A DNA stretch of 64,000 nt, from the NCBI RefSeq assembly GCF_011049865.1, contig NZ_DRGY01000100.1:11952-75951 (forward strand). The letters run 5' to 3'. The stretch comes from Marinobacter antarcticus. Its GTDB lineage: Bacteria > Pseudomonadota > Gammaproteobacteria > Pseudomonadales > Oleiphilaceae. Every line of letters begins with the position of its first letter. Positions within the stretch are counted from its first letter, which is position 1. Below, piece by piece: positions 1 to 64,000 of the stretch. The notes under the pieces are model-generated. The model saw only the letters and a list, made by a program, of their open reading frames with translations. It ran no database searches and was not told the origin of the DNA. The position numbers and the translations under genes were made by a program.

Positions 1-302
1 TAGACAGTGCCTTCGCGGTCACTGTCTGCGAGCTCTGCCCGCGCCAGTATAAGGGCCAGTGCCGTTGCTGGCAGCAAAATAAGCTTTGCCCAGACACTCA
101 GTGTATCGATGCGATATGTGCCACTGAATATGCCGGTGTCCTGGCCTAAAAGCGGCAGAGTCAGAACGGTCGCAACCAGCAGGCCGGCCAGCATGACCAC
201 CAGCGCTGTACGGGGCAGGTGCAGCATTTCGGCTACCAGCGCGGCAACAATGCTGAGAAGTAGAATGATCTCGGGGATCAGCAGAATAAGGTCAGAAGCC
301 AT
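1..302 (-). CDS. nuoN: NuoN-like antiporter-type subunit, N-terminal part (runs off the window)
   Basis: Not in the ORF track. ATG at 302 overlaps the nuoM-like stop (TGATG). Translates as MASDLILLIPEIILLSIVAALVAEMLHLP...GTYRIDTLSVWAKLILL, with the NuoN-typical N-terminal LxPE and the 'Y.iD.ls...K' pattern. Position follows nuoM. Confidence 0.75.
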   Translation of the reverse strand, partial: MASDLILLIPEIILLLSIVAALVAEMLHLPRTALVVMLAGLLVATVLTLPLLGQDTGIFSGTYRIDTLSVWAKLILLPATALALILARAELADSDREGTV

Positions 303-1771
303 CAGAACTGCAGCGCCGCTGTGGTCTTGTGAATGATGTCTAACACCCAGGACGGTGCGATGCCCACTACAATAATCAATATCAACAGCGGAGCCAGTGC
401 GAGTATTTCACGTCGGTTCAGATCCTTCATGTCGCTCCACCGGTCGTTTGCCTCACCAAGAAACACCTGGCTGATCGCCTTCAGATAAAGGCCTGCGGTA
501 ATAACGATACCAAGAATAGCGATGACCGCCATTGGTTCGACCTGCAGGGTCGCCAGAAAGATCTGAAACTCGGCCGGAAAGTGCGCCAGACCGGGCAAGC
601 CCAGAGAAGCGAAAGCGGCCAGCATGAAAGACCAGCCAAGCACCGGTGTCAGCTGTAGCAGGCCACCGAATTGGTCCATCTCCCGGGTGTGGGCACGATC
701 TTGTAGCATGCCGACAAGCAAAAACAGGGCGCTGGTGACAAGGCCATGGCTGACCATTTGCAGAACCGCACCATCGAGTGCAATTGTGCGTACCGTCGGG
801 TCGAGCGCCAGCCCGGCAATGGCGACTCCGACGATGACATAACCCATGTGGTTAACGGACGTATAGGCGATCAAACGCTTGAGGTCGCTCTGCGCCAGAG
901 CGGCAAATGCACCATAAAGAGCGGCGATGACACCGAAAGTCAGAATGACGATACCAGCTTCATGAAAGGCGTCTGGTGTCATCTGCAAGGAAAATCGCAC
1001 CAGCCCATAGGTGCCAAATTTCAGCATCACCCCAGCAAGTATGACGCTACCGGCCGTAGGTGCCTGCACGTGTGCGGCAGGTAGCCATGTGTGTAAAGGG
1101 AATACCGGTGTCTTGACCGCAAAGGTAAACAGCATTGCAACTAATGCCCACATGGCTGCCGCGCCGGCCAGAGGTGGGTTGTCGATCCAGGCGCGCATGT
1201 CGAAAGTGTGCGGATCACTGCCCAGATATAGCCCAAGTATTGCCAACAGCAGTGGCAGGCTGCCCAGGAAGGTGTAAATAAAAAACATCAGCGCTGCTCG
1301 CTGTCGGTCTTCGTGTCCCCAGCCGGCAATCATGAAATACATGGATACCAGTGATATCTCGAAAAATACGTAGAACAGGATACCATCCAGCGCCGTGAAG
1401 GTACCGATAGCGGTCGTTTCCAACAGTAGCATCAGCACCACAAAGGCTGGGGCGCGTTCACGCAGCTTGGCAGAATAGATAAAAGTGATGAAAAACAGTA
1501 GGGCGCTCAACAGCACCAGCGGCAGACTGATACCGTCAACCCCCACCCGGTAGGCGGCACCGATGGAAGGCATCCAGTCGATCTGTTCAACCTGGGCAAA
1601 ACCGCTGTCATTAACACCTCGTAACCACATCAACACGCCACCCAAAAGCGTCAAGCCACTGGTTGTTATGCCGATGGCGTGCACTACCCCCGGCGGAGGC
1701 CTGCGCAACACCATGATGAGCAGCGCTCCGAGGAGCGGCAGAAACACGGTTATGGACACGATGGGCAGCAC
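302..1771 (-). CDS. nuoM: NuoM-like antiporter-type subunit of a Complex I-like complex
   Basis: Motifs GVDGISLPL, FFEISLVSMYFMI, AVKTPVFPLHTWLP, AGVMLKFG, IAYTSVNHMG, FPAEF. GTG start with an AAGGAG RBS. Confidence 0.92.
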   Translation of the reverse strand: MLPIVSITVFLPLLGALLIMVLRRPPPGVVHAIGITTSGLTLLGGVLMWLRGVNDSGFAQVEQIDWMPSIGAAYRVGVDGISLPLVLLSALLFFITFIYSAKLRERAPAFVVLMLLLETTAIGTFTALDGILFYVFFEISLVSMYFMIAGWGHEDRQRAALMFFIYTFLGSLPLLLAILGLYLGSDPHTFDMRAWIDNPPLAGAAAMWALVAMLFTFAVKTPVFPLHTWLPAAHVQAPTAGSVILAGVMLKFGTYGLVRFSLQMTPDAFHEAGIVILTFGVIAALYGAFAALAQSDLKRLIAYTSVNHMGYVIVGVAIAGLALDPTVRTIALDGAVLQMVSHGLVTSALFLLVGMLQDRAHTREMDQFGGLLQLTPVLGWSFMLAAFASLGLPGLAHFPAEFQIFLATLQVEPMAVIAILGIVITAGLYLKAISQVFLGEANDRWSDMKDLNRREILALAPLLILIIVVGIAPSWVLDIIHKTTAALQF

Positions 1772-1785
1772 GCAGATTGTCTCCT

Positions 1786-3603
1786 TTAAAAAGTCAGTAT
1801 TGAAATCAGTAGGGTGGCGAAAATCAACGTGGTAACCACGACGGTGATAACCAGTTCGCGATGGATGAGCCCACTTTGCAGGCGACGGGCGCGACTGCCA
1901 AGAGAGGTCACGCCACGAACCAGAGAAAATATCAGCCCGTCGATACCCCGTTCATCGCCAAGGCGCACGGCCTGACCAAGACTGAGTCCAAGTTGCCCCA
2001 GAGCCAGCACCCGGTTGTATAGTGCGCGCTCCAGTCGCTCGCAGCTGCGGGCGATAGCGAGTGCGGGCCGCACCATCCAGGTATTGAAGCCGCCAGCGAT
2101 GGCGAAGCTTCGCTGACTCCATGGCCTCAACGGGCCCAGCAAATGCTGTGCCGGAACAAACCAACCCAGGGTCAGGCCCACTACTGCGGCAACAAGACCC
2201 AGCATCATGGCAACATTATTTGCAGGGAGCGGGTCGGAAAACATTGCCTCGATAGCCGGAAAGGCAGCGCCAAGGATGGCGGCCAGAATAACAAGGCACG
2301 CCAGCGCCGCTCCCATCCATGCCAGACCGGTGATGTTATGGTGTGCGGTGTTTCCTTGCCAGAGAATACGAAGCGACCGGGCCATATAGGCGCCGGTGAG
2401 CAGTGTGCTGGCCAGCACAAGTGTTGTGAATAATGGAGCGTAGGAGGAGGCCAGAGCGGCGGCAATAATGGCATCCTTGGAAAAGAAACCACTCAGCGGG
2501 GGAATACCCGTCAAAGCCAGCGCGGCCACAGCAAAACCGAAGAATATCCACGGTCGGTCGCGCCCTGCGCCATGAAGTTCGCTGAACGCCGTGCTATCAC
2601 GGCTGTGCTGGAACACCCCCGCGCCGAGAAACAGAGAGCTCTTGATGAACGCGTGGGCCAGCAGGTGCAGCAATGCTGCCAGGGGTACCCCAGCCCCGAC
2701 CGCCACCAGCATCAAGCCATACTGACTGGAAGTCGACGCCGCAAGCGTGCGCTTCAGGTCACTCTCGCCCAGGGCAATCAAACCGGTGACCAGGGTGGTG
2801 ATACCGCCAACGATACCAATTACCAGCAGTACCTGATCCGGCAACATCGGCGCCGTGCGGATCAGTAGAATCGCGCCCGCGGCCACCAGAGTGGCGGAGT
2901 GCAATAGCGCCGAGACTGGGGTGGGGCCGGCCATGGCCCGCTGTAACCAGTCATGTAATGGTGTCTGCGCCGATTTCCCCATGGCTGCGACCAATAGCAG
3001 CAGCCCTGCGGCTGTCGCGGCACCACCACCGGTGTTTAACGTGGTGGTGATATTGCTGCTGCCCGCGTCAGCAATGAGGATGAATACCCCAATATAGAGT
3101 CCCAGGTCGGCGCTGCGGGTATAAAGGAAGGCGCGGGTGGCAGCGGATCTTACTCCCGGGCGCTGGAACCAGAAACCGATCAGCAAATAGCTGGCAAGTC
3201 CGATGAGCTCCCAGGCGGCAAGCAGTAATATCCAGTCGCCGGCGAGCACCAGGGTTTGCATGGCGGCGACAAACAGCAGCATGGTGGCAAAGAAACGAAC
3301 CTTCTCATCGTCCCGCTTCATGTAGCCGATGGCGTACACCACCACCAGACCGCCAATAATGGCGACCAGGCCTGAAAGCAATGCTGTGAGTGGTGTGGCG
3401 ACCAGGCTCAGGGGCAGATTCGGCAAACCCGGTAACTGTATCTCGTGGCTCACTCCGGCGCTTGTGTCCGCCAACAGCGCGAGGCTGGCCAGCAGACCGA
3501 TTGTGGCGCCTGATAGCGCGAACACCTCGGGGATTCGCCGCAGCAACAGAATGAGCATTGCAGCAGCAAGCGGTGCGAGGATCGTGGCGAAAATAAGATT
3601 CAT
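1786..3603 (-). CDS. nuoL: NuoL-like antiporter-type subunit
   Basis: Motifs WELIGLASY, GKSAQTPLHDWL, GPTPVSALLHSATLVAAG, FFSKD, plus a C-terminal amphipathic helix ending LQSG...TM. Confidence 0.92.
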   Translation of the reverse strand: MNLIFATILAPLAAAMLILLLRRIPEVFALSGATIGLLASLALLADTSAGVSHEIQLPGLPNLPLSLVATPLTALLSGLVAIIGGLVVVYAIGYMKRDDEKVRFFATMLLFVAAMQTLVLAGDWILLLAAWELIGLASYLLIGFWFQRPGVRSAATRAFLYTRSADLGLYIGVFILIADAGSSNITTTLNTGGGAATAAGLLLLVAAMGKSAQTPLHDWLQRAMAGPTPVSALLHSATLVAAGAILLIRTAPMLPDQVLLVIGIVGGITTLVTGLIALGESDLKRTLAASTSSQYGLMLVAVGAGVPLAALLHLLAHAFIKSSLFLGAGVFQHSRDSTAFSELHGAGRDRPWIFFGFAVAALALTGIPPLSGFFSKDAIIAAALASSYAPLFTTLVLASTLLTGAYMARSLRILWQGNTAHHNITGLAWMGAALACLVILAAILGAAFPAIEAMFSDPLPANNVAMMLGLVAAVVGLTLGWFVPAQHLLGPLRPWSQRSFAIAGGFNTWMVRPALAIARSCERLERALYNRVLALGQLGLSLGQAVRLGDERGIDGLIFSLVRGVTSLGSRARRLQSGLIHRELVITVVVTTLIFATLLISILTF

Positions 3604-3911
3604 CCTTTCAACTCGGCGGCTTCTTCCATTTCAACCGAACCTATGGCGCGGAAACGGGCGATGGCCACACCAAAGCCTACTGCCATTTCTACTGCCATCA
3701 CGGTCATCACGATCAACACAAACATCTGTCCGGCGGGGGTGTCTGGATGCAGGTAGTGCCAGAATGCGACCAGGTTAACCATGGCGCCGGCCAATATTAA
3801 CTCCACACCCATCAGGAGCATCACTAGATTGGTTTGCGACAGTGCGCCGTATATGCCGATACCGAACAGCGCTGCGCCGGTGATTAACGCGGGGAACAGT
3901 TCAGGCGTCAT
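3600..3911 (-). CDS. nuoK: NuoK-like subunit
   Basis: 103 aa, three TM segments, MGVELIL and MAVEMAVG with both conserved Glu residues. Confidence 0.9.
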   Translation of the reverse strand: MTPELFPALITGAALFGIGIYGALSQTNLVMLLMGVELILAGAMVNLVAFWHYLHPDTPAGQMFVLIVMTVMAVEMAVGFGVAIARFRAIGSVEMEEAAELKG

Positions 3912-4429
3912 CAGTTTCGGTTCCTTTTTAAGGGTTCAACCGCCACGGCCGTGGCAGCAATCATGGCGGTAAGGAGTGTGAGACCAGCGGTCTCGAAGAT
4001 CAGCATTGATCTACCCATCAGCTCAAGCCCCAGATCCTCGATCTGTTGTGCGGAATCCGGTACCGAGCCGGCGAGAGTCCCCCAGTTGGTAAATAGGGCC
4101 ACGGCTACGATGGCCAAAAATGCCACCAGACCCGTTATCACGGAACGGCGCTTTTGATGGGTCATATCCATCTTGCCCAGACCGCCCGGATCCATCATGA
4201 ACATCACCATAAAAATCGCCATGATGCTCATTTCCGTGGCCATCATCATGATCTGCAACACACCGAGGAATTCCGCCTGCATCCCGATGAACATGGCACC
4301 GATAGCTGTTTGTGAGAACAGCAGGGCCAGTGCGGAACGCATCATCGAATGAGTGCGGAAGACGACTATCCCGAACCACACGGCGGCGAGCCCAAAGAAG
4401 CTGATAAAAAACGTCTGTGCGCTGATCAT
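3911..4429 (-). CDS. nuoJ: NuoJ-like subunit
   Basis: Start taken at MISAQTFF (ATGA overlap with the nuoH stop). AEFLGVLQIMMM region; C-terminal 'LGLELM...LIFETAGLTLLTAMIAA' pattern. Confidence 0.85.
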   Translation of the reverse strand: MISAQTFFISFFGLAAVWFGIVVFRTHSMMRSALALLFSQTAIGAMFIGMQAEFLGVLQIMMMATEMSIMAIFMVMFMMDPGGLGKMDMTHQKRRSVITGLVAFLAIVAVALFTNWGTLAGSVPDSAQQIEDLGLELMGRSMLIFETAGLTLLTAMIAATAVAVEPLKRNRN

Positions 4430-5322
4430 GGCCATACCAACACCTGCAGCCCAACCACAAAGATATTGAGTAGCGCCAGAGGGATACCGAGTTTCCAGCA
4501 TAAACTCAGCAGATCGGCCTCGCGGACACGCGGCAAAGCCGGCCCGGCCAGCAACATGAGTGCGGTGACCGCCAATATCTTGATGGCGCTCCAGGCCCAG
4601 GGAGGCAGCCAGGGCCCTTGCCAGCCACCCAGATAGAAAACGACGATGGTTGCCGCCAGAGTAATAACCAGCACCAAACGTCCAAGCCGAAAGACTGCCA
4701 GCCGCACGCCGCTGTATTCCGCTTCCACGCCGCCGGCCAGCTCACTTGTTGCCGTGGTCAGGTCGAACGGCGGCAGAAACGCCAGCGCCATGGCGGCGAC
4801 GAAAAACAGTACAAATCCCAGTGGCTGGTAAAGAATATTCCATAGATCCGCTTGGGAGGTAACGATTTGGGTGGTCAACAAAGACTCGGCGCGCATCGCC
4901 ACCGCGGTGACGGGCATAACGATGAGCATGGCATAGGCAATGAGCTGGCCCAGAAAGCGCCAGCCACCGATCATTGCATAGGCGCCGTTCGGCCCCCAGC
5001 CGGCCATCAGCAAAGCCACCAGTACATAAACCAGTGCCGCGTTGATGAACAGTACGCCGGTGGCGAGGTCAGTGATGATCAAACCAGGTGTCAGAGGAAG
5101 CACCGTGGCGGCAAGCAGTGCCGAGATCAACAACAGGACCGGTGCCACCTCAAAGAAAACCCGGTCGGGTTTGCGCGGTACGATAGATTCCCGGCCCAGC
5201 AGGGCGATGCCGGCGGTGATCGGTGCGGCCAGTTGCCAGCGCCCGTTCATAGTCCAGGCTTCGATTACCGCGACCAGGTAAGCACCGACGGCCAATAATA
5301 GGAGTATGAGCGCAGTCGTCAT
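4426..5322 (-). CDS. nuoH: NuoH-like subunit (degenerate acidic loop)
   Basis: Motifs PFDL...SELAGG...[20 protein letters not shown]...CWK. Confidence 0.88.
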
Positions 5323-7223
5323 TGGCGAATCTCCCAGGGCGACAGATCCAGAGAGCCCACGGCGAGGAGGGCATCGCCCAGCGACTGTTGCTTGGTCAGG
5401 GTGTCGATCAGGGTGAGGTGGTGTGTGGAGGGTGTTTCCAACTGCGCTGTTACCACAAGACCCTTTTCCAGGGTCAGATACAGATGAGCTGCGCCGCGGG
5501 GTGTTTCAACGAATGCCTCGCCAGCGCCGGTTGCCGAGCCGATGGCAGTTGGCTCGGGTAGTTCGATGGTACCGGCGGCATCAATAAGCGCGAGACTTTG
5601 GCTGAGCTCGTCAAGACGTACCTGCAGGCGGGCCATACTATCACCGCTGTCGCGGCTGATTGCCTTGAATCCCAGCGCGGTGTAGACCGGGTTCGTACTT
5701 CGTGCGTCGTTGTCAATGCCCACAGCGCGTGCCACGGGGCCTCGCAAGGCATTATCTTGAGCTAGCCGACCGATGCCAGCGTTGCGTGATTTCAGTAATG
5801 GTGTCCGGCGCAGGCGTTTGATCAGGCTTGCTAAGTCTGGTTTGAGCGCCATGATTTGCTGATCGTTCGCATACCGGAACTTCAGTTGCATTGTTGCAGC
5901 ACGTCGTAACAGCCAGTCGAAGCCCATCTGCTGACCGAACAGCGCCAGCCAGCCCAGATGACTGGTGATTCGTTCTCTTTCCAATGCACCAATGCGGCCA
6001 TGGGCCGCAGTAGTCGTAATGTCGATGCCAGCAGCATTTTCCATCGCCTGGCTGGCAAGAAAGTGATAAGCAAGCGGAGCCAGTGGTTCCATATTGCTCA
6101 GCCGCGCTACAAAGCTAAGGGGTTCGAGCGCCGAACGATGAGGCAATGTCACGTTGTCCGTCAGTGTTCCGGCGTTGGAACCGGCAACCGTGTCACCGTC
6201 GAGCGTCAATGTCAGCAATAGGCCACTAGGCAAACCCGGGAAAAACGGCCCAAAGGGCACGTCGATCCAGTCCATTGGCAGGCCGTCACTGCTGCGTGGC
6301 AGATCTTTGGTAACGTCAATCATGGACATAAACGCATCATCCCCATGATCCATATCCCCATGATCCATATCCCCATGATCCATACCGCTGTGATCCATAC
6401 CGCTGTGATCCATATCGCCATGATCCATATCGCCATGATCCATATCGCCATGATTCATATCACTTTGATCAGTGCTGGCATGATCATGGGCTTTTGAAGC
6501 CTTTGCCTTTCGTGGTTCCAGGGTCATGCCACACTTGGGGCAAGAACCCGGCTCGCTCTGCACGACTTCCGGGTGCATGGGACAGGTGTATTCCTCCGAT
6601 GCCGCATGATCCATAGACTGATGGTCGTTCGCTTCGTGCTGATGACTGTGTGATCCGTGATCGTGCGTCTCGTGCGGGTGACTGTCGACGTCATTGGCGG
6701 ACGCCTCGCGCGGCTCCAGAGTCATGCCGCATTTGGGGCAGGAGCCGGGCTCGTCCTGCACTACTTCCGGGTGCATGGGGCAAGTGTATTCGACTCGAAC
6801 GTGCAACATCGGCGCGTCAAAGTCTGTCACTTCTGGTCGAAAGGCGCCTTCGGCGAAAGCAATTCGAAGTTGGGCAATGCCATCAATCAGGCCTGGCTGT
6901 GACAATTCGGCTGTCACATCTGCAGAAGGTAGGGGCGATAGGTCGTCTGTACCCAGAACCAGTAAAGCGCGAGGCCGCGCCATCTGGGCATAGATCACTG
7001 CGGCGGCGTTCCGCAGCGCAGGCGAGATATCGCCAACCACGAGCAGCACGCTGGCGTGGCGAGGGCTGGCTACAAGCCGCACGCCAGCCGCTTCCACATC
7101 CAGCCCCCGTGCATGCGCGATGTCGATCCCCGGAACAAGAAAGCCGGTGAGGTCACGTGCCATTGCTTTGGCCACTAATTGGCGAAGTCCGGAAAGCTTG
7201 CCCTGGCGGGCGCCGACGATCAT
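5319..7223 (-). CDS. Fusion protein: Cys-less NuoB-like domain, two heavy-metal-binding (YTCPMHP) domains, His/Met-rich linker, NuoD-like domain
   Basis: N-terminus [18 protein letters not shown]...IYAQMARPR resembles NuoB. [26 protein letters not shown] occurs twice. (MDHGD)n linker. C-terminus PFGPFFP...[34 protein letters not shown] resembles NuoD. Confidence 0.85.
6341..6460. repeat. 8 x 15-bp tandem repeat encoding M[DN]H[GS][DG] pentapeptides
   Basis: Units ccccatgatccatat, cgctgtgatccatac and cgccatgatccatat read directly from 6341 to 6460. Confidence 0.95.
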
Positions 7224-7580
7224 TTATTGCCTCCGCAATACACCCTGACTCCAGCCATAAAGCAGGCCGAGAAACAGGATGGCAAGAAATACACCCATAT
7301 CAAGCAAGGCAACCAGCCCTACCTGCTTGTAAACCACCGCCCACGGATACATGAACGCCATTTCCATATCGAAAGCCAGAAACAACAAGGCGTATCCATA
7401 ATAACGCGCATGATAACGCACCCAAACTGGGTCACGTGACAGCTGGCCACCAGTTGCGGGGACGTCTTTTCCGGGTTCCTGTTGTGTTTTTCCGGTAGCA
7501 CGTGCGATAGCGTACAGGCTCAGTACGAAGCCTGTCGCACCAACAATCAAGCCCAGCAAAAGTCCATATTGTTCGAGCAT
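7224..7580 (-). CDS. nuoA: NuoA-like subunit
   Basis: YYGYALLFLAFDMEMAFMYPWA and the GWSQGVL end. AGGAG RBS before MLEQYG at 7580. Confidence 0.88.
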   Translation of the reverse strand: MLEQYGLLLGLIVGATGFVLSLYAIARATGKTQQEPGKDVPATGGQLSRDPVWVRYHARYYGYALLFLAFDMEMAFMYPWAVVYKQVGLVALLDMGVFLAILFLGLLYGWSQGVLRRQ

Positions 7581-7778
7581 GCTTATCGTTTCTCCTAATA
7601 CCCGCAAAGGGCAAGGGCTGGCATAGTTTTTCGAGATTGACGTTACCGGTTCTCAACCCGCTACAGCCTGATTTTTATCGAATGGACGACCGAGCCAGTT
7701 GTAAAGCCGGCAGAACCTGCTCAAGAAACTCGTGCATATGCAGACTCTCAGGTGTAATCAAACCATAGATAACACAGA

Positions 7779-7901
7779 TCATAAAGCTAATGACGAATCT
7801 TTATCATGGCCATCCTTATGACCTCCATGACCGAACAGGTGCATGGCGACAAAGATTATGCCAATCAGAGTCCAGAACCAGTTTTCCGCTCGCCATTCCA
7901 T
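7779..7901 (-). CDS. 40-aa single-TM His-rich micro-protein (DUF2933-like)
   Basis: Hand-translated as MEWRAENWFWTLIGIIFVAMHLFGHGGHKDGHDKDSSLAL*. AAGGGTGAG RBS upstream. Below the length cut-off of the ORF track. Confidence 0.6.
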   Translation of the reverse strand: MEWRAENWFWTLIGIIFVAMHLFGHGGHKDGHDKDSSLAL

Positions 7902-7960
7902 ATAACACTCACCCTTCTGAGTTTTGGCACAGTATTGAAATGTTTATGTCTAAGGTTATA

Positions 7961-8854
7961 TCACTGAAGTAATTTTGCAAAAGCCGTCACCAGAGGCCCT
8001 TGCGGCCGGTTTTGGTAATGGAGTTTGAATAATGGTCGTGATAGTGGTGCAGAGCCCGAGACGCTCACTTCCCGAATGCAACCTTGCGTCAGCAGATTAT
8101 CCACCATGATTTTTGGTAACAGGGCACGGCCCAATCCGTGAACCACTGCATTGATAATGGCTTCATTACTGCCCATGGTGATTTTTTTGACGGGTGTTAT
8201 ATGTTCATGCTCAAAAAACTGTTCAGAAACTTCTCGCGTGCCGGAGCCATTTTCACGAACAACCCATAAGGCCTCAGAATCATTAAGGTCTTCCACCTTG
8301 TCATGAATGGCGCTGCCATCGACAGTCGCTTCGACCACCGCAAGCTTGTCATCACGCCAGTGCTCGCAAATAATGCGGGGGTCATTCACGGTACCTTCGA
8401 CCAACCCGATATCGATATCGCAATCCACCAACTGGCGGCTAATTGACTGGGTATTACCGACGACAACCTGGATATCAATAGCGGGATGCTGGTTCGCAAA
8501 CGTTACCAGGTAGGGTGATAACCAGTAGCCCGCAATGGTTGTGCTCGCACCGATCACCAAAGTGCCTCGCTTTAGCCCCACCCGGGCATGAATGTCGTCG
8601 ATAGCCGCCTTTTCCAGCGCAAAAATACCGCGAGCGTGATCAAAGATCACGTCGCCATTTGCGGTTAGCTGCACCCCTTTTCGGCTATTGCCTGTGCCAC
8701 CCGAACGCTCAATCAACGGCAAATCAAGCTGGCTTTCTAGTTCCTTTACGGCCCTCGATACCGCCGGCTGGCTGATATGCAGCGTTTCAGCGGCTCGCGA
8801 GAAGCTACCGTCGACAATTACAGTATGAAAAATACGCAGTAGGTGCAGATTCAC
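7961..8854 (-). CDS. yeiE: LysR-family regulator, YeiE/CysL type
   Basis: HTH SFSRAAETLHISQPAVSRAV; motifs GASTTIAGY, GSGTRE, MGSNEAI. Divergent from yeiH. Confidence 0.85.
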   Translation of the reverse strand: MNLHLLRIFHTVIVDGSFSRAAETLHISQPAVSRAVKELESQLDLPLIERSGGTGNSRKGVQLTANGDVIFDHARGIFALEKAAIDDIHARVGLKRGTLVIGASTTIAGYWLSPYLVTFANQHPAIDIQVVVGNTQSISRQLVDCDIDIGLVEGTVNDPRIICEHWRDDKLAVVEATVDGSAIHDKVEDLNDSEALWVVRENGSGTREVSEQFFEHEHITPVKKITMGSNEAIINAVVHGLGRALLPKIMVDNLLTQGCIREVSVSGSAPLSRPLFKLHYQNRPQGPLVTAFAKLLQ

Positions 8855-8858
8855 CGGT

Positions 8859-8873
8859 ATAACCTCATGTTAT
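8859..8873. promoter_or_regulatory. LysR-type T-N11-A box (ATAAC-N5-GTTAT)
   Basis: Palindrome ataacctcatgttat lies just upstream of the LysR start in the divergent intergenic region. Confidence 0.55.
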
Positions 8874-8957
8874 TCCAATATGATAAAACTATATTCGAAT
8901 TATGCATAAGCAAACCCTACGCTGTATACCTCAGTTGACAGACAGCACGAGGTTCAC

Positions 8958-10022
8958 ATGACAGCCACCACGTTCACACCACCAAAAGCAATAACAACTG
9001 CCAACACATCTGCATGGTGGAAAGGTATTGCGCTGGTCGCCGTCATCGCAGGAACTGCGCTGGCCGCCGCCAAAACGCCTTTGGCCAATCAAATCGGGCT
9101 AGGCGCCCTGACGCTTGCAATCATTACCGGGATTATCGCAGGTAACACGTTTTTTCCCCGGATTGCCCATCACACTGCTGAGGGCGTTGATTTTTCAAAA
9201 AGTAATCTGCTGCGGTGGGGGATCATGTTGTACGGTTTTCGAATTACCTTTCAGCAAGTTGCAGGCGTTGGCTGGCAGGGTGTTCTGACCGATGTGGTCA
9301 TGCTCACACTGACCTTTGGTCTGGCGTTACTCATCGGTATCCGGTTATTAAAGCTGGACCGACAAACCGTGATTCTAATAGGCGCAGGCAGCTCTATATG
9401 CGGTGCAGCGGCCATTCTGGCGACTGAACCGGTCATTCGGGCCCAGGCTCATAAAGTGTCTGTTGCTGTGGCTACCGTGGTGGTTTTCGGAACCCTGGCA
9501 ATGTTTCTTTATCCGATGGTGTACCCGTATCTTGAAATGACGGCTCATCAATACGGTTTATTTGTGGGATCCACGGTGCACGAGGTTGCCCAGGTGGTGG
9601 GCGCCGGGCAGGCTGTCAACGATGTCGCTGGCAACACCGCGGTGATTGAAAAAATGCTGCGAGTGATGATGCTGGCTCCCTTTTTGCTGGCGCTCTCCTT
9701 GGTTGGCTTTACCAATCAGCGAACAGACGGCAAAGAAACTGAACGGCAGGGTGGCATTACCGTGCCCTGGTTCGCCGTTATTTTTCTCGCGATCAGTGGC
9801 CTTAATTCATTCCACGTTATTCCGACAACTGTGGTCGATATTCTGGTTGGGCTTGATACCGTATTACTGACCATGGCTATGGCCGCTCTGGGCTTGCGAA
9901 CACACATTGGGGCGATCAAGCAGGCTGGCGCCAAGCCGTTGATATTGGCCGCTTTGCTCTTTGTTTTCCTGACTGTTGGTGGCTACTTCGTTAACAGAGG
10001 CCTGATATTGCTTTTCGCTTGA
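8958..10022 (+). CDS. yeiH: YeiH/UPF0324 family putative sulfite/sulfate exporter
   Basis: Motifs LLRWGIMLYGF, GSSICGAAA, GSTVHEVAQV, KMLRV, MAALGL. Confidence 0.92.
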   Translation: MTATTFTPPKAITTANTSAWWKGIALVAVIAGTALAAAKTPLANQIGLGALTLAIITGIIAGNTFFPRIAHHTAEGVDFSKSNLLRWGIMLYGFRITFQQVAGVGWQGVLTDVVMLTLTFGLALLIGIRLLKLDRQTVILIGAGSSICGAAAILATEPVIRAQAHKVSVAVATVVVFGTLAMFLYPMVYPYLEMTAHQYGLFVGSTVHEVAQVVGAGQAVNDVAGNTAVIEKMLRVMMLAPFLLALSLVGFTNQRTDGKETERQGGITVPWFAVIFLAISGLNSFHVIPTTVVDILVGLDTVLLTMAMAALGLRTHIGAIKQAGAKPLILAALLFVFLTVGGYFVNRGLILLFA

Positions 10023-10058
10023 AGGGCTTCTGGTTGATAAAAATTTGAAGACTGCAAA

Positions 10059-10086
10059 GGAATAAAACGGACACTCGTTACGCCTT
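10059..10086 (+). promoter_or_regulatory. ECF-sigma promoter copy 1 (GGAATAAA-N9-cGTtACGcCTT)
   Basis: Same -35 element and spacing as the copies at 10741 and 12401; the downstream element matches 8 of 11 positions. Confidence 0.55.
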
Positions 10087-10219
10087 CTTTTGTATGCCGG
10101 TTCTGCGTTCTCAAGTGAACACTGGAATACGGGAGGAGCCGTACATCACGTGAATCTGCCATTTCGGTGTCGGTCCAGCCTAAATGCGCACCTCAATGCA
10201 TAGGATCAGGAGATACATT

Positions 10220-10642
10220 ATGAAACAGAATCTGAAACACACACTACTGATTGTCGCACTTACTGCCGGAAGTTCAGTTTACGCTTCGGAAGGCCCCGGG
10301 CTGGATGTCTCAGCCCAGAAGGCTGGTAACGAAGTGACTATTTCAAGCGTAAAGGCTAACGCATCCGGGTTTGTTGTTATCCATGACAGCAACACCGAAG
10401 GAAAGCCGGTTGTACCGTCTTCTATCGGACATACAATGATCAACGCCGGTCACAACAGTGACGTTAAGGTGACGCTTGACCACACAGTAAAGGTTGGCGA
10501 AAAGCTATTTGTTATGCTGCATGAGGACACTGGAAAAAAAGGTATTTATGAGTTTGGGCCGGGCTCCGTAAATGTTGATAAACCAGTGGTAGATGAAGGT
10601 CATGTTGTCGTCAAGGCGTTCACCATCAACGGCATGAAATAA
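10220..10642 (+). CDS. Secreted beta-sandwich protein (DUF7282-like)
   Basis: Signal peptide MKQNLKH...VYA; motifs GFVVIH and VMLHEDTG; AGGAG RBS. Confidence 0.7.
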   Translation: MKQNLKHTLLIVALTAGSSVYASEGPGLDVSAQKAGNEVTISSVKANASGFVVIHDSNTEGKPVVPSSIGHTMINAGHNSDVKVTLDHTVKVGEKLFVMLHEDTGKKGIYEFGPGSVNVDKPVVDEGHVVVKAFTINGMK

Positions 10643-10740
10643 CCGAAAGCACAATCAACGCGCTCTCGCGATATTTCAACGAAGTCAACAGGGCGCTTGT
10701 TGTGGTATGAACCAGACAATCTCACATAAATTTCAATTGG

Positions 10741-10769
10741 GGGAATAAATCGGGCAGTGGTGACGTCTT
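10741..10769 (+). promoter_or_regulatory. ECF-sigma promoter copy 2 (GGGAATAAA-N9-GGTGACGTCTT)
   Basis: Identical conserved blocks to 12401-12429; lies upstream of 10897. Confidence 0.7.
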
Positions 10770-10896
10770 GATAAGAGACCGTAAATATTTTTACAGACCC
10801 CGTGAAGCTTGCGCGGCATATAGGCTACGAATGGAGAGCACCGGCCGTCATGGACTAAATGCTTCATGGTTCCACATGTGAATCAGGACTCTAACA

Positions 10897-12384
10897 ATGA
10901 TAAACCAACGTATCTTGCAGATATCAAAACTTGTGCTTTCAATAGGTCTTTTCTACGGCGCTAATGGCGCCATAGCGGCACCGGGAGAAGACAGTATTGC
11001 CCGGGGAAAACAGGTCTATAACCAGCAATGTGCCGCCTGTCATCAGGCTGAAGGGCAGGGAATTCCCGGATCGTTTCCGCCTCAGAAGGATCACACTGCA
11101 AACGTCTTCAATGCCAGTGGCGGTGTGGGCGGGCGAGACTATCTGGTCCATGTGCTGCAATACGGCCTGACTGGCGCGATTGATGTAGAGGGGACATCGT
11201 ATAACGGCAATATGCCTGCTTGGGGTGGATCGCTCAGCGACCAGCAAATCGCGGATGTCCTGAATTATGTGGTGACAGGGTTTGGCAATAAAGCACGTCT
11301 TTCCGGCGAATTTCGCCCTTACTCTGCCGATGAGGTGAAAGCGATCTCAGGTAAGGACCTCTCCGGTAAAGATGTCTATCAGTTGCGCCAGGTGGTCCTG
11401 GGGAACCAAGGGCAGGGTTCGGCGTTGTCATCGCCCACCTCTCAAAGTGTGGCAGCATCAGACGCCACCCACATGGCGTCGGAAGTATCACTTGAACAGG
11501 CTATACCGAAACCGATCTATGCCGCAGTCCAGAAAACCGGAGTTGTTGAGCGCTTTCCTTCAAAATCATCCTGGCCCGGGGTTGAGGGTGCTCACTACGA
11601 TGCCCTGAGTCCGGACGGGAAACAGCTCATAGTGTCGGGGTTCAAGACCGGCAATGTGTACGTTATGGACACGAATAACGGCGAAATCGAAGGCAGTATT
11701 TCGATTGGCGAGGTGGCGCAGGGTGTCAAGATATCACCAGATGGGCGTTACGGCCTTGCGGTAGCGCCCAACCAGGGGATCGTTGCGGTCATTGATATGG
11801 AAACGCTGGCACTGGTCAAAAAAATCAGTGTGGGTGACACGCCTCACAACCTCATTTTCAATACGAACGGCAGCCTCGCTTATGTCACCTTGCAGGGCGG
11901 GGGTGCGTTAGCCGTGGTGGATATGGAAACGCTCACCAAACAGCGAGAGATACCGACACCGGGGCTGGAAACCCCCCATAATATTGATATTTCCGGTGAC
12001 GGGCATCGTTTATGGATTCGTGACTTCATCGGCCATGTGGGCGTTCTTGATCTGGACAGCGAGAAGGTTCTCAAGGTGTTCAAGGTTGGCGCGGGTCACG
12101 GTGGCATCGATGTGATTCCCAACAGCCGTTATGTGGCCACGGGCGCCATCTCCGCGTCTCAGGTGACGGTGATTGATGCTGACAGCCTCGCAATTGTTGC
12201 CAATCTCGATGTAGGAACCGGACCCCATGGTGTGCGGGCCAGCGCCGATGGCCGTTACCTGTATACGTCTGTGACAGCAGACAATATGATCACCATTATT
12301 GACATGGAGTCGCTGAAGGTCGTTCGCCAGGAGCCCGTTGACGGGAAGTTTCCATTCTGGCTTGCAGTACCCGGCAACCCTTAA
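10897..12384 (+). CDS. Periplasmic cytochrome c plus YVTN/YncE-type beta-propeller fusion
   Basis: Signal peptide; CAACH heme motif with distal Met (GNMPAW); repeated 'VGxxPH...s.DG..LYvt' blades. Confidence 0.85.
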   Translation: MINQRILQISKLVLSIGLFYGANGAIAAPGEDSIARGKQVYNQQCAACHQAEGQGIPGSFPPQKDHTANVFNASGGVGGRDYLVHVLQYGLTGAIDVEGTSYNGNMPAWGGSLSDQQIADVLNYVVTGFGNKARLSGEFRPYSADEVKAISGKDLSGKDVYQLRQVVLGNQGQGSALSSPTSQSVAASDATHMASEVSLEQAIPKPIYAAVQKTGVVERFPSKSSWPGVEGAHYDALSPDGKQLIVSGFKTGNVYVMDTNNGEIEGSISIGEVAQGVKISPDGRYGLAVAPNQGIVAVIDMETLALVKKISVGDTPHNLIFNTNGSLAYVTLQGGGALAVVDMETLTKQREIPTPGLETPHNIDISGDGHRLWIRDFIGHVGVLDLDSEKVLKVFKVGAGHGGIDVIPNSRYVATGAISASQVTVIDADSLAIVANLDVGTGPHGVRASADGRYLYTSVTADNMITIIDMESLKVVRQEPVDGKFPFWLAVPGNP

Positions 12385-12400
12385 AAAAAGACTGCCGGTT

Positions 12401-12429
12401 GGGAATAAAGTGAAAGCTGGTGACGTCTT
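12401..12429 (+). promoter_or_regulatory. ECF-sigma promoter copy 3, autoregulatory for the sigma operon
   Basis: gggaataaagtgaaagctggtgacgtctt directly upstream of the sigma gene. Confidence 0.7.
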
Positions 12430-12475
12430 TGGTTAATGGCTAGCCCAATAAAGCACTCCTGATAAGGCACTGTGG

Positions 12476-13054
12476 ATGCGCAACGCCCGGAGCAAACAGC
12501 AGTTCGACGCCCTGACTCGCCCCTGGCGGGATCGGCTGTTCGGTGTTGCGCAGCGCCAGGCCCGGTCGCGGGAGGCGGCTGAAGACTGGACACAGGAGAC
12601 GCTGCTCCGGGCGTGGCGAGATTTTGGCCAGCTTGCGGAACAAGGTGCGATCTATGCGTGGCTACTGAAAATCCTGAATCGGGTAGTGGCTGATGACGTT
12701 CGGCGTAGCGCACGGCGAGATCAATTGGCACCTATGCTTACCACCGGTGACGCATTTTTGCAGGAGCAGGCCTGCACGTCCGCCGGACCTTTCGAACAAA
12801 CCGTGCAAACCCAAAGCAATGAACAACTTATGAAAGCGATGCAGGCGCTACCGGACAATTTCCGTCAAGTTGTTTTGTTGCGGGATATCGAAGGGCTGAA
12901 TTATCAGGAGATTGGGCAGGTTCTGAACATTGCACAGGGTACGGTCATGAGTCGGTTATCAAGAGGTCGGCGGCTTTTGGCCAACCTCCTCATCAGGACG
13001 GAATCCGGGGATGGATTAGCAGCAACCTCTATACACGGCGGTAAATCCACATGA
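12476..13054 (+). CDS. ECF sigma factor (sigma-70 family, group 4)
   Basis: Region 2 AEDWTQETLLRAWR...AWLLKI; region 4 LRDIEGLNYQEI...GTVMSRLSRGR. Confidence 0.92.
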   Translation: MRNARSKQQFDALTRPWRDRLFGVAQRQARSREAAEDWTQETLLRAWRDFGQLAEQGAIYAWLLKILNRVVADDVRRSARRDQLAPMLTTGDAFLQEQACTSAGPFEQTVQTQSNEQLMKAMQALPDNFRQVVLLRDIEGLNYQEIGQVLNIAQGTVMSRLSRGRRLLANLLIRTESGDGLAATSIHGGKST

Positions 13055-13866
13055 ATGACCTCGACAAAACAGAGGCCGGGCGCTTCTCTGAACTCCACCT
13101 CGAGCTGCAGGACTGGCTGGCAGGTTACGTGGATGGCGAACTGAATGAGCATCACACGGCCATAGTGGAGGCGCACCTGGTAGGCTGTGAAGCCTGTCGT
13201 GCGGACGTTGCCCGTCAGAAGGCCACGAGCAGACGATTTCATGATATGCCGACAACCCGCATGCCGATCGAGCTGCATAAGCAACTTGATAACGCGCTTG
13301 CAAACGCGCCGGATCATTCTGAACAAGCGCGCAGTACGACATCCAGATTTAATCTCAGACAATGGCTGACCGGCTTATACCGCCCTGCGGCGGTTGGTGC
13401 CGGAGGATGGGCCGTGGCACTGGTGCTTGCCGGAGTACTGTGGCTGCCCGACGTGGGTGTTATGAGTCAAGGCCACATCCCGATGGTGAGTGATGCCTTG
13501 GCAGACTATCAAAAGGTGGCCCTCACGGACCTTCCTGCGCTGGGAAATACCACTGACTCATCAGTTCCAGCCAAGCTGGCAGGCGGTCGCTTACTAGCCT
13601 CCTGGCACACCACCGTGGGCGGCGAACCCGCTGAGGCCTTTGCCATGCGACGGGGCAACAGCCTGGTGATTCAGTACCGGATTTCGGAACAGGTTCTGTT
13701 CAGGAATCCAGACGTGCGGAAGGCGATGGCCACCATGGGCGACTACCGTACTCGCGAAAACCAGCTGGAGGTGCTGGCCATCCCGATGAAGGAATCCGGT
13801 TTACTGGTTGTCGGGCCAGCGAATGCCATGCCAGCAACCAGTGATTTGGAGTTAGAATCTATCTAG
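13051..13866 (+). CDS. Zinc-finger (ZAS) anti-sigma factor
   Basis: EAHLVGCEAC (HxxxCxxC), one TM segment, periplasmic domain; coupled to the sigma gene. Confidence 0.88.
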   Translation: MNDLDKTEAGRFSELHLELQDWLAGYVDGELNEHHTAIVEAHLVGCEACRADVARQKATSRRFHDMPTTRMPIELHKQLDNALANAPDHSEQARSTTSRFNLRQWLTGLYRPAAVGAGGWAVALVLAGVLWLPDVGVMSQGHIPMVSDALADYQKVALTDLPALGNTTDSSVPAKLAGGRLLASWHTTVGGEPAEAFAMRRGNSLVIQYRISEQVLFRNPDVRKAMATMGDYRTRENQLEVLAIPMKESGLLVVGPANAMPATSDLELESI

Positions 13867-13973
13867 ACAGTAAACGTGATTATTTTACATCCAGCATCTA
13901 AACTGACGCATGGATGTATCGTGTGGTGCCTAAGGCGAGGGGCCCGGAAAGGCCAACAACAAGGAGAAGAGTC

Positions 13974-15203
13974 ATGTCCTTATCAGATCAGTACCCAAGT
14001 AATACCGACGTTCAGGCAGAGCCGATCCAGCTCAGCCGCCGACGCCTGCTGCTCGGTAGTGCCGGCGCCATGGCGTCAGTGAGTTTATTGGGGTTTTCGC
14101 CGCTTACCAGGGCGGAAGAACCCAAAACATTGCCTGATTACGTCAAATGGAAAAACGCCAACGAAGTGATTGTCCACAGCGCCAATACCATTGAAACCGA
14201 ACGAGGTGCTATTGGTAGCGGCGTGGTTACGCCCAGCGACAAGTTGTATGTGCGCAACAATCTGCCTGCACCGAACGAGCAGATCGTGGCTGACCGCGAT
14301 GCCTGGAAAGTCAGTATCAAGGGCGTCAACAACCCAAAAACTCTGACGATCGCAGACCTGAAAGACATGGGTATTGAAACGGTAACGACGGTGCTGCAAT
14401 GCTCTGGTAACGGTCGCGCTTTTTTCGAGCATGGCCCCGGTGGTACCCAATGGGGCACGGGAGCTGCTGGCTGTATTGTGTGGACCGGTGTGCGGTTGCG
14501 GGATGTTGTTGAGAAGCTTGGTGGTGTAAAGGCGGGTATGAATTACATAACCAGTACCGGTGGTGAATCACTGCCTGCGGGCCTCGATCCCAAGACCATC
14601 CAGGTTGAGCGCTCGGTGCCGACCCGGGCCCTTGATCAGGCCCTGCTGGCGTGGGAAATGAACGATGACCCCATGCCTCTGGCCCACGGCGGCCCGCTTC
14701 GGATGGTGATGCCTGGCTATTATGGTGTTAACAACGTCAAGTACGTAGAGCAGGTTGCGTTTACCGAAGATCAATCCGAAGCCAAAATTCAGACCTCCGG
14801 TTATCGCATTCGCCCCATTGGTGATAAGGGTGCGCCAGGGCAGCCGTCCATGTGGGAGATGCCCGTTAAATCCTGGGTGACAGCCCCGCTGTCGAATACA
14901 AACAAGGGCCGCAACATGATTCACGGCGTAGCCTTTGGCGGCATTAACGCGGTCGCAAAAGTCGATGTGTCCATCGATGGTGGCAAAACCTGGAAACAGG
15001 CCCGCTTCCTGGGTCCGGATATGGGGCGCTACGCCTGGCGGCCTTTTGTGCTTGCAACCGATCTGTCTCCGGGCGAGTACCGCATTGTTAGCCGGGCCAC
15101 CGATAGCGAAGGCAACACCCAGCCACCCAACCGAACTGAAAATGAGCGCGGTTACGGCAACGCCAGTTGGAAGGATCATGGCGTGAGTGTCACAGTCGGC
15201 TAA
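13974..15203 (+). CDS. sorT: Tat-exported molybdopterin sulfite oxidase-family enzyme (SorT-type sulfite dehydrogenase)
   Basis: SRRRLL Tat motif; YVRNN; LQCSGNGR (Mo-ligand Cys); HGGPLRMVMPGYYG...VKY; C-terminal dimerisation domain. Confidence 0.85.
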   Translation: MSLSDQYPSNTDVQAEPIQLSRRRLLLGSAGAMASVSLLGFSPLTRAEEPKTLPDYVKWKNANEVIVHSANTIETERGAIGSGVVTPSDKLYVRNNLPAPNEQIVADRDAWKVSIKGVNNPKTLTIADLKDMGIETVTTVLQCSGNGRAFFEHGPGGTQWGTGAAGCIVWTGVRLRDVVEKLGGVKAGMNYITSTGGESLPAGLDPKTIQVERSVPTRALDQALLAWEMNDDPMPLAHGGPLRMVMPGYYGVNNVKYVEQVAFTEDQSEAKIQTSGYRIRPIGDKGAPGQPSMWEMPVKSWVTAPLSNTNKGRNMIHGVAFGGINAVAKVDVSIDGGKTWKQARFLGPDMGRYAWRPFVLATDLSPGEYRIVSRATDSEGNTQPPNRTENERGYGNASWKDHGVSVTVG

Positions 15204-15300
15204 CCGAAAACCACTCAGCGGTCGCTACAACGACGGGCCGCTGCGACAGCTCTTGGATTACCGCGAAAATACCAAGTACCATTCTATCGAGGATAGTATT

Positions 15301-15618
15301 ATGACGTTACGAGCTCCCCTTGCGCTTGCTGCCTGCCTGCTAACCATCGGTTCCGCTCTGGCGGATGAGCAGTTTGATGCCGGTAAGAAAGTCTTTCTGG
15401 AACAGGCGCAACCGTCTTGCACCATCTGCCACACACTGAACGACGCAGGATCTGCTGGTGCAATTGGCCCCAACCTGGATGAACTCAAACCCAGCGCCGA
15501 TCAAGTGGTCAACGCCGTGAGTGGCGGTGTGGGCATCATGCCTGCATTTGACGGTTCACTGTCTGAAGAGCAGATCAAAGCCGTGGCGTATTACGTTGAG
15601 AAGGCGACGTCGAAGTAG
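15301..15618 (+). CDS. sorU: Cytochrome c, SorU-type electron acceptor
   Basis: CTICH heme motif, IGPNLD, GIMPAF; immediately downstream of sorT. Confidence 0.8.
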   Translation: MTLRAPLALAACLLTIGSALADEQFDAGKKVFLEQAQPSCTICHTLNDAGSAGAIGPNLDELKPSADQVVNAVSGGVGIMPAFDGSLSEEQIKAVAYYVEKATSK

Positions 15619-15671
15619 TGCGCAGCGCACAACGCTGGATATGGGATTAGGGCAGAGCCGGTATCAGAAAT

Positions 15672-16580
15672 TTAACCGTGCCCATAAGTATGGGCATCCT
15701 TGTGAATATGGTCGGGATGTTCGAACTCCAGTGTCGAATGACTTATGTTGAATTCCTGCTCCAGAGCCTGTTTTATCCTGTACTTGGTGCTCTCAAGCTG
15801 ATCCCATGCGCTTTTCTCGATAACTACATGAGCGTCCAGCGACGCATCGTGTTCTCCCATCTGCCAAAAATGCACATGATGAAGGTCAATCACACCTTCG
15901 ATATTTGACAGGGCCAGTATTACAGCATCTGTATCGATATCCACAGGGCTACCCAGCATGAGTGTTCTGATGGTCCCACCGATTTCTGTAAGACCCAGGT
16001 AGAGAATGTAGCCTGCGATACCTATGGTGATTGCAGGATCAACCCACCGCAGGTCGTAGAGCAGAATAAGTATCCCGCCAATGATCACGGCGACCGAAGC
16101 GAGTGCGTCGGAAAGATTGTGAAGAAACAGCGCGCGGATGTTGACGCTGCCCTTCTGCATCGAGTACGTAAGCAAAGCTGTCAATGCATCCACTGCCAGG
16201 GCGATACCGCCAAGCCAGACTACCCACCAGCCCTTGATTTGCGGAGGGTCGATTATCCGCATGCCACCTTCATAGACCAGGTAGAGCCCGATAATTATCA
16301 AAGTGGTGTAATTTATGAGGGCCGCAACGACCTCAATTCGTCCGTAGCCAAAGGTCATCTTTGAGTCAGCCGGGCGGCGCGCAATTTTTCGAGCCGCAAA
16401 GGCTATAACGAGCGCTGCCATGTCTGAAAAGTTATGCAAGGCGTCGGCGATCAGGGCCAGGCTGCCAGCAAAGATACCCCCTCCAACCTGGGCCAGAGTC
16501 AGTATGCCGTTCGCCCAGATGGCTATAGCAACGCGTTTGTCCTTGGTCTCGGGGGGCATATGAACATGTTCGTGACTCAC
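15672..16580 (-). CDS. czcD: Cation diffusion facilitator (CzcD/ZitB type)
   Basis: Motifs LIADALHNFSD, FLHNLSDALAS, HHVHFW, HSTLEFE. GTG start at 16580 (MSHEHVH) with a GAGGT RBS. Confidence 0.9.
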   Translation of the reverse strand: MSHEHVHMPPETKDKRVAIAIWANGILTLAQVGGGIFAGSLALIADALHNFSDMAALVIAFAARKIARRPADSKMTFGYGRIEVVAALINYTTLIIIGLYLVYEGGMRIIDPPQIKGWWVVWLGGIALAVDALTALLTYSMQKGSVNIRALFLHNLSDALASVAVIIGGILILLYDLRWVDPAITIGIAGYILYLGLTEIGGTIRTLMLGSPVDIDTDAVILALSNIEGVIDLHHVHFWQMGEHDASLDAHVVIEKSAWDQLESTKYRIKQALEQEFNISHSTLEFEHPDHIHKDAHTYGHG

Positions 16581-16810
16581 GGGATCAACCTCGTTTGGTG
16601 CTTGGTAGAAGAAGGAGCTCCCCAGAACTGCTGGGGCGGCGGGCATAGCTTGTCATTGGCCATCAAGGTTGTAGACCAATGGGTCGCATTTTGGGCTTGG
16701 ACTGAAGCGTTTTGTTGACCACTTCCGAGGCCTTGTCGCCATCAACACTGCAGGGCCGACCGCTGTCAGCCCGGCCACCTGGAATGGTCCACTAGCCCGG
16801 TTATTGCCGG

Positions 16811-17158
16811 CTAACTACCTGGACGGGACAGTGCCTCCTCGTCAACAACCCCGTCTTCAATGCGAATAGCCCTCACCAACCGGGAAACAAGTACCTTGCC
16901 ATCACCGGGGTGCCCGTCCTGAGTGCGGGCCTTCTCAACGATTACGCCTGAAACTTCCCATGCCGATGCTTCGTCAGCCACATCCACTTCAAGCTTGACC
17001 ATGCGTACTTTTGCAAGGTGGTTTCCGCCGCCCGCCGTTGAATGCCCGAATTCGCTCAATGGGACCACAGCAATACTGGTAACCCCTGGCACCTCCGCCA
17101 ATCCATCGATGACGTGCTCAGCCATTGTTTCACGTACGTAGGCTTTGATCTCATACAT
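16811..17158 (-). CDS. P-II-like small protein downstream of czcA
   Basis: MYEIKAYVR...VKLEV...GDGKVLVS: P-II fold motifs including the GDGK B-loop. Confidence 0.8.
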   Translation of the reverse strand: MYEIKAYVRETMAEHVIDGLAEVPGVTSIAVVPLSEFGHSTAGGGNHLAKVRMVKLEVDVADEASAWEVSGVIVEKARTQDGHPGDGKVLVSRLVRAIRIEDGVVDEEALSRPGS

Positions 17159-17172
17159 GGCTCATCTCCTCG

Positions 17173-20100
17173 TCAGACTTCAACATCGTTACGTTCGGCA
17201 GCGAACCACCGGTAGATACTCGGCAACACCAACAGTGTCAGCAGGGTTGACGTGATCAGCCCCCCGACAACCACAGTGGCAAGTGGGCGTTGCACATTGG
17301 AGCCAATGCCGTCCGCCAGCAACAGAGGTATCAGCCCGAGAATGGCAACGGTTGCGGTCATCAGAACCGGTCGCAAACGTCGCTCGGCACCGAGTTTGAC
17401 CGCTTCAATAACCTCATAGCCCTCATCCCGAAGCTGGTTGATATAACTCACCATCACCACGCCATTGAGCACTGCGACGCCAAATACTGCGATAAAACCA
17501 ACCGCTGCCGGCACGGACAGGTAAAGACCGCTGACAAACAGCGCGACAACCCCGCCAGTGATCGCAAACGGAACGTTGAGGAATATCAGGCTGGCGTAAC
17601 GCAGGCTGCTGAATGCGGAGAACAACAGCAGGAAAATGAGGCCAAGGGTGATGGGCACGACGATTTGCAAACGGGCCATGGCTCGCTGCTGATTTTCGAA
17701 CTGACCACCGAATTCCACAAAATAACCCGGTGGCATTTCCATCTCCTCAGCGATTCGCTGCTTAAGGTCTGCCACCACGCTGCCCATGTCGCGACCGCGC
17801 ACGTTCATTTGCACATACAGCCGACGACTGGCATTGGAACGTGAGATCTTTTTCGGCCCGGAGTAGGTCTCCACGCTGGCAATACGTGACAACGGAATCA
17901 TTTCTCCTTTTGCACCGCGCATCGGCATGTTCCGGATCGCATCAATGGAACCACGGGATTCTTCCTGCAAGCGGGCAAAAATCTCGAAGCGGCGCACACC
18001 ATCGAACACAAGGCCCGCTGCCTGACCACCGATGCCGGTTTCAACCGTATTCATCACGTCGTTCACACTGATACCGTATTGCGCCAATGCATCACGGTCC
18101 GGGCGAATGACAATCTGCTTTTTGCCGGCTAGTTGCTGAGTGCGAACATCCGTTGCGCCGGGAACCTGGCGGGCGAGGGCGGCAATTTCTTTGCCAATAT
18201 CACCAAGCTTTTTCAGATCGTCACCGAAAACGCTCGCAACCAGCTGCGCCTGAACGCCAGACAAGAGCTCGTCGGTACGCAACTGGATAGGTTGGGAAAT
18301 ATTGTTGGCAAGGCCGGGTATCTGATCATTTACCGCTTCTGCAATCTGGCTTTGCAATTCCTCGTAGCTGATGTCTGACCGCCACTCATCAAGGGGTTTC
18401 AGAACCACCATGGTAGCAACCACGTTGACCGGTTCCGGATCGCCGCCCACTTCTGCGCGACCGACGCGAGCATAACTACCGGTAATTTCGGGGAAATCAC
18501 CCAGCACTTCCTGGATTTTTTTGCTGTAGCTTATTGCCGAGTCCAGGCTCGCGCCGGGTGGTAATGTTGAACGAATCTGGAAGTTGCCCTCCCGCAAGGT
18601 GGGTACGAACTCGCTGCCCAAGAAGGGGAACAGGGTCAAACTTCCCAAAAACAGGACAAGCGCTATCCCCATGACCAGTTTGGGTGTTTTAACAACGTTT
18701 CGCAGGATGGGCCGATAAGCCGCGCTCAACCATCCAACCAGGCGGGGCTCTTTGTGCTTGATGCCCATCTTGAACGCCAGCGAACTCAGTACCGGCACCA
18801 CCGTCAGTGCCAGTATGAGCGAACCCAGAAGGGCGAAGCAGATTGCATAAGCCATCGGTGAGAACAGCTTGCCTTCAACGCCTTCCAGCGTGAACAGCGG
18901 CAGAAAAACAATAATGATGATGCCGATGCCGAATACAATCGGCCGGGCGACCTCCCGGGCCGCTTCACCCACCAGACGTATCATGCTGACGTTTTCTTCC
19001 GAACGCTCCTCAAGATGACGGAAAATATTCTCGATCATCACCACGGCACCGTCCACCATCATGCCAATGCCAATCGCCAGCCCACCCAGGCTCATCAGGT
19101 TGGCGGACAAACCCGCGAACCTCATGCCAATGAATGCCACCAGAACTGAAAGGGGTAGGGTAGCCACGACAATAAGAGTCGAGCGCAGATTTCCAAGAAA
19201 CAGATACAGAAAGATGACAACAAGCGCTATGCCCTCAAGCAATGCCTTTTCTACGGTACCGATGGCTTTTTCCACCAGCGTTGCCTGGGAATAGTACGGT
19301 TTTATTGACAGTCCTTTCGGCAGGGATTGATTGAGCGCCGCTATTTTGGTGTCGGTGTCCCGAAGAACCTGGCTGGTATTGGTATCGATCAGCTTCATGA
19401 TGTAACCACCGACGGATTCCTCGCCTAACGATATTTCAGCACCGCGACGTATTGCCGGCCCCAGCTCAATGTCAGCCACGTCATTGAGATAAACCGGTGT
19501 GCCTTCCCGTTCTGCGACCAGTGTTTGCCGCAAATCCTCAAGCCCTTTTTCACCGGGGCTGACCCAGCCATAGCCGCGCACAATGTATTCTTCACCGCCG
19601 CGGGTAATAAAGGAGGCACCGACATTCCTGTTGCTCGCGACAATGGCCTCCCGAGCGTCTGTCACGGTGAGACCACGGGCCTGCAACGCGCGGGCGTCAA
19701 GGTTGACCTGGTACTGTTTTACTTCGCCACCGATAGACAGCACACCGGTGACGCCCGGAACAGTTTTGAGCTGGGGCTTTATGATCCAGTCCTGAATCGT
19801 CCGCATCTCTTCCAGCGAAAAATCGGCTCCCTCTTCTTGAACCAGCGAATACATCATGATGCGACCGAGGCCGGTGCTGATAGGGCCAAGTTCGGGTTCG
19901 CCCATTCCCGCCGGTATCTGTCGGACGGCCTCATCAAGCCGTTCCATGACCAGGCGCCGCGCAAAATAGATGTCCGTGCCATCTTCAAAGTAAACGGAAA
20001 CCCGTGAAAGCCCGAAAATGGAAGTGCTTTGAACTCTCTCAAGTCCAGGAATCCCATACATGCTTACTTCCACGGGATAGGAAATAAGCGTCTCAACATC

Positions 20101-20277
20101 AACAGGTGAAAGACCGGGACTTGTGGTGAAAATCTGAACCATCGTCGGCGTTGCATCGGGAAAGGCATCAACCGGTAGTTTGTTGAACGAAAAATACCCG
20201 GCCAGCGCAACGCCAATCACAAAGACGATCACCAATAGCCGATTAGCCAGGGCGTAATTAACAAGAGCGTTTATCAT
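17173..20277 (-). CDS. czcA: Heavy-metal RND transporter, CzcA/CusA family (system 1)
   Basis: Motifs PVDAFPDAT, SLGGLAIGIGMMVDG, ERRLRPVLMTA; 1034 aa. Confidence 0.95.
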   Translation of the reverse strand: MINALVNYALANRLLVIVFVIGVALAGYFSFNKLPVDAFPDATPTMVQIFTTSPGLSPVDVETLISYPVEVSMYGIPGLERVQSTSIFGLSRVSVYFEDGTDIYFARRLVMERLDEAVRQIPAGMGEPELGPISTGLGRIMMYSLVQEEGADFSLEEMRTIQDWIIKPQLKTVPGVTGVLSIGGEVKQYQVNLDARALQARGLTVTDAREAIVASNRNVGASFITRGGEEYIVRGYGWVSPGEKGLEDLRQTLVAEREGTPVYLNDVADIELGPAIRRGAEISLGEESVGGYIMKLIDTNTSQVLRDTDTKIAALNQSLPKGLSIKPYYSQATLVEKAIGTVEKALLEGIALVVIFLYLFLGNLRSTLIVVATLPLSVLVAFIGMRFAGLSANLMSLGGLAIGIGMMVDGAVVMIENIFRHLEERSEENVSMIRLVGEAAREVARPIVFGIGIIIIVFLPLFTLEGVEGKLFSPMAYAICFALLGSLILALTVVPVLSSLAFKMGIKHKEPRLVGWLSAAYRPILRNVVKTPKLVMGIALVLFLGSLTLFPFLGSEFVPTLREGNFQIRSTLPPGASLDSAISYSKKIQEVLGDFPEITGSYARVGRAEVGGDPEPVNVVATMVVLKPLDEWRSDISYEELQSQIAEAVNDQIPGLANNISQPIQLRTDELLSGVQAQLVASVFGDDLKKLGDIGKEIAALARQVPGATDVRTQQLAGKKQIVIRPDRDALAQYGISVNDVMNTVETGIGGQAAGLVFDGVRRFEIFARLQEESRGSIDAIRNMPMRGAKGEMIPLSRIASVETYSGPKKISRSNASRRLYVQMNVRGRDMGSVVADLKQRIAEEMEMPPGYFVEFGGQFENQQRAMARLQIVVPITLGLIFLLLFSAFSSLRYASLIFLNVPFAITGGVVALFVSGLYLSVPAAVGFIAVFGVAVLNGVVMVSYINQLRDEGYEVIEAVKLGAERRLRPVLMTATVAILGLIPLLLADGIGSNVQRPLATVVVGGLITSTLLTLLVLPSIYRWFAAERNDVEV

Positions 20278-20288
20278 ATATCGAAACC

Positions 20289-21512
20289 TTAGTGGCCGTG
20301 GCTGGCGCTACGATTCTTGGCAGTGAGCGCGGACATGAGATCAAAAGCGCCTTTCGCGACGACAGGCTGGCCGCTACGAAGACCGCTACGAATTTCAATC
20401 CATCCGTTTGCTTCGGTCCCGATCCTGACGGGGGTCGCCTTGTACTCGCCTTGCTCTTCGCCGGGCACAAACACAACATCGCGCCCTTCAACGGTCTGAA
20501 CAGCGTCTCGTGGAACCAGCGGTAACGCCCCATTGGTTTGAGCCGACATAACCGCCGTGCCAAACATACCGGGCCGCAAATAGCCTTCAGGTGTGTCAAT
20601 TTCCGCTCGCGCCAGAACGGTGCGACTGGTTTCGTCCAACTGTGTGGATATCCAGGAAATCTGGCCGTTATAGGCGCGGGATGCGCCGGGCTGTAACTGG
20701 ATTCTAACCGTGTCCCCGAGCGCCAACTGACCGATAGCAGACTCTGACACCCTGATCATGGCCCAGACTTTCCGATTGTTAACAACCATAAAAGGCGTGT
20801 CGGAAGATGATAAAGTTTGCCCGATCATCACATCCTTTTTTTCAAGCACACCGTTGATTGGCGATTTAAGGGCATAGCTGGCCAGACTCGCTGTGTCGGA
20901 TTCTGCTGACGATACGCCGTAAGCCTTCAACTCCTCCCTGGCGGCATTCAGCTCGGCGGACATAGTCAGAAAACGGGCTTTGGCTGAGAGAAACTCTTCT
21001 TCACTGGATATGCCCTGGTTCTGCAGTGATCGTTCACGTTTGTACTCGGCCTCGGCCGCCGCTTTTCTTGCGGTCAATGACTGCATGCGCGCCCGTACTT
21101 TTGCCAGAGCCACACTATTGAGCGTTGCGATGGTGTCGCCTTTGGAGACTTTGTCACCAAGATCTACCAGGATTTCTGACACTTTTGCCTCAAGAAGCGG
21201 GCCAACCTTCGCGACGAGATCCGGCACAAACATAATTTCCACGGGGGCTCTGACCGTCTCGTTCGCACGACCTGACGAGGCGGGCGAAACGTTAATATCC
21301 AGAAGGTTTTGCTGAGCTTCCGTCAGATGTACCGCCCCCTCTTCTTCACGTTGTTCTTGTTGGTTTACTTTCTCATTGCCGTGCTTGCTTTCACCTTGAT
21401 GGGACGCTTCTGCGCTGCCCTCATTGTCTACCTCCTGGGCCGCAGGCACGCCAGAAAAAAGAAGGGTAGCGGCAAACAGAGTTAACGGAAAAGCCCGGGT
21501 TATCTGCAACAT
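20289..21512 (-). CDS. czcB: RND membrane fusion protein (CzcB type)
   Basis: LKSPING, LDETSRT, LRPGMFG; His/Glu-rich N-terminus. Confidence 0.92.
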   Translation of the reverse strand: MLQITRAFPLTLFAATLLFSGVPAAQEVDNEGSAEASHQGESKHGNEKVNQQEQREEEGAVHLTEAQQNLLDINVSPASSGRANETVRAPVEIMFVPDLVAKVGPLLEAKVSEILVDLGDKVSKGDTIATLNSVALAKVRARMQSLTARKAAAEAEYKRERSLQNQGISSEEEFLSAKARFLTMSAELNAAREELKAYGVSSAESDTASLASYALKSPINGVLEKKDVMIGQTLSSSDTPFMVVNNRKVWAMIRVSESAIGQLALGDTVRIQLQPGASRAYNGQISWISTQLDETSRTVLARAEIDTPEGYLRPGMFGTAVMSAQTNGALPLVPRDAVQTVEGRDVVFVPGEEQGEYKATPVRIGTEANGWIEIRSGLRSGQPVVAKGAFDLMSALTAKNRSASHGH

Positions 21513-21584
21513 ACTTTAACTCTCAGTTGAAATGGATACGGTCGGAAAGGGGGTTTGGCTGGTGGCTCCTGATATCTGCAAACG

Positions 21585-22910
21585 TCACTGGCCGCTGCCG
21601 GAGGCCATGACAATGCCACCGCCGGTGCTGATTTCGAGCGCCTTTACCGACGCGATGTAATCACTTTGGGCCTCGATGTACTCATTGCGTACGGAGATCA
21701 AACTATTCTGGGCGGCAAGGACATCGGTTGTACCGACCTTGCCGGCACGAAATGCTGTCTGCATCAGTTCAAGCGTTTCCTCTGACCGTTTGAGGATAGA
21801 GGCGCTCATCTGTTCAAGTTGGGCTGTGGCTGCACGGTATTTTGCCTGCGCTCTCAAGACGCCGATTTTAATACTGAGACGCAATTGCTCGGATCTGACT
21901 TCGGCGGCTTTAAGTTCTGCACTCGCGCGCTTCACCTCGCCACCGAATCGGTGAACGGTTGGCAGGGGCACTGAAATACCACCGCCAATGATGTTGCTGC
22001 CCTCTTCGCGGTCAAAAAAACCAAACACTCGCAAATTAGGTATTGTCTGATTCTGCGCCAGATCAAGACCTGATTCTGCCGAGCTGACAAGTGCCATGGC
22101 GGCCTGCAAGTCGGTTCTGCGACTTAACGCAAGCTCTACTAACTGGTTTTCCGGGGGCAAGCTTTCGAAGTCCAGTGAGATATTGCCGTCCACCCGTATG
22201 GGTTCCTGAGGGTCAACGCCAAGCACTTCACTTAAGGCTAATCGTGATTCTTCAAGCTGTCTCTGTGCGGCGGCCTCCTGATTTTTGGCGCGGGCAAACC
22301 CAATAACCGCGGTATTCAACTCAAGCCGTGTTCGCTTACCCTGATTTACCGAAATACGCATCAGTTCACGAGTTCTGGACATAAGGTCGATGGTTCGCTT
22401 TGCTGTCTCAAGGGACTCTCTCGCCAGAAGAATATCGAAAAAGGCCGCCCGCACCCGGGCACCGATTGCCCGTCTCAGGAAGTCATACTCGAGTTCGGCC
22501 GAGGACAACTGTCCGCTGGCGACTTTCTCGCTCAAATCAGCTTTGCCCGCGGTCCAGAATTCCTGGGACAGGCGAATTCCATAATCAGTTGAGGTTTGTG
22601 ATCTATTTGACCGGCGACCGCCGCTGAGTTCTAACTCGGGGTTGCTGGGAACAATGCGGCGGGCGTGCTGAACATCCCCCGTGAACATGCCAATGCGCGC
22701 TTTTTGCCCGGCGAGTGCCGGATTGTTGTTGTAAGCTTTTGCAATCGCTTCATTGAGAGTTAATGTTAACGACGGCTGGCTGGCTTTGTACGCTTTCAGG
22801 GAAACGCTGTTCTGCGCTGCCACTGGAAAAGACACCAGGCCTGCTAACGCAATAGCGAGCATGGGGAAAAATCGTTTTGAGGTTCGCCTCATAGACTTAT
22901 ATTCCGTCAC
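21585..22910 (-). CDS. czcC: Outer membrane factor (CzcC/TolC type)
   Basis: Signal peptide; two OEP repeats; PNLRVFG...GGGISVPLP; first gene of the CBA operon. Confidence 0.88.
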   Translation of the reverse strand: MTEYKSMRRTSKRFFPMLAIALAGLVSFPVAAQNSVSLKAYKASQPSLTLTLNEAIAKAYNNNPALAGQKARIGMFTGDVQHARRIVPSNPELELSGGRRSNRSQTSTDYGIRLSQEFWTAGKADLSEKVASGQLSSAELEYDFLRRAIGARVRAAFFDILLARESLETAKRTIDLMSRTRELMRISVNQGKRTRLELNTAVIGFARAKNQEAAAQRQLEESRLALSEVLGVDPQEPIRVDGNISLDFESLPPENQLVELALSRRTDLQAAMALVSSAESGLDLAQNQTIPNLRVFGFFDREEGSNIIGGGISVPLPTVHRFGGEVKRASAELKAAEVRSEQLRLSIKIGVLRAQAKYRAATAQLEQMSASILKRSEETLELMQTAFRAGKVGTTDVLAAQNSLISVRNEYIEAQSDYIASVKALEISTGGGIVMASGSGQ

Positions 22911-22950
22911 AGATTAAAAATTTCACCCAGATACCGAGGGTTAGCAGAAG

Positions 22951-22983
22951 CGAAACTTTAACCGACGAAACTTAATTAAACTT
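22951..22983. promoter_or_regulatory. Three AAACTT direct repeats upstream of czcC; possible OmpR-family binding site
   Basis: aaactt at 22953, 22968 and 22978 (15- and 10-bp spacing) between the response regulator and czcC. Confidence 0.3.
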
Positions 22984-23026
22984 GAACATTCAGGCAGGTA
23001 ACCGGAAAGACTTGAATGCGACCAGC

Positions 23027-23707
23027 CTATTTCCGTACGGCGTTATCCGGCCCGGAAAAATAATAGCCTTGGCCCCTCAGCGAGCGGATATACTCCTTAC
23101 CGACCATTTTTCTTAAACGAGTTATGTAGACCTGAATCACGTTCAATGTCGGACTGCGATCAATGTTATACAGTTCGTCGATAAGTTCCTCTATCGAGAA
23201 CACGCGCCCAGGACGGGCCATAAAGCAGCGCAGTAACCGATACTCGGTTGCTGTCAAGGTGTAACTGGTGCCTTCAGGACACTCCAAAGACCGGGTTTCA
23301 TCGTTGAGTGTAAAACCATAGGCCGATATCTGTGACGATACTCGCCCCTCGGAACGTCGCACAATAACCTCAAGCCTTGCCACAAGCTCTTCAAAATGAA
23401 AGGGCTTGGGAAGATAATCATCGGCACCAGCGCGAAGACCTTCGACCCGTTCCATCCATTTTGATCGGGCTGTTAGTAGCAGTACTGGTTCTTGGCGGTT
23501 CTCAAGACGCCACCTGCGTAGCAGGGTGAGGCCATCGGTCACAGGGAGGCCGATATCAAGAATTGCCACGCGGTAGGCTTCCGACTGAAACAGTACTTCC
23601 GCAGCGTGAGCCGTGGCTGCATGATCAACAGCGTACCCCGCCTGCTCGAGCTGCCCCATCAGTTTTTCAGCGAAAACCACCTCGTCTTCTACCAGCAGTA
23701 ATCTCAT
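23027..23707 (-). CDS. OmpR/PhoP-family response regulator
   Basis: MRLLLVEDE, ILDIGLP, LLLTAR, GADDYLPKPF, winged helix ending SLRGQGY. Confidence 0.93.
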   Translation of the reverse strand: MRLLLVEDEVVFAEKLMGQLEQAGYAVDHAATAHAAEVLFQSEAYRVAILDIGLPVTDGLTLLRRWRLENRQEPVLLLTARSKWMERVEGLRAGADDYLPKPFHFEELVARLEVIVRRSEGRVSSQISAYGFTLNDETRSLECPEGTSYTLTATEYRLLRCFMARPGRVFSIEELIDELYNIDRSPTLNVIQVYITRLRKMVGKEYIRSLRGQGYYFSGPDNAVRK

Positions 23708-23825
23708 TACAGCCTCCAAAAGGGAAAATAGGCATCAAAGTTATTTGCTGCAATAATAGGAACGTATTCAGTTGATGCTACATGAAAGTCGTTTTCGACA
23801 TCAGAGTATTACCGGGAGATATTGA

Positions 23826-25175
23826 TTGTTTCGACGTTCCATTCGTCTGGGATTGCTGGCCTCGCTTATGCCGTTGAGTTTTCTTGTCATGCTGGCGGTC
23901 TGGTTTGGTCATGAAGCCTTGCTGGAGCAGTTTTCACGCGATGTGAGGCAAGACATGTTGGCGCAGGAGTCCGACCAGCTTCAGAATCTGTTAACAAACT
24001 CTTACCCTGACACAGTAAGGGCCATAAAGAGCATTGAGAGCCTCGAGTTTGTTTTTCAGCATGCATTTGCGTTCAGAATAGGGCAGACGCTGTATTTTTC
24101 TGCTGGCGTTGATAAAGAGATAATGAGCCCGTTGCTCTCTGAAAAGACCCCCGGAGTTGTCTACATCAAGTCGGGTCAGCGGTCGCTGATAGGCTATCGG
24201 CGTACGTTCCGTACAAACCGCCTGCCTGTTGTGCTGGTGGTTGCTGAGACACAAACACCGCACTTAGCCGGATGGGAACGAGTTCATGTATCAATTGCCA
24301 TTCTGTCTGTTTTGCTTTTGATTGTTCTGTGGTGTGTGATTTTTCTGGCGGTCCATCTTGCGCTTTCGCCGGTATCCCGGGTTCGCAATGATCTAGCTGA
24401 TCTGCATTCCGGCAGGCGCGCTCGATTGCACAATACGGTACCTCAGGAATTTTCCGACCTGGTAAACGGATTTAATCGTTTGCTTGAAACTCTGGACGAC
24501 CGCCTTGAGCGTTCCCGCAGAACGATCGCCAACCTCTCCCACAGCGTTAAAACGCCGCTGGCCTCGGTGCTTGCTGTCCTCGAGGCGGATTCGTCGCACA
24601 TCAGCCCCGATGATCGTATCTATATGATAAAACAGTTGAGGTCATTACATAAAACACTTGACTCTCAAATGAGGAGAGGGGACGTGTCAGGCCCACAGAT
24701 AAGTCGTAGCACACAGGTCGTTGTTCTGACTGAGGACCTGGTGGACCTGGTTGGCCGAATGTTCCCGCAAAAGCAGTTCAGATTCTCCCCGAAGCCCGGT
24801 GTGCCGTTAAAATGGCAGGTCGATGAGCAAGACTTCAGTGAAGTCGCGGGAAATCTACTGGAAAATGCGGGTAAATGGTCGTTATCTGCTGTTGATCTTG
24901 CGCTTAGTACATCCACTGAGGGCCTGAATTTATCGATCAGCGATGACGGTCCTGGAATACAAGAAGAAGATCGGGAACGCTTGTTGGAGCGTTGGGTCCG
25001 GCTCGATGAACAAGGCAGCGGGTATGGGCTGGGGTTGAGTATCGTTAAAGAAATTGTGGATCGTTACGAGGGGCGTCTGGAATTTTCTGAATCTTCGCTG
25101 GGTGGCTTGCAGGTAAACGTACTTTTCCCCGGCCAAGCTGTAGAGGAATGCGAAAACGCGCGACGCTTCCCATAA
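23826..25175 (+). CDS. Sensor histidine kinase (PhoQ/CarS/BqsS-like)
   Basis: Two TM segments, HAMP domain, H-box NLSHSVKTPL, N-box GNLLENAGKW, DDGPG, GYGLGL. Confidence 0.92.
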   Translation: MFRRSIRLGLLASLMPLSFLVMLAVWFGHEALLEQFSRDVRQDMLAQESDQLQNLLTNSYPDTVRAIKSIESLEFVFQHAFAFRIGQTLYFSAGVDKEIMSPLLSEKTPGVVYIKSGQRSLIGYRRTFRTNRLPVVLVVAETQTPHLAGWERVHVSIAILSVLLLIVLWCVIFLAVHLALSPVSRVRNDLADLHSGRRARLHNTVPQEFSDLVNGFNRLLETLDDRLERSRRTIANLSHSVKTPLASVLAVLEADSSHISPDDRIYMIKQLRSLHKTLDSQMRRGDVSGPQISRSTQVVVLTEDLVDLVGRMFPQKQFRFSPKPGVPLKWQVDEQDFSEVAGNLLENAGKWSLSAVDLALSTSTEGLNLSISDDGPGIQEEDRERLLERWVRLDEQGSGYGLGLSIVKEIVDRYEGRLEFSESSLGGLQVNVLFPGQAVEECENARRFP

Positions 25176-25205
25176 GCACCGGGGTGGTGTTCTCATGCGA
25201 CTGGA

Positions 25206-25970
25206 TCAGCGTGGGAGGCGTCTCCAGTTAATTATTCCTGAGATTGCTAGCAGTAGAATGGCCAATGCTGACAAGTCAGATATCCACGGCCCAATGCCCA
25301 AAATACGCCCTGAATGGAGATCCAGCAGGAACTGCTGCAAAGAAATGCCGCCGCCCTGATAGGTATCAAGAAGCTGCTTTCTGACCGCCGCAGGTGTTGG
25401 GCGTTGACTTGACCAGGCAACCTGCTCGTTTACAGATGGGGCCTGGGTCCAGCTCAGAAACGACGAGGTCGTCCTGAATTGTCCGTTTGGCGTGTCAATA
25501 AAAAAAGAGTCGGCTTTCGAACCGAATTTCCGGATACGGCCGGGCAAATTTTCTTGCCCAAGGCGATCAATCAGCACGCCAGTTCGAGTCAAGAGGGTTA
25601 TCGAATCCGACGTCGCGGCTGCTAAAAAACCCGGGCCTTCAACAATACCCAAAAGCGGACTGTCGACGATTTGTTCGAGCTGTAGAGGTTCCTTGCCAAG
25701 AAATAGCTGACTGTTCATCCAGCTCACAAGCACACCACTATCGGTGTTAAAGCTGACAATTTCCTGTGGTCCGTTACTCAGTCCGTACCATCTCAGAAGT
25801 GGGGGCCAGGTCAGAACACTGTCTTCCATACCAACATCTTTCAAGTGGTTGATTGCAGTGCCGGTTGCTGCAATCAATATCAGGAAAACAGCTGAAACTA
25901 CACCGATATAGCGATGCGACAGGCGTAAAAATTTGCGCCGGGTTTGCCGGGAGCGTGTGAACGAAATCAC
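25206..25970 (-). CDS. PepSY-associated TM domain protein
   Basis: LSHRYIG...ATGTAINH at the N-terminus; LLDLHSGRILG at the C-terminus. Confidence 0.82.
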   Translation of the reverse strand: MISFTRSRQTRRKFLRLSHRYIGVVSAVFLILIAATGTAINHLKDVGMEDSVLTWPPLLRWYGLSNGPQEIVSFNTDSGVLVSWMNSQLFLGKEPLQLEQIVDSPLLGIVEGPGFLAAATSDSITLLTRTGVLIDRLGQENLPGRIRKFGSKADSFFIDTPNGQFRTTSSFLSWTQAPSVNEQVAWSSQRPTPAAVRKQLLDTYQGGGISLQQFLLDLHSGRILGIGPWISDLSALAILLLAISGIINWRRLPR

Positions 25971-26497
25971 GAGTCATTAACCAACTGGCTGTAATAGAGC
26001 GCTAAACGTGCCAATTTTTTGAGCGCGTAGACTGACAAGGTGGCACCGGTAATGCCGTCTACGGGTTGGTTGAGCGTTTTGCCGCCCTCAAGTTCCGCGC
26101 CTTTGAACTGATTCGTAAAAACGGGGTATCGAACTTCCCATCCTCTCGTCTCCCGGTACACGAGTACGTCCAGTTTACGAATGACATTGTTATCCACCAA
26201 TATACCGACAGTAATCGGACGTGCTTTGCCAACTTCCTCCAGTATCCAGGCAACCCGTGAACCTTGCTTCCAGTATCGTTCACGCAACGCGGCGGGTGGA
26301 TGCCCCAATACATCTGCGGCAACCGCCTTTTTTTCGCCCACAATCCATAGTGCGGCGGGTTCCGGGATATCACCGGCAAACGATTCTCTCAAAAATACCT
26401 GAGGTTCTTTATAAACCTCATCAGCCAGAAGGGGCATCGGAACAGACAGCAAAATGAGTACAAGCAAAAGGTGGGCGCGCCCAAGCGGGTAACTCAT
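25967..26497 (-). CDS. FMN-binding (flavinylation-motif) periplasmic protein
   Basis: RETRGWEV...FTNQF and VDGITGATLS, a DxxTGAT flavinylation motif; signal peptide. Confidence 0.82.
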   Translation of the reverse strand: MSYPLGRAHLLLVLILLSVPMPLLADEVYKEPQVFLRESFAGDIPEPAALWIVGEKKAVAADVLGHPPAALRERYWKQGSRVAWILEEVGKARPITVGILVDNNVIRKLDVLVYRETRGWEVRYPVFTNQFKGAELEGGKTLNQPVDGITGATLSVYALKKLARLALYYSQLVNDS

Positions 26498-26520
26498 GAG
26501 AACAACCTTATTATTGAATT

Positions 26521-26553
26521 CTGAGGCAGGCGCGGCACACGCGCCTGCCTCAG
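26521..26553. terminator. Perfect 14-bp stem-loop after the porin gene (terminator/attenuator or mRNA stabiliser)
   Basis: ctgaggcaggcgcg-gcaca-cgcgcctgcctcag. Confidence 0.6.
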
Positions 26554-26566
26554 ACAACACGGCATT

Positions 26567-28105
26567 TTAAAAGGTGTATGCTACGCCCGTCGAGAACGCT
26601 AGAACACTGTCTTCATCTTCTCCAGCCGGAATAAAGTTGGTTAAACCGGCCAGTGTCTGTTCGTCAGTCCAAGTGTATTCCGTGGCAAATGAAATCACCC
26701 AGTCTGGAACCGGACGATAGGCCAGGCCAAGGGTGACGCGATTAACAATAGAGCTTTTCTCTTTTTCGAGGTTGGTGATCTGGCGATTGGAGAACTCAAT
26801 ACCGGTTATCCTATTGCGAACAACAACCTGCTCCATGCGAACGGTCGGTTCAAGAGAGGGGTTGCCGAAACCACGCCCTAGAAAGGTATTGTCCAATGCT
26901 TTCGGCCAGAATGGGTAACGAGCTTCTATCCAATAACCTGTGCGGCTTTCAGCGAGCCCGCCGAGCGTGATTTCGCTAACGACTTCTGTGGTTTCACCGC
27001 CTTCGGCACTGATCTTTGCCTCCACTTCTTTATCTACAGCGGCACGGGCGAAACTGGCAGCAACGTCATCAATATTGCCCCAATCGGTGTGAACAACCTC
27101 GTATTCAAATTCAAACCCACCAAAAGTATGAAGCCCATCAACGGCAACTGACCACACCGACTCAGAGTCCATGAAATCCGGCGTATAGCGTCCGTAATAT
27201 CCAGAAACGGCGAATTCCTGTCCCGGTTCAGGCAACAGGCCCAGCCGCCCAGTAATGGCTTTATTGCCGTTAAGATCGTTGGAAAATCCGCCGCGGGAAG
27301 GGGCAAATCCAGCTTCAAATTTGGTGACACCTATCGTTGAGTTGCCAGCAGGTTCGGCTGCTACTTCGCCCTCGAATTCGAAGTCGAGGTTGACGCCGTT
27401 TACTGCGTAAAGTCGGTAGTCAACCAGGCCCGCCCGGGTTTCTACCAGTCCTGAAAAACCCAGCCCCAGTTCTGGCCATGCGGCCTTGTTTGGCAAGACG
27501 GGCGCACCCCTGTCTACCAGAGTACGACGAGTCAAATTCCATTGATTGTCATCATGATTGATATTAAAGCGGCCTAAAGGAACAAGCAGGGCACCCATGT
27601 CCAGATTGACGCTGTCATTGATACGATATCTTGCCCAGGCCTGTTCCATCGATATTTCTGAGCCATTGGTTCCTTCGATTGCCTGTCCTGCAGAGAAACC
27701 ATCAGACCCTGCCGAAGCTCCTTTTTCCAGCTCAATTGCGCCAAACCGCTCAAATTCCAACTCGAAGTAAGCTTCAAGGCGGTCGTTAATTTTACCGTCG
27801 CCCGTCAAAACAAAACGTCGAAAAGTAAAGGTGTCCTGGTCGGCGTCCAAGTTGTTTGATTCGGCGCGGATCGAACCGTATCCACCTATATGAAAGTCCC
27901 TTGCGCCAGACTGCACAGAGCCATTGTCGCTAACCTTGGACTCGCCAGACGAATTCATCGAATCTTCCAGGGTCTCGATCCGCTTCTGCTGCTCTTCGAT
28001 TACCTGCCACAACTGTTCATCGCTATTACTAGCCTCTTCGGCAATAACGATAGGTGTCGCCAAACTTCCCGCCAGCCCGAAAACAAAAGCCGTTCTTTTA
28101 ATCAC
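26567..28105 (-). CDS. Outer-membrane beta-barrel/porin with N-terminal coiled coil
   Basis: GTG start at 28105 with GGAG RBS; signal peptide; EEQQKRIETLE coil; GGYG, ELEFE; C-terminal GVAYTF. Confidence 0.8.
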   Translation of the reverse strand: MIKRTAFVFGLAGSLATPIVIAEEASNSDEQLWQVIEEQQKRIETLEDSMNSSGESKVSDNGSVQSGARDFHIGGYGSIRAESNNLDADQDTFTFRRFVLTGDGKINDRLEAYFELEFERFGAIELEKGASAGSDGFSAGQAIEGTNGSEISMEQAWARYRINDSVNLDMGALLVPLGRFNINHDDNQWNLTRRTLVDRGAPVLPNKAAWPELGLGFSGLVETRAGLVDYRLYAVNGVNLDFEFEGEVAAEPAGNSTIGVTKFEAGFAPSRGGFSNDLNGNKAITGRLGLLPEPGQEFAVSGYYGRYTPDFMDSESVWSVAVDGLHTFGGFEFEYEVVHTDWGNIDDVAASFARAAVDKEVEAKISAEGGETTEVVSEITLGGLAESRTGYWIEARYPFWPKALDNTFLGRGFGNPSLEPTVRMEQVVVRNRITGIEFSNRQITNLEKEKSSIVNRVTLGLAYRPVPDWVISFATEYTWTDEQTLAGLTNFIPAGEDEDSVLAFSTGVAYTF

Positions 28106-28264
28106 AATGATATCTCCGTCATCCATTGAAGTGGGTGCCCATACCGAGGCTCTGATAGACGACATGAGTTTACGGACCTGGCTGATAAATGTAAACGATA
28201 ACAATTTATATTCAGTATAAAACCCCAGGCAATGTATAACTGTTAAGGTGATTGATATCAGGCA

Positions 28265-29212
28265 CTAAAAAAGCTCGGAATCCAATGGACAGGTCTCGAC
28301 TTCCACGGTCACATGCACGAGCGACGAATTATTTGTTCGGATGCGGTCGCGATAATGTCCGGGCGACTGCGGGTTATGGGTAACGACCGCGGCAATAGCA
28401 GCGTATAGATTCGGCCCAATCGACCACACATGAAGGTCACTTAGCCGCGTATCACCGCACTCCACCACACGCTTTATGTCCTGCTCGATAGCAGTCTGTT
28501 GCTGATCAAGCAATACGCTCGAAGTTGCCTGCAACAATCCCCAGGACCAGCGAGTGATGAGAATAGCACCAACAATGCCCATGGCGGGGTCCATCCAGTT
28601 CCAACCGGCGTATTTGCCGGCAAGCAAGGCGACGATGGCCAGAACAGAGGTGAGCGCATCAGCCAACACGTGGAGATAGGCCGCACGGCGGTTGTGGTCG
28701 TGGTGGTCATGAGAGTGGTGTGAATCGTTTTCATGGTCGGCATGGCTGTGGTCATGGTGGTCTCCAAGAATCCATGCCGACACGCCGTTGACGATCAGTC
28801 CGATGATCGCTACGAAAATAGCGCCGTCAAACGAAATCGTTACCGGATGGATAAAGCGATCAATGCTTTCAACCACCATGAAGAGTGCGAATCCGGCCAA
28901 GAGTACGGCGCCCGTAAATCCTCCCAGCGCATTCACTTTGCCGGTACCAAAGCTGAAGCGCGAGCTCGCGGCGTTTTTCCTGGCATACGCGTAGGCAAAA
29001 GCAGCAATGCCCAGCGCCGTCGCATGCGATCCCATGTGTAGTCCGTCTGCAAGCAGTGCCATGGACCCATAAATCAGGCCTGCCGCAATTTCCCAGACCA
29101 TCATTACGAGTGTCAGCCCGACCACAATTAATGTGCGCTTTTCGCCAGACTGTTTCTGGTCTTGCCCAAAGGTGTGACCGTGATGCCATCGCGCCATTTG
29201 TTCTTCGTGCAT
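28265..29212 (-). CDS. dmeF: DmeF-type Co/Ni CDF efflux transporter
   Basis: MHEEQMARWHHGHTFG, ADGLHMGSHA, His-rich loop, AYLHVLADALTS. Confidence 0.9.
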   Translation of the reverse strand: MHEEQMARWHHGHTFGQDQKQSGEKRTLIVVGLTLVMMVWEIAAGLIYGSMALLADGLHMGSHATALGIAAFAYAYARKNAASSRFSFGTGKVNALGGFTGAVLLAGFALFMVVESIDRFIHPVTISFDGAIFVAIIGLIVNGVSAWILGDHHDHSHADHENDSHHSHDHHDHNRRAAYLHVLADALTSVLAIVALLAGKYAGWNWMDPAMGIVGAILITRWSWGLLQATSSVLLDQQQTAIEQDIKRVVECGDTRLSDLHVWSIGPNLYAAIAAVVTHNPQSPGHYRDRIRTNNSSLVHVTVEVETCPLDSELF

Positions 29213-29249
29213 GCGTCAGTGCTCCTGACCGAATAAGTTTTAGCCGACC

Positions 29250-29528
29250 CTACTTGAGGTAAGTGCGAATGACGTCGATCAGTTCATCGGCCCCCTCGCT
29301 GCGCTCGGCGTCGCTTTCGATGTCGGGATGAGCGACGTGCATCTGAATATGATCTTCCATGACTTCCGCCATGAGGCCATTCATGGCACCGCGCACAGCC
29401 GCGATCTGGTGTAGCACCTCGGCGCAGCCTTTGTCCGCCTCGATCGCACGTTCCAGTGCTTCGACTTGACCACGCATACGTCGTACGCGTCCCAGCAACT
29501 TGGGTTTGTTTTGAGTGATATGGCTCAT
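29250..29528 (-). CDS. dmeR: DmeR/RcnR/CsoR-family metal-sensing repressor
   Basis: LLGRVRRMRGQVEAL...GCAEVLHQIAAVRGA...EDHIQMH; directly upstream of dmeF. Confidence 0.9.
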   Translation of the reverse strand: MSHITQNKPKLLGRVRRMRGQVEALERAIEADKGCAEVLHQIAAVRGAMNGLMAEVMEDHIQMHVAHPDIESDAERSEGADELIDVIRTYLK

Positions 29529-29557
29529 GGGTGACTCATAGCATGGGTGACTCATAG
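29526..29557. repeat. Perfect 16-bp tandem duplication at the dmeR start
   Basis: catgggtgactcatag occurs twice (29526-29541 and 29542-29557). Confidence 0.9.
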
Positions 29558-29571
29558 ATAGTAATCTGAAT

Positions 29572-29597
29572 TATACAATAGGGGGCTAGGGTATATT
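29572..29597. promoter_or_regulatory. RcnR/CsoR/DmeR-type operator (G-tract flanked by ATA/TAT)
   Basis: tatacaatagggggctagggtatatt upstream of dmeR; reverse complement contains ATACCCTAGCCCCCTAT. Confidence 0.6.
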
Positions 29598-29746
29598 AAT
29601 AGCCAGAAATAACCAACCATCTCTATTGCCTCCAGCCTGGCTTTAACCTCGTTTCCCGGCCTTCCTTTAGCAAAAACATACTTTTGCAATGAATACAGTA
29701 TTTGGATAGTCTTCAAACCTGATTTGAGCAACTGATAAGTGAGTCT

Positions 29747-30127
29747 GTGTTTCTGAACCAAACCCAATCTGTCACTGGCAAAGCAATTTTGGTAGTCACA
29801 GTGCTGTCATTGCTTATCCTTTTTCGTGGTGCGTGGGCCTCGGATCAGAACGTTCACCAGGCTTCCCAAAGCCTGTCTTTGATCGAGTTCGCTCAAAATC
29901 ATGGGCATTTTCACGACTCTTCTCTTGATCACCTTCATATCGATTCCGTCGAGATGACCGACGGCGACCACTTGATGCTCCATGTGATGGGTGCGTTTGA
30001 AAACCATATGCCTTTGACTATTGCAGCGATGCCACTTCCTTCCGGGCGGGATGCGCCCGAATTGCAAAGACCTCCGTCGCCTCTGCCTGAGCAGGCGTCC
30101 TCGCTGTATCGCCCTCCGAAAGCCTGA
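29747..30127 (+). CDS. His-rich exported protein with C-terminal RPP motif (DUF2946/CzcI-like)
   Basis: Signal peptide, HGHFHD...DHLH...DHLMLH, ends SLYRPPKA. Confidence 0.6.
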   Translation: MFLNQTQSVTGKAILVVTVLSLLILFRGAWASDQNVHQASQSLSLIEFAQNHGHFHDSSLDHLHIDSVEMTDGDHLMLHVMGAFENHMPLTIAAMPLPSGRDAPELQRPPSPLPEQASSLYRPPKA

Positions 30128-30200
30128 AGTCCACATCGGATTTTGGCGCCATAGATAGCGCCGTTCACACGTTCTGATTTCACAATTCGGAGATAACCGG

Positions 30201-30926
30201 ATGTCATTTTTGCCGTTACTGCGCTTTTCCGGCGTAGACAGGCGTGGGCTTTTGCTTTTTGCGACTGCCTTCGTCAGCCTGTTCTTTTCCACTCTGCTCT
30301 TTGCCCATGGCGTTGAAGAAGGCGATGCCCTGTTCATTGAGCAAGCCAGCGGGGCACAGCTGTTGCCCTTTATCTATCTCGGTGCCAAGCACATGGTGAC
30401 CGGTTATGACCACCTACTGTTCCTGGCGGGGGTCATTTTCTTCCTGTATCGAATGAAAGATGTGGGCATCTACGTGACCCTGTTTGCCGTTGGCCACAGC
30501 GTCACGCTTTTGTATGGCGTGCTCAGCGAGACCAACGTCAACGCCTACATGGTCGATGCCATTATCGGATTTTCTGTGGTCTATAAGGCGATGGATAACC
30601 TCGGTGCTTTTCGGCGCTGGTTCGGGTTTCAACCCAACACCAAAGCGGCCGTTCTCATCTTCGGGTTCTTCCACGGCTTTGGTCTGGCGACCAAGCTTCA
30701 GGACTTTACGCTGTCTGAAGATGGCCTGGTGGCAAACATCCTCGCGTTCAATGTGGGCGTCGAGATCGGTCAGCTGATGGCGTTGAGCGTTATTCTGATT
30801 GCTATGAATTTCTGGCGCAGAACCGACTTTTTCCCGCGTCAGGCGTTGGCCGCCAACGTTCTTCTTATGAGTGCCGGCTTTATGTTGATGGGTTATCAAC
30901 TGACCGGTCTGTACACCGTTTCCTGA
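30201..30926 (+). CDS. HupE/UreJ-family membrane protein
   Basis: AHG after the signal, GAKHMVTGYDHLLF, FAVGHSVTL, GFFHGFGLA, FNVGVEIGQ. Confidence 0.88.
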   Translation: MSFLPLLRFSGVDRRGLLLFATAFVSLFFSTLLFAHGVEEGDALFIEQASGAQLLPFIYLGAKHMVTGYDHLLFLAGVIFFLYRMKDVGIYVTLFAVGHSVTLLYGVLSETNVNAYMVDAIIGFSVVYKAMDNLGAFRRWFGFQPNTKAAVLIFGFFHGFGLATKLQDFTLSEDGLVANILAFNVGVEIGQLMALSVILIAMNFWRRTDFFPRQALAANVLLMSAGFMLMGYQLTGLYTVS

Positions 30927-30937
30927 GGACATAGATC

Positions 30938-31534
30938 ATGCAAGACATTTCAAATATGGATCGCGAAGGGCTGCCATCGACAAAGAGGCTGATCAAGGCC
31001 ACCGGCGTTGCCGCTGTCATTGGCCTGCTGACTCTGATCATAGCTATTCTGCCTGCAGAATACGGTATTGATCCGACCGGGCTGGGAGGGGCTATGGGAC
31101 TGACCATGCTCAGCCAGGCAAATGCTGCGGAGCCGGCATCTTCGGAGGTTGGCTCATCGTCCGACAACCTGCTCGCGCTTTCCGCAGGCCCCGTGTGGAA
31201 GACGTCGGGCAAGCTGAGTTCAGACACAACAAGAGTCACTCTGAAACCGGGCGAGGGCCTTGAGGTAAAGGCCACCATGAAAGCAGGCGACCGCATGGTT
31301 TTCAGCTGGGCCTCAGAAGGTGGCCCCGTTAATTTCGACATGCACGGTGAACGTTATAACGACGGCGACAATTTCACCAGCTACTGGCAGGGAAGAAATG
31401 AACCCGCTGCAAACGGTGCTTTCGAGGCGCCATTTGACGGCACCCATGGCTGGTATTGGCGAAATCGCGGCGACGAGACGGTTACCATCGTGCTCCGAAC
31501 CAGCGGTTTTTACGACGGCATCACCAAGAAGTAA
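30938..31534 (+). CDS. Membrane-anchored hypothetical protein (PAEYGIDPTG / HGWYWRN family)
   Basis: One TM segment; LPAEYGIDPTG; FDMHGE; GTHGWYWRNR. Confidence 0.75.
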   Translation: MQDISNMDREGLPSTKRLIKATGVAAVIGLLTLIIAILPAEYGIDPTGLGGAMGLTMLSQANAAEPASSEVGSSSDNLLALSAGPVWKTSGKLSSDTTRVTLKPGEGLEVKATMKAGDRMVFSWASEGGPVNFDMHGERYNDGDNFTSYWQGRNEPAANGAFEAPFDGTHGWYWRNRGDETVTIVLRTSGFYDGITKK

Positions 31535-31563
31535 TCAATTAATCATCGTTAAGGAGTTATTCC

Positions 31564-31911
31564 ATGAAAAACATCATTCTTTCGTTCACAGTCGCTCTCG
31601 TTTTTTCATTCGCTGGACAGGCGTTTGCGGGTGCCGGGCATAGCCACGGCGTATCGGAGCCTATTTCCAAAGCACAGGCAACCCAGAAGGCAGCGACCGT
31701 AAAGCAGCAACTGATCAGTTCGAACCAGGTCTCTTCCGCATGGAGCGATATCGAAGGCAGTAGTGCCCAGCAACGTTCGAGCTCGGCCGGTAGCCTTTGG
31801 GTAGTGGAGTACGCCAACCCCAAGGCTACGGATGAGAACAAGTCCAGGCTGTTCGTGTTCGTCGATGAATTCGGCAACCCGGTTGGGGCGAACCACACCG
31901 GCGATCTGTAA
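31564..31911 (+). CDS. Secreted His-motif protein (DUF6488-like)
   Basis: Signal peptide followed by AGHSHG; ends GANHTG. Confidence 0.75.
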   Translation: MKNIILSFTVALVFSFAGQAFAGAGHSHGVSEPISKAQATQKAATVKQQLISSNQVSSAWSDIEGSSAQQRSSSAGSLWVVEYANPKATDENKSRLFVFVDEFGNPVGANHTGDL

Positions 31912-31929
31912 CATCCAGGCGGCATAATG

Positions 31930-31964
31930 AGGGCGTGCTACTCAATGGGTAGCACGCCCTTTTT
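31930..31964 (+). terminator. Rho-independent terminator
   Basis: agggcgtgctac-tcaatgg-gtagcacgccct followed by a T-tract, between convergent genes. Confidence 0.8.
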
Positions 31965-33348
31965 ATTTGGGCCAGTAGATATGATGATCGTCGATCACGA
32001 AGTCGTGTTCATGGATTTTGTGTGAATGTCTGTGGGTGTGGTGGTGGGGTTCTGGGCCCTCCCATCCTTCATGTTCGTGTTGATGATGCTCATCGTGGTA
32101 GTGGTAATGACCGTGAGTTACCGCGTGATGGGTATGCTCCAGATAATCCGGGTCCTGGCGCGGCCAGAGCAGTGCGGCAGTAACCACGGACAAGAGAGCT
32201 ATCGAACCCAGAACCATAAAAGCCCCCATTAATCCCACCTGAACACCGAGCCATCCGGCAAGGGGGTAGGTGACCAGCCAGCACGCATGGGACAGCGAAA
32301 ACTGGGCGGCGAACAGCGCCGGACGATCTTTCTCGCGACTTGATTGCGTCAACAATCGTCCCGCAGGTGTGAGGATCATCGACATCCCGGCTCCCATCAG
32401 AAACCACAGCAAAATCAGCAATGGAATCCCCGGCATTGTGGCCCCAGCCAGAACACTCAGGGAAAGAACGAATCCTCCAAACAACATGCAGGACCTCGGC
32501 TGAACCCTGCTCAGAATACCCGGCAGGGTGAGCGCCACTGCCATAGAACCACCACCTGCGGCTGCAAACGCGAGCGCTACCCATTCCTCGGCAAGCCCAA
32601 GATGGCTCCGTACATAAACGACGGTGTTGACGATTTGCATGGCCCCCGCAGAAGAGACCGCCATGCTCAGGGCAAGCAACCCTCGGAGTCTTGGTGTTTT
32701 CAGATAGATACGTGCGCCTTTGGTGACTCTCGTCCAGAAGGGCTCACCGAGAGAGTCGTCAGTGCGAGCGGGCAAGGTGACGGATAGGACGAAAGCGGCG
32801 GAAAGGACAAAGGCAAAACCATTCATCAGAAACAGTACATCAAACGTCATGATGGTAATCAGAGCCGCCGCTAGCATCGGACTCAGCAGGTTCTCCAGAT
32901 CGTAAGCCAGACGGGACAGCGACAGCGCCTTGGTGTACTCAGCTTGATCCGTCACGATATCAGGGATGGTTGCCTGGAAAACCGGCGTGAAGCCGGCCGA
33001 AAAAACGTTGAGAACAAACACCAGCGTATAGATCTGCCAAACCTCAGTGACGAAAGGCAGAACCGCCACCACGCAGGCTCGCAGGATATCCAGCGTTACC
33101 AGCAGAGAGCGGCGCGGAAGTTTCTGGGCAACAGCGCCAAACAGCGGCGCGATGACCACATAGGCGATCATTTTAAGCGCCAGCGCAATGCCGAGCACCT
33201 GGCCCGCATTGCCGCCCGCCAGATCATAGGCCAGGAGCGCCAGCGCAACCGTCGTCAGGCCGGTCCCCGCCAGCGCGATTACCTGAGCACTGAAAAGGCG
33301 CTTGTAGGTACGAATTCTAAGTGGGGAGAAGATACCCAGTCGGTACAC
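31963..33348 (-). CDS. MFS transporter with His-rich C-terminal tail (NreB-like)
   Basis: LFSAQVIALAGTG, YTKALSLSRLAYDLE, FAAQFSLSHACW; tail HHAVTHGHYHYHDEHHQHEH...DDHHIYWP. Confidence 0.85.
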   Translation of the reverse strand: MYRLGIFSPLRIRTYKRLFSAQVIALAGTGLTTVALALLAYDLAGGNAGQVLGIALALKMIAYVVIAPLFGAVAQKLPRRSLLVTLDILRACVVAVLPFVTEVWQIYTLVFVLNVFSAGFTPVFQATIPDIVTDQAEYTKALSLSRLAYDLENLLSPMLAAALITIMTFDVLFLMNGFAFVLSAAFVLSVTLPARTDDSLGEPFWTRVTKGARIYLKTPRLRGLLALSMAVSSAGAMQIVNTVVYVRSHLGLAEEWVALAFAAAGGGSMAVALTLPGILSRVQPRSCMLFGGFVLSLSVLAGATMPGIPLLILLWFLMGAGMSMILTPAGRLLTQSSREKDRPALFAAQFSLSHACWLVTYPLAGWLGVQVGLMGAFMVLGSIALLSVVTAALLWPRQDPDYLEHTHHAVTHGHYHYHDEHHQHEHEGWEGPEPHHHTHRHSHKIHEHDFVIDDHHIYWPK

Positions 33349-33371
33349 CTTATTAACCTCATATCTTCCGA

Positions 33372-33809
33372 TCAGTTTTTCACCGTCCGATTCCGATACG
33401 TCTCAAGATCGGCTCGCAGCGGCTCCAGGTCATAGCCGACTGCACTGGCTTTGCCAAGCAGGTCCGTGACCGGATGGTGAGCCGCATTGGCATAGGCCCA
33501 CAAGTGGATGGCGCGCTTACCGGTGCGACAATAGCCCAGAACCGGGTCCGTGGATGATTGCAACGCGCTGGCAAAAGCCTCGATGTCCTCTGGGGCGTAC
33601 TTTCCCGGTTCGACCGGAATTTCGTACCAGGTGATGCCGAGCGACTCTGCCTTGTTTTTCAGGGTTTCGGTATCAGGCTGGTCGTCCGTTTCATTTCTGG
33701 GTCGGCTGGCAATAATCGTGCGGAAACCCGCGTTTGCCAGTTGTTCAATGTCGTCAATACCAGGTTGCGCCATTACGCTGAATCGCTCATCAACTTGTTT
33801 GATATCCAT
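33372..33809 (-). CDS. TIGR01244/DUF442 sulfur transferase (PTP-like fold)
   Basis: AGFRTII, RPxxE, YCRTGKRA (CX5R). Confidence 0.85.
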   Translation of the reverse strand: MDIKQVDERFSVMAQPGIDDIEQLANAGFRTIIASRPRNETDDQPDTETLKNKAESLGITWYEIPVEPGKYAPEDIEAFASALQSSTDPVLGYCRTGKRAIHLWAYANAAHHPVTDLLGKASAVGYDLEPLRADLETYRNRTVKN

Positions 33810-33829
33810 CGAAGATCTCCTTTAATCTT

Positions 33830-34260
33830 GGATTCATAGAATAAGTGCAGCACCACCTGTTTTCAGAGTGCCTGAATGCTCATCCCAGAATATCTCTGCC
33901 GGAGTGTGATGTCCAAGTCGCTTTCTGGGCCGATTGTTAAGCTTATCCACCACCCGCTTTAGCTAGGCTTCTGTGACATTCCTGAAGTCCGTTCCCTTCG
34001 GGAAATATTGCAGGATCAGGCCGTTGGTATTCTCATTAATGCCGCGTTGACTTGAACGGCACGGATCACAGAAATACGTGCTGGCTGTGACCGTCATCCC
34101 AACGCACCGGTGCTCCGCAAACTCTGAGCCATTATCCAGTGTCAGTGTCTTCACAGCGCCTCTGAGAGGCCGCAGCATCCGGATCATGGCATCCGCCGTC
34201 GGGCCCGCCCTCCCAGTCTCCGATCTACAGTCGCTGCTCAACTGCGCTTCAACTCACAGC
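33830..34260 (-). mobile_element. IS30-family remnant: internally deleted, C-terminal transposase fragment with an in-frame stop
   Basis: TLTLDNGSEFA, QRGINENTNGL...FPKGT; TAG at 33963-33965 followed in frame by LKRVVDKLNNRPRKRLG. IR-like ends ggattcatagaataagtgcagc and (reverse complement) gctgtgagttgaagcgcag. Confidence 0.8.
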
Positions 34261-34411
34261 TAACCGTTGAGCTGTGACAACCCAGTGTTTGGGCTATTTG
34301 GCGCAAGCTTCGTCCCGCATTCATCCACGCTAAAACCTGATATCGTGACCCTCGGGTCAAAAGGGGCTGCGGGTTTGGGCACAGTAGAGACGCTAGTCCT
34401 AGAGCAAACGA

Positions 34412-34463
34412 AAACATAGAGACATAAAACCTATTGACTATCGGTTTTTATGCCTCTATGTTT
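34412..34463 (+). promoter_or_regulatory. About 20-bp inverted repeat over a TTGACT-17-TATGTT promoter; candidate BlaI-type operator 1
   Basis: aaacatagagacataaaacc-tattgactatc-ggtttttatgcctctatgttt. Confidence 0.65.
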
Positions 34464-34505
34464 ATTTGGGTGCAAATTGATAGTTCAACGCAACGGTATT
34501 GACCG

Positions 34506-34922
34506 ATGGTAACAAAATCCATGCAACTGGGTGAGCTTGAAAAATTAGTGCTTAATTATCTGTGGCGCGAGCACATAGCGGATGCGAAACAGGTACATAG
34601 CCACTTTGAGCCACGCCGTGGTGGCACCTTAAATACCATTCAATCCACGTTGGATCGTCTATATAAAAAGGGCCTGTTGACGCGTGTAAAAAGCGGCCAT
34701 GCGTTTAATTACTCACCTTCTGTCGAACGCAAAGCGCTGTTGGGCTCTCTCATTCAAACCATTACAGAAGAGCTGGCCAAAAATGATGCCGACGCGGTGC
34801 TGGAAGCCTTCGTGGATATTTCTGTCAATATTGATGAAGAAAGTTTACAGCGCCTAGAGCATTTAATCGCCAGCAAAAAGGCGGAGCGCAAGAAAAACCA
34901 AAAACAAAGAAAGCCAGTATGA
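34506..34922 (+). CDS. BlaI/MecI/CopY-family repressor
   Basis: LGELEKLVLNYLW...TIQSTLDRLYKKG; no C-terminal CxC. Confidence 0.88.
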   Translation: MVTKSMQLGELEKLVLNYLWREHIADAKQVHSHFEPRRGGTLNTIQSTLDRLYKKGLLTRVKSGHAFNYSPSVERKALLGSLIQTITEELAKNDADAVLEAFVDISVNIDEESLQRLEHLIASKKAERKKNQKQRKPV

Positions 34923-35872
34923 ACTTGGTGATGCATAGTTTATTTCTTATTTCAGTCGCGGTCTTAAGCTTCAGTGTTGCCAGTGCGCTCATAGCCCATG
35001 CATTTTTGCGATGGTCTAATCAGTTTAATCCTCGCTCACGATTATTTTTACTGCGCCTATTTGCTGCTTGGCCGCTATTAGGTGGCTTGGTAATTGGAGT
35101 CATGGTTTCACTCCCGTCAATCTATCATGACTCTAAATTGCCATTCGATCATTGTCACAATCCCGGTGGCTGCGTAATGCAACCCGCATCACATATGCTC
35201 TCTATCGGGGAATTCACGCTTTTCATTGGGCTATTGGGGCTTCTCTTCTGGGCTACTATCAACGCGTTATTACAGTGGCGTCGCGCTTACGCACTAGCTG
35301 ATTCGATCGAAACCAACACCTATGCAACGCTGGCACCGGATATCCATGTAGTGGAGGCAACGCAGCCCCTGGCGTTCTCAGTGGGTCTCTTTAAGCCGGT
35401 CGCAGCCCTGTCCACCGAACTTATACGATTATTAACACCTCAACAGTTGGACATTATCTGTAATCATGAACAAGTACATTTGCGTCATTATGATAATGGC
35501 TATAAATGGGCGTTACGTTTGTTATGTGCCTTTCATTGGCCACGGGTTAAACGAGCCATTTTATCAGAACATGCCGTTACCTTGGAGCTTCGGGCGGATC
35601 AGCACGTGGCACAACACACCGAAGATCCTATTGCTGTCGCCGAGACAATCGTTGTCATGCAGCGACTCATAAAGCCGCTCAAAACTAGCGAGCCAGTGTG
35701 TCAATTTGTGGGCTCGGCTTTGGAGCGACGTGTGCAGTATTTATTAGCTCAGTCGCCAAGTCGTGATCTTCCTAAATGTTCAGCGGCTCTTTGTTTAATA
35801 ACCGCTATTGTCATCATTACTAGCGGCGCCGCACCGATACACAACGCTCTAGAAGCCATATTAAGAGCTTAA
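34919..35872 (+). CDS. BlaR1-like M56 membrane metallopeptidase
   Basis: HEQVH (HExxH), ELRAD, LERRV; periplasmic DHCHNPGGC loop; no penicillin-binding sensor domain. Confidence 0.85.
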   Translation: MNLVMHSLFLISVAVLSFSVASALIAHAFLRWSNQFNPRSRLFLLRLFAAWPLLGGLVIGVMVSLPSIYHDSKLPFDHCHNPGGCVMQPASHMLSIGEFTLFIGLLGLLFWATINALLQWRRAYALADSIETNTYATLAPDIHVVEATQPLAFSVGLFKPVAALSTELIRLLTPQQLDIICNHEQVHLRHYDNGYKWALRLLCAFHWPRVKRAILSEHAVTLELRADQHVAQHTEDPIAVAETIVVMQRLIKPLKTSEPVCQFVGSALERRVQYLLAQSPSRDLPKCSAALCLITAIVIITSGAAPIHNALEAILRA

Positions 35873-35914
35873 CCGAATAAAAATGATCAATGGAGTTTAT
35901 TTTAAATATAAAAC

Positions 35915-35954
35915 GACGCACAAAATACCGATTGCCAGTCGGTTTTTATGCGTC
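35915..35954 (+). promoter_or_regulatory. Second copy of the operator-like inverted repeat, upstream of RND system 2
   Basis: gacgcacaaaatacc-gattgccagtc-ggtttttatgcgtc; shares the ATTGxCxxTCGGTTTTTATGC core with 34433-34453. Confidence 0.55.
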
Positions 35955-36181
35955 AACTCTTTAGTTAATCGAACGGCTGGTATTGGAAGAATAAAAACGT
36001 ATTGCCGATTGTTGTGACATTAAAAACATAAGGCGGTTACAAAATATAATATTTTTCGCTGTTTTAGCATCCTTGTGACTTACATTTTAGGTTGGGCTGA
36101 TGACTCTATCCCTGACGCACTGTTATGAATCGCCAATTTACTTTTCGAGTCCAATGGCTCACACCGTTACAGGAGCAGTTC

Positions 36182-37468
36182 ATGTTTAGTTTGGCTCAAC
36201 CGCAACCCAGGTTCGTGCTCGTGGCAATATTATTGTTGCCCATAACCACACTAGCGCAACAAGAAGAGACCACCCTGCCTGACCTATGGACACTTGAAAA
36301 TAGCATACAGCGTGTACTCGACATTGCTCCGGAAATAAAAACGGCCGAGGCAAAAGTCAATGCCCGGCAAGGCGCATTGCAGCAGGCGGGGGCGTGGCCC
36401 AATCCAACGATTTCGGTTCAAAGTGATGACAAGCTGGGTATTGAAGATGGCTCGGGGGGCAACGATATAACCCAGTATGCATTCAGCCTACCCTTGCCAC
36501 TAAGTGGTCGCCTCTCTCACCAAAAAGCGATAGCGAGCGAAGCACTACAGGGTGCGAAGGCTAACCGTCGCTATCAGCGATTAGTGCTTGAGCAACAGAC
36601 GGCAATGCGATTTCGGCAGTTACAATTGACGACGGCCAATTTAGAACTCGCGGAGCAACGCTTAAAACTGGCTGACGAACTGAAAGCGGCTACTTTACGG
36701 CGCGAACAAGCCGGAGAATTATCCAAACTCGAACGCCTTCGTCTGGGTCTTGTCCGTGAAGAGGCGCAGCAGATTCTGGACAAGGCTGAAGGTGAATACC
36801 ACGAGGCGTTGAGTCAATATCGCGCTTATTTAGGGTTACCCTCAACCGTCAACTTAACTCTAACACCGTTGAGGCCCCTGGAGTCAGTGCCACCATTAGC
36901 CACCTTTGAAATGAATTTGGCCGACCAACCATTGTTCGTGGTTGCGCAGCATCGCATAGGCGCTTCACAGTCTAACGTAAAGCTGTCTCAGGCGAGTCGC
37001 TGGCCTGATCCGGTTCTCAGTGTGTTTCAAGCGGAAGATTTTTTAGGTGGGCGCCGTCAAAAATCTATCGGCATTGGCCTCAGTATTACGGTACCGCTTT
37101 GGGACAGAAAAAGCGGGCAACGAAGTCAGTCCCTTGCCGAGGTAAGGGAAGCCCAGTCAGATCTGAATTCTTTACGACGGGATATCACCAGTCGGGTAAG
37201 ACAAAGTTATATTCATCTTAAGCACCTGGTGCAACAGGCCACGCATTATCGCGCTCGTGTATTTGAACCTGCACGAGAAGTCCTGGATCTCACCAACAAA
37301 GCCTACTTGTCGGGTGAAGTGGAGATTTTGTCTTTAATTGATGCTAACAGCACGTATTTTAATGCACATACCCGCTACCTGGGATTACTTCAATTGGCAT
37401 GGACCGAGAGGGCTGAGCTTCAACTGACCGCTGGGCGATCCTCCTTGAATGCAGAACAGGAAAAATAA
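36182..37468 (+). CDS. Outer membrane factor (CzcC type), RND system 2
   Basis: QAGAWPNP, RWPDP...GLSITVPLWD, AYLSGE. Confidence 0.88.
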   Translation: MFSLAQPQPRFVLVAILLLPITTLAQQEETTLPDLWTLENSIQRVLDIAPEIKTAEAKVNARQGALQQAGAWPNPTISVQSDDKLGIEDGSGGNDITQYAFSLPLPLSGRLSHQKAIASEALQGAKANRRYQRLVLEQQTAMRFRQLQLTTANLELAEQRLKLADELKAATLRREQAGELSKLERLRLGLVREEAQQILDKAEGEYHEALSQYRAYLGLPSTVNLTLTPLRPLESVPPLATFEMNLADQPLFVVAQHRIGASQSNVKLSQASRWPDPVLSVFQAEDFLGGRRQKSIGIGLSITVPLWDRKSGQRSQSLAEVREAQSDLNSLRRDITSRVRQSYIHLKHLVQQATHYRARVFEPAREVLDLTNKAYLSGEVEILSLIDANSTYFNAHTRYLGLLQLAWTERAELQLTAGRSSLNAEQEK

Positions 37469-37470
37469 CC

Positions 37471-38580
37471 ATGAATATCTTCATTAAAAGTCTACTGATC
37501 ATTGCACTCCCACTCTTTTCGGTTCTGGTGCACGGCGCCGAGCTTGAGTTGAGTACTGAGCAACTCAAGACAGCCGGTTTGACTACGATTACTGTCGCTT
37601 CTCGTGAGTATGCTTCACGCGTAAAGTTGACGGGGATTTTGACGTCTGATCAGCGTAAGAGCAATCGCATCGCGTCAGTCGTGGAAGGCATCGTGACTGA
37701 GCTAAAGGTCGTTGCGCACGATCGTGTACGCGAGGGGCAGGTACTGGCCAAGTTGCGCAGTAACACCTTGGGCCAGGCCCAAGCCGATTACCTGGAAGCC
37801 CTCTTTCTATTCCAGCTCACACAGACCGAAAAAACCAGGATTGCTGGCTTAAGGCGAGAAGGGATCGTCTCGGAGAGTCGCTTGCTCAAGGTGAACAGTG
37901 ACTATAAAACGGCCCGTGCCAACCTGAAACAACGGCGACGGCTTTTGTCTTTGACTGGACTTTCCGATCAGCAAATCCAGGCATTAGAAGATAAACCCGA
38001 CCTACTGGCCGAATTTGAATTGACCAGCCCCATTGACGGAATTGTGTCAGTCTCAACGATCGAATCCGGTCAATTGTTACCGGCCGGTGAGGCAGCTTTT
38101 CACGTCGATGATCTCTCGAGTCTTTGGCTTGAAGTTCAGATTCCAGTCGCGAGTTTACCGCTTGTCAAAGTAGGCGCTGAGGCTTTGATTCAAGTCCAAT
38201 CCACTCCTGACCGTCCCTTTCACGGCAAGCTGCAATCGCTCGGCACAGAAGTTAACCGCCAAAGCCAAACACTAGAGGGCCGAATCGTGGTGGCAAATTC
38301 GGAAGGCTTACTCTACCCGGGTATGTACGCTGAAGTGAGCATATCAGGTGTCGTCAATCAAAGCTTGACGGTGCCTGCGAGTGCGGTGTTCAGGGTGGGC
38401 GATCAGGCGTACGTATTCCAGGCCTTGGGCGGGGGCCGATTTGAGCCCACACAAGTGGATATTGGGTCTGGAGCAGATGGGTTGATACCGATCCAAAGCG
38501 GCCTGGAAACAGGAGCCACAGTTGTAACCCAGGGTGTGGCAGAGTTGAAATCTCATTGGCAATATCAGGGAGGCGAGTAG
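37471..38580 (+). CDS. RND membrane fusion protein, system 2
   Basis: LTSPIDG, LYPGMYA, VPASAV. Confidence 0.9.
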   Translation: MNIFIKSLLIIALPLFSVLVHGAELELSTEQLKTAGLTTITVASREYASRVKLTGILTSDQRKSNRIASVVEGIVTELKVVAHDRVREGQVLAKLRSNTLGQAQADYLEALFLFQLTQTEKTRIAGLRREGIVSESRLLKVNSDYKTARANLKQRRRLLSLTGLSDQQIQALEDKPDLLAEFELTSPIDGIVSVSTIESGQLLPAGEAAFHVDDLSSLWLEVQIPVASLPLVKVGAEALIQVQSTPDRPFHGKLQSLGTEVNRQSQTLEGRIVVANSEGLLYPGMYAEVSISGVVNQSLTVPASAVFRVGDQAYVFQALGGGRFEPTQVDIGSGADGLIPIQSGLETGATVVTQGVAELKSHWQYQGGE

Positions 38581-38583
38581 CTT

Positions 38584-41500
38584 ATGATTGCTTCCCTGAT
38601 TCGTTTTGCCTTGATACAACGGTTAATGATCCTGCTGTTAGCAGGTGCCCTTAGCGTTGCAGGCCTGTGGGCTTTTCGCACTCTTCCTATCGATGCCTTT
38701 CCCGATATCGCATCGCCGCAAGTGTCAATTATTATTAAGGCCCCGGGCTTGGCACCTACGGAAGTAGAAAGCCGAATTACTTTCCCGATTGAAATGGGAA
38801 TGCAAGGGTTGCCGCGCCAGGTCGTGTTACGTTCGATGACGAAGAACGCGCTCAGCATTGTCACTATCGACTTCGAGGATGGTGTCGATATTTATTGGGC
38901 GCGTCAGCAGGTAACGGAGCGTTTGAATCAAGTCTGGAGTGAACTGCCCGATGGCGTTGAAGGAGGCCTGGGGCCGGTTACAACCCCCTTGGGCGAAGGC
39001 TATATGTATCGCGTTCAGGGCGTTGGCTATAGTAATCAAGAATTGCGCCGCATTCAAGACTGGGTCATTCGTCCGCGCTTGCGTTCAGTTGCCGGTGTGG
39101 CAGAAGTCAATTCACTGGGTGGCGATGTAAAAGTATTCGAAGTGGTTGCCAATCAGGACGCCTTAATGGCCTATGGGCTCAGCATCAACGATTTACAAGC
39201 CACACTGGAAAACAATAACCGCAATGCCGGTGGTGGTCGTATTAATCGCAATAACGAGGTGCTGTTGGTACGCACTGAAGGTCAGCTTTCTGGCCTGAAG
39301 GATATTCGCAGTATTACCGTGACCAGCCGCAACGGCACACCCGTGCATGTGGATGATATTGCCGACGTGCGTATCAACTCGTTGACACGCTATGGAGCGG
39401 TGACCGCTGACGCGCAAGGTGAGGTTGTCACTGGTTTAGTGCTGTTGCGTAAAGGCGCTAACAGTCGCAGCACAATAGACGGCGTTAAAAAAGAAATAGA
39501 CGCAATGCAGTCAGCGTTGCCTCAAGGTGTGGAATTAGTCCCGTTCTATGATCGAACCGATTTGGTTTCAGCAGCGGTGTGGACCGTTGAAAAGGCCTTA
39601 GGCGAAGCTGTGATTCTGGTGTTATTGGTATTGATTGTAATGCTTGGAAATTTGCGTGCGGCATTGACGGTCGCATTGATCCTGCCGTTATCTGTTTTAT
39701 TTACATTTATTATGATGCGTCTTTTCGGTGTACCTGCCAATCTTATGTCGCTAGGAGGGTTGGCTATTGCCATTGGGATTCTGGTAGATGCCGCGGTCGT
39801 TGTGGTGGAAAACATTCACTCTCAACTTAACCGCGCACCTAAAGGCGTGAGTCGTCTACATTTGGTTTATCGTGCGACCTTGGAAGTGGCAACTCCCGTT
39901 ATTTCAGGCATCTTGATCATTATTGTCGTTTTTCTTCCGCTCTTCAGTCTCTCGGGACTTGAGGGGAAGATGTTCACGCCGCTTGCCGTGACCATTTCCT
40001 TTGCGCTCGTGGCCTCCCTTCTTCTATCGTTAACCGTGATACCGGTACTAGCGAGCTTATTGATGAAAGGAGGCGCAGAAAAAGAAGGGCGCGTATCAGG
40101 CGCCTTGAAGCATGCCTACTTACCCGTAATGAATTGGGCACTTAGCCAACGAAAGCTCGCCATTGCCGTTGCCCTTGGGGCTTTGGTTGTGGCTATGATT
40201 ATGTACCCCTTTATCGGAAAAGAATTTATGCCGGTAATGGATGAAGGTACCACCGTGGTCATCATTGAAAAGCTACCCAGTGTTTCACTGGAACGCTCAC
40301 TAGAGTTGGATGCCCCTTTCCAAAAGGCCATGATGGAACTACCGGAGGTCACTGGTGTTGTGTCACGAACGGGTGCCGATGAATTACGCCTGGATCCGAT
40401 GGGGCTTTACCAAACGGATAACATTCTGATCACCAAGCCGCGAAGTGAGTGGACGGTGAGCCTCGAAGAACACCAGGAAAATCTGCGTAAAAAATTGGAT
40501 CAATTTATTGGCATTGACTATGCGTTTACCCAACCCATTGACATGCGCGTATCTGAGATGTTGACGGGCGTGCGTGCCGCTATGGCGATTAAACTCTACG
40601 GCGACGATCTTTCTGTTCTGGAAGAAAAATCTAAACAAATCAAAGCCTTGGTCAATAACGTTCCCGGCGCCGTGGACGTGTTTCGTGGACAGCTGTCAGG
40701 GCAGAGTTATTTGGAAATTAACATTCGCCCTCAGGCTATCGCCCGTTTTGGCATCAATAACGAAGATATTAATCAGCTGATAGAAGTGGCTGTCGGGGGC
40801 CGTGTTGTCACCGAGGTAATCGAAGGCAATCAGCGCATCGGTGTATTACTTCGCTACCCTGAAGAAGCGCGGTTTTCTCCGGTGGCTATCGGAAGCTTGT
40901 TTGTGGAATCGCCCAACGGTAACAAAATACCATTGAGTAGCCTGGCGGATATTCAAGAAGTAGATGGACCTGTGGCTATTACACGCGAGTCGGCTAAACG
41001 ACAGGTGGTCATACAGTCCAATGTTGATGGACGCGATGTGGTCAGTTTTGTCGATGAGGTTCGTGAATCTATTGAGCGCAATATAACACTACCACCAGGT
41101 TACTACGTTACCTTCGGCGGACAGTTTGAAAACCAACAACGCGCTTCTGCTCGCTTGGTCCTCGTAGTCCCTATTGCAATCGCGTTAATATTTTTGATGC
41201 TATTTATTACGTTCCGTTCGTTGGGGCAGGCAAGCTTGATAATCTTAAATATCCCCTTCGCAATGATCGGTGGCGTTGTCAGTCTCTTTGTGTCTGGTCT
41301 GTATCTTTCCGTCCCTGCCTCGGTTGGTTTTATAACCTTGTTTGGTGTCGCTGTTCTTAACGGTGTGGTGATGGTTACTTATTTTAACCAGTTACGTGAG
41401 TCTGGGCGTAGTATTATTCAAGCCGTACAGGAAGGTGCCGAACGTCGTTTGATGCCAGTACTTATGACTGCCTTGATCGCAAGTTTCGGGCTCATGCCAC

Positions 41501-41673
41501 TGTTGTTCGCCACTGGCCCCGGGTCTGAGTTACAACGACCATTAGCTGTTGTGGTTATCGGTGGTTTGTTCTCCTCAACGGTACTTACTTTAGTATTGCT
41601 GCCAACACTCTACGCGTGGCTTGAAGGCCGGGCCGAAGCCAGGTTGCACACTGACAAAGAGGTGATGGTATGA
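38584..41673 (+). CDS. czcA: Heavy-metal RND transporter, CzcA family, system 2
   Basis: LPIDAFPDI, SLGGLAIAIGILVDAA, ERRLMPVLMTA. Confidence 0.93.
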   Translation: MIASLIRFALIQRLMILLLAGALSVAGLWAFRTLPIDAFPDIASPQVSIIIKAPGLAPTEVESRITFPIEMGMQGLPRQVVLRSMTKNALSIVTIDFEDGVDIYWARQQVTERLNQVWSELPDGVEGGLGPVTTPLGEGYMYRVQGVGYSNQELRRIQDWVIRPRLRSVAGVAEVNSLGGDVKVFEVVANQDALMAYGLSINDLQATLENNNRNAGGGRINRNNEVLLVRTEGQLSGLKDIRSITVTSRNGTPVHVDDIADVRINSLTRYGAVTADAQGEVVTGLVLLRKGANSRSTIDGVKKEIDAMQSALPQGVELVPFYDRTDLVSAAVWTVEKALGEAVILVLLVLIVMLGNLRAALTVALILPLSVLFTFIMMRLFGVPANLMSLGGLAIAIGILVDAAVVVVENIHSQLNRAPKGVSRLHLVYRATLEVATPVISGILIIIVVFLPLFSLSGLEGKMFTPLAVTISFALVASLLLSLTVIPVLASLLMKGGAEKEGRVSGALKHAYLPVMNWALSQRKLAIAVALGALVVAMIMYPFIGKEFMPVMDEGTTVVIIEKLPSVSLERSLELDAPFQKAMMELPEVTGVVSRTGADELRLDPMGLYQTDNILITKPRSEWTVSLEEHQENLRKKLDQFIGIDYAFTQPIDMRVSEMLTGVRAAMAIKLYGDDLSVLEEKSKQIKALVNNVPGAVDVFRGQLSGQSYLEINIRPQAIARFGINNEDINQLIEVAVGGRVVTEVIEGNQRIGVLLRYPEEARFSPVAIGSLFVESPNGNKIPLSSLADIQEVDGPVAITRESAKRQVVIQSNVDGRDVVSFVDEVRESIERNITLPPGYYVTFGGQFENQQRASARLVLVVPIAIALIFLMLFITFRSLGQASLIILNIPFAMIGGVVSLFVSGLYLSVPASVGFITLFGVAVLNGVVMVTYFNQLRESGRSIIQAVQEGAERRLMPVLMTALIASFGLMPLLFATGPGSELQRPLAVVVIGGLFSSTVLTLVLLPTLYAWLEGRAEARLHTDKEVMV

Positions 41674-41978
41674 AAGTTCTTATTATGATTGTGCACAGCA
41701 ATAGTCAGCAGAATTTATCTGACTTATTGCGTAGTTTAACGCAAATAGAGGGTTTTACTTTCAGTCATGTTGAGGGACATGGGGCAAAGGAGGTACACGA
41801 TCCTTTCCTCTCGGCTCGCGATATGGTGGTGGGTTACGTTCCCCGAATCCGTGTGGATATTCTACTTGATGATAGCCACGTTGATACCGTGCTTGACTCA
41901 GTGCGCGCAATGTCCAGCGGTGGTAACGAACTGGGTGTCTTTTGGGTAACCAATGTGCAAAACAGTGGGCGGCTATAG
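41670..41978 (+). CDS. P-II-like/DUF3240 small protein
   Basis: GFTFSHVEGHG...RDMVVG; coupled to czcA. Confidence 0.8.
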   Translation: MKVLIMIVHSNSQQNLSDLLRSLTQIEGFTFSHVEGHGAKEVHDPFLSARDMVVGYVPRIRVDILLDDSHVDTVLDSVRAMSSGGNELGVFWVTNVQNSGRL

Positions 41979-42005
41979 GGCTAACAAAATGGGCGAATTA
42001 AGGTT

Positions 42006-42101
42006 TCACTGGCGGCAGAGGGGGCCGCACAAAAGACAGCCGCTGCCGACGCCAGTGCCGATGCCTCCAATCAGGCCTTGAATATTTGCAGTCCAGTTCA
42101 T
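42006..42101 (-). pseudogene. Possible N-terminal remnant of a YeeE/YedE sulfur transporter
   Basis: Hand-translated as MNWTANIQGLIGGIG...; a shifted frame gives LASAAAVF, resembling the YeeE 'GG.LIGLA.A' start. Lies downstream of pdo on the same strand. Confidence 0.35.
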
Positions 42102-42225
42102 TGAATTCTTCCCATGTGGGTTCAATCCTAACTCTCGTGTGTTTCGTCATCCAGAGCTGTCCATAGAGATTCTCATCGATTCGAATAATGTGTTCCTGGG
42201 CGAAAATTCATGCTCACAAGTGCCA

Positions 42226-42930
42226 CTATTGCTTGCCACAGGCCAGATTAGCCGGTACGGCAATATCCATCAGCTTGGGGTTGGGCAAATCCAGATTATT
42301 CATAATCTGGGCGTACTCGGCTTCCGATTTGCCCGCCAAACGTGGGTTGTAATGTTTTTCCTCGTAGATGGAAGAGCTCAGCATTCCTTTGTAGTCATGG
42401 GCGGGATACACCAACGTATCGTCTGGCAAGCAGAACAGCTTGTTGACGATGGAATCGTAGCTTTTGCGCGGATCGCCGCCCTGGAAATCCGTCCGGCCAC
42501 TGCCGCGAATCAACAGTACATCGCCCGTGAAGACGGCCTGCTGGCTGCCCTGATTCCAGTAAAAACTGAAGGACTCATCCGTGTGGCCAGGGGTGTATAT
42601 GGCCTCCAGGCGGATGCCGTCGATGTCGATCCGGTCGCCTTCCGACACATGCTCTGACACGCATTCCGCCTTGGTAAATTCACCCATGATGGTGACGCAC
42701 TGAGTGGCGTCACGCAGAGCGCCCAGGGCGGTGACGTGATCAGCGTGCGTGTGGGTGTCGATCGCCCTGACAAGTTTGAGGCCAAGTTGATCAATCAATC
42801 CAAGATAGGCCTCCGTAGATTCTTTTACGGGGTCGATAATCACCGCTTCCCGCCCGCGGCCTGAGGCGATGAGGTAGGTATAGGTGCTGGACGTTTTGTC
42901 GAAAAGCTGACGGAACAGCATAAAGTTCAT
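42226..42930 (-). CDS. pdo: Persulfide dioxygenase (ETHE1/Pdo, MBL fold)
   Basis: FRQLFD, DTHTHADH, TPGHT, GSGRTDF, YPAHDY, HYNPRL, VPANLACG. Confidence 0.9.
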   Translation of the reverse strand: MNFMLFRQLFDKTSSTYTYLIASGRGREAVIIDPVKESTEAYLGLIDQLGLKLVRAIDTHTHADHVTALGALRDATQCVTIMGEFTKAECVSEHVSEGDRIDIDGIRLEAIYTPGHTDESFSFYWNQGSQQAVFTGDVLLIRGSGRTDFQGGDPRKSYDSIVNKLFCLPDDTLVYPAHDYKGMLSSSIYEEKHYNPRLAGKSEAEYAQIMNNLDLPNPKLMDIAVPANLACGKQ

Positions 42931-43023
42931 CCTCGCGAGAAATGTAAAATAATCTAAGCTTGTAACTTAACGTAATAACAAGGGAGGCACCTGTCAATCA
43001 CAAAGAAGTGACCTCCATGCCTC

Positions 43024-44283
43024 TTATCGAACAGCAGCGGCCTCTGGCAACCAGCTTTCAAGTTGACCCAACGCGGCGAACAGTTGCCTTTGAAGTCTTG
43101 CTTTCTCCAGTTTGAGAGCCGTCAGTTTCCGGGCACTGTCGATGGCGGCTTCGATATCGCCACGCCCGCTGCCGATTTCGTCCAGCATCGCCTGCCAGTG
43201 TGCGGTCTGGTTCGGCACCTGCCGGTCCTTAAGAATATCCAGTCGCGAATAGCTGGCGCGGATCGCCGCAATCGCCTGGGCGGTCGCGGCCTTCCATTCC
43301 CGGCGAGTCTGGAGCAGATTCCACTCCTGTTGTGCCAGTTGGGATTTTGCCTGTTGTACGGCGCTGCTCTGGCGGCGTCCGGTGAAGGGTATCTGAACAC
43401 CAACGCCGATGGTCCAGCGCTTGTCTTCGTCGGCCCAGAGACTGTTGTAGCCCGCATTTGCCGTAAAAGAAGGGCGCTGACCGGCCTCTTTTTCTTTTAG
43501 CCTGGCGGCGGCGGCTTCTTTTCGGGCTTTGACAGACAACAGCAACGGGTGCGCGTCAGTCATGTCGGTTGTCCGTGGTAAAGCTGAGAGCGGAGGAACC
43601 CGCAATGAAACAGGCTGCGAATCGGGCTCAGCACCCAACAGCGGTAACAGGCTGGCACGCAGCTTGTCCTGTTCCTCTCCCAGGCCAATAAACTGGGCAT
43701 CCAGCGCATCAAGTTCCGTTGTGAGCCGCAGCAACTGGCTTTGCGGAGCCTTGCCATAGGCCAGCCGCTGCTCGGTGATCTCAATAAGCTGCGAGACATG
43801 GTTGCGGGTTTGATGGTGCAGTTGAATGGCTTGATCGATATACCACCAATTCGCGTAAGCCGCTTTTACCTGCGCTGTTAATTGTCGCTCCGCCCACTGG
43901 GCGTCGGCACGGGCACCTCTTATCTGGGCAGCCGCCGCGTTTTCAGAGGCCTCCAACTGATCAGGCCAGGGCAGTTTCTGGGAGATTTCAAAGCGGTGGC
44001 CTACCGTGCTTCCGCCTTCCAGGGTTTGTGGCGCTAACGCGTATTTCGCCACCGGGTCATCCCAGGTGCCGCTGGCTTCGCCGGCGGCGCGGGCCGCGGA
44101 GATCGTTTCTCGCGTGCCAGCCAGCGACGCATTGGTGTCGAGTGCCTTTTCAATCCAGTCATTAATATCCGCCGGCCGTCCGGGTTGTACCTCAGCCCGG
44201 ACATAGCTGACGGAAACTGCAATCGTCAGGATGGAACCGACGAGAATAGGACGGATCAGGAATCGAGTTAGAGCGAATGTCAT
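43024..44283 (-). CDS. cusC: Outer membrane factor (CusC type)
   Basis: WDDP...SQKLPWP, GVGVQIPF; last gene of the cus operon. Confidence 0.82.
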   Translation of the reverse strand: MTFALTRFLIRPILVGSILTIAVSVSYVRAEVQPGRPADINDWIEKALDTNASLAGTRETISAARAAGEASGTWDDPVAKYALAPQTLEGGSTVGHRFEISQKLPWPDQLEASENAAAAQIRGARADAQWAERQLTAQVKAAYANWWYIDQAIQLHHQTRNHVSQLIEITEQRLAYGKAPQSQLLRLTTELDALDAQFIGLGEEQDKLRASLLPLLGAEPDSQPVSLRVPPLSALPRTTDMTDAHPLLLSVKARKEAAAARLKEKEAGQRPSFTANAGYNSLWADEDKRWTIGVGVQIPFTGRRQSSAVQQAKSQLAQQEWNLLQTRREWKAATAQAIAAIRASYSRLDILKDRQVPNQTAHWQAMLDEIGSGRGDIEAAIDSARKLTALKLEKARLQRQLFAALGQLESWLPEAAAVR

Positions 44284-47200
44284 GATTGAGCTCCTTCACG
44301 TACAAAGCGCTTCAGGCGATGAAGCTGCCATAAATAGAAAATCACAGGAATCAGTAGCAGGGTAAGAATAAGCGTAGTGACCATGCCGCCGATCATGGGG
44401 CCGGCAATGCGCTGCATCACTTCGGAACCGGTACCACTGCCAAACATGATGGGCACGAGACCCGCGACGATGGCAGAAAATGTCATCATGATGGGACGCA
44501 CTCGCTGGGCAGCGCCACGGGAAACGGCCTCGCCGAGCAACTCCGGGGTGAGCCTGGACATCTGGTGGTCGACGGATTCCACCGCCTCGCGCAAGGCCTG
44601 GTTCAGGTAAACCAGCATCAACACGCCGATTTCAACGGCAACACCGGCGAGGGCAATAAACCCGACCGCCACCGCTACTGACAAGTTGTAGCCCAGCAGA
44701 TACATCAACCAGATACCGCCGATCATGGCGAAGGGCAGGGTGCCAAAGATGATGCCCACCTCAATGAGATTACGGAAGTTCAGGTATAGCAGTATCAGGA
44801 TAATGGCGAGCGTCAACGGAACGACCACCGTCAGCCGTTCTTTGGCCCGCTGCATGTATTCATACTGACCGGACCAGGTGACGGAATAACCTGCAGGTAA
44901 ATCAAGCTCTTCCCGAACCCGTGCCTGCGCGTCTTCAATCCAGGTTCCCAGATCCCGGTCTGCAATATCCACGAGGGTCCAGCCGTTGATGCGACCATTT
45001 TCGGATTTGATCATCGGTGGCCCGTTATCTATACGGACATCGGCGACATCGGCGAGGGCAATGCGCTGCCCGTCGGGGGTCACTATCGGCAGTAGCCGCA
45101 TTTGCGCTACTGAGTCCCGATATTGCTGGGGGTAGCGCATATTGATGGGATAGCGCTCCAGCCCCTCCACGGTGGTTGCCACATCCATGCCCCCGATCGC
45201 CGTGCGTACGACGGCCTGAACATCCTCTATGTTGAGACCAAAACGGGCAGCGGTGTCACGCTGTATATCCACTTTGACATAGCGGCCGCCGGCTACCCGC
45301 TCGGAGAACGCAGAAGCGGTTCCGGGGACTTTGTTGAGAATGGCCTCAAGCTGCTGGCCAATGCTCTCAATAACCGCTAGATCGGAACCGGCCACCTTGA
45401 TGCCCACGGGGGTTTTAATGCCGGTAGAGAGCATATCGATTCGGGTTTTTATGGGCATAACCCAGGCATTTGTCAGCCCTGGCAGTTTAACGATCCGTTC
45501 CAGTTCTTTTCGGACTTTGTCGGGTGTCATGTCCGGTCGCCACTGGTCACGGGGTTTGAACTGGATGAAGGTCTCAATCATGGTCAGTGGTGCCGGGTCG
45601 GTCGCTGTTTCCGCGCGACCGATCTTGCCGAAAACTGTCGCCACTTCTGGCACTGTCGCAATCATTTTGTCGGTCTGTTGTAAAATCTGCCGTGCCTTGC
45701 CGATGGATATGCCCGGGTAAGTCGTCGGCATATACATCAGATCGCCTTCATTGAGTGGCGGCATGAATTCGCTACCCAATCTATTGGCTGGCCACAGCCC
45801 TATCATGAGCACGACCAGTCCGCCAATGATCATGATGGCCGGCCGATGCAACGCCCAGCGAATGACCGGCGAATAGATCGCGATCAGCATACGATTGAGA
45901 GGGTTGCGGTGCTCCGGAATAACGTTGCCACGAATGAAATACCCCATTAACACCGGAACCAGCGTGATCGCCAGCCCTGCGGCGGCTGCCATTGCGTAGG
46001 TCTTGGTAAATGCAAGGGGGGCAAAGAGCTTGCCTTCCTGCGCCTCCAGGGTGAATACCGGTAAAAAGCTGACGGTGATGATCATCAGTGAGAAGAACAG
46101 CGGCGCGCCAACTTCTCCGGCCGCCCGGGCGATGACCGACCAACGGTTCTCAGCGGTCAACGGTGTTTTTTCTATGTGTTTATGGACGTTTTCGATCATC
46201 ACGATAGCCCCGTCCACCATGGCACCGATGGCGATGGCGATCCCGCCCAAAGACATAATATTGGCGTTGATACCCTGATAGTGCATGACCACAAACGCCG
46301 TCAGAATGCCCACCGGGAGACTGACAATCACAACCAGGGATGAGCGCAGGTGAAAGAGGAACGCGGCGCAGATCAGAATAACAACGAGGAACTCCTCCAC
46401 CAGCTTGGTGTAAAGATTGTCCACGGCGTTGTTGATCAGGGTCGAGCGGTCATAGGTGGGCACAATTTCCACACCGTCGGGCAAGCTGGGCTCGATTTCC
46501 CGCAGGCGCTGCTTCACGCCCTCAATGGTTGCAAGGGCATTCTCGCCAAACCGCATCACCACAATGCCACCGGCAACCTCGCCCTCGCCATTGAGCTCGG
46601 CAATGCCCCGTCGCATCTTGGGCCCCAGTCGGATATCCGCCACATCCTTGAGCAGCAGTGGCTTGCCATTAACGTTTACGCCGAGGGGGATCTGCCTAAG
46701 GTCATCGGCGTTAGTCAGATAACCGGTCACTCGCACCATGTATTCCGCTTCCGCCATCTCAATCACCGAGGCACCTGCTTCCTGGTTGCCCCGGTTAATC
46801 GCCACCTGGATGCGCTGCAACGTAATGTCGTGGGCACGAAGACGATTGGGGTCGACCACCACCTGATATTGTTTGACCATGCCGCCAACGCTGGCCACTT
46901 CCGAGACCCCGGGGACGGTTTGTAATTCAAACTTCAAAAACCAGTCCTGGAGAGACCTCAGATCCACCAGATCATTGTTGCCGCTTCGATCAACCAGCGC
47001 GTAGGCAAACACCCAGCCCACACCGGTGGCATCTGGCCCCAGTTCCGGTTTGGCGCTGGCCGGCAATTGCCCGGCCACCTGGCTCAGATATTCCAGTACC
47101 CGGGAGCGAGCCCAGTACAGGTCGGTATCGTCGTCGAATATCACGTACACGAACGAATCCCCAAAAAAGGAATAGCCGCGAACAGTTTTCGCGCCTGGTA

Positions 47201-47435
47201 CTGACAGCATGGCGGTGGTAAGGGGATAGGTAACCTGGTCTTCCACAACCTGCGGTGCCTGCCCCGGATAGCTGGTTTTAACGATAACCTGCACGTCCGA
47301 CAGGTCCGGAATGGCATCAATCGGCGTTTCTTTCAGCGAATACAGGCCCCACCCGGTAAGGATCAGTGTGGCAAGCAGCACAAAAAAACGGTTATGGAGT
47401 GACCAGTGGATAACGGTATTGATCATATTGTTCAT
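44280..47435 (-). CDS. cusA: Cu/Ag RND transporter CusA
   Basis: DAIPDLSD, FMPPLNEGDLMYMP, AWVMPI..RIDML (Met cluster), RVRPIMMT. Confidence 0.95.
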   Translation of the reverse strand: MNNMINTVIHWSLHNRFFVLLATLILTGWGLYSLKETPIDAIPDLSDVQVIVKTSYPGQAPQVVEDQVTYPLTTAMLSVPGAKTVRGYSFFGDSFVYVIFDDDTDLYWARSRVLEYLSQVAGQLPASAKPELGPDATGVGWVFAYALVDRSGNNDLVDLRSLQDWFLKFELQTVPGVSEVASVGGMVKQYQVVVDPNRLRAHDITLQRIQVAINRGNQEAGASVIEMAEAEYMVRVTGYLTNADDLRQIPLGVNVNGKPLLLKDVADIRLGPKMRRGIAELNGEGEVAGGIVVMRFGENALATIEGVKQRLREIEPSLPDGVEIVPTYDRSTLINNAVDNLYTKLVEEFLVVILICAAFLFHLRSSLVVIVSLPVGILTAFVVMHYQGINANIMSLGGIAIAIGAMVDGAIVMIENVHKHIEKTPLTAENRWSVIARAAGEVGAPLFFSLMIITVSFLPVFTLEAQEGKLFAPLAFTKTYAMAAAAGLAITLVPVLMGYFIRGNVIPEHRNPLNRMLIAIYSPVIRWALHRPAIMIIGGLVVLMIGLWPANRLGSEFMPPLNEGDLMYMPTTYPGISIGKARQILQQTDKMIATVPEVATVFGKIGRAETATDPAPLTMIETFIQFKPRDQWRPDMTPDKVRKELERIVKLPGLTNAWVMPIKTRIDMLSTGIKTPVGIKVAGSDLAVIESIGQQLEAILNKVPGTASAFSERVAGGRYVKVDIQRDTAARFGLNIEDVQAVVRTAIGGMDVATTVEGLERYPINMRYPQQYRDSVAQMRLLPIVTPDGQRIALADVADVRIDNGPPMIKSENGRINGWTLVDIADRDLGTWIEDAQARVREELDLPAGYSVTWSGQYEYMQRAKERLTVVVPLTLAIILILLYLNFRNLIEVGIIFGTLPFAMIGGIWLMYLLGYNLSVAVAVGFIALAGVAVEIGVLMLVYLNQALREAVESVDHQMSRLTPELLGEAVSRGAAQRVRPIMMTFSAIVAGLVPIMFGSGTGSEVMQRIAGPMIGGMVTTLILTLLLIPVIFYLWQLHRLKRFVREGAQS

Positions 47436-47489
47436 CCGGTTCTGGAATGCGCGGATGCCCGGGTTGCGGTCGCAGGCACCCGCAGGGAC

Positions 47490-47831
47490 CTATTGTTTCT
47501 TGATGCGGGTCACTTTTTGCCCGCTTTTCGACGGGGTGAGAGTGAAAGTAACCGAATCGCCCGTATTGACCGACTTCATGTCAACGTTCGGATCAACCGA
47601 GAACCCCATGGTCATGGGGGGCCAGCTTAGTTCCGGGATGGCCTTGTGCTTGAAGGTTACCTTGCGGTTGTTGTGATCAATGGCGGTGATGACGCCGCTG
47701 CTTTCAATTGCATCGACGGACTGCCCGGCTGCCATCCCGGGCATGGACGACATGGCCTCATCTGCAGTGACCAATGCAGGAACCGTGACAAAGCCAACGA
47801 CCATTGATAGTGCAAGAGTGGTGAACTTCAT
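47490..47831 (-). CDS. cusF: Periplasmic Cu/Ag chaperone CusF
   Basis: HKAIPELSWPPMTMGF (H-W-M-M site). Confidence 0.9.
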   Translation of the reverse strand: MKFTTLALSMVVGFVTVPALVTADEAMSSMPGMAAGQSVDAIESSGVITAIDHNNRKVTFKHKAIPELSWPPMTMGFSVDPNVDMKSVNTGDSVTFTLTPSKSGQKVTRIKKQ

Positions 47832-47834
47832 GGT

Positions 47835-49349
47835 TTATTCTCCAGTATTTTGTTGTGTTTCTGGCATGGCGGTCAGATCTTCGACCACATAGCCTTGGGG
47901 GGTCTCGCGAAAACGAAAGGTGACTTTCTGGTCCATGTCCAGTCCGGTCGTATCCACCGACTCTGATATCCCAAAGGTCATCGTCATGGCGGGCCAGCTC
48001 AGTTCCGTTATAGGACCGTGATTCAGTGTGATGCTTGCGGATTCGCCGCCGAGGTCAAGTTCTGAAATTCTCCCGATCCCGGTGATTAACCCTGCGGTTT
48101 CGGCGTTCCCTTTGCCGCTGGATGCGCTGGTCTGGCCGGATTCGAAACGCAACAGGGCTTCCTCCAGGTTGGTTTCCGAGTCGATTAGAAATTGAGCAGA
48201 TGTAACCACCCGCTGACCTTCATTAAGACCGTCAATGACCACAATACGATTGCCGGCTTCCTGGCCGGTGCGCACCGGTGCGGGACGAAAATAGCCGTCG
48301 CCCTCCGCAACCAGCACGTGCTGGCTGTTGGTACGCTGGATCAGCGCGGACCTTGGAACAGTCAGTAAGTTTTCACCAATGGGCGCATCCATTGTTAACT
48401 GGACGAACATATTGGGTCGCAGAGTACCCTCCGTGTTGGGAACACGAATTCTTGCCCGAAGACTCCGTGTGCGACGATCGAGCTCCGGATAGACATAATC
48501 AATTGTGCCTTGCCACTCCCTGTTGGGCAGTGCCGGGGTTGTGAAACGCACCTCTTGCCCAGCTTTCACCAGGCCTGCCTGACGCTCAAAAAATTCTGCA
48601 ATTATCCAGACCGAATCCCGACTACCGATCGCCATGATTTCAGTGTCCGGGCGGATATACATACCAGCACGGGCATTCAGGTTCGTTACATAACCGGAGC
48701 TGGGTGCAAACATGGTTATCCGCTGCAGCGCTTTTCCATTTTTCTTCAGCGATGCAATCTGGGCGTCCGTCATCCCCAAAGCGCGGAGTTTGTTTCCGGA
48801 CGCTTCGGCGACCGGGCCCGAACTGACACGCAGGGCAAGCAGAAACTCCTGCTGGGCGTTGACCAACTCCGGTGAATAGATCTCAAACAGCGGTTGGTTT
48901 TTCTTAACGTTTTCGCCGACGGACTTCACATGGAGCACTTCAACCCAGCCAGAAATTCGACTGTGAACCAGCGTTAGCTGCTCTTCATTGTCAGTGACGT
49001 AACCCACCGTCGAGACAGGTATAGCAACGGCGCCCCGCGTCACAACACCGGTTTTGACTCCGAGGTTAGCGCGAATCTGTGAGTTAATACTGACGCCACC
49101 GTCCTCGTTATCTAAGCTGTTGTCGTCGTAAACCGGCACCAGGTCCATCCCCATGGGGGACTGCCCAGGTTTGTCTCGCCGATAGTTAGGGTCCATTGGT
49201 GCAACCCAGTAAAGCGGTGCTTCTTTGCCTGCCGACTCGCTGGATACGTTCATTGCTGTTCCCGACACTTCAGAGAACACGTATGGACGGCCCAGCAAAC
49301 CAGCTATAAAAGCAATAGCAACCAGTGCCACCAATAAGGCAAATCGCAT
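47835..49349 (-). CDS. cusB: CusB membrane fusion protein with N-terminal metal-binding motif and C-terminal CusF domain
   Basis: YWVAPMDP...SPMGMDLVP; C-terminal HGPITELSWPAMTMTF. Confidence 0.92.
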   Translation of the reverse strand: MRFALLVALVAIAFIAGLLGRPYVFSEVSGTAMNVSSESAGKEAPLYWVAPMDPNYRRDKPGQSPMGMDLVPVYDDNSLDNEDGGVSINSQIRANLGVKTGVVTRGAVAIPVSTVGYVTDNEEQLTLVHSRISGWVEVLHVKSVGENVKKNQPLFEIYSPELVNAQQEFLLALRVSSGPVAEASGNKLRALGMTDAQIASLKKNGKALQRITMFAPSSGYVTNLNARAGMYIRPDTEIMAIGSRDSVWIIAEFFERQAGLVKAGQEVRFTTPALPNREWQGTIDYVYPELDRRTRSLRARIRVPNTEGTLRPNMFVQLTMDAPIGENLLTVPRSALIQRTNSQHVLVAEGDGYFRPAPVRTGQEAGNRIVVIDGLNEGQRVVTSAQFLIDSETNLEEALLRFESGQTSASSGKGNAETAGLITGIGRISELDLGGESASITLNHGPITELSWPAMTMTFGISESVDTTGLDMDQKVTFRFRETPQGYVVEDLTAMPETQQNTGE

Positions 49350-49590
49350 TGGTTCTTTCTCCAAATCATCAAATTGAGTTAGTGAGGGGGAGGGCCGCGG
49401 GTGTGCGGCTCTCCCGGCCTAAGACTTGTTAGCCTTCAGACCCTGGCACGGAGGCTGGTGTATCAGAGTGCTCATGCATCCCGCCAGAGGACGCCTGGGT
49501 GGTTTCATGATATTTCCTCGTAATAGCACACATGCGCCCGCTCACCCGAATTAGCTGGGGGTTAGACGGGCAAACAAGTCAGGTATTGAT

Positions 49591-49980
49591 TCAGGCTATT
49601 GAGGTATTCGGTGGGGGAGTCAGGGTATCGAGTATGATGCTGCGGTAATCGCCCTCAACAGCGATCGGTAGCTGATCAGACGTAGACTGGATAACTTGCT
49701 TGAATTCGCCAGCAGGAAGCAAAATCGTTGAAAGCCCACAATTGCCCTGGCTAGTAGCCAAAGAGCAGCTTTCCAGCGTCATGCCCTCGCACTTTTCATC
49801 AGCTTGGTCTGTAGCCGCCCCAAAACTGATTGCTTTGGGGCAGTCTTCCATAACCGGTGCATTTGAGGAGGTTCCAACATGCTGTCCCGGTAACGTCAAG
49901 GCAAACGACACCATCGGCTGAAAAACCACAATAAGGGTCAGCAGAAAAAGTGCGAATTTGTTAGGCCGTGGGCGTTCCAA
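49591..49980 (-). CDS. Cys-rich exported protein (CopL/DUF2946-like)
   Basis: Signal peptide; MEDC..KCEGM..SC..NC; ends TPPPN; upstream of cusB. Confidence 0.6.
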   Translation of the reverse strand: MERPRPNKFALFLLTLIVVFQPMVSFALTLPGQHVGTSSNAPVMEDCPKAISFGAATDQADEKCEGMTLESCSLATSQGNCGLSTILLPAGEFKQVIQSTSDQLPIAVEGDYRSIILDTLTPPPNTSIA

Positions 49981-50038
49981 GTTAATGGCTTCCTGTCGGG
50001 TGAGTCACATGCTTCAAGGTCGTTTTTGAGCTGGCGCG

Positions 50039-50070
50039 AGTATGCAGGTCTTTAGCCGCTCACAGGTCAA
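50039..50070 (-). promoter_or_regulatory. Possible MerR-type promoter, TTGACC-20-CATACT, upstream of the copL-cus genes
   Basis: ggtcaa at 50065-50070 and agtatg at 50039-50044; the dyad is poor. Confidence 0.3.
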
Positions 50071-50264
50071 GTATTAAAACGAAAGTTTAAGTCTTTTTTA
50101 GAATAACATGCATTTTGGGAGGTGAATCAAAAAACATCTTCTGGTTTCTCATCATTTTTATGCTGAGCCTGAAGCGCAGCACCGCATGCCAGACACAACG
50201 CTATACCGGCTACCTAGGGCACCTCTGAAAGCCAGGGTCAATTCAGAGGTTATTCAGAGGCTCC

Positions 50265-50651
50265 TCAGTTATCGAGTGATTCCAGAATCGGGCATCCGTC
50301 CGGGCTTGCGCCACAACGGTTCGTGAGTAGTCGCAACTCATCCCGAAGCCGCCCGAGCTCTTCCAGATGAAGCTCAATGTCCGTCAGCTTCTGAAACGCT
50401 AGTGAGCGTACCTGTGGTCGGGCTGCTTGAGGATTTTCCCGGAAATTGAGGAGCGCTGAGATCTCCGCCAGGCTAAAACCCATTTTTTGGGCACGCTTGA
50501 TAAAGCCCAAGCGTGACAGATCTTTATCGCTATATTGTCGAACACCAGCGGTGTTGCGATAAACCCGGGGTAACAAGTTGATTTTTTCGTAATAGCGCAG
50601 CGTATCGGCACTGATATCGAGTTGTTCCGTAACCTTACCAATCTGAAGCAT
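50265..50651 (-). CDS. cueR: MerR-family metal sensor, CueR-like
   Basis: DTLRYYEK, RAQKMGFSL, C-terminal CGASPDGC. No Cys at the start of the dimerisation helix, which points to monovalent-metal selectivity. Confidence 0.75.
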   Translation of the reverse strand: MLQIGKVTEQLDISADTLRYYEKINLLPRVYRNTAGVRQYSDKDLSRLGFIKRAQKMGFSLAEISALLNFRENPQAARPQVRSLAFQKLTDIELHLEELGRLRDELRLLTNRCGASPDGCPILESLDN

Positions 50652-50689
50652 GATGTTTCCCCAGTCTTTTGAGAATGACGTCCCCTACA

Positions 50690-53119
50690 TTAAGTTCTAT
50701 CACCCACGCTCGCCACTGCATCGAAAAACATGCCCGGTCGCTGCCATAGCGAATTGATAAAAATAACGGTGACGCTGGTGGCCATTGCAACCATCGCCCA
50801 GACCGGATAGATCAACCCGGTGGTCGCCAGGGGAATGCCAATGCCGTTGAACAAAAAGGCAAGACTCACGTTCTGCAGCATCTTGCGATACCCCCAACGG
50901 CTAATTTCCCAAGCCGTAATGACGGCGCCCAAACGCCCGTTGAGAATAATGATGTCGGCAGAGTCGATGGCAATATCCGTGCCGCTGCCCATAGCGATGC
51001 CAACATCGGCCTGCATCAGTGCCGGAGCATCATTGATACCGTCGCCGACCATCGCGACTCGCGACTGTCGTTGCATCTCACGCAGGACTTCAGCTTTGTC
51101 TGCAGGCAGTACGCTAGCATATACCTCGTTGATGCCGGCACGCTCTGCAATGTGGCGGGCGGTGCGCTCGTTGTCACCCGTAAGCATGGCAGTGCGGATG
51201 CCGAGTTCGTGGAGTTGGCTGATGGTTTCAATGGTATCAACGCGAAGAGCGTCGCCAAGGGCGATCGCACCAAGCAGACGATTATCATGGGCAACGACAA
51301 TCACCGTATGGCCCTGCTGTTCGGCAGTTTCCACACTTTGGGCCAATGCGCTCAGGTCGATACCTTGTGATTTCAGGAACGCCGGACTGCCAACCCAGAC
51401 AGTCTCACCATCAACCTGCGCTTTCACGCCGCGACCGGACTCGGCCTGAAAATCCTCCACGTCGGGGAAGTTCACCCCGGCCTCCAGCGCTTTTTCGACC
51501 ACCGCCCGGCCCAGTGGATGCTCAGACGCCGCCTCCACCGCGGCGGTGATAGCCAGCAAGTTGTTCTCATCGCCGTCGATACTGATAACAGACCGCACGG
51601 CGGGCCGACCTTCAGTGAGCGTGCCTGTTTTGTCGAACACGATCGTATCGACCGTGCGCAGCGCCTGAAAAGCTTCACCGGTGCGCATCAACACGCCCTT
51701 GTCCGCGGCCTCACCCGCAGCCCTTACAATCGACAGCGGTGCGGAGATACCGACCGCACATGGATAACCCATAACAAGTACCGTCAATGCGGCAAACACG
51801 GCACGCTGGAACAGGGGCTCGGCCCCAAATAACCAAAGCCCCAAGGTCCAGGCCAGAAAAGCCAGGATCGAGATGATCAAAACAGTGGGCGTATAAACCT
51901 GCAGCACACGATCCACGATATGCAGCAGGCCGGGTTTGAGGGCTCGCGCATCTTCTACGCTGCTGATCACCTGATGCAGAAAGCTTTCGGTACCGACCGC
52001 AGTGACCCGGATCAACAGCGTACCGTTGCCATTGATCGCTCCGCCCACAACGGTATCGTCCGTCGATTTGTCCACCGGCAGCGACTCGCCGGTAATCAGC
52101 GCTTCGTCCACGGCGGAGGAACCACTGATAACAACACCGTCAACCGGGATCCGCTCGCCGGGTCGCACCCGCACCTGCATACCGGATGCCACTTGCTCTA
52201 CCGGCAGATCCCGTTCGTCATCTTCTGTAACCACGTGTGCCGTGTTGGGTTGCAAATCCAGCAATCGTTTAACCGATTGTGCACTGCGCGTTTTCACGAT
52301 CAGCGATAACCATTCGGAGAATATATGGTAGGTAAGCACCATCACTGACACCGCAAAAAACGCGGCAGTGGGATAACCTTCAGGCTGAAGAACGAGCCCG
52401 ATGCCGCCACCTGTCAGTCCCGCGAAGGCCCCGATCTCCACCAGCACATGCTGGTTGAGAATACCTCGCCGTAGCGCCTGTACCCCCATAATCAACATAT
52501 GCCTGGCAACGCCGAACATGATACCCAGTGCGAGTACAGCGACCAGTAAGGGCTCGAACCCGGTGAGCACGCCACTGGCACGCAAAGCGAATAAGGCGAC
52601 CCCGCCCGCAGCCAGGCCGACGCTACCGGCCAGTGCGGCGGCGGTACCCTGGCCACGCAGAACCGCATAACCAAACCCGACCAGGCTGACATAGACCACG
52701 ACTGAGAGCGCGAGAGTCCAGATGCTTGTGACATCAACAATGAGTCCCACTGATGCCAGGCTCATCGCGAGCGCGACCACGAAGCGCTTGCGCTCGACGG
52801 CCAGCGCTTTCTCCTGCCGTTCGAAGGGTTCTACCTTGCGTGGGTCGCTCAGGGTATAACCGATCTGTTGCAGCGTCCCCATCAGATCCTTGGCATTAGC
52901 CTGAGCACTGTCGTATTCCACGAGCGCTTGCTCATGGGTCAGGCTCACCGCGACGCGTTTTACGCCGGGCTTGCTACTTAGCGCCCGCTCAATAGTGCCG
53001 GTACACAGTGAGCAGTGCAGTCCGCCAATATGGGCCCTTACGCGGTTGATTCCTTGACGATCAGTTGCCTCTTCGCTCCATGGTGTGAACTCGTCTGAAC
53101 GGGTTGTGACATATGTCAT
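50690..53119 (-). CDS. Heavy-metal P1B-type ATPase with a non-canonical YPC motif
   Basis: GLHCSLC metal-binding domain, TGES, GYPCAVG, DKTGT, SEHP, GDGIND; TM segments LFNG and MATSV. Confidence 0.92.
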
Positions 53120-53155
53120 ACGATACCTCCGGGTTATAGTTTGAATCGCGTCATA

Positions 53156-53803
53156 TCAAAGCGCCAAGGTGATGGACCAAAGCCCCAGTGCTATCAGTAC
53201 CACACCGGTCCAGCGCGGCATGCGTCCGGCAAGCCCCGCAATCGCGGTCAGCAGACGGCGCCCGGAGCGCAAAAAAACGGCCAGTATGAGAGGGCTGGAA
53301 AGCGCCAGACCAAAAACGAATAACGACAAAGCGCCGTAGGCGACTCCAACGCCCGCCGCTGCCTGAGCAGCCGCATCGCCCAGCAGCACCGCCAGTAACG
53401 GCGCCGCACACGCCGGGACATTCAGGCCGAACACAGCCCCAAGGCTGGCACCGCCGGCCTTGTGTGAAACGTGGGGCAGTAGCCGATTCATTTGCCGAAT
53501 CATCCAGGGTGCGCCACCAGCGAGATAAACCAGACCCAGCAGAACGTATACGCTGCCGAGCACGCCCCATAAACCTTCCTGCACACCTAGAAAACGCGAG
53601 CCAATGATGGCGGCAAGTACGCCGAGCAGACCCGTGAACGTGGCCCGGACAAGGGTGTAAACCAGAGTCTGAATTCGCCGTTGCCTTGGCGACAATCGAT
53701 CCAGATATTTCAGCAAGATCAGATGACTGCCAACGGAACACGGTTCGACGAAGCCCAAAAGCCCGAGCCCTGTCGCCAAAATCAGGCTTTGTAACAGGTC
53801 CAT
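53156..53803 (-). CDS. CcdA/DsbD-like membrane thiol-disulfide transporter
   Basis: Six TM segments with two membrane Cys in VEPCSVG and NVPACAAP. Confidence 0.75.
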   Translation of the reverse strand: MDLLQSLILATGLGLLGFVEPCSVGSHLILLKYLDRLSPRQRRIQTLVYTLVRATFTGLLGVLAAIIGSRFLGVQEGLWGVLGSVYVLLGLVYLAGGAPWMIRQMNRLLPHVSHKAGGASLGAVFGLNVPACAAPLLAVLLGDAAAQAAAGVGVAYGALSLFVFGLALSSPLILAVFLRSGRRLLTAIAGLAGRMPRWTGVVLIALGLWSITLAL

Positions 53804-53808
53804 GCTGC

Positions 53809-54027
53809 TTAACTCTCCGTGGGGGATGCCTTATAACCGGCTGCTCGCAAAGCCTCGGCCAATGTCTCGGCTGAAACCTGGTCAGCGTCATGCGCAATAC
53901 GTGCCTGTTTAGAGTCCAGAGACACTGAGCAGCCGTTAACGCCGACCTGTTGTTCCAGCAGGTGTTGAACGACCTGCACGCAGCCGTCGCAGTGCATGCC
54001 GTCGATAGACAATATCGTGGTTTTCAT
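53809..54027 (-). CDS. copZ: HMA-domain copper chaperone
   Basis: GMHCDGC; 72 aa. Confidence 0.88.
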   Translation of the reverse strand: MKTTILSIDGMHCDGCVQVVQHLLEQQVGVNGCSVSLDSKQARIAHDADQVSAETLAEALRAAGYKASPTES

Positions 54028-54086
54028 GATTGCTCCTGAAGTCTGGCGGCTTGGGAACGTCGCCTTCTTAAATGATCGTCAGGAGA

Positions 54087-54117
54087 ACGATACGACCTTG
54101 AGTTAACTCCAGGTCAA
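54087..54117 (-). promoter_or_regulatory. MerR/CueR-type promoter for copZ-ccdA-ATPase-cueR
   Basis: TTGACC-19 bp-TATCGT with dyad ACCTGGAGTT/AACTCAAGGT. Confidence 0.85.
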
Positions 54118-54173
54118 GGAGTTTTTTTGGGGGGAGAATTAGCGGTCATTTTTGCTTTAATAGCTATCCGCCC

Positions 54174-54204
54174 TTGACCTGGACTGAACTCCAACATCTA
54201 GGCT
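54174..54204 (+). promoter_or_regulatory. MerR/CueR-type promoter for the DUF4396 operon
   Basis: TTGACC-19 bp-TAGGCT; left half-site ACCTGGA as at 54087-54117. Confidence 0.7.
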
Positions 54205-54372
54205 GGTTCCGGTTCTGCTTCATCAATTGCACCAATCAGAGACCACCTCGATCACTGGGGTGGCCAATACATTGACCCGGAATGGAAGGCTATTCTGCGT
54301 GAAACACAGTTCTGCGCTTTTACGGATCAATCAACCCGTGTTCAGAATACGGATATTCAAAAGGAGATTGTT

Positions 54373-55086
54373 GTGACAATACCGCTATGGCTGATAACAC
54401 TTTCATGGTCCGTTACTGGCATCGGCCTGCTTTGTGCTGGAGTGATCCTTGCCGATATCTATCGCGGTGGCTACCGGCAGTCCATGAAAAGCTGGGAGGC
54501 GGTGTGGCCGATTACAGCTATCTATGCCGGTCCGCTGGCGCTTTGGGCTTATTACCGATGGGGGCGTCCGGCTACCCCGCGATGGCAGCAGCAACATGGC
54601 GCGTCTCCACAAATGGGTTTGGGAGAAACCGCTGCCATTGAGACGATCCCCGGCGGCGCGGCTTCGTTTATTGGCCATCTGATTGCCGTGCCGATCGTGG
54701 TGGGCACCGGCGTGACGATCGCCGGCAAAGGCGTGTGGCCGATGATTCTGCTGATTGCCGTATTCGCGCTGCCGCTGTTGATTGCCTTCGAATACCGGTC
54801 GCTGACCCAAGCGGGCGAGATCCGTTCGGCCGGATTGCGGCTGCGGGTGGCGCTGAAAATATCGGTGCTGGCGATTCTCGCCTTCGATACCGGTATGGGC
54901 GCCGCGATGCTGATCGTGGCGTTTGTGCTGGGCTACCCGCCCACCTCGATCGCGTTCTGGTTCGTCATGTGGGGCGGGCTGCTGCTGGGTTTTATGACTG
55001 CCTATCCGGTGGTGCGCTGGCTGCTTGGGCAGGTGTCACGACGCCGGCCGAGTCGGGATAGGACTCAGGCTAGCGGCAGTATGTGA
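54373..55086 (+). CDS. DUF4396-family membrane protein
   Basis: WEAVWPITAIYAGP, Met-rich C-terminus 'GMGAAM...FWFVMW...GFMTAYPV'. Confidence 0.78.
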   Translation: MTIPLWLITLSWSVTGIGLLCAGVILADIYRGGYRQSMKSWEAVWPITAIYAGPLALWAYYRWGRPATPRWQQQHGASPQMGLGETAAIETIPGGAASFIGHLIAVPIVVGTGVTIAGKGVWPMILLIAVFALPLLIAFEYRSLTQAGEIRSAGLRLRVALKISVLAILAFDTGMGAAMLIVAFVLGYPPTSIAFWFVMWGGLLLGFMTAYPVVRWLLGQVSRRRPSRDRTQASGSM

Positions 55087-55167
55087 GCCAGTCCTGACCG
55101 GCTACGGATTTATACATCAGGGGCTCAAGGATTTGATATGACTCATTCCCTAAATGGAGAGAAAACC

Positions 55168-55764
55168 ATGCGTACACGTCATTTTTTGGCTATGTCGGCA
55201 ACCGCCTTACTGTTGGCGGGTTGTGCCAGCTCGAATACCAATCACGAATCTGCATCGCCCTCCGAAGACTTATCGATGCCTGACTCAGACTTGATCAAGA
55301 ACGCACTGAGTGCAGCGCCCGCAGATGTCGCCAAATACGCCACCGTAAAAACAATGGATGGCAGGGTATTACGCAAGGGCAGCAACGGCTGGGTGTGTCT
55401 CCCGGACCACGCCGCCGAACCGGGAAACAGCCCCAGATGCCTTGATCCATCCTATCAAGGCTTTATAAAGGCTTACATGCAAAAGACGGAACCCCATACC
55501 GACCGGGTCGGCTTCGGGTATATGTTGCAAGGCGGAAAACCAGGTAGCGATACCAATCCACTCGCCCAGGGCCCGAAGGACAAAGGCGTGTGGCAATCAG
55601 ACCCCCGCCCGCCTCATATTATGGTGGTGGTACCCGACAGCAAGGACCTGAAGGGACTGCCAACCGATTCAGGCGGGGCTGGCCCCTGGGTTATGTGGTC
55701 GGGAACACCGTATGCGCACATCATGATTCCGCTGGCAGGGAACGGGGATTTGAGCAAGATCTGA
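55168..55764 (+). CDS. Uncharacterised lipoprotein
   Basis: Lipobox LAGC; GWVCLPD...PRCLD, GYMLQGG, PHIMV, VMWSGTPYAHIMIP. Confidence 0.78.
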   Translation: MRTRHFLAMSATALLLAGCASSNTNHESASPSEDLSMPDSDLIKNALSAAPADVAKYATVKTMDGRVLRKGSNGWVCLPDHAAEPGNSPRCLDPSYQGFIKAYMQKTEPHTDRVGFGYMLQGGKPGSDTNPLAQGPKDKGVWQSDPRPPHIMVVVPDSKDLKGLPTDSGGAGPWVMWSGTPYAHIMIPLAGNGDLSKI

Positions 55765-55846
55765 TCGAATAGGGACTGACACCGATTGATGCCACATCGT
55801 GCGTCGTAGGAATCAGCCCTATGTACTGATAAAAGGAGAATAACAC

Positions 55847-55877
55847 TTGAACTTCCAGTTGCTGGAAGCTTTAACGT
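55847..55877 (+). promoter_or_regulatory. CueR-type promoter for the mini-MerR/GGCT operon
   Basis: TTGAAC-19 bp-TAACGT with perfect dyad CTTCCAG-ttg-CTGGAAG. Confidence 0.82.
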
Positions 55878-55905
55878 GGTACCTAAAATGAAAGAGGTGA
55901 TCCCT

Positions 55906-56100
55906 ATGAAAGGTGAGACGCTAATCCATCAGGCACTCGAGCGGCATCTCCCGGCCATTGAAGAGCATATCCAGCATTTACTCGGTCTACGCACCGTAAT
56001 CCATAGCCTGTTGTCGCACGAGCACACGAGTTGCGACAGGGGCGAATGCGCTTGTGTCGGCTGCCAGGCGCGGCGTGCCACCCAAGGGGCAGCGTCGTGA
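55906..56100 (+). CDS. 64-aa protein resembling a MerR C-terminal dimerisation helix plus Cys/His cluster
   Basis: GAGGTG RBS; ALERHLPAIEEHIQHLLGLRTVIHSLL-SHEHTSCDRGECACVGC; GTGA overlap with the next gene. Confidence 0.6.
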   Translation: MKGETLIHQALERHLPAIEEHIQHLLGLRTVIHSLLSHEHTSCDRGECACVGCQARRATQGAAS

Positions 56101-56627
56101 ACCCGCTGCTTTGGTCGCTTGTTCGTCAACTGATCCGGCTTCGCCGTGGCCGCCAGCCGCCGGCTTCTCTACAGGAGCCGGTGTGGTACTTCGCCTACGG
56201 TTCGAACATGAATGAGCGGCTTTTTCGCAAGCGCCGGCACATGGTTTGGCAGGACGCCCGGGTCGCGCGGCTCGATGGGTATCGCTTGGTCTTCAGTCGT
56301 GCCGGCGGCCGGTATCCCGGGCTCTCGGCGCCGGCCAACATCGTCGAGGCGCCTGGCGAGAGCGTCTACGGTGTACTCTACCTTCTACCGCCGCGCAAAT
56401 TCGCGCGCCTCGACAACAGCGAAGGCAAGCAGTATGCCTACGTCTGGGCCGACGTGGAGGACGCCGAGGGCCAACGGACTCCGGCAATGACTTATAAGGT
56501 GGCGGATGCTGTTCCCGAGGGTCAGCCCAGCCAGCAGTACCTCGGCCTCCTTCGCGAGGCTGCGCGCCAGCGTGGGCTGCCGGATAACTACAGGGCTTTT
56601 CTCGACCGCGTAGAGGCCCGAGAGTGA
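56097..56627 (+). CDS. Gamma-glutamylcyclotransferase-like protein 1
   Basis: VWYFAYGSNM, ANIV...VYGVLY, LDNSEG, PSQQYL. Confidence 0.85.
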   Translation: MNPLLWSLVRQLIRLRRGRQPPASLQEPVWYFAYGSNMNERLFRKRRHMVWQDARVARLDGYRLVFSRAGGRYPGLSAPANIVEAPGESVYGVLYLLPPRKFARLDNSEGKQYAYVWADVEDAEGQRTPAMTYKVADAVPEGQPSQQYLGLLREAARQRGLPDNYRAFLDRVEARE

Positions 56628-57691
56628 CGCCTTCGCCAGAAGAAGCGGAGTATACAAAGAAGCAGAGTAACGGCCGGTGGCGGCGATGGGGCCCCTGGAT
56701 TGGCGGCATCATCGGCATAGCGGCGCTACTCTGGGTGTTTGGCCGGATCGACTATGACCGTTTTCTGGCGATGCTTGCCGGGGCCAATCTTGGGTTTTTG
56801 CTGATGGTGCCGGCAGCGATGGCATGCGAGCAACTTCTAAGGGCGTGGAAATGGCGCCAGTTGCTGTACCCGATCCGGCCCGTCGGACCTTTCCACCTTT
56901 TCGGCGCTATCATGGGCGGCTATTTCGCCAACCTGATCATTCCCATCGGCGCGAGTCCTGTCGTGCGTTCCTGGCTCGTTGCCCGTCGTCAGGGCTTGTC
57001 GACAAGTTCTGTACTTGCCACCGTGGCGATTGATCGCGTGATCGACGGCATTGTCTTCACCGGCTTTGTTCCGGTCGTATTAATCCTCATGGCGGTGCCT
57101 GATCCCACCGGTGCCATCAGCGCCGGGTTGAGCTGGGGCGCCGGCGGCAGTTTCATTCTGCTTGTTCTGCTGCTGCTCGGCTTGGCCCGCTATCGGCTAC
57201 ACGCGCAGCACGGCACCGGCTGGCTGGGTTGGTGCGTCGATCGTCTGCCCCGTCGCCTTGTCGCCCCCGCACGCCGATTCGCCCGCTCGTTCGCCGTGGG
57301 CATTGTGTGGCCGCAGGAACAATGGCGACGCGTGGGAATTGTGCTGGCCAGCGTCGTCAGCAAGCTCATCGCCGCAACTCATTTCCTCTGGGCAGGGCTG
57401 GCGATCGGCGTCCTGCTGCAGCCCGTGGAGTATTTGTTCCTACTGGTAGTCTTCGGCTTTCTCGCCGTTGTCACTCACTTCGCCCGTATCACCGCAGGTT
57501 TCACAGTCGGCGCCGTGTTCGCCCTCGGAGTGCTGGGCCTGAGCGAGGAGCAGGCGCTTGCCATGGTGCTGACCGTTCAGGTCGCGAACATGCTGACCGT
57601 GACAGTCATCGGCGCACCGGTCCTGTGGCTAAGGAATGTCTCTCTTAGGGAGTTGCGGGCGGTGGGGGATAATGATGCCCGCTGCGGCTGA
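56624..57691 (+). CDS. Lysylphosphatidylglycerol-synthase TM-domain (UPF0104) membrane protein
   Basis: LRAWKWRQLL, GYFANLIIP, AIDRVIDG. Confidence 0.8.
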   Translation: MTPSPEEAEYTKKQSNGRWRRWGPWIGGIIGIAALLWVFGRIDYDRFLAMLAGANLGFLLMVPAAMACEQLLRAWKWRQLLYPIRPVGPFHLFGAIMGGYFANLIIPIGASPVVRSWLVARRQGLSTSSVLATVAIDRVIDGIVFTGFVPVVLILMAVPDPTGAISAGLSWGAGGSFILLVLLLLGLARYRLHAQHGTGWLGWCVDRLPRRLVAPARRFARSFAVGIVWPQEQWRRVGIVLASVVSKLIAATHFLWAGLAIGVLLQPVEYLFLLVVFGFLAVVTHFARITAGFTVGAVFALGVLGLSEEQALAMVLTVQVANMLTVTVIGAPVLWLRNVSLRELRAVGDNDARCG

Positions 57692-58472
57692 GCCCAAGCG
57701 TCGGTTCCGGCGGCTGCCGTTTTACATGTTCGGCGCCTTCGGGCGCGTGCTGTGCCTGGCCGGAGTGGCGACCCTGGTTGCGCTCGCAGGCGACTCGGCC
57801 GGGACTTTTGCCATTGCGGGTTTTTTTGTGCTCTGGACAATATATGCCTTTGTCAGCGGCGTTGTTGCCGTGCCCTATAACGACATCGTGGCACGCTCGA
57901 TAGAGTCGGGGAAACGCAGCCGTATGTTAGCGCTGCGATTTTTCGGCGGCGGACTGCTGGCTCTCGGTGTGGCTGCCATTGCCGGGCGATTGCTTGAGGT
58001 GCTCACGTTCTCCGAAGGGTATGCTGCGATATTGATCGTCGGGGCTCTACTGCTGCTGATCTCAACCCTGTCTTTTGTTTCTGCTGGCGAACCACAGACC
58101 CCTTTACCGGCTGAACACACTGGCGGCTTTGTTGAGTTTCTGAAGAGTGGCGTGGAGGTTTTCCGCCGCGACCAACGCTTTCGGTTGTTTCTCTACTCGC
58201 GCTGGGCCGCCGGTATGGTCGCCATGGCCTTGCCCTTCTACATTCTGCAGGTGATAGCAGTACAGGCTTCGAGCTCACAGGTCGCCTTTCTATTGGGTGC
58301 GCAGACCACCGGCGCGCTGCTCTCCAACCCGCTTTGGGGCTGGTGGGGGGACGTACGCGGCAAGCACAGCCTGCTGGAGGGCGTGGCCGTGATAGGTGCA
58401 TTGGCGCCCCTGCTGCAGTTCTTTCTTGTTCGCCGTCTGCGCAATGTCCCGATAAAGGAGAGCTACCCGTGA
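57672..58472 (+). CDS. MFS-like permease, short and probably internally deleted
   Basis: PYNDIVARSI...RSRMLALR, DQRFRLFL, WGWWGD; 266 aa with fewer than 12 TM segments. Confidence 0.6.
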   Translation: MMPAAAEPKRRFRRLPFYMFGAFGRVLCLAGVATLVALAGDSAGTFAIAGFFVLWTIYAFVSGVVAVPYNDIVARSIESGKRSRMLALRFFGGGLLALGVAAIAGRLLEVLTFSEGYAAILIVGALLLLISTLSFVSAGEPQTPLPAEHTGGFVEFLKSGVEVFRRDQRFRLFLYSRWAAGMVAMALPFYILQVIAVQASSSQVAFLLGAQTTGALLSNPLWGWWGDVRGKHSLLEGVAVIGALAPLLQFFLVRRLRNVPIKESYP

Positions 58473-59026
58473 AACAAACGCGATTACGACGCTGGCTGAC
58501 GAAATCCTGGGTACTGTCCGGGCTTTACTACCGGCTGCACGGCATCCCGCTTACCGGGCGACCGACGGACGAGGTTTGGTACTTCGCCTTCGGGGCCAAC
58601 ATGCACGATAGCGCCTTTCGCGAGCGCCGCGGCATGTACCCGCTCGAGTGGCGCCCGGGACGGATTCAGGGCTATCGGCTTCGTTTCAACCTGGAGGGGA
58701 GGCCAAAAGGCAGGGCCGCCCCGGCCAATATTGCGCTCGATCCAGACGCCGAAGTCTGGGGCGTACTCTATAAAATAACCCGACGCGATTCGCTACGCCT
58801 GGATGCGAGTGAAGGTGTGCCCGGCCCCCGTTACTGGCCGATCTGGATCGAGGCCGAGGATGTCAAGGGCAACCGAATTCAGGCCGTAGCTTACATCGCC
58901 GAGGGGAAGGCGCGCGATGGTAACCCGTCGCTCCGCTATCTCACGATGCTGCGTGAGGGTGCGCGTGCACATGGGTTACCAAAGCAGTGGCTGCACTATT
59001 TGGACAACGTAAAGCCCGCAGAATGA
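58469..59026 (+). CDS. Gamma-glutamylcyclotransferase-like protein 2
   Basis: VWYFAFGANM, ANI...VWGVLY, LDASEG, PSLRYL; GTG start with AAGGAG RBS. Confidence 0.85.
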   Translation: MKQTRLRRWLTKSWVLSGLYYRLHGIPLTGRPTDEVWYFAFGANMHDSAFRERRGMYPLEWRPGRIQGYRLRFNLEGRPKGRAAPANIALDPDAEVWGVLYKITRRDSLRLDASEGVPGPRYWPIWIEAEDVKGNRIQAVAYIAEGKARDGNPSLRYLTMLREGARAHGLPKQWLHYLDNVKPAE

Positions 59027-59074
59027 GAAAGCGTGACATTTAGTATGGGCACACGCTGATTCCTTTCAAGCACT

Positions 59075-60646
59075 TCACGGTTTGCGCACTTCGTAATAGC
59101 GCATCATTCCGTTGTCCTCGTGTTCCATGTTGTGACAGTGATACAGATAGAGCCCTTTGAAATCCTTGAAGGTCAGAGCAATCCGGACCCGCTGACCGGG
59201 CATTACCAGTACGGTATCGTGCAATCCCGAGTCTACGATCCCTGCCTGAAGTTGCCGGGCGCCCCCCGCGTTGGCGTTTCGTCGGCTAATAACCGTAAAT
59301 TGCAGCCCATGTACATGCATGGGGTGGGGCATCATGGTGTCGTTGAAGAACTCCCATATCTCGGTTGCGCCCAGCGAAACGACTTCATCATCGGCGACGG
59401 TTGCACCCTCAAACTGACGGCCATTGATCGCAAAGCCCTGCATCATTTTCATACTGAGCCTGAAAGGCCGGATTCTTGTGGAGTTGTCCGGGTGCGCGAG
59501 GAAGGCCAAGTCACTGCTCAACCGGTCTGGTAACGCGGGCGCAGCCTTCCCCGGAGTGCCATTAACCACCAGGGTCAGCAATGACGTAGGCGTGTCAGAC
59601 ATATTGTTAGAGCCTCCCATCATACCGCCCATCATCTCACCCGCCCGATGCGGTTCATTGATCAACTGGATCTCGGTGCCTTGGCGATCACCCTCAAAGC
59701 TGACCCACAGGTCAACGCGCTGGGCAGGCGCCAGGGTGACGTAGGGGCGCTCTTCAGGTGCTTCCAACAGCCCGCCGCCCGTGCCAATAACGGTAACGGG
59801 GCGACCATCGCTCCAGACCAGTTTGTATATACGTGCGTTGGAGCCATTCAATATACGCAAGCGATAAGCTGTTGCTTGCACCTCTTCAACCGTCGCCGGT
59901 TTACCATTCACTAGCAAGTGATCGCCTTTGAACCCTTGCATCCGGGTCATCATCGATCCCATGCTGTCAGCGAGGTAGCTCAGTTCATTCTCGCCGGCGA
60001 AGCTGCGGTCTTGTAGCACCATGACCCGTTCCCGATCGCCCTTTGGCAAATCCAGTTCGCGCTCAGGGTCATCTTCAATAATAAGCGGGCCTGCAAGCCC
60101 GGCATAGGACTGGAAACCAACGCGTCCGCCGTCATCCCCGTGCGGGTGAGGGTGATACCAGTAAAGCCCAGCACGATCATCCACCACAAAGCCGACGGTT
60201 TTTGTAGCACCCGGTTGAATGGGAAAGCGCGGTTGGCCATCGACCTCTGGCGGCACGTGCAACCCGTGCCAGTGAACGGTCGTGTTTTCTGGAAGATGGT
60301 TTTCAATATGAATCCGGACACGCTGGCCACGGCGCAACCGTATCAATGGACCGACATAGCGGTTGTCTGAATGAGTGAGCGTGTCGCCGGGCCCCTTGAT
60401 CAGCCTGGCGGTATAACGCCAGACTTCGCTGGCAGCGCCTGGAAGGATGGGCGTTACATCCGGGCGAGCAAACAATGTCAATTCGACGTCGAAAGGGCCC
60501 TGATCAAGGCCTGATTCGTCCGCATCGGTTTCAGCGGCACCTTGCTGACAACCACTGAGTAACAGTGGTGCTGGCAGCAGCGCAAAGGTTGCCGCGCCGC
60601 CCACCGATTTTAAAAAAGTTCGACGTGCCGGAATGAAATCGCGCAT
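59075..60646 (-). CDS. Multicopper oxidase (CueO-like), Tat-exported lipoprotein
   Basis: RRTFLK plus the LSGC lipobox; HWHG, WYHPH, HPMHVH, HCHNMEHEDNGMM. Confidence 0.93.
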   Translation of the reverse strand: MRDFIPARRTFLKSVGGAATFALLPAPLLLSGCQQGAAETDADESGLDQGPFDVELTLFARPDVTPILPGAASEVWRYTARLIKGPGDTLTHSDNRYVGPLIRLRRGQRVRIHIENHLPENTTVHWHGLHVPPEVDGQPRFPIQPGATKTVGFVVDDRAGLYWYHPHPHGDDGGRVGFQSYAGLAGPLIIEDDPERELDLPKGDRERVMVLQDRSFAGENELSYLADSMGSMMTRMQGFKGDHLLVNGKPATVEEVQATAYRLRILNGSNARIYKLVWSDGRPVTVIGTGGGLLEAPEERPYVTLAPAQRVDLWVSFEGDRQGTEIQLINEPHRAGEMMGGMMGGSNNMSDTPTSLLTLVVNGTPGKAAPALPDRLSSDLAFLAHPDNSTRIRPFRLSMKMMQGFAINGRQFEGATVADDEVVSLGATEIWEFFNDTMMPHPMHVHGLQFTVISRRNANAGGARQLQAGIVDSGLHDTVLVMPGQRVRIALTFKDFKGLYLYHCHNMEHEDNGMMRYYEVRKP

Positions 60647-60677
60647 CGTGACGAATCTCCGCTCAGGTTGACGATTT

Positions 60678-60917
60678 TCAGCTTCGCAGGAATTTGACGA
60701 GTGCCAGAATCCCGAGCACCAGCAGAGTCAAAACCAATAGGCCGGCAAGCATACAGACAATCATCATACCGCCGCCCATCATGCCGCCATCCATCATTCC
60801 ACTGCTCATCATTCCCGATTCGCCCATACGCCCAGGGCCGGATGAGGTGTCGGCAAACGCAAAAACAGAGTAAAGAGCGAGCATTAACAGTGTTGTGTAT
60901 CGGGTGAGCTTTTCCAT
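60678..60917 (-). CDS. Small Met-rich membrane protein
   Basis: Signal peptide, MGESGMMSSGMMDGGMMGGGMM, C-terminal TM segment. Confidence 0.7.
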   Translation of the reverse strand: MEKLTRYTTLLMLALYSVFAFADTSSGPGRMGESGMMSSGMMDGGMMGGGMMIVCMLAGLLVLTLLVLGILALVKFLRS

Positions 60918-60950
60918 GGCTAAGACCTTAAAGGGCTGCTTAAAGCAGCT

Positions 60951-60981
60951 AGATTAAACCTATGAGTAGCTCAAGGGTCAA
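60951..60981 (-). promoter_or_regulatory. MerR/CueR-type promoter for the Met-rich protein and multicopper oxidase
   Basis: TTGACC-19 bp-TAATCT with dyad ACCCTTGAG-cta-CTCATAGGT. Confidence 0.82.
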
Positions 60982-61365
60982 TAACGTACTTTTTGACTAG
61001 CTCGAGAGACCGTGTCAATGCTCCGGTGCTCCACTTGCTGTAGCCCTGCCATTCGTTGTAGGGCAGAGATCACCCCGGCAACTAATCGTGACCGTCCAAA
61101 ACCAAAGCCAAAGTATGCTAACTCGTATCAATCTTGCGGAGCCAGGGGGTGGCGCCTGATCTGGAAAGCGAAGTAGAATCCGGTATAGTATAACAAGGCA
61201 ACACTTTGTTTGTGAGAAGGTTTAACGGGAGTGATTCATGTTTCGGGGAATACACTCTATAGGTTTGAATATTTCAAATAATATGCTTTACTATTACGCG
61301 CTGAACTAAATCAACAACGCCTCCGCGAATACGCGGAGCACTAACGTCAGGGAAGTAATATAACA

Positions 61366-62484
61366 ATGAAAAAATTCGCTTCACGCTCTGTAATTTTTGC
61401 TGCGGCAACAACCGCATTCACGGTTGCTGCTCCAGCATCTGCTGTCGAATTTAAAATATCTGGACAGGTCGATAAGGCCTTTGTTGCAGCCGATAACGGC
61501 GAAGACAATGATATTGGCTTCGTGGATAACAACGGCTCGAATACCCGATTTCGGGTCTTGGGAAGTCAGGATTTCGACAACGGAATGACGGTTGGCTTGA
61601 ACTACGAGGTAGGATTGACCAACGATATTTCGACCGGCTTCGACATTAATAATAGCAATAATACGGACAAAACTTTCCTCGATGTCCGAAAAACAGAAGT
61701 CTACTTCGGCGGTAATTTCGGCAAGGTCAGTCTGGGCAAGGGTGATGGCGCTGCGAACGGCACTTCGGAGGTGGACCTGTCGGGAACACAATATCTGGGC
61801 GGCGGTTCAGCGCACTATTACGCCAGTGGTATCTCGTTTCTGGATGACAACGGGGTCGCCGTTGGTACCATTGGCGGTGCGGCGTATAATAACCTCGATG
61901 CGCTGAGTCGAAACAATCGCGTGCGATACGATACACCGGCGTTCGGTGGCCTTGTCCTGTCCGCTAGTGTCGCCAGTGGTAAAGCCTTCGAAACAGCGGC
62001 TCGTTACGCTACGGAGTTTGGCAATGGTGGTAAGTTTGCAGCGGCCGTTGATTTCCTCGATAGCCAAGATAAAGACGCTCTTATAAGTCAGGGTGGCGTC
62101 CGTACCTTCGATGGCAGCTTCAAGGAATACGGCGGTTCGGCATCGGTGTTGCTTTCCTCGGGGTTGAACGTTTCCGGCATGTATAAGAAGCGGGATAGCG
62201 ACACGGCCTCTGCTGAAGGCGAGAGCTATTTCGTCGGTGTCGGGTATACCGTGGCCAAGCATCACACGCAGATCGGCTGGGGTCGCTCCAACGATCTTGC
62301 AAATGAAGGCAGCGAAGGTAACAACTACCAATTGGCCTATGTATACGATCTGCGCAGCGATATTGAACTGTTCGGCAGCGTCCGTCACGTTACGCTAGAT
62401 AACGTTGAAAACGGCGGTGGCGTGCTCATAGACGCGCAAGATATCAATTACCTTTATGTAGGCGCGCGGGTCAAGTTTCTTTAA
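61366..62484 (+). CDS. Gram-negative general porin
   Basis: Signal peptide, SNTRFRVLGS, GKVSLGKG, RNNRVRYDTP, C-terminal GARVKF. Confidence 0.88.
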   Translation: MKKFASRSVIFAAATTAFTVAAPASAVEFKISGQVDKAFVAADNGEDNDIGFVDNNGSNTRFRVLGSQDFDNGMTVGLNYEVGLTNDISTGFDINNSNNTDKTFLDVRKTEVYFGGNFGKVSLGKGDGAANGTSEVDLSGTQYLGGGSAHYYASGISFLDDNGVAVGTIGGAAYNNLDALSRNNRVRYDTPAFGGLVLSASVASGKAFETAARYATEFGNGGKFAAAVDFLDSQDKDALISQGGVRTFDGSFKEYGGSASVLLSSGLNVSGMYKKRDSDTASAEGESYFVGVGYTVAKHHTQIGWGRSNDLANEGSEGNNYQLAYVYDLRSDIELFGSVRHVTLDNVENGGGVLIDAQDINYLYVGARVKFL

Positions 62485-62501
62485 TATCATTTGAGCGGCG
62501 A

Positions 62502-62545
62502 AGGCGGTTGGGACAGGTTTGTGACTGTTTGCAACCGCCCTTTTT
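62502..62545 (+). terminator. Probable terminator after the porin
   Basis: ggcggttg...caaccgcc followed by a T-tract; the loop is long. Confidence 0.5.
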
Positions 62546-62667
62546 CTTGGGATAGGCCGTTTTCATCAATGTGGGTCAATAGCTTGATTGACCAGAAGAG
62601 GCGCATTGACAGCAAGGCCTTACCAAATTTTTTGGCGTATCTGCTTAATTATTAAACTTGGATAATC

Positions 62668-63108
62668 ATGCTAGCAAAAAACTGTGTGCCTTATGTTTTA
62701 CTCTGCGCTGGCGTCTCGGTGACTGTGCTCATATCTGGCTGCAGTGGCGCCTTGAGCCCGCAAAAAGCCGACTATGAGAAACTGCCAGGATCTGGTGATC
62801 GTATGGCGGACGGTCCGGGCCTTATCAGTTCGCAAAAAGGTGATGATTACGATGGTGGCTATACTCTTTATTCCAAAGACCAATCAAAAGAGTCGCTGGT
62901 GCACCCGAATCAGTCAACGGAACAGCCTTCCAAGCTCGCGGAGGAAGCTAATCCGTCCACGAGCCAGCAGCAGAATTATGAGGAATTTGAGCGTTACCAA
63001 CAATTTCAGCGCATGCCGGAAGATTCCAGTGAATATCAGCGCTTTCGGGAATGGCAGGAGTGGAAACAGTATCAGCAATGGCGCAATCGAAACTCTGAAC
63101 AGCAATAG
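62668..63108 (+). CDS. Hypothetical lipoprotein with Gln/aromatic-rich tail
   Basis: Lipobox ISGC; YEEFERYQQFQR...EYQRFREWQEWKQYQQW. Confidence 0.65.
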   Translation: MLAKNCVPYVLLCAGVSVTVLISGCSGALSPQKADYEKLPGSGDRMADGPGLISSQKGDDYDGGYTLYSKDQSKESLVHPNQSTEQPSKLAEEANPSTSQQQNYEEFERYQQFQRMPEDSSEYQRFREWQEWKQYQQWRNRNSEQQ

Positions 63109-63224
63109 AAAGGCAAAGTAGCTTACACCACATCAATGAGTCAGTTGGTATAATCTCATAGCGTAGCCTGCCAAGATCTTCCAGGTTGCGCTGAGGTCTG
63201 TTTTCTCAAGCATTTTTCCGATTT

Positions 63225-63680
63225 TTAACCACGATTTGACCGCCCTGACGTCTCCGTCTCGGAGTATTGCACAACTCCATGCTGCAGCGAGGCAATCAAA
63301 GGACATTCAACATTCATCCTTTGCGCTGAGCACGCCTGAACCAGCCCATCCAGCGCTTTTTCTATGCCTTGCAGGCTTCGGATTTTCTGCCGCACGCTCG
63401 TTAATTTCTGCTCGCCCAATACCCGTGCTTCATTACAATGGGTGCCATCCTGCAGTGTCAGCAATTCCGCGATTTCATCCAGACTGAACCCAAGCCATTG
63501 AGCCGTACGAATAAAGTGAAGACGCCCCAACGCCTGATCGTCGTAGTGGCGAATACTACCGTAAGGCTTTTCAGGTTCTGCCACCAATCCCCGGCGTTGG
63601 TAATAGCGGATGGTTTCCACTCCCATACCGGCGGCCTTGGCCAGAGTGCCAATGGTCATTGAGCGTTGTTTTTTGGACAT
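63225..63680 (-). CDS. merR: Mercury-responsive regulator MerR
   Basis: VETIRYYQRRGL; three Hg-ligand Cys (THC, QAC, VECPLI). Confidence 0.95.
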   Translation of the reverse strand: MSKKQRSMTIGTLAKAAGMGVETIRYYQRRGLVAEPEKPYGSIRHYDDQALGRLHFIRTAQWLGFSLDEIAELLTLQDGTHCNEARVLGEQKLTSVRQKIRSLQGIEKALDGLVQACSAQRMNVECPLIASLQHGVVQYSETETSGRSNRG

Positions 63681-63685
63681 AGGGG

Positions 63686-63716
63686 TTGATTCCGTAGCTG
63701 ACTACGGGAGTAACCT
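63686..63716 (+). promoter_or_regulatory. mer operator/promoter
   Basis: TTGATT-19 bp-TAACCT with dyad CCGTAG-ctga-CTACGG. Confidence 0.9.
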
Positions 63717-63753
63717 TAGCGTAGTCACCCATGTCATGAAAGGAGCCATCGTA

Positions 63754-64000
63754 ATGTCAGAGTCCAAATCCGGTCGCGGTTCTCTGATCACAGGAGGGAT
63801 TGCCGCTGTTCTGGCATCTGCTTGCTGTCTTGGCCCCCTGATCTTAATCACGTTGGGCATTTCCGGTGCCTGGATCGGCAATCTGGCCGCTTTGGAACCC
63901 TATCGACCATGGTTCATCGGTGCGGCCCTGGTGGCGATGGTTTTTGCCTGGCGCCGGATATACCGACCCGCCAGGGCCTGCCAGCCGGGTGATGTTTGCG
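63754..64000 (+). CDS. merT: Mercuric transport protein MerT, 5' part
   Basis: Hand-translated as MSESKSGRGSLITGGIAAVLASACCLGPL...LEPYRPWF...CQPGDVC; not in the ORF track. Confidence 0.93.
   Translation, partial: MSESKSGRGSLITGGIAAVLASACCLGPLILITLGISGAWIGNLAALEPYRPWFIGAALVAMVFAWRRIYRPARACQPGDVC

What the first reader, a model, noticed from the sequence alone, without database searches (positions are those of the whole stretch)
56097..59026. Copper-box-controlled operon with two gamma-glutamylcyclotransferase paralogs, a UPF0104 membrane protein and an MFS permease
Seen: five overlapping genes, visibly GC-richer than the flanks; both GGCTs keep YF(A)(Y/F)GxNM and the LDxxEG catalytic Glu. Known: GGCT/ChaC-fold enzymes cleave gamma-glutamyl compounds such as glutathione, the main cytoplasmic Cu(I) ligand. 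Inference: an undescribed copper response that breaks down or exports Cu-glutathione or gamma-glutamyl-modified envelope components.
Basis: partly seen in the sequence, partly recalled or inferred. Interest (0 to 1): 0.62.

Follow-up and report, generated by a model that had tools for sequence, protein, structure and literature searches.

The report
Eroded metal-island gamma-glutamyl cleavage operon
This is a real, horizontally acquired operon from a widespread, undescribed bacterial module that sits in mercury and copper resistance islands, but this copy has lost its sensor's DNA-binding half and a third of its MFS transporter, and its "copper box" is the operator of that lost sensor, not a CueR site.

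Summary
Five translationally coupled genes lie at 55906-59026, at 61.7% GC against 53-56% in the flanks. Both GGCT paralogs keep YGSN/FGAN and the catalytic Glu.

About 130 related loci share one module: MerR-family sensor (~165 aa, Cys-rich), tiny Cys protein, GGCT-A, MprF-type flippase-like protein, MFS and GGCT-B. Soft-metal genes lie nearby in 18 of 27 operon loci, against 0 of 35 stand-alone GGCT-B loci.

The metal link points to mercury at least as much as copper:
- Several relatives carry canonical merO/MerR.
- Every adjacent P1B-ATPase has YPC in place of CPC.

The window's palindrome is this sensor family's own operator. It is seen in 16 locus records (about 11 distinct loci) and differs from the island's three CueR-like boxes.

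In this window the sensor is a 64-aa stump with no HTH, and no intact copy exists in the genome. The MFS has lost 63 and 91 aa in frame. Two near-identical metagenome variants carry different deletions, yet both GGCTs stay under purifying selection (dN/dS about 0.2).

The likely function is cytoplasmic cleavage of gamma-glutamyl thiols or their conjugates during soft-metal stress. That function is unproven.

The parts
55847..55877 (+). MerR-type promoter: TTGAAC, 19-nt spacer, TAACGT. It contains the perfect dyad CTTCCAGttgCTGGAAG (55852-55868). This is the operator of the reg165 regulator family.
   Evidence: The same box lies in front of full-length regulators or the GGCT operon in 16 locus records, about 11 distinct loci. 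It is the only such site in the genome.
55906..56100 (+). 64-aa remnant of the operon's MerR-family sensor. It keeps the first 6 codons, the dimerisation helix and a Cys cluster (C-x4-C-x-C-x2-C). The HTH/wing domain and the helix-start Cys are deleted in frame.
   Evidence: Alignment to 164-173-aa regulators of L001, L002, L003, L010, L025, L051 and L054. No Pfam or NCBIfam hit. The only homologues of this length belong to its own lineage.
56097..56627 (+). GGCT1 (176 aa). A gamma-glutamylcyclotransferase-fold enzyme with a conserved basic N-terminal extension.
   Evidence: Pfam AIG2_2 and GGACT. Full-length alignment to human GGCT with YGSN and Glu98. dN/dS 0.20 against L047.
56624..57691 (+). 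UPF0104 / MprF-type flippase-like membrane protein (355 aa). It is intact in this window.
   Evidence: PF03706 at 87.7 bits. AF2 model with pLDDT 86.7. The only structural neighbours are MprF 7duw, 9j8q and 9goe, at probability 1.0 and TM 0.52-0.55. No conserved Cys, His or Met, but many invariant charged residues.
57672..58472 (+). MFS remnant (266 aa, against 419 aa in the 98%-identical P0003). It has two in-frame deletions.
   Evidence: The deletions remove TM1-2 and roughly TM10-12, and about half of the family-conserved positions.
57697..57712 (+). Junction of the 189-nt (63-codon) deletion in the MFS gene.
   Evidence: blastn against L047 and the junction sequences, with CGGCG microhomology.
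58404..58415 (+). Junction of the 273-nt (91-codon) deletion in the MFS gene.
   Evidence: blastn against L047 and the junction sequences, with CCCTGCTG microhomology.
58469..59026 (+). GGCT2 (185 aa). This is the most widely conserved gene of the module.
   Evidence: Pfam. Alignment to human GGCT. Orthologues at 61-78% identity in alpha-, beta- and gammaproteobacteria. dN/dS 0.17 against L047.
50690..53119 (-). Context: P1B-ATPase with GYPCAVG in place of CPC. This is the ATPase type that accompanies the module wherever an ATPase lies next to it.
53156..54027 (-). Context: a CcdA/DsbD_TM-like membrane protein (53156-53803) and an HMA chaperone (53809-54027). Both are recurrent partners of the YPC ATPase.
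50265..50651 (-). Context: the island's CueR-like regulator (128 aa, C-x6-C loop, no Cys at the helix start).
54087..54205 (.). Context: two 19-nt-spacer promoters with a different dyad (CCTGGAG..CTCAAGG type), serving copZ (-) and DUF4396 (+). They are not the same box as at 55852.
54373..55764 (+). Context: DUF4396 and a 208-aa lipoprotein-like gene, co-directional with the operon. No terminator was detected before 55847, so read-through from the CueR-like promoter is possible.

Best explanation
**What it is (shown)**
- The stretch is a foreign, GC-rich, translationally coupled operon.
- It belongs to a widespread, uncharacterised proteobacterial module with this gene order: MerR-family sensor of about 165 aa ('reg165', whose site holds 3-4 Cys), a tiny Cys-rich protein, GGCT-A, an MprF-type flippase-like protein (UPF0104), an MFS and GGCT-B.
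- The module lives in soft-metal islands. It sits next to mer genes or next to an HMA / CcdA-like / YPC-type P1B-ATPase set.
- The window's palindrome is reg165's own operator.

**State of this copy (shown)**
- It is an eroded derivative. The sensor has lost its HTH domain.
- The MFS has lost 63 and 91 residues.
- UPF0104 and both GGCTs are intact.

**How it most likely works (inferred)**
1. In intact relatives a thiophilic metal, probably Hg(II)-like, switches on reg165.
2. The two cytoplasmic GGCTs remove the gamma-glutamyl residue, as 5-oxoproline, from glutathione-type thiols or their metal or S-conjugates.
3. UPF0104 and the MFS move the conjugate or product across the inner membrane.
4. 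In this genome only the enzymatic half is retained. Expression would come from the unregulated promoter or from read-through from the neighbouring CueR-like-controlled promoter.
For: - **Operon anatomy:**
- **GGCT competence:**
- **UPF0104 resembles the MprF TM domain:**
- **Family architecture over about 130 loci:**
- **Operator and regulator pairing:**
- **Metal association with an internal control:** 18/27 against 0/35.
- **merO/MerR in front of the ATPase-UPF-MFS-GGCT arrangement** (L078, L054, L023, L072).
- **The YPC ATPase always accompanies the module:**
- **Deletions:**
- **Purifying selection on the GGCTs within the beheaded lineage:** dN/dS 0.20 and 0.17.
- **No conserved Cys, His or Met in UPF0104, the MFS or the GGCTs.** This suggests they handle an organic substrate and that the metal is sensed only by the regulator.
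- **Host gamma-glutamyl metabolism:** the host has gshA and ggt, and has no other AIG2_2-type GGCT.
- **Horizontal origin:** the operon is absent from 24 genomes of the same genus, and its GC is 7 points above the genome.
Against: - No substrate, inducer or transport direction has been shown.
- The core trio UPF0104-MFS-GGCT2 also occurs in alphaproteobacterial chromosomes with no metal genes nearby (9 of 27 loci). GGCT2 orthologues also occur alone. The basic chemistry may therefore not be metal-specific.
- The only structural relatives of UPF0104 are lipid flippases, which fits a lipid substrate better than a soluble peptide.
- Expression of this copy is unverified.
- The loci are not phylogenetically independent, so the Fisher p value overstates the evidence.
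Confidence: 0.5

Rival explanations
1. This is a copper-specific CueR regulon member. Cu(I)-CueR activates the box, and the operon degrades or exports Cu-glutathione.
For: - The operon sits between copZ-ccdA-ATPase-cueR-like genes and a multicopper oxidase.
- The promoter has MerR-type architecture with a 19-nt spacer.
- From my recollection, the dyad resembles the E. coli copA CueR site (CCTTCC-N7-GGAAGG).
- No terminator separates it from the upstream CueR-like-controlled DUF4396 promoter, so copper-dependent read-through is possible.
Against: - The box differs from the three CueR-like boxes of the same island.
- The same box lies in front of reg165 or its operon in 16 locus records.
- reg165 has Cys at the helix-start position that, in established MerR-family structural work (CueR Ser77 against ZntR Cys79), separates +2 from +1 sensors.
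- No other box of this type exists in the genome, and no regulator with this specificity was found there.
- Relatives are often under merO/MerR control.
Confidence: 0.15
2. The module remodels envelope lipids. UPF0104 flips an amino-acylated or gamma-glutamylated lipid, the MFS moves the lyso- or head-group product, and membrane-associated GGCTs trim gamma-glutamyl head groups. The result changes surface charge or permeability under metal stress.
For: - The only structural neighbours of UPF0104 are MprF lipid flippases.
- UPF0104 has many invariant charged residues and no thiophilic ones.
- Both GGCTs carry conserved basic N-terminal extensions.
- All junctions are translationally coupled, which suggests a complex.
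Against: - No lipid synthase or gamma-glutamyl ligase is found in any of the ~130 loci.
- GGCT2 orthologues with the same N-terminal extension occur alone, far from any UPF0104 or MFS.
- The GGCTs stay under purifying selection in variants where UPF0104 or the MFS is broken.
- No gamma-glutamyl lipid is known to me.
Confidence: 0.15
3. In this genome the operon is a dead remnant on its way to loss, with no function.
For: - The regulator is beheaded, and no cognate regulator exists in the genome.
- The MFS has lost 154 aa.
- Sister variants carry other deletions.
- The small ORF has dN/dS of about 1.3, though this rests on only 5 substitutions.
Against: - GGCT1 and GGCT2 have dN/dS of 0.20 and 0.17 between beheaded-lineage copies.
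- All five deletions in this lineage keep translation running into GGCT2. The chance of that is about (1/3)^5 if frame were irrelevant.
- There are no stops or frameshifts in any of the five ORFs.
Confidence: 0.2

Closest known systems
Human/animal gamma-glutamylcyclotransferase (GGCT, C7orf24; PDB 2pn7, 2i5t)
   Same: There is full-length homology (E about 2e-11). The YGSN substrate loop and the catalytic Glu98 both align.
   Different: - Only about 25-30% identical.
- Each bacterial paralog has a conserved basic extension of 25-35 aa at the N-terminus.
- They are encoded in a metal-island operon with two membrane proteins.
- The substrate is unknown.
MprF (aminoacyl-phosphatidylglycerol synthase/flippase; PDB 7duw, 9j8q, 9goe)
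   Same: UPF0104 matches PF03706. Its AF2 model superposes only on the MprF membrane domain.
   Different: - There is no synthase domain in the protein or the operon.
- About 15% identity.
- The partners are an MFS and GGCTs, not a tRNA-dependent transferase.
mer operons (MerR/merO, MerT/P, MerA)
   Same: - A MerR-family activator with a Cys triad acts on a 19-nt-spacer promoter.
- Relatives of the module lie directly behind canonical merO/MerR (L078, L054, L023, L072) or beside merTPA (L058-60, L083, L084).
- The window has its own merR-merT 4 kb downstream.
   Different: - The window's box is not merO (CTTCCAG-N3-CTGGAAG against TCCGTAC-N4-GTACGGA).
- reg165 scores below the MerR equivalog cut-off.
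- No reductase or lyase chemistry is involved.
CueR regulon (copA, cueO)
   Same: - The promoter geometry matches.
- The dyad resembles the enterobacterial CueR site, from my recollection.
- Copper genes lie on both sides.
   Different: - The cognate regulator family is not CueR. It has Cys at the helix start, a C-x5-C-x-C loop and a wing insertion.
- The island's own CueR-like boxes are different.
Gamma-glutamyl cycle / glutathione-conjugate processing (GGT, GGCT, 5-oxoprolinase; fungal GliK in gliotoxin synthesis)
   Same: The working model borrows this chemistry: a GGCT-fold enzyme removes gamma-Glu from a glutathione-derived thiol conjugate.
   Different: No such pathway is described for metal conjugates in bacteria. 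Nothing here was tested biochemically.

Membership tests
GGCT (C7orf24-type gamma-glutamylcyclotransferase) | Homology over the whole GGCT fold; Pfam AIG2_2/GGACT above cut-off | tested here: met
   56.1 and 57.5 bits against a cut-off of 27; aligned to residues 9-165 of 2pn7.
GGCT (C7orf24-type gamma-glutamylcyclotransferase) | YGSN(L/M) substrate-binding loop | tested here: met
   YFAYGSNM (GGCT1) and YFAFGANM (GGCT2) align to the human YFAYGSNL. GGCT2 has Ala in place of Ser.
GGCT (C7orf24-type gamma-glutamylcyclotransferase) | Catalytic glutamate (human Glu98) | tested here: met
   LDNSEG and LDASEG align to LDEQEG.
GGCT (C7orf24-type gamma-glutamylcyclotransferase) | Release of 5-oxoproline from a gamma-glutamyl substrate | not testable with these tools
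   An enzyme assay is needed.
MprF / aminoacyl-PG synthase-flippase | LPG_synthase_TM membrane domain | tested here: met
   PF03706 at 87.7 bits. Foldseek gives MprF only, at probability 1.0.
MprF / aminoacyl-PG synthase-flippase | C-terminal aminoacyl-tRNA-dependent synthase domain | tested here: not met
   The protein is 355 aa and is membrane domain only. No synthase gene is seen in the operon or in any related locus.
Major facilitator superfamily transporter | MFS_1 profile match | tested here: met
   34.9 bits against a cut-off of 33.4, covering only profile positions 58-286.
Major facilitator superfamily transporter | Complete 6+6 helix architecture | tested here: not met
   The window gene lacks residues 13-75 and 307-397 of the 419-aa orthologue. 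These cover TM1-2, about TM10-12 and the conserved YLxEISP...RPAYSxYFN block.
CueR regulon | MerR-type promoter (19-nt spacer) with a dyad operator | tested here: met
   TTGAAC-19-TAACGT with a perfect 7+7 dyad.
CueR regulon | Operator shared with the other copper promoters controlled by the resident CueR | tested here: not met
   The copZ, DUF4396 and MCO promoters carry a CCTGGAG/CCTTGAG-type dyad. The CTTCC-N7-GGAAG promoter is unique in the genome.
CueR regulon | Cognate regulator is a Cu(I) sensor (no Cys at the helix start; C-x7-C loop) | tested here: not met
   The regulators paired with this box have GC-P at the helix start and a C-x5-C-x-C loop. They score below the CueR cut-off (67-82 bits against 147).
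CueR regulon | Induction by copper | not testable with these tools
mer operon | merO (TCCGTAC-N4-GTACGGA) with a MerR that has the Cys82/117/126 pattern | tested here: not met
   It is absent at this operon in the window. It is present in relatives L012, L023, L039, L054, L059, L072 and L078.
reg165-GGCT-UPF0104-MFS-GGCT module (undescribed; seen in this scan) | Gene order, translational coupling and the CTCCAG-N3-CTGGAG operator | tested here: met
reg165-GGCT-UPF0104-MFS-GGCT module (undescribed; seen in this scan) | Intact sensor with an HTH domain | tested here: not met
   Only a 64-aa remnant is present. There is no second copy in the genome.

The most novel reading that the evidence does not exclude
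Several units may together form a MerA-independent route for mercury or other soft metals. The route would process metal-glutathione conjugates by gamma-glutamyl cleavage and export, as a bacterial counterpart of the eukaryotic gamma-glutamyl/mercapturate handling of Hg(SG)2.

The units are:
- the GGCT / UPF0104 / MFS module;
- the YPC-type P1B-ATPase;
- the CcdA-like protein;
- the HMA chaperone;
- in relatives, a merO-driven trio of HMA, an outer-membrane barrel and an NHL propeller.

The parallel deletions in this lineage would then be a natural experiment. They would show that the transport half is costly once the sensor is lost, while the enzymatic half stays useful.
Probability: 0.25. 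Interest if true: 0.8.

Novelty: new variant of a known kind. Interest (0 to 1): 0.55.

Why it matters
Metal-resistance islands are thought to be well catalogued as pumps, chaperones, oxidases and reductases. This module adds a conserved enzymatic and transport unit built on gamma-glutamyl chemistry. It has its own sensor and operator, and it is always found beside an unclassified YPC-type P1B-ATPase. If it acts on metal-thiol conjugates, it links glutathione turnover directly to mercury and copper handling in bacteria.

This window adds two things to the family picture:
- Its 'CueR box' is really the module's own operator.
- Three sister variants each break a membrane component in frame while keeping both GGCTs under selection. 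That separates the roles of the enzymes and the transporters.

This eroded copy is a poor subject for experiments. Intact operons in cultured strains are better: Litchfieldella qijiaojingensis, Thalassospira profundimaris and Marinobacter gelidimuriae.

Tried and rejected
- **Plasmid search.** Megablast of 55800-59100 against the plasmid collection gave no match.
- **Literature.** Six searches found nothing relevant. They covered GGCT with MerR, the mer operon, CueR and copper resistance, UPF0104 with copper, and a YPC P1B-ATPase.
- **Sequence search of PDB.** UPF0104 and the full-length MFS gave no hits.
- **NCBIfam.** It assigns no equivalog to any of the five genes or to reg165, and no MFS subfamily.
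- **Second regulator.** I looked in the genome for an intact reg165 or another regulator that could use the box. There is none. The other MerR-family genes, on C79, C133, C49 and C39, have different loops and operators.
- **Headless MerR as a class.** I asked whether the headless form is a widespread functional class. Only its own lineage has it, so I treat it as a deletion product.
- **Neighbours of stand-alone GGCT2 orthologues.** I checked them for a substrate hint. The neighbours are heterogeneous: luciferase-like monooxygenase, SRAP, CoA-transferase and glyoxalase.
- **Assembly artefact.** I considered this for the deletions. It is unlikely. The junctions sit at 5-9-nt microhomologies, and different deletions occur in independent metagenome assemblies. 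This is still unverified at read level.


Full report
**1. Observation**

The + strand between 55.8 and 59.0 kb carries five ORFs:
- 55906-56100 (64 aa);
- 56097-56627 (176 aa);
- 56624-57691 (355 aa);
- 57672-58472 (266 aa; the ORF listing starts it at an earlier ATG, 57636);
- 58469-59026 (185 aa).

The junctions are GTGA, GTGA, a 17-20-nt overlap, and GTGA. This is the signature of translational coupling.

GC is 61.7% in the operon, against 56.0% and 53.3% in the flanks and 54.8% for the genome.

Pfam results:
- AIG2_2 and GGACT for the second and fifth genes;
- LPG_synthase_TM (PF03706, 87.7 bits) for the third;
- a marginal, partial MFS_1 match for the fourth (34.9 bits against a cut-off of 33.4, profile positions 58-286 of 347).

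Both GGCTs align end to end with human GGCT (2pn7). YFAYGSN / YFAFGAN lies on the human YGSN loop, and LDNSEG / LDASEG lies on the catalytic Glu98.

Upstream, TTGAAC-19 nt-TAACGT encloses the perfect dyad CTTCCAGttgCTGGAAG at 55852-55868.

**2. The module is a conserved family**

I collected about 130 related loci. They came from UPF0104-based and GGCT2-based scans of one-genome-per-species contigs and from contig look-ups.

The fullest form is regulator (~165 aa, MerR family), tiny Cys-rich ORF (MCEFCGCG...), GGCT-A, UPF0104, MFS (415-436 aa) and GGCT-B. L010/L058 and L003 are examples.

- A three-gene core, UPF0104-MFS-GGCT-B, is common in Alphaproteobacteria.
- GGCT-B orthologues at 61-66% identity also occur alone.
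- None of 24 other genomes of the window's genus has the operon. Together with the GC excess, this shows horizontal acquisition.

**3. The 'copper box' is the module's own operator**

In L001, L002, L003, L010, L051 and L054 a full-length regulator sits directly in front of GGCT-A. In L025 it sits behind GGCT-B.

Each regulator is preceded by TTGAAC-(C/T)TCCAG-N3-CTGGA(G/A)G with a 19-nt spacer. A pattern scan finds this box in 16 locus records, about 11 distinct loci. It is always in front of the regulator or the GGCT operon. L025 has it in both places.

The regulators form a distinct MerR-family group:
- a five-residue wing insertion;
- a conserved GC-P at the start of the dimerisation helix;
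- a C-S-W-x-T-C-x-C loop.

They reach no NCBIfam equivalog cut-off, with best scores of 65-82 bits against cut-offs of 143-168.

From established structural work on CueR and ZntR (my knowledge, not tested here), a Cys at that helix-start position marks sensors of +2 ions, whereas CueR has Ser.

The island's own 128-aa CueR-like regulator (50265-50651) lacks that Cys. The three other 19-nt-spacer promoters of the island carry a different dyad of CCTGGAG / CCTTGAG type. These serve copZ at 54117, DUF4396 at 54172 and the oxidase near 60985.

**4. This copy is eroded**

*The sensor.* The 64-aa ORF is what remains of the regulator. It keeps the first six codons (M-K-G-E-T-L; compare M-P-S-E-T-L in L001), then jumps in frame to the dimerisation helix. 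It ends in a shortened Cys cluster.

No intact homologue exists elsewhere in the genome, and the boxed promoter is unique there. Proteins of this length and sequence exist only in this lineage. I therefore read it as a deletion product, not a class of 'headless' regulators.

*The MFS.* It is 98% identical to a 419-aa protein (P0003) from marine metagenomes. Alignment to that contig (L047) shows two in-frame deletions in the window: 189 nt and 273 nt, at CGGCG and CCCTGCTG microhomologies.

They remove TM1-2, roughly TM10-12 and about half of the positions conserved in 22 orthologues. This protein cannot be a normal 12-helix MFS.

**5. Parallel decay in sister copies**

| Variant | UPF0104 | MFS |
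|---|---|---|
| Window | intact | loses 63 and 91 aa in frame |
| L047-L050 (94-99% identical DNA) | own 246-nt in-frame deletion | intact |
| L134 | C-terminal part present, as in the window | 401-nt deletion fuses residues 1-227 to the GGCT2 frame, giving a 470-aa fusion (P0045) |

L047 and L048 carry the same 64-aa stump. The short contigs L049, L050 and L134 do not reach that gene.

All three variants break one membrane component, and all keep ribosomes running into GGCT2.

Between the window and L047, dN/dS is 0.20 for GGCT1 and 0.17 for GGCT2.

Elsewhere in the family:
- L051 has lost most of UPF0104.
- L054 has fused the tiny ORF to the UPF0104 tail, which removed GGCT-A.
- L023, L024 and L033 lack the MFS.

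My inference has three parts:
- The enzymes are the selected part.
- The two membrane proteins act together.
- Without a working sensor the membrane proteins are dispensable or costly.

Five of five frame-preserving deletions in one lineage would occur by chance about 0.4% of the time.

**6. Metal context**

I used the GGCT2-based sample as a single sampling scheme and looked within 9 kb, taking only loci of at least 8 kb.

| Locus type | With a soft-metal gene* | Total |
|---|---|---|
| Operon-type | 18 | 27 |
| Stand-alone GGCT2 | 0 | 35 |

*MerR-family regulator, HMA protein, P1B-ATPase, CcdA-like protein, MerA, MerT or multicopper oxidase.

Fisher p is 2.5e-9. The loci are not phylogenetically independent, so this overstates the evidence.

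Two patterns recur.

*(a) mer genes or canonical merO.* Examples are TTGACTCCGTAC-N4-GTACGG with a MerR carrying the Cys triad, in L012, L023, L039, L054, L059, L072 and L078.

In the cultured Litchfieldella qijiaojingensis (L078) the order is merO, merR, ccdA-like, a 504-aa gene, ATPase, UPF0104, MFS and GGCT2. A second merO then fronts an HMA / outer-membrane-barrel / NHL-propeller trio.

*(b) An HMA / CcdA-like / P1B-ATPase set.* Every intact ATPase found beside the module carries GYPCA(V/I/L)G in place of CPC. One partial CPC-type hit lies at the contig edge of L064. The five other P1B-ATPases of the window's own genome are ACPCALG.

The window belongs to pattern (b), and its ATPase operon is wired to a CueR-like regulator. 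The family is thus a soft-metal module, at least as mercury-linked as copper-linked.

**7. Mechanism**

- *Membrane proteins.* UPF0104 models confidently (pLDDT 86.7). It resembles only the MprF membrane domain in the PDB. It has many invariant Asp, Glu, Arg and Lys residues and no conserved Cys, His or Met. The MFS family is the same in this respect.
- *Enzymes.* The GGCTs contain no Cys at all. These four proteins therefore probably handle an organic, zwitterionic substrate. The metal is recognised by the regulator and perhaps by the tiny Cys protein.
- *Substrate clues.* GGCT-B is unusually conserved across classes and also works alone. The GGCTs also stay selected when the transporters are broken. 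Both points indicate a common cytoplasmic gamma-glutamyl compound.
- *Host metabolism.* The host has gshA and ggt, and no other AIG2_2-type GGCT.

My best model is cytoplasmic removal of gamma-Glu, as 5-oxoproline, from glutathione-type thiols or their metal or S-conjugates. The membrane pair would move the conjugate or product. Only the homology, context and selection are shown. Substrate, direction and inducer are inferred.

In this genome, expression would depend on the unregulated MerR-type promoter. It could also come from read-through from the CueR-like-controlled DUF4396 promoter, since no terminator lies between them.

**8. Rivals**

- *A true CueR target.* This fits the neighbourhood and the promoter geometry. 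It does not fit the operator-regulator pairing seen across the family, nor the different local boxes.
- *A lipid-remodelling system.* This fits the MprF-like fold. It lacks any synthase and does not explain stand-alone GGCT-B.
- *A dead remnant.* This fits the deletions but not the purifying selection or the frame preservation.

**9. Novelty**

No paper describing this operon, its regulator or a YPC-type P1B-ATPase was found. Earlier notes of this scan describe the same family in other genomes. I reached the architecture, the mercury link and the core trio independently from sequence.

**10. Limits**

- No biochemistry was done.
- Gene calls in related loci are partly my own crude ORF calls.
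- The E. coli CueR-site resemblance, the CueR Ser77 / ZntR Cys79 rule and the merO consensus come from my own knowledge.

Noticed in passing
window 50690-53119 (-); also L001, L002, L023, L025, L026, L047, L051, L054, L057, L062, L067, L068, L074, L075, L078, L093: Every intact P1B-ATPase next to the module has GYPCA(V/I/L)G in place of the CPC transport motif. One partial CPC-type hit lies at the contig edge of L064. The five other P1B-ATPases of the same genome are ACPCALG. No paper on a YPC type was found. In several relatives this ATPase is driven by canonical merO/MerR, which suggests a mercury or other soft-metal pump rather than a classical Cu(I) pump.
   Followed up: partly
L078 9603-11921; L006 8880-11118; L001 2493-4740: A recurrent trio accompanies the module: an HMA protein, a Phenol_MetA_deg-type outer-membrane barrel and an NHL beta-propeller. 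In L078 the trio has its own merO in front. It may be an outer-envelope part of the same soft-metal system.
   Followed up: partly
L002 4478-4594, L003 5240-5452, L010 3132-3326, L051 5830-6018, L054 6745-7017: A tiny ORF starting MCE(F/L/C)C(G/D)(C/E) lies between the regulator and GGCT-A, often overlapping the regulator's stop. In L001 and in the window, a similar Cys motif (GCTCAGCQ / ECACVGCQ) is fused onto the regulator's tail.
   Followed up: partly
window 55071-55118 against L047 4175-5690: The window lacks a 1.5-kb segment present in the near-identical island L047. That segment carries a 408-aa MFS (Sugar_tr/MFS_1) gene between DUF4396 and the 208-aa lipoprotein-like gene. This is another deletion in this copy of the island.
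   Followed up: partly
window 60678-60917 (-); L020 7066-7326: A small Met-rich membrane protein (MMSSGMMDGGMMGGGMM, then one TM helix, ending KFLRS) lies upstream of the multicopper oxidase. A look-alike sits next to UPF0104 in a Bosea mer island. It has no family assignment.
   Followed up: no
L047 7736-7751; L134 1083-1090; window 57697-57712 and 58404-58415: Three copies that are at least 94% identical each carry a different deletion in UPF0104 or the MFS. All the deletions keep translation running into GGCT2. This suggests recurrent selection against the membrane pair after the sensor lost its DNA-binding domain.
   Followed up: yes
L012 5024-6008; window 53156-53803; L051 4465-5190; L054 5385-6110: A CcdA/DsbD_TM-like protein with two membrane Cys always accompanies the YPC ATPase. 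In L012 it comes with a thioredoxin-like gene inside a merA operon. It could be a thiol-based metal conduit rather than an electron carrier.
   Followed up: no
L090-L133 (many soil alphaproteobacterial MAGs): Stand-alone GGCT2 orthologues at 61-66% identity, including the N-terminal extension, lie in unrelated neighbourhoods. This is unusually high conservation for a GGCT-fold enzyme of unknown substrate.
   Followed up: partly
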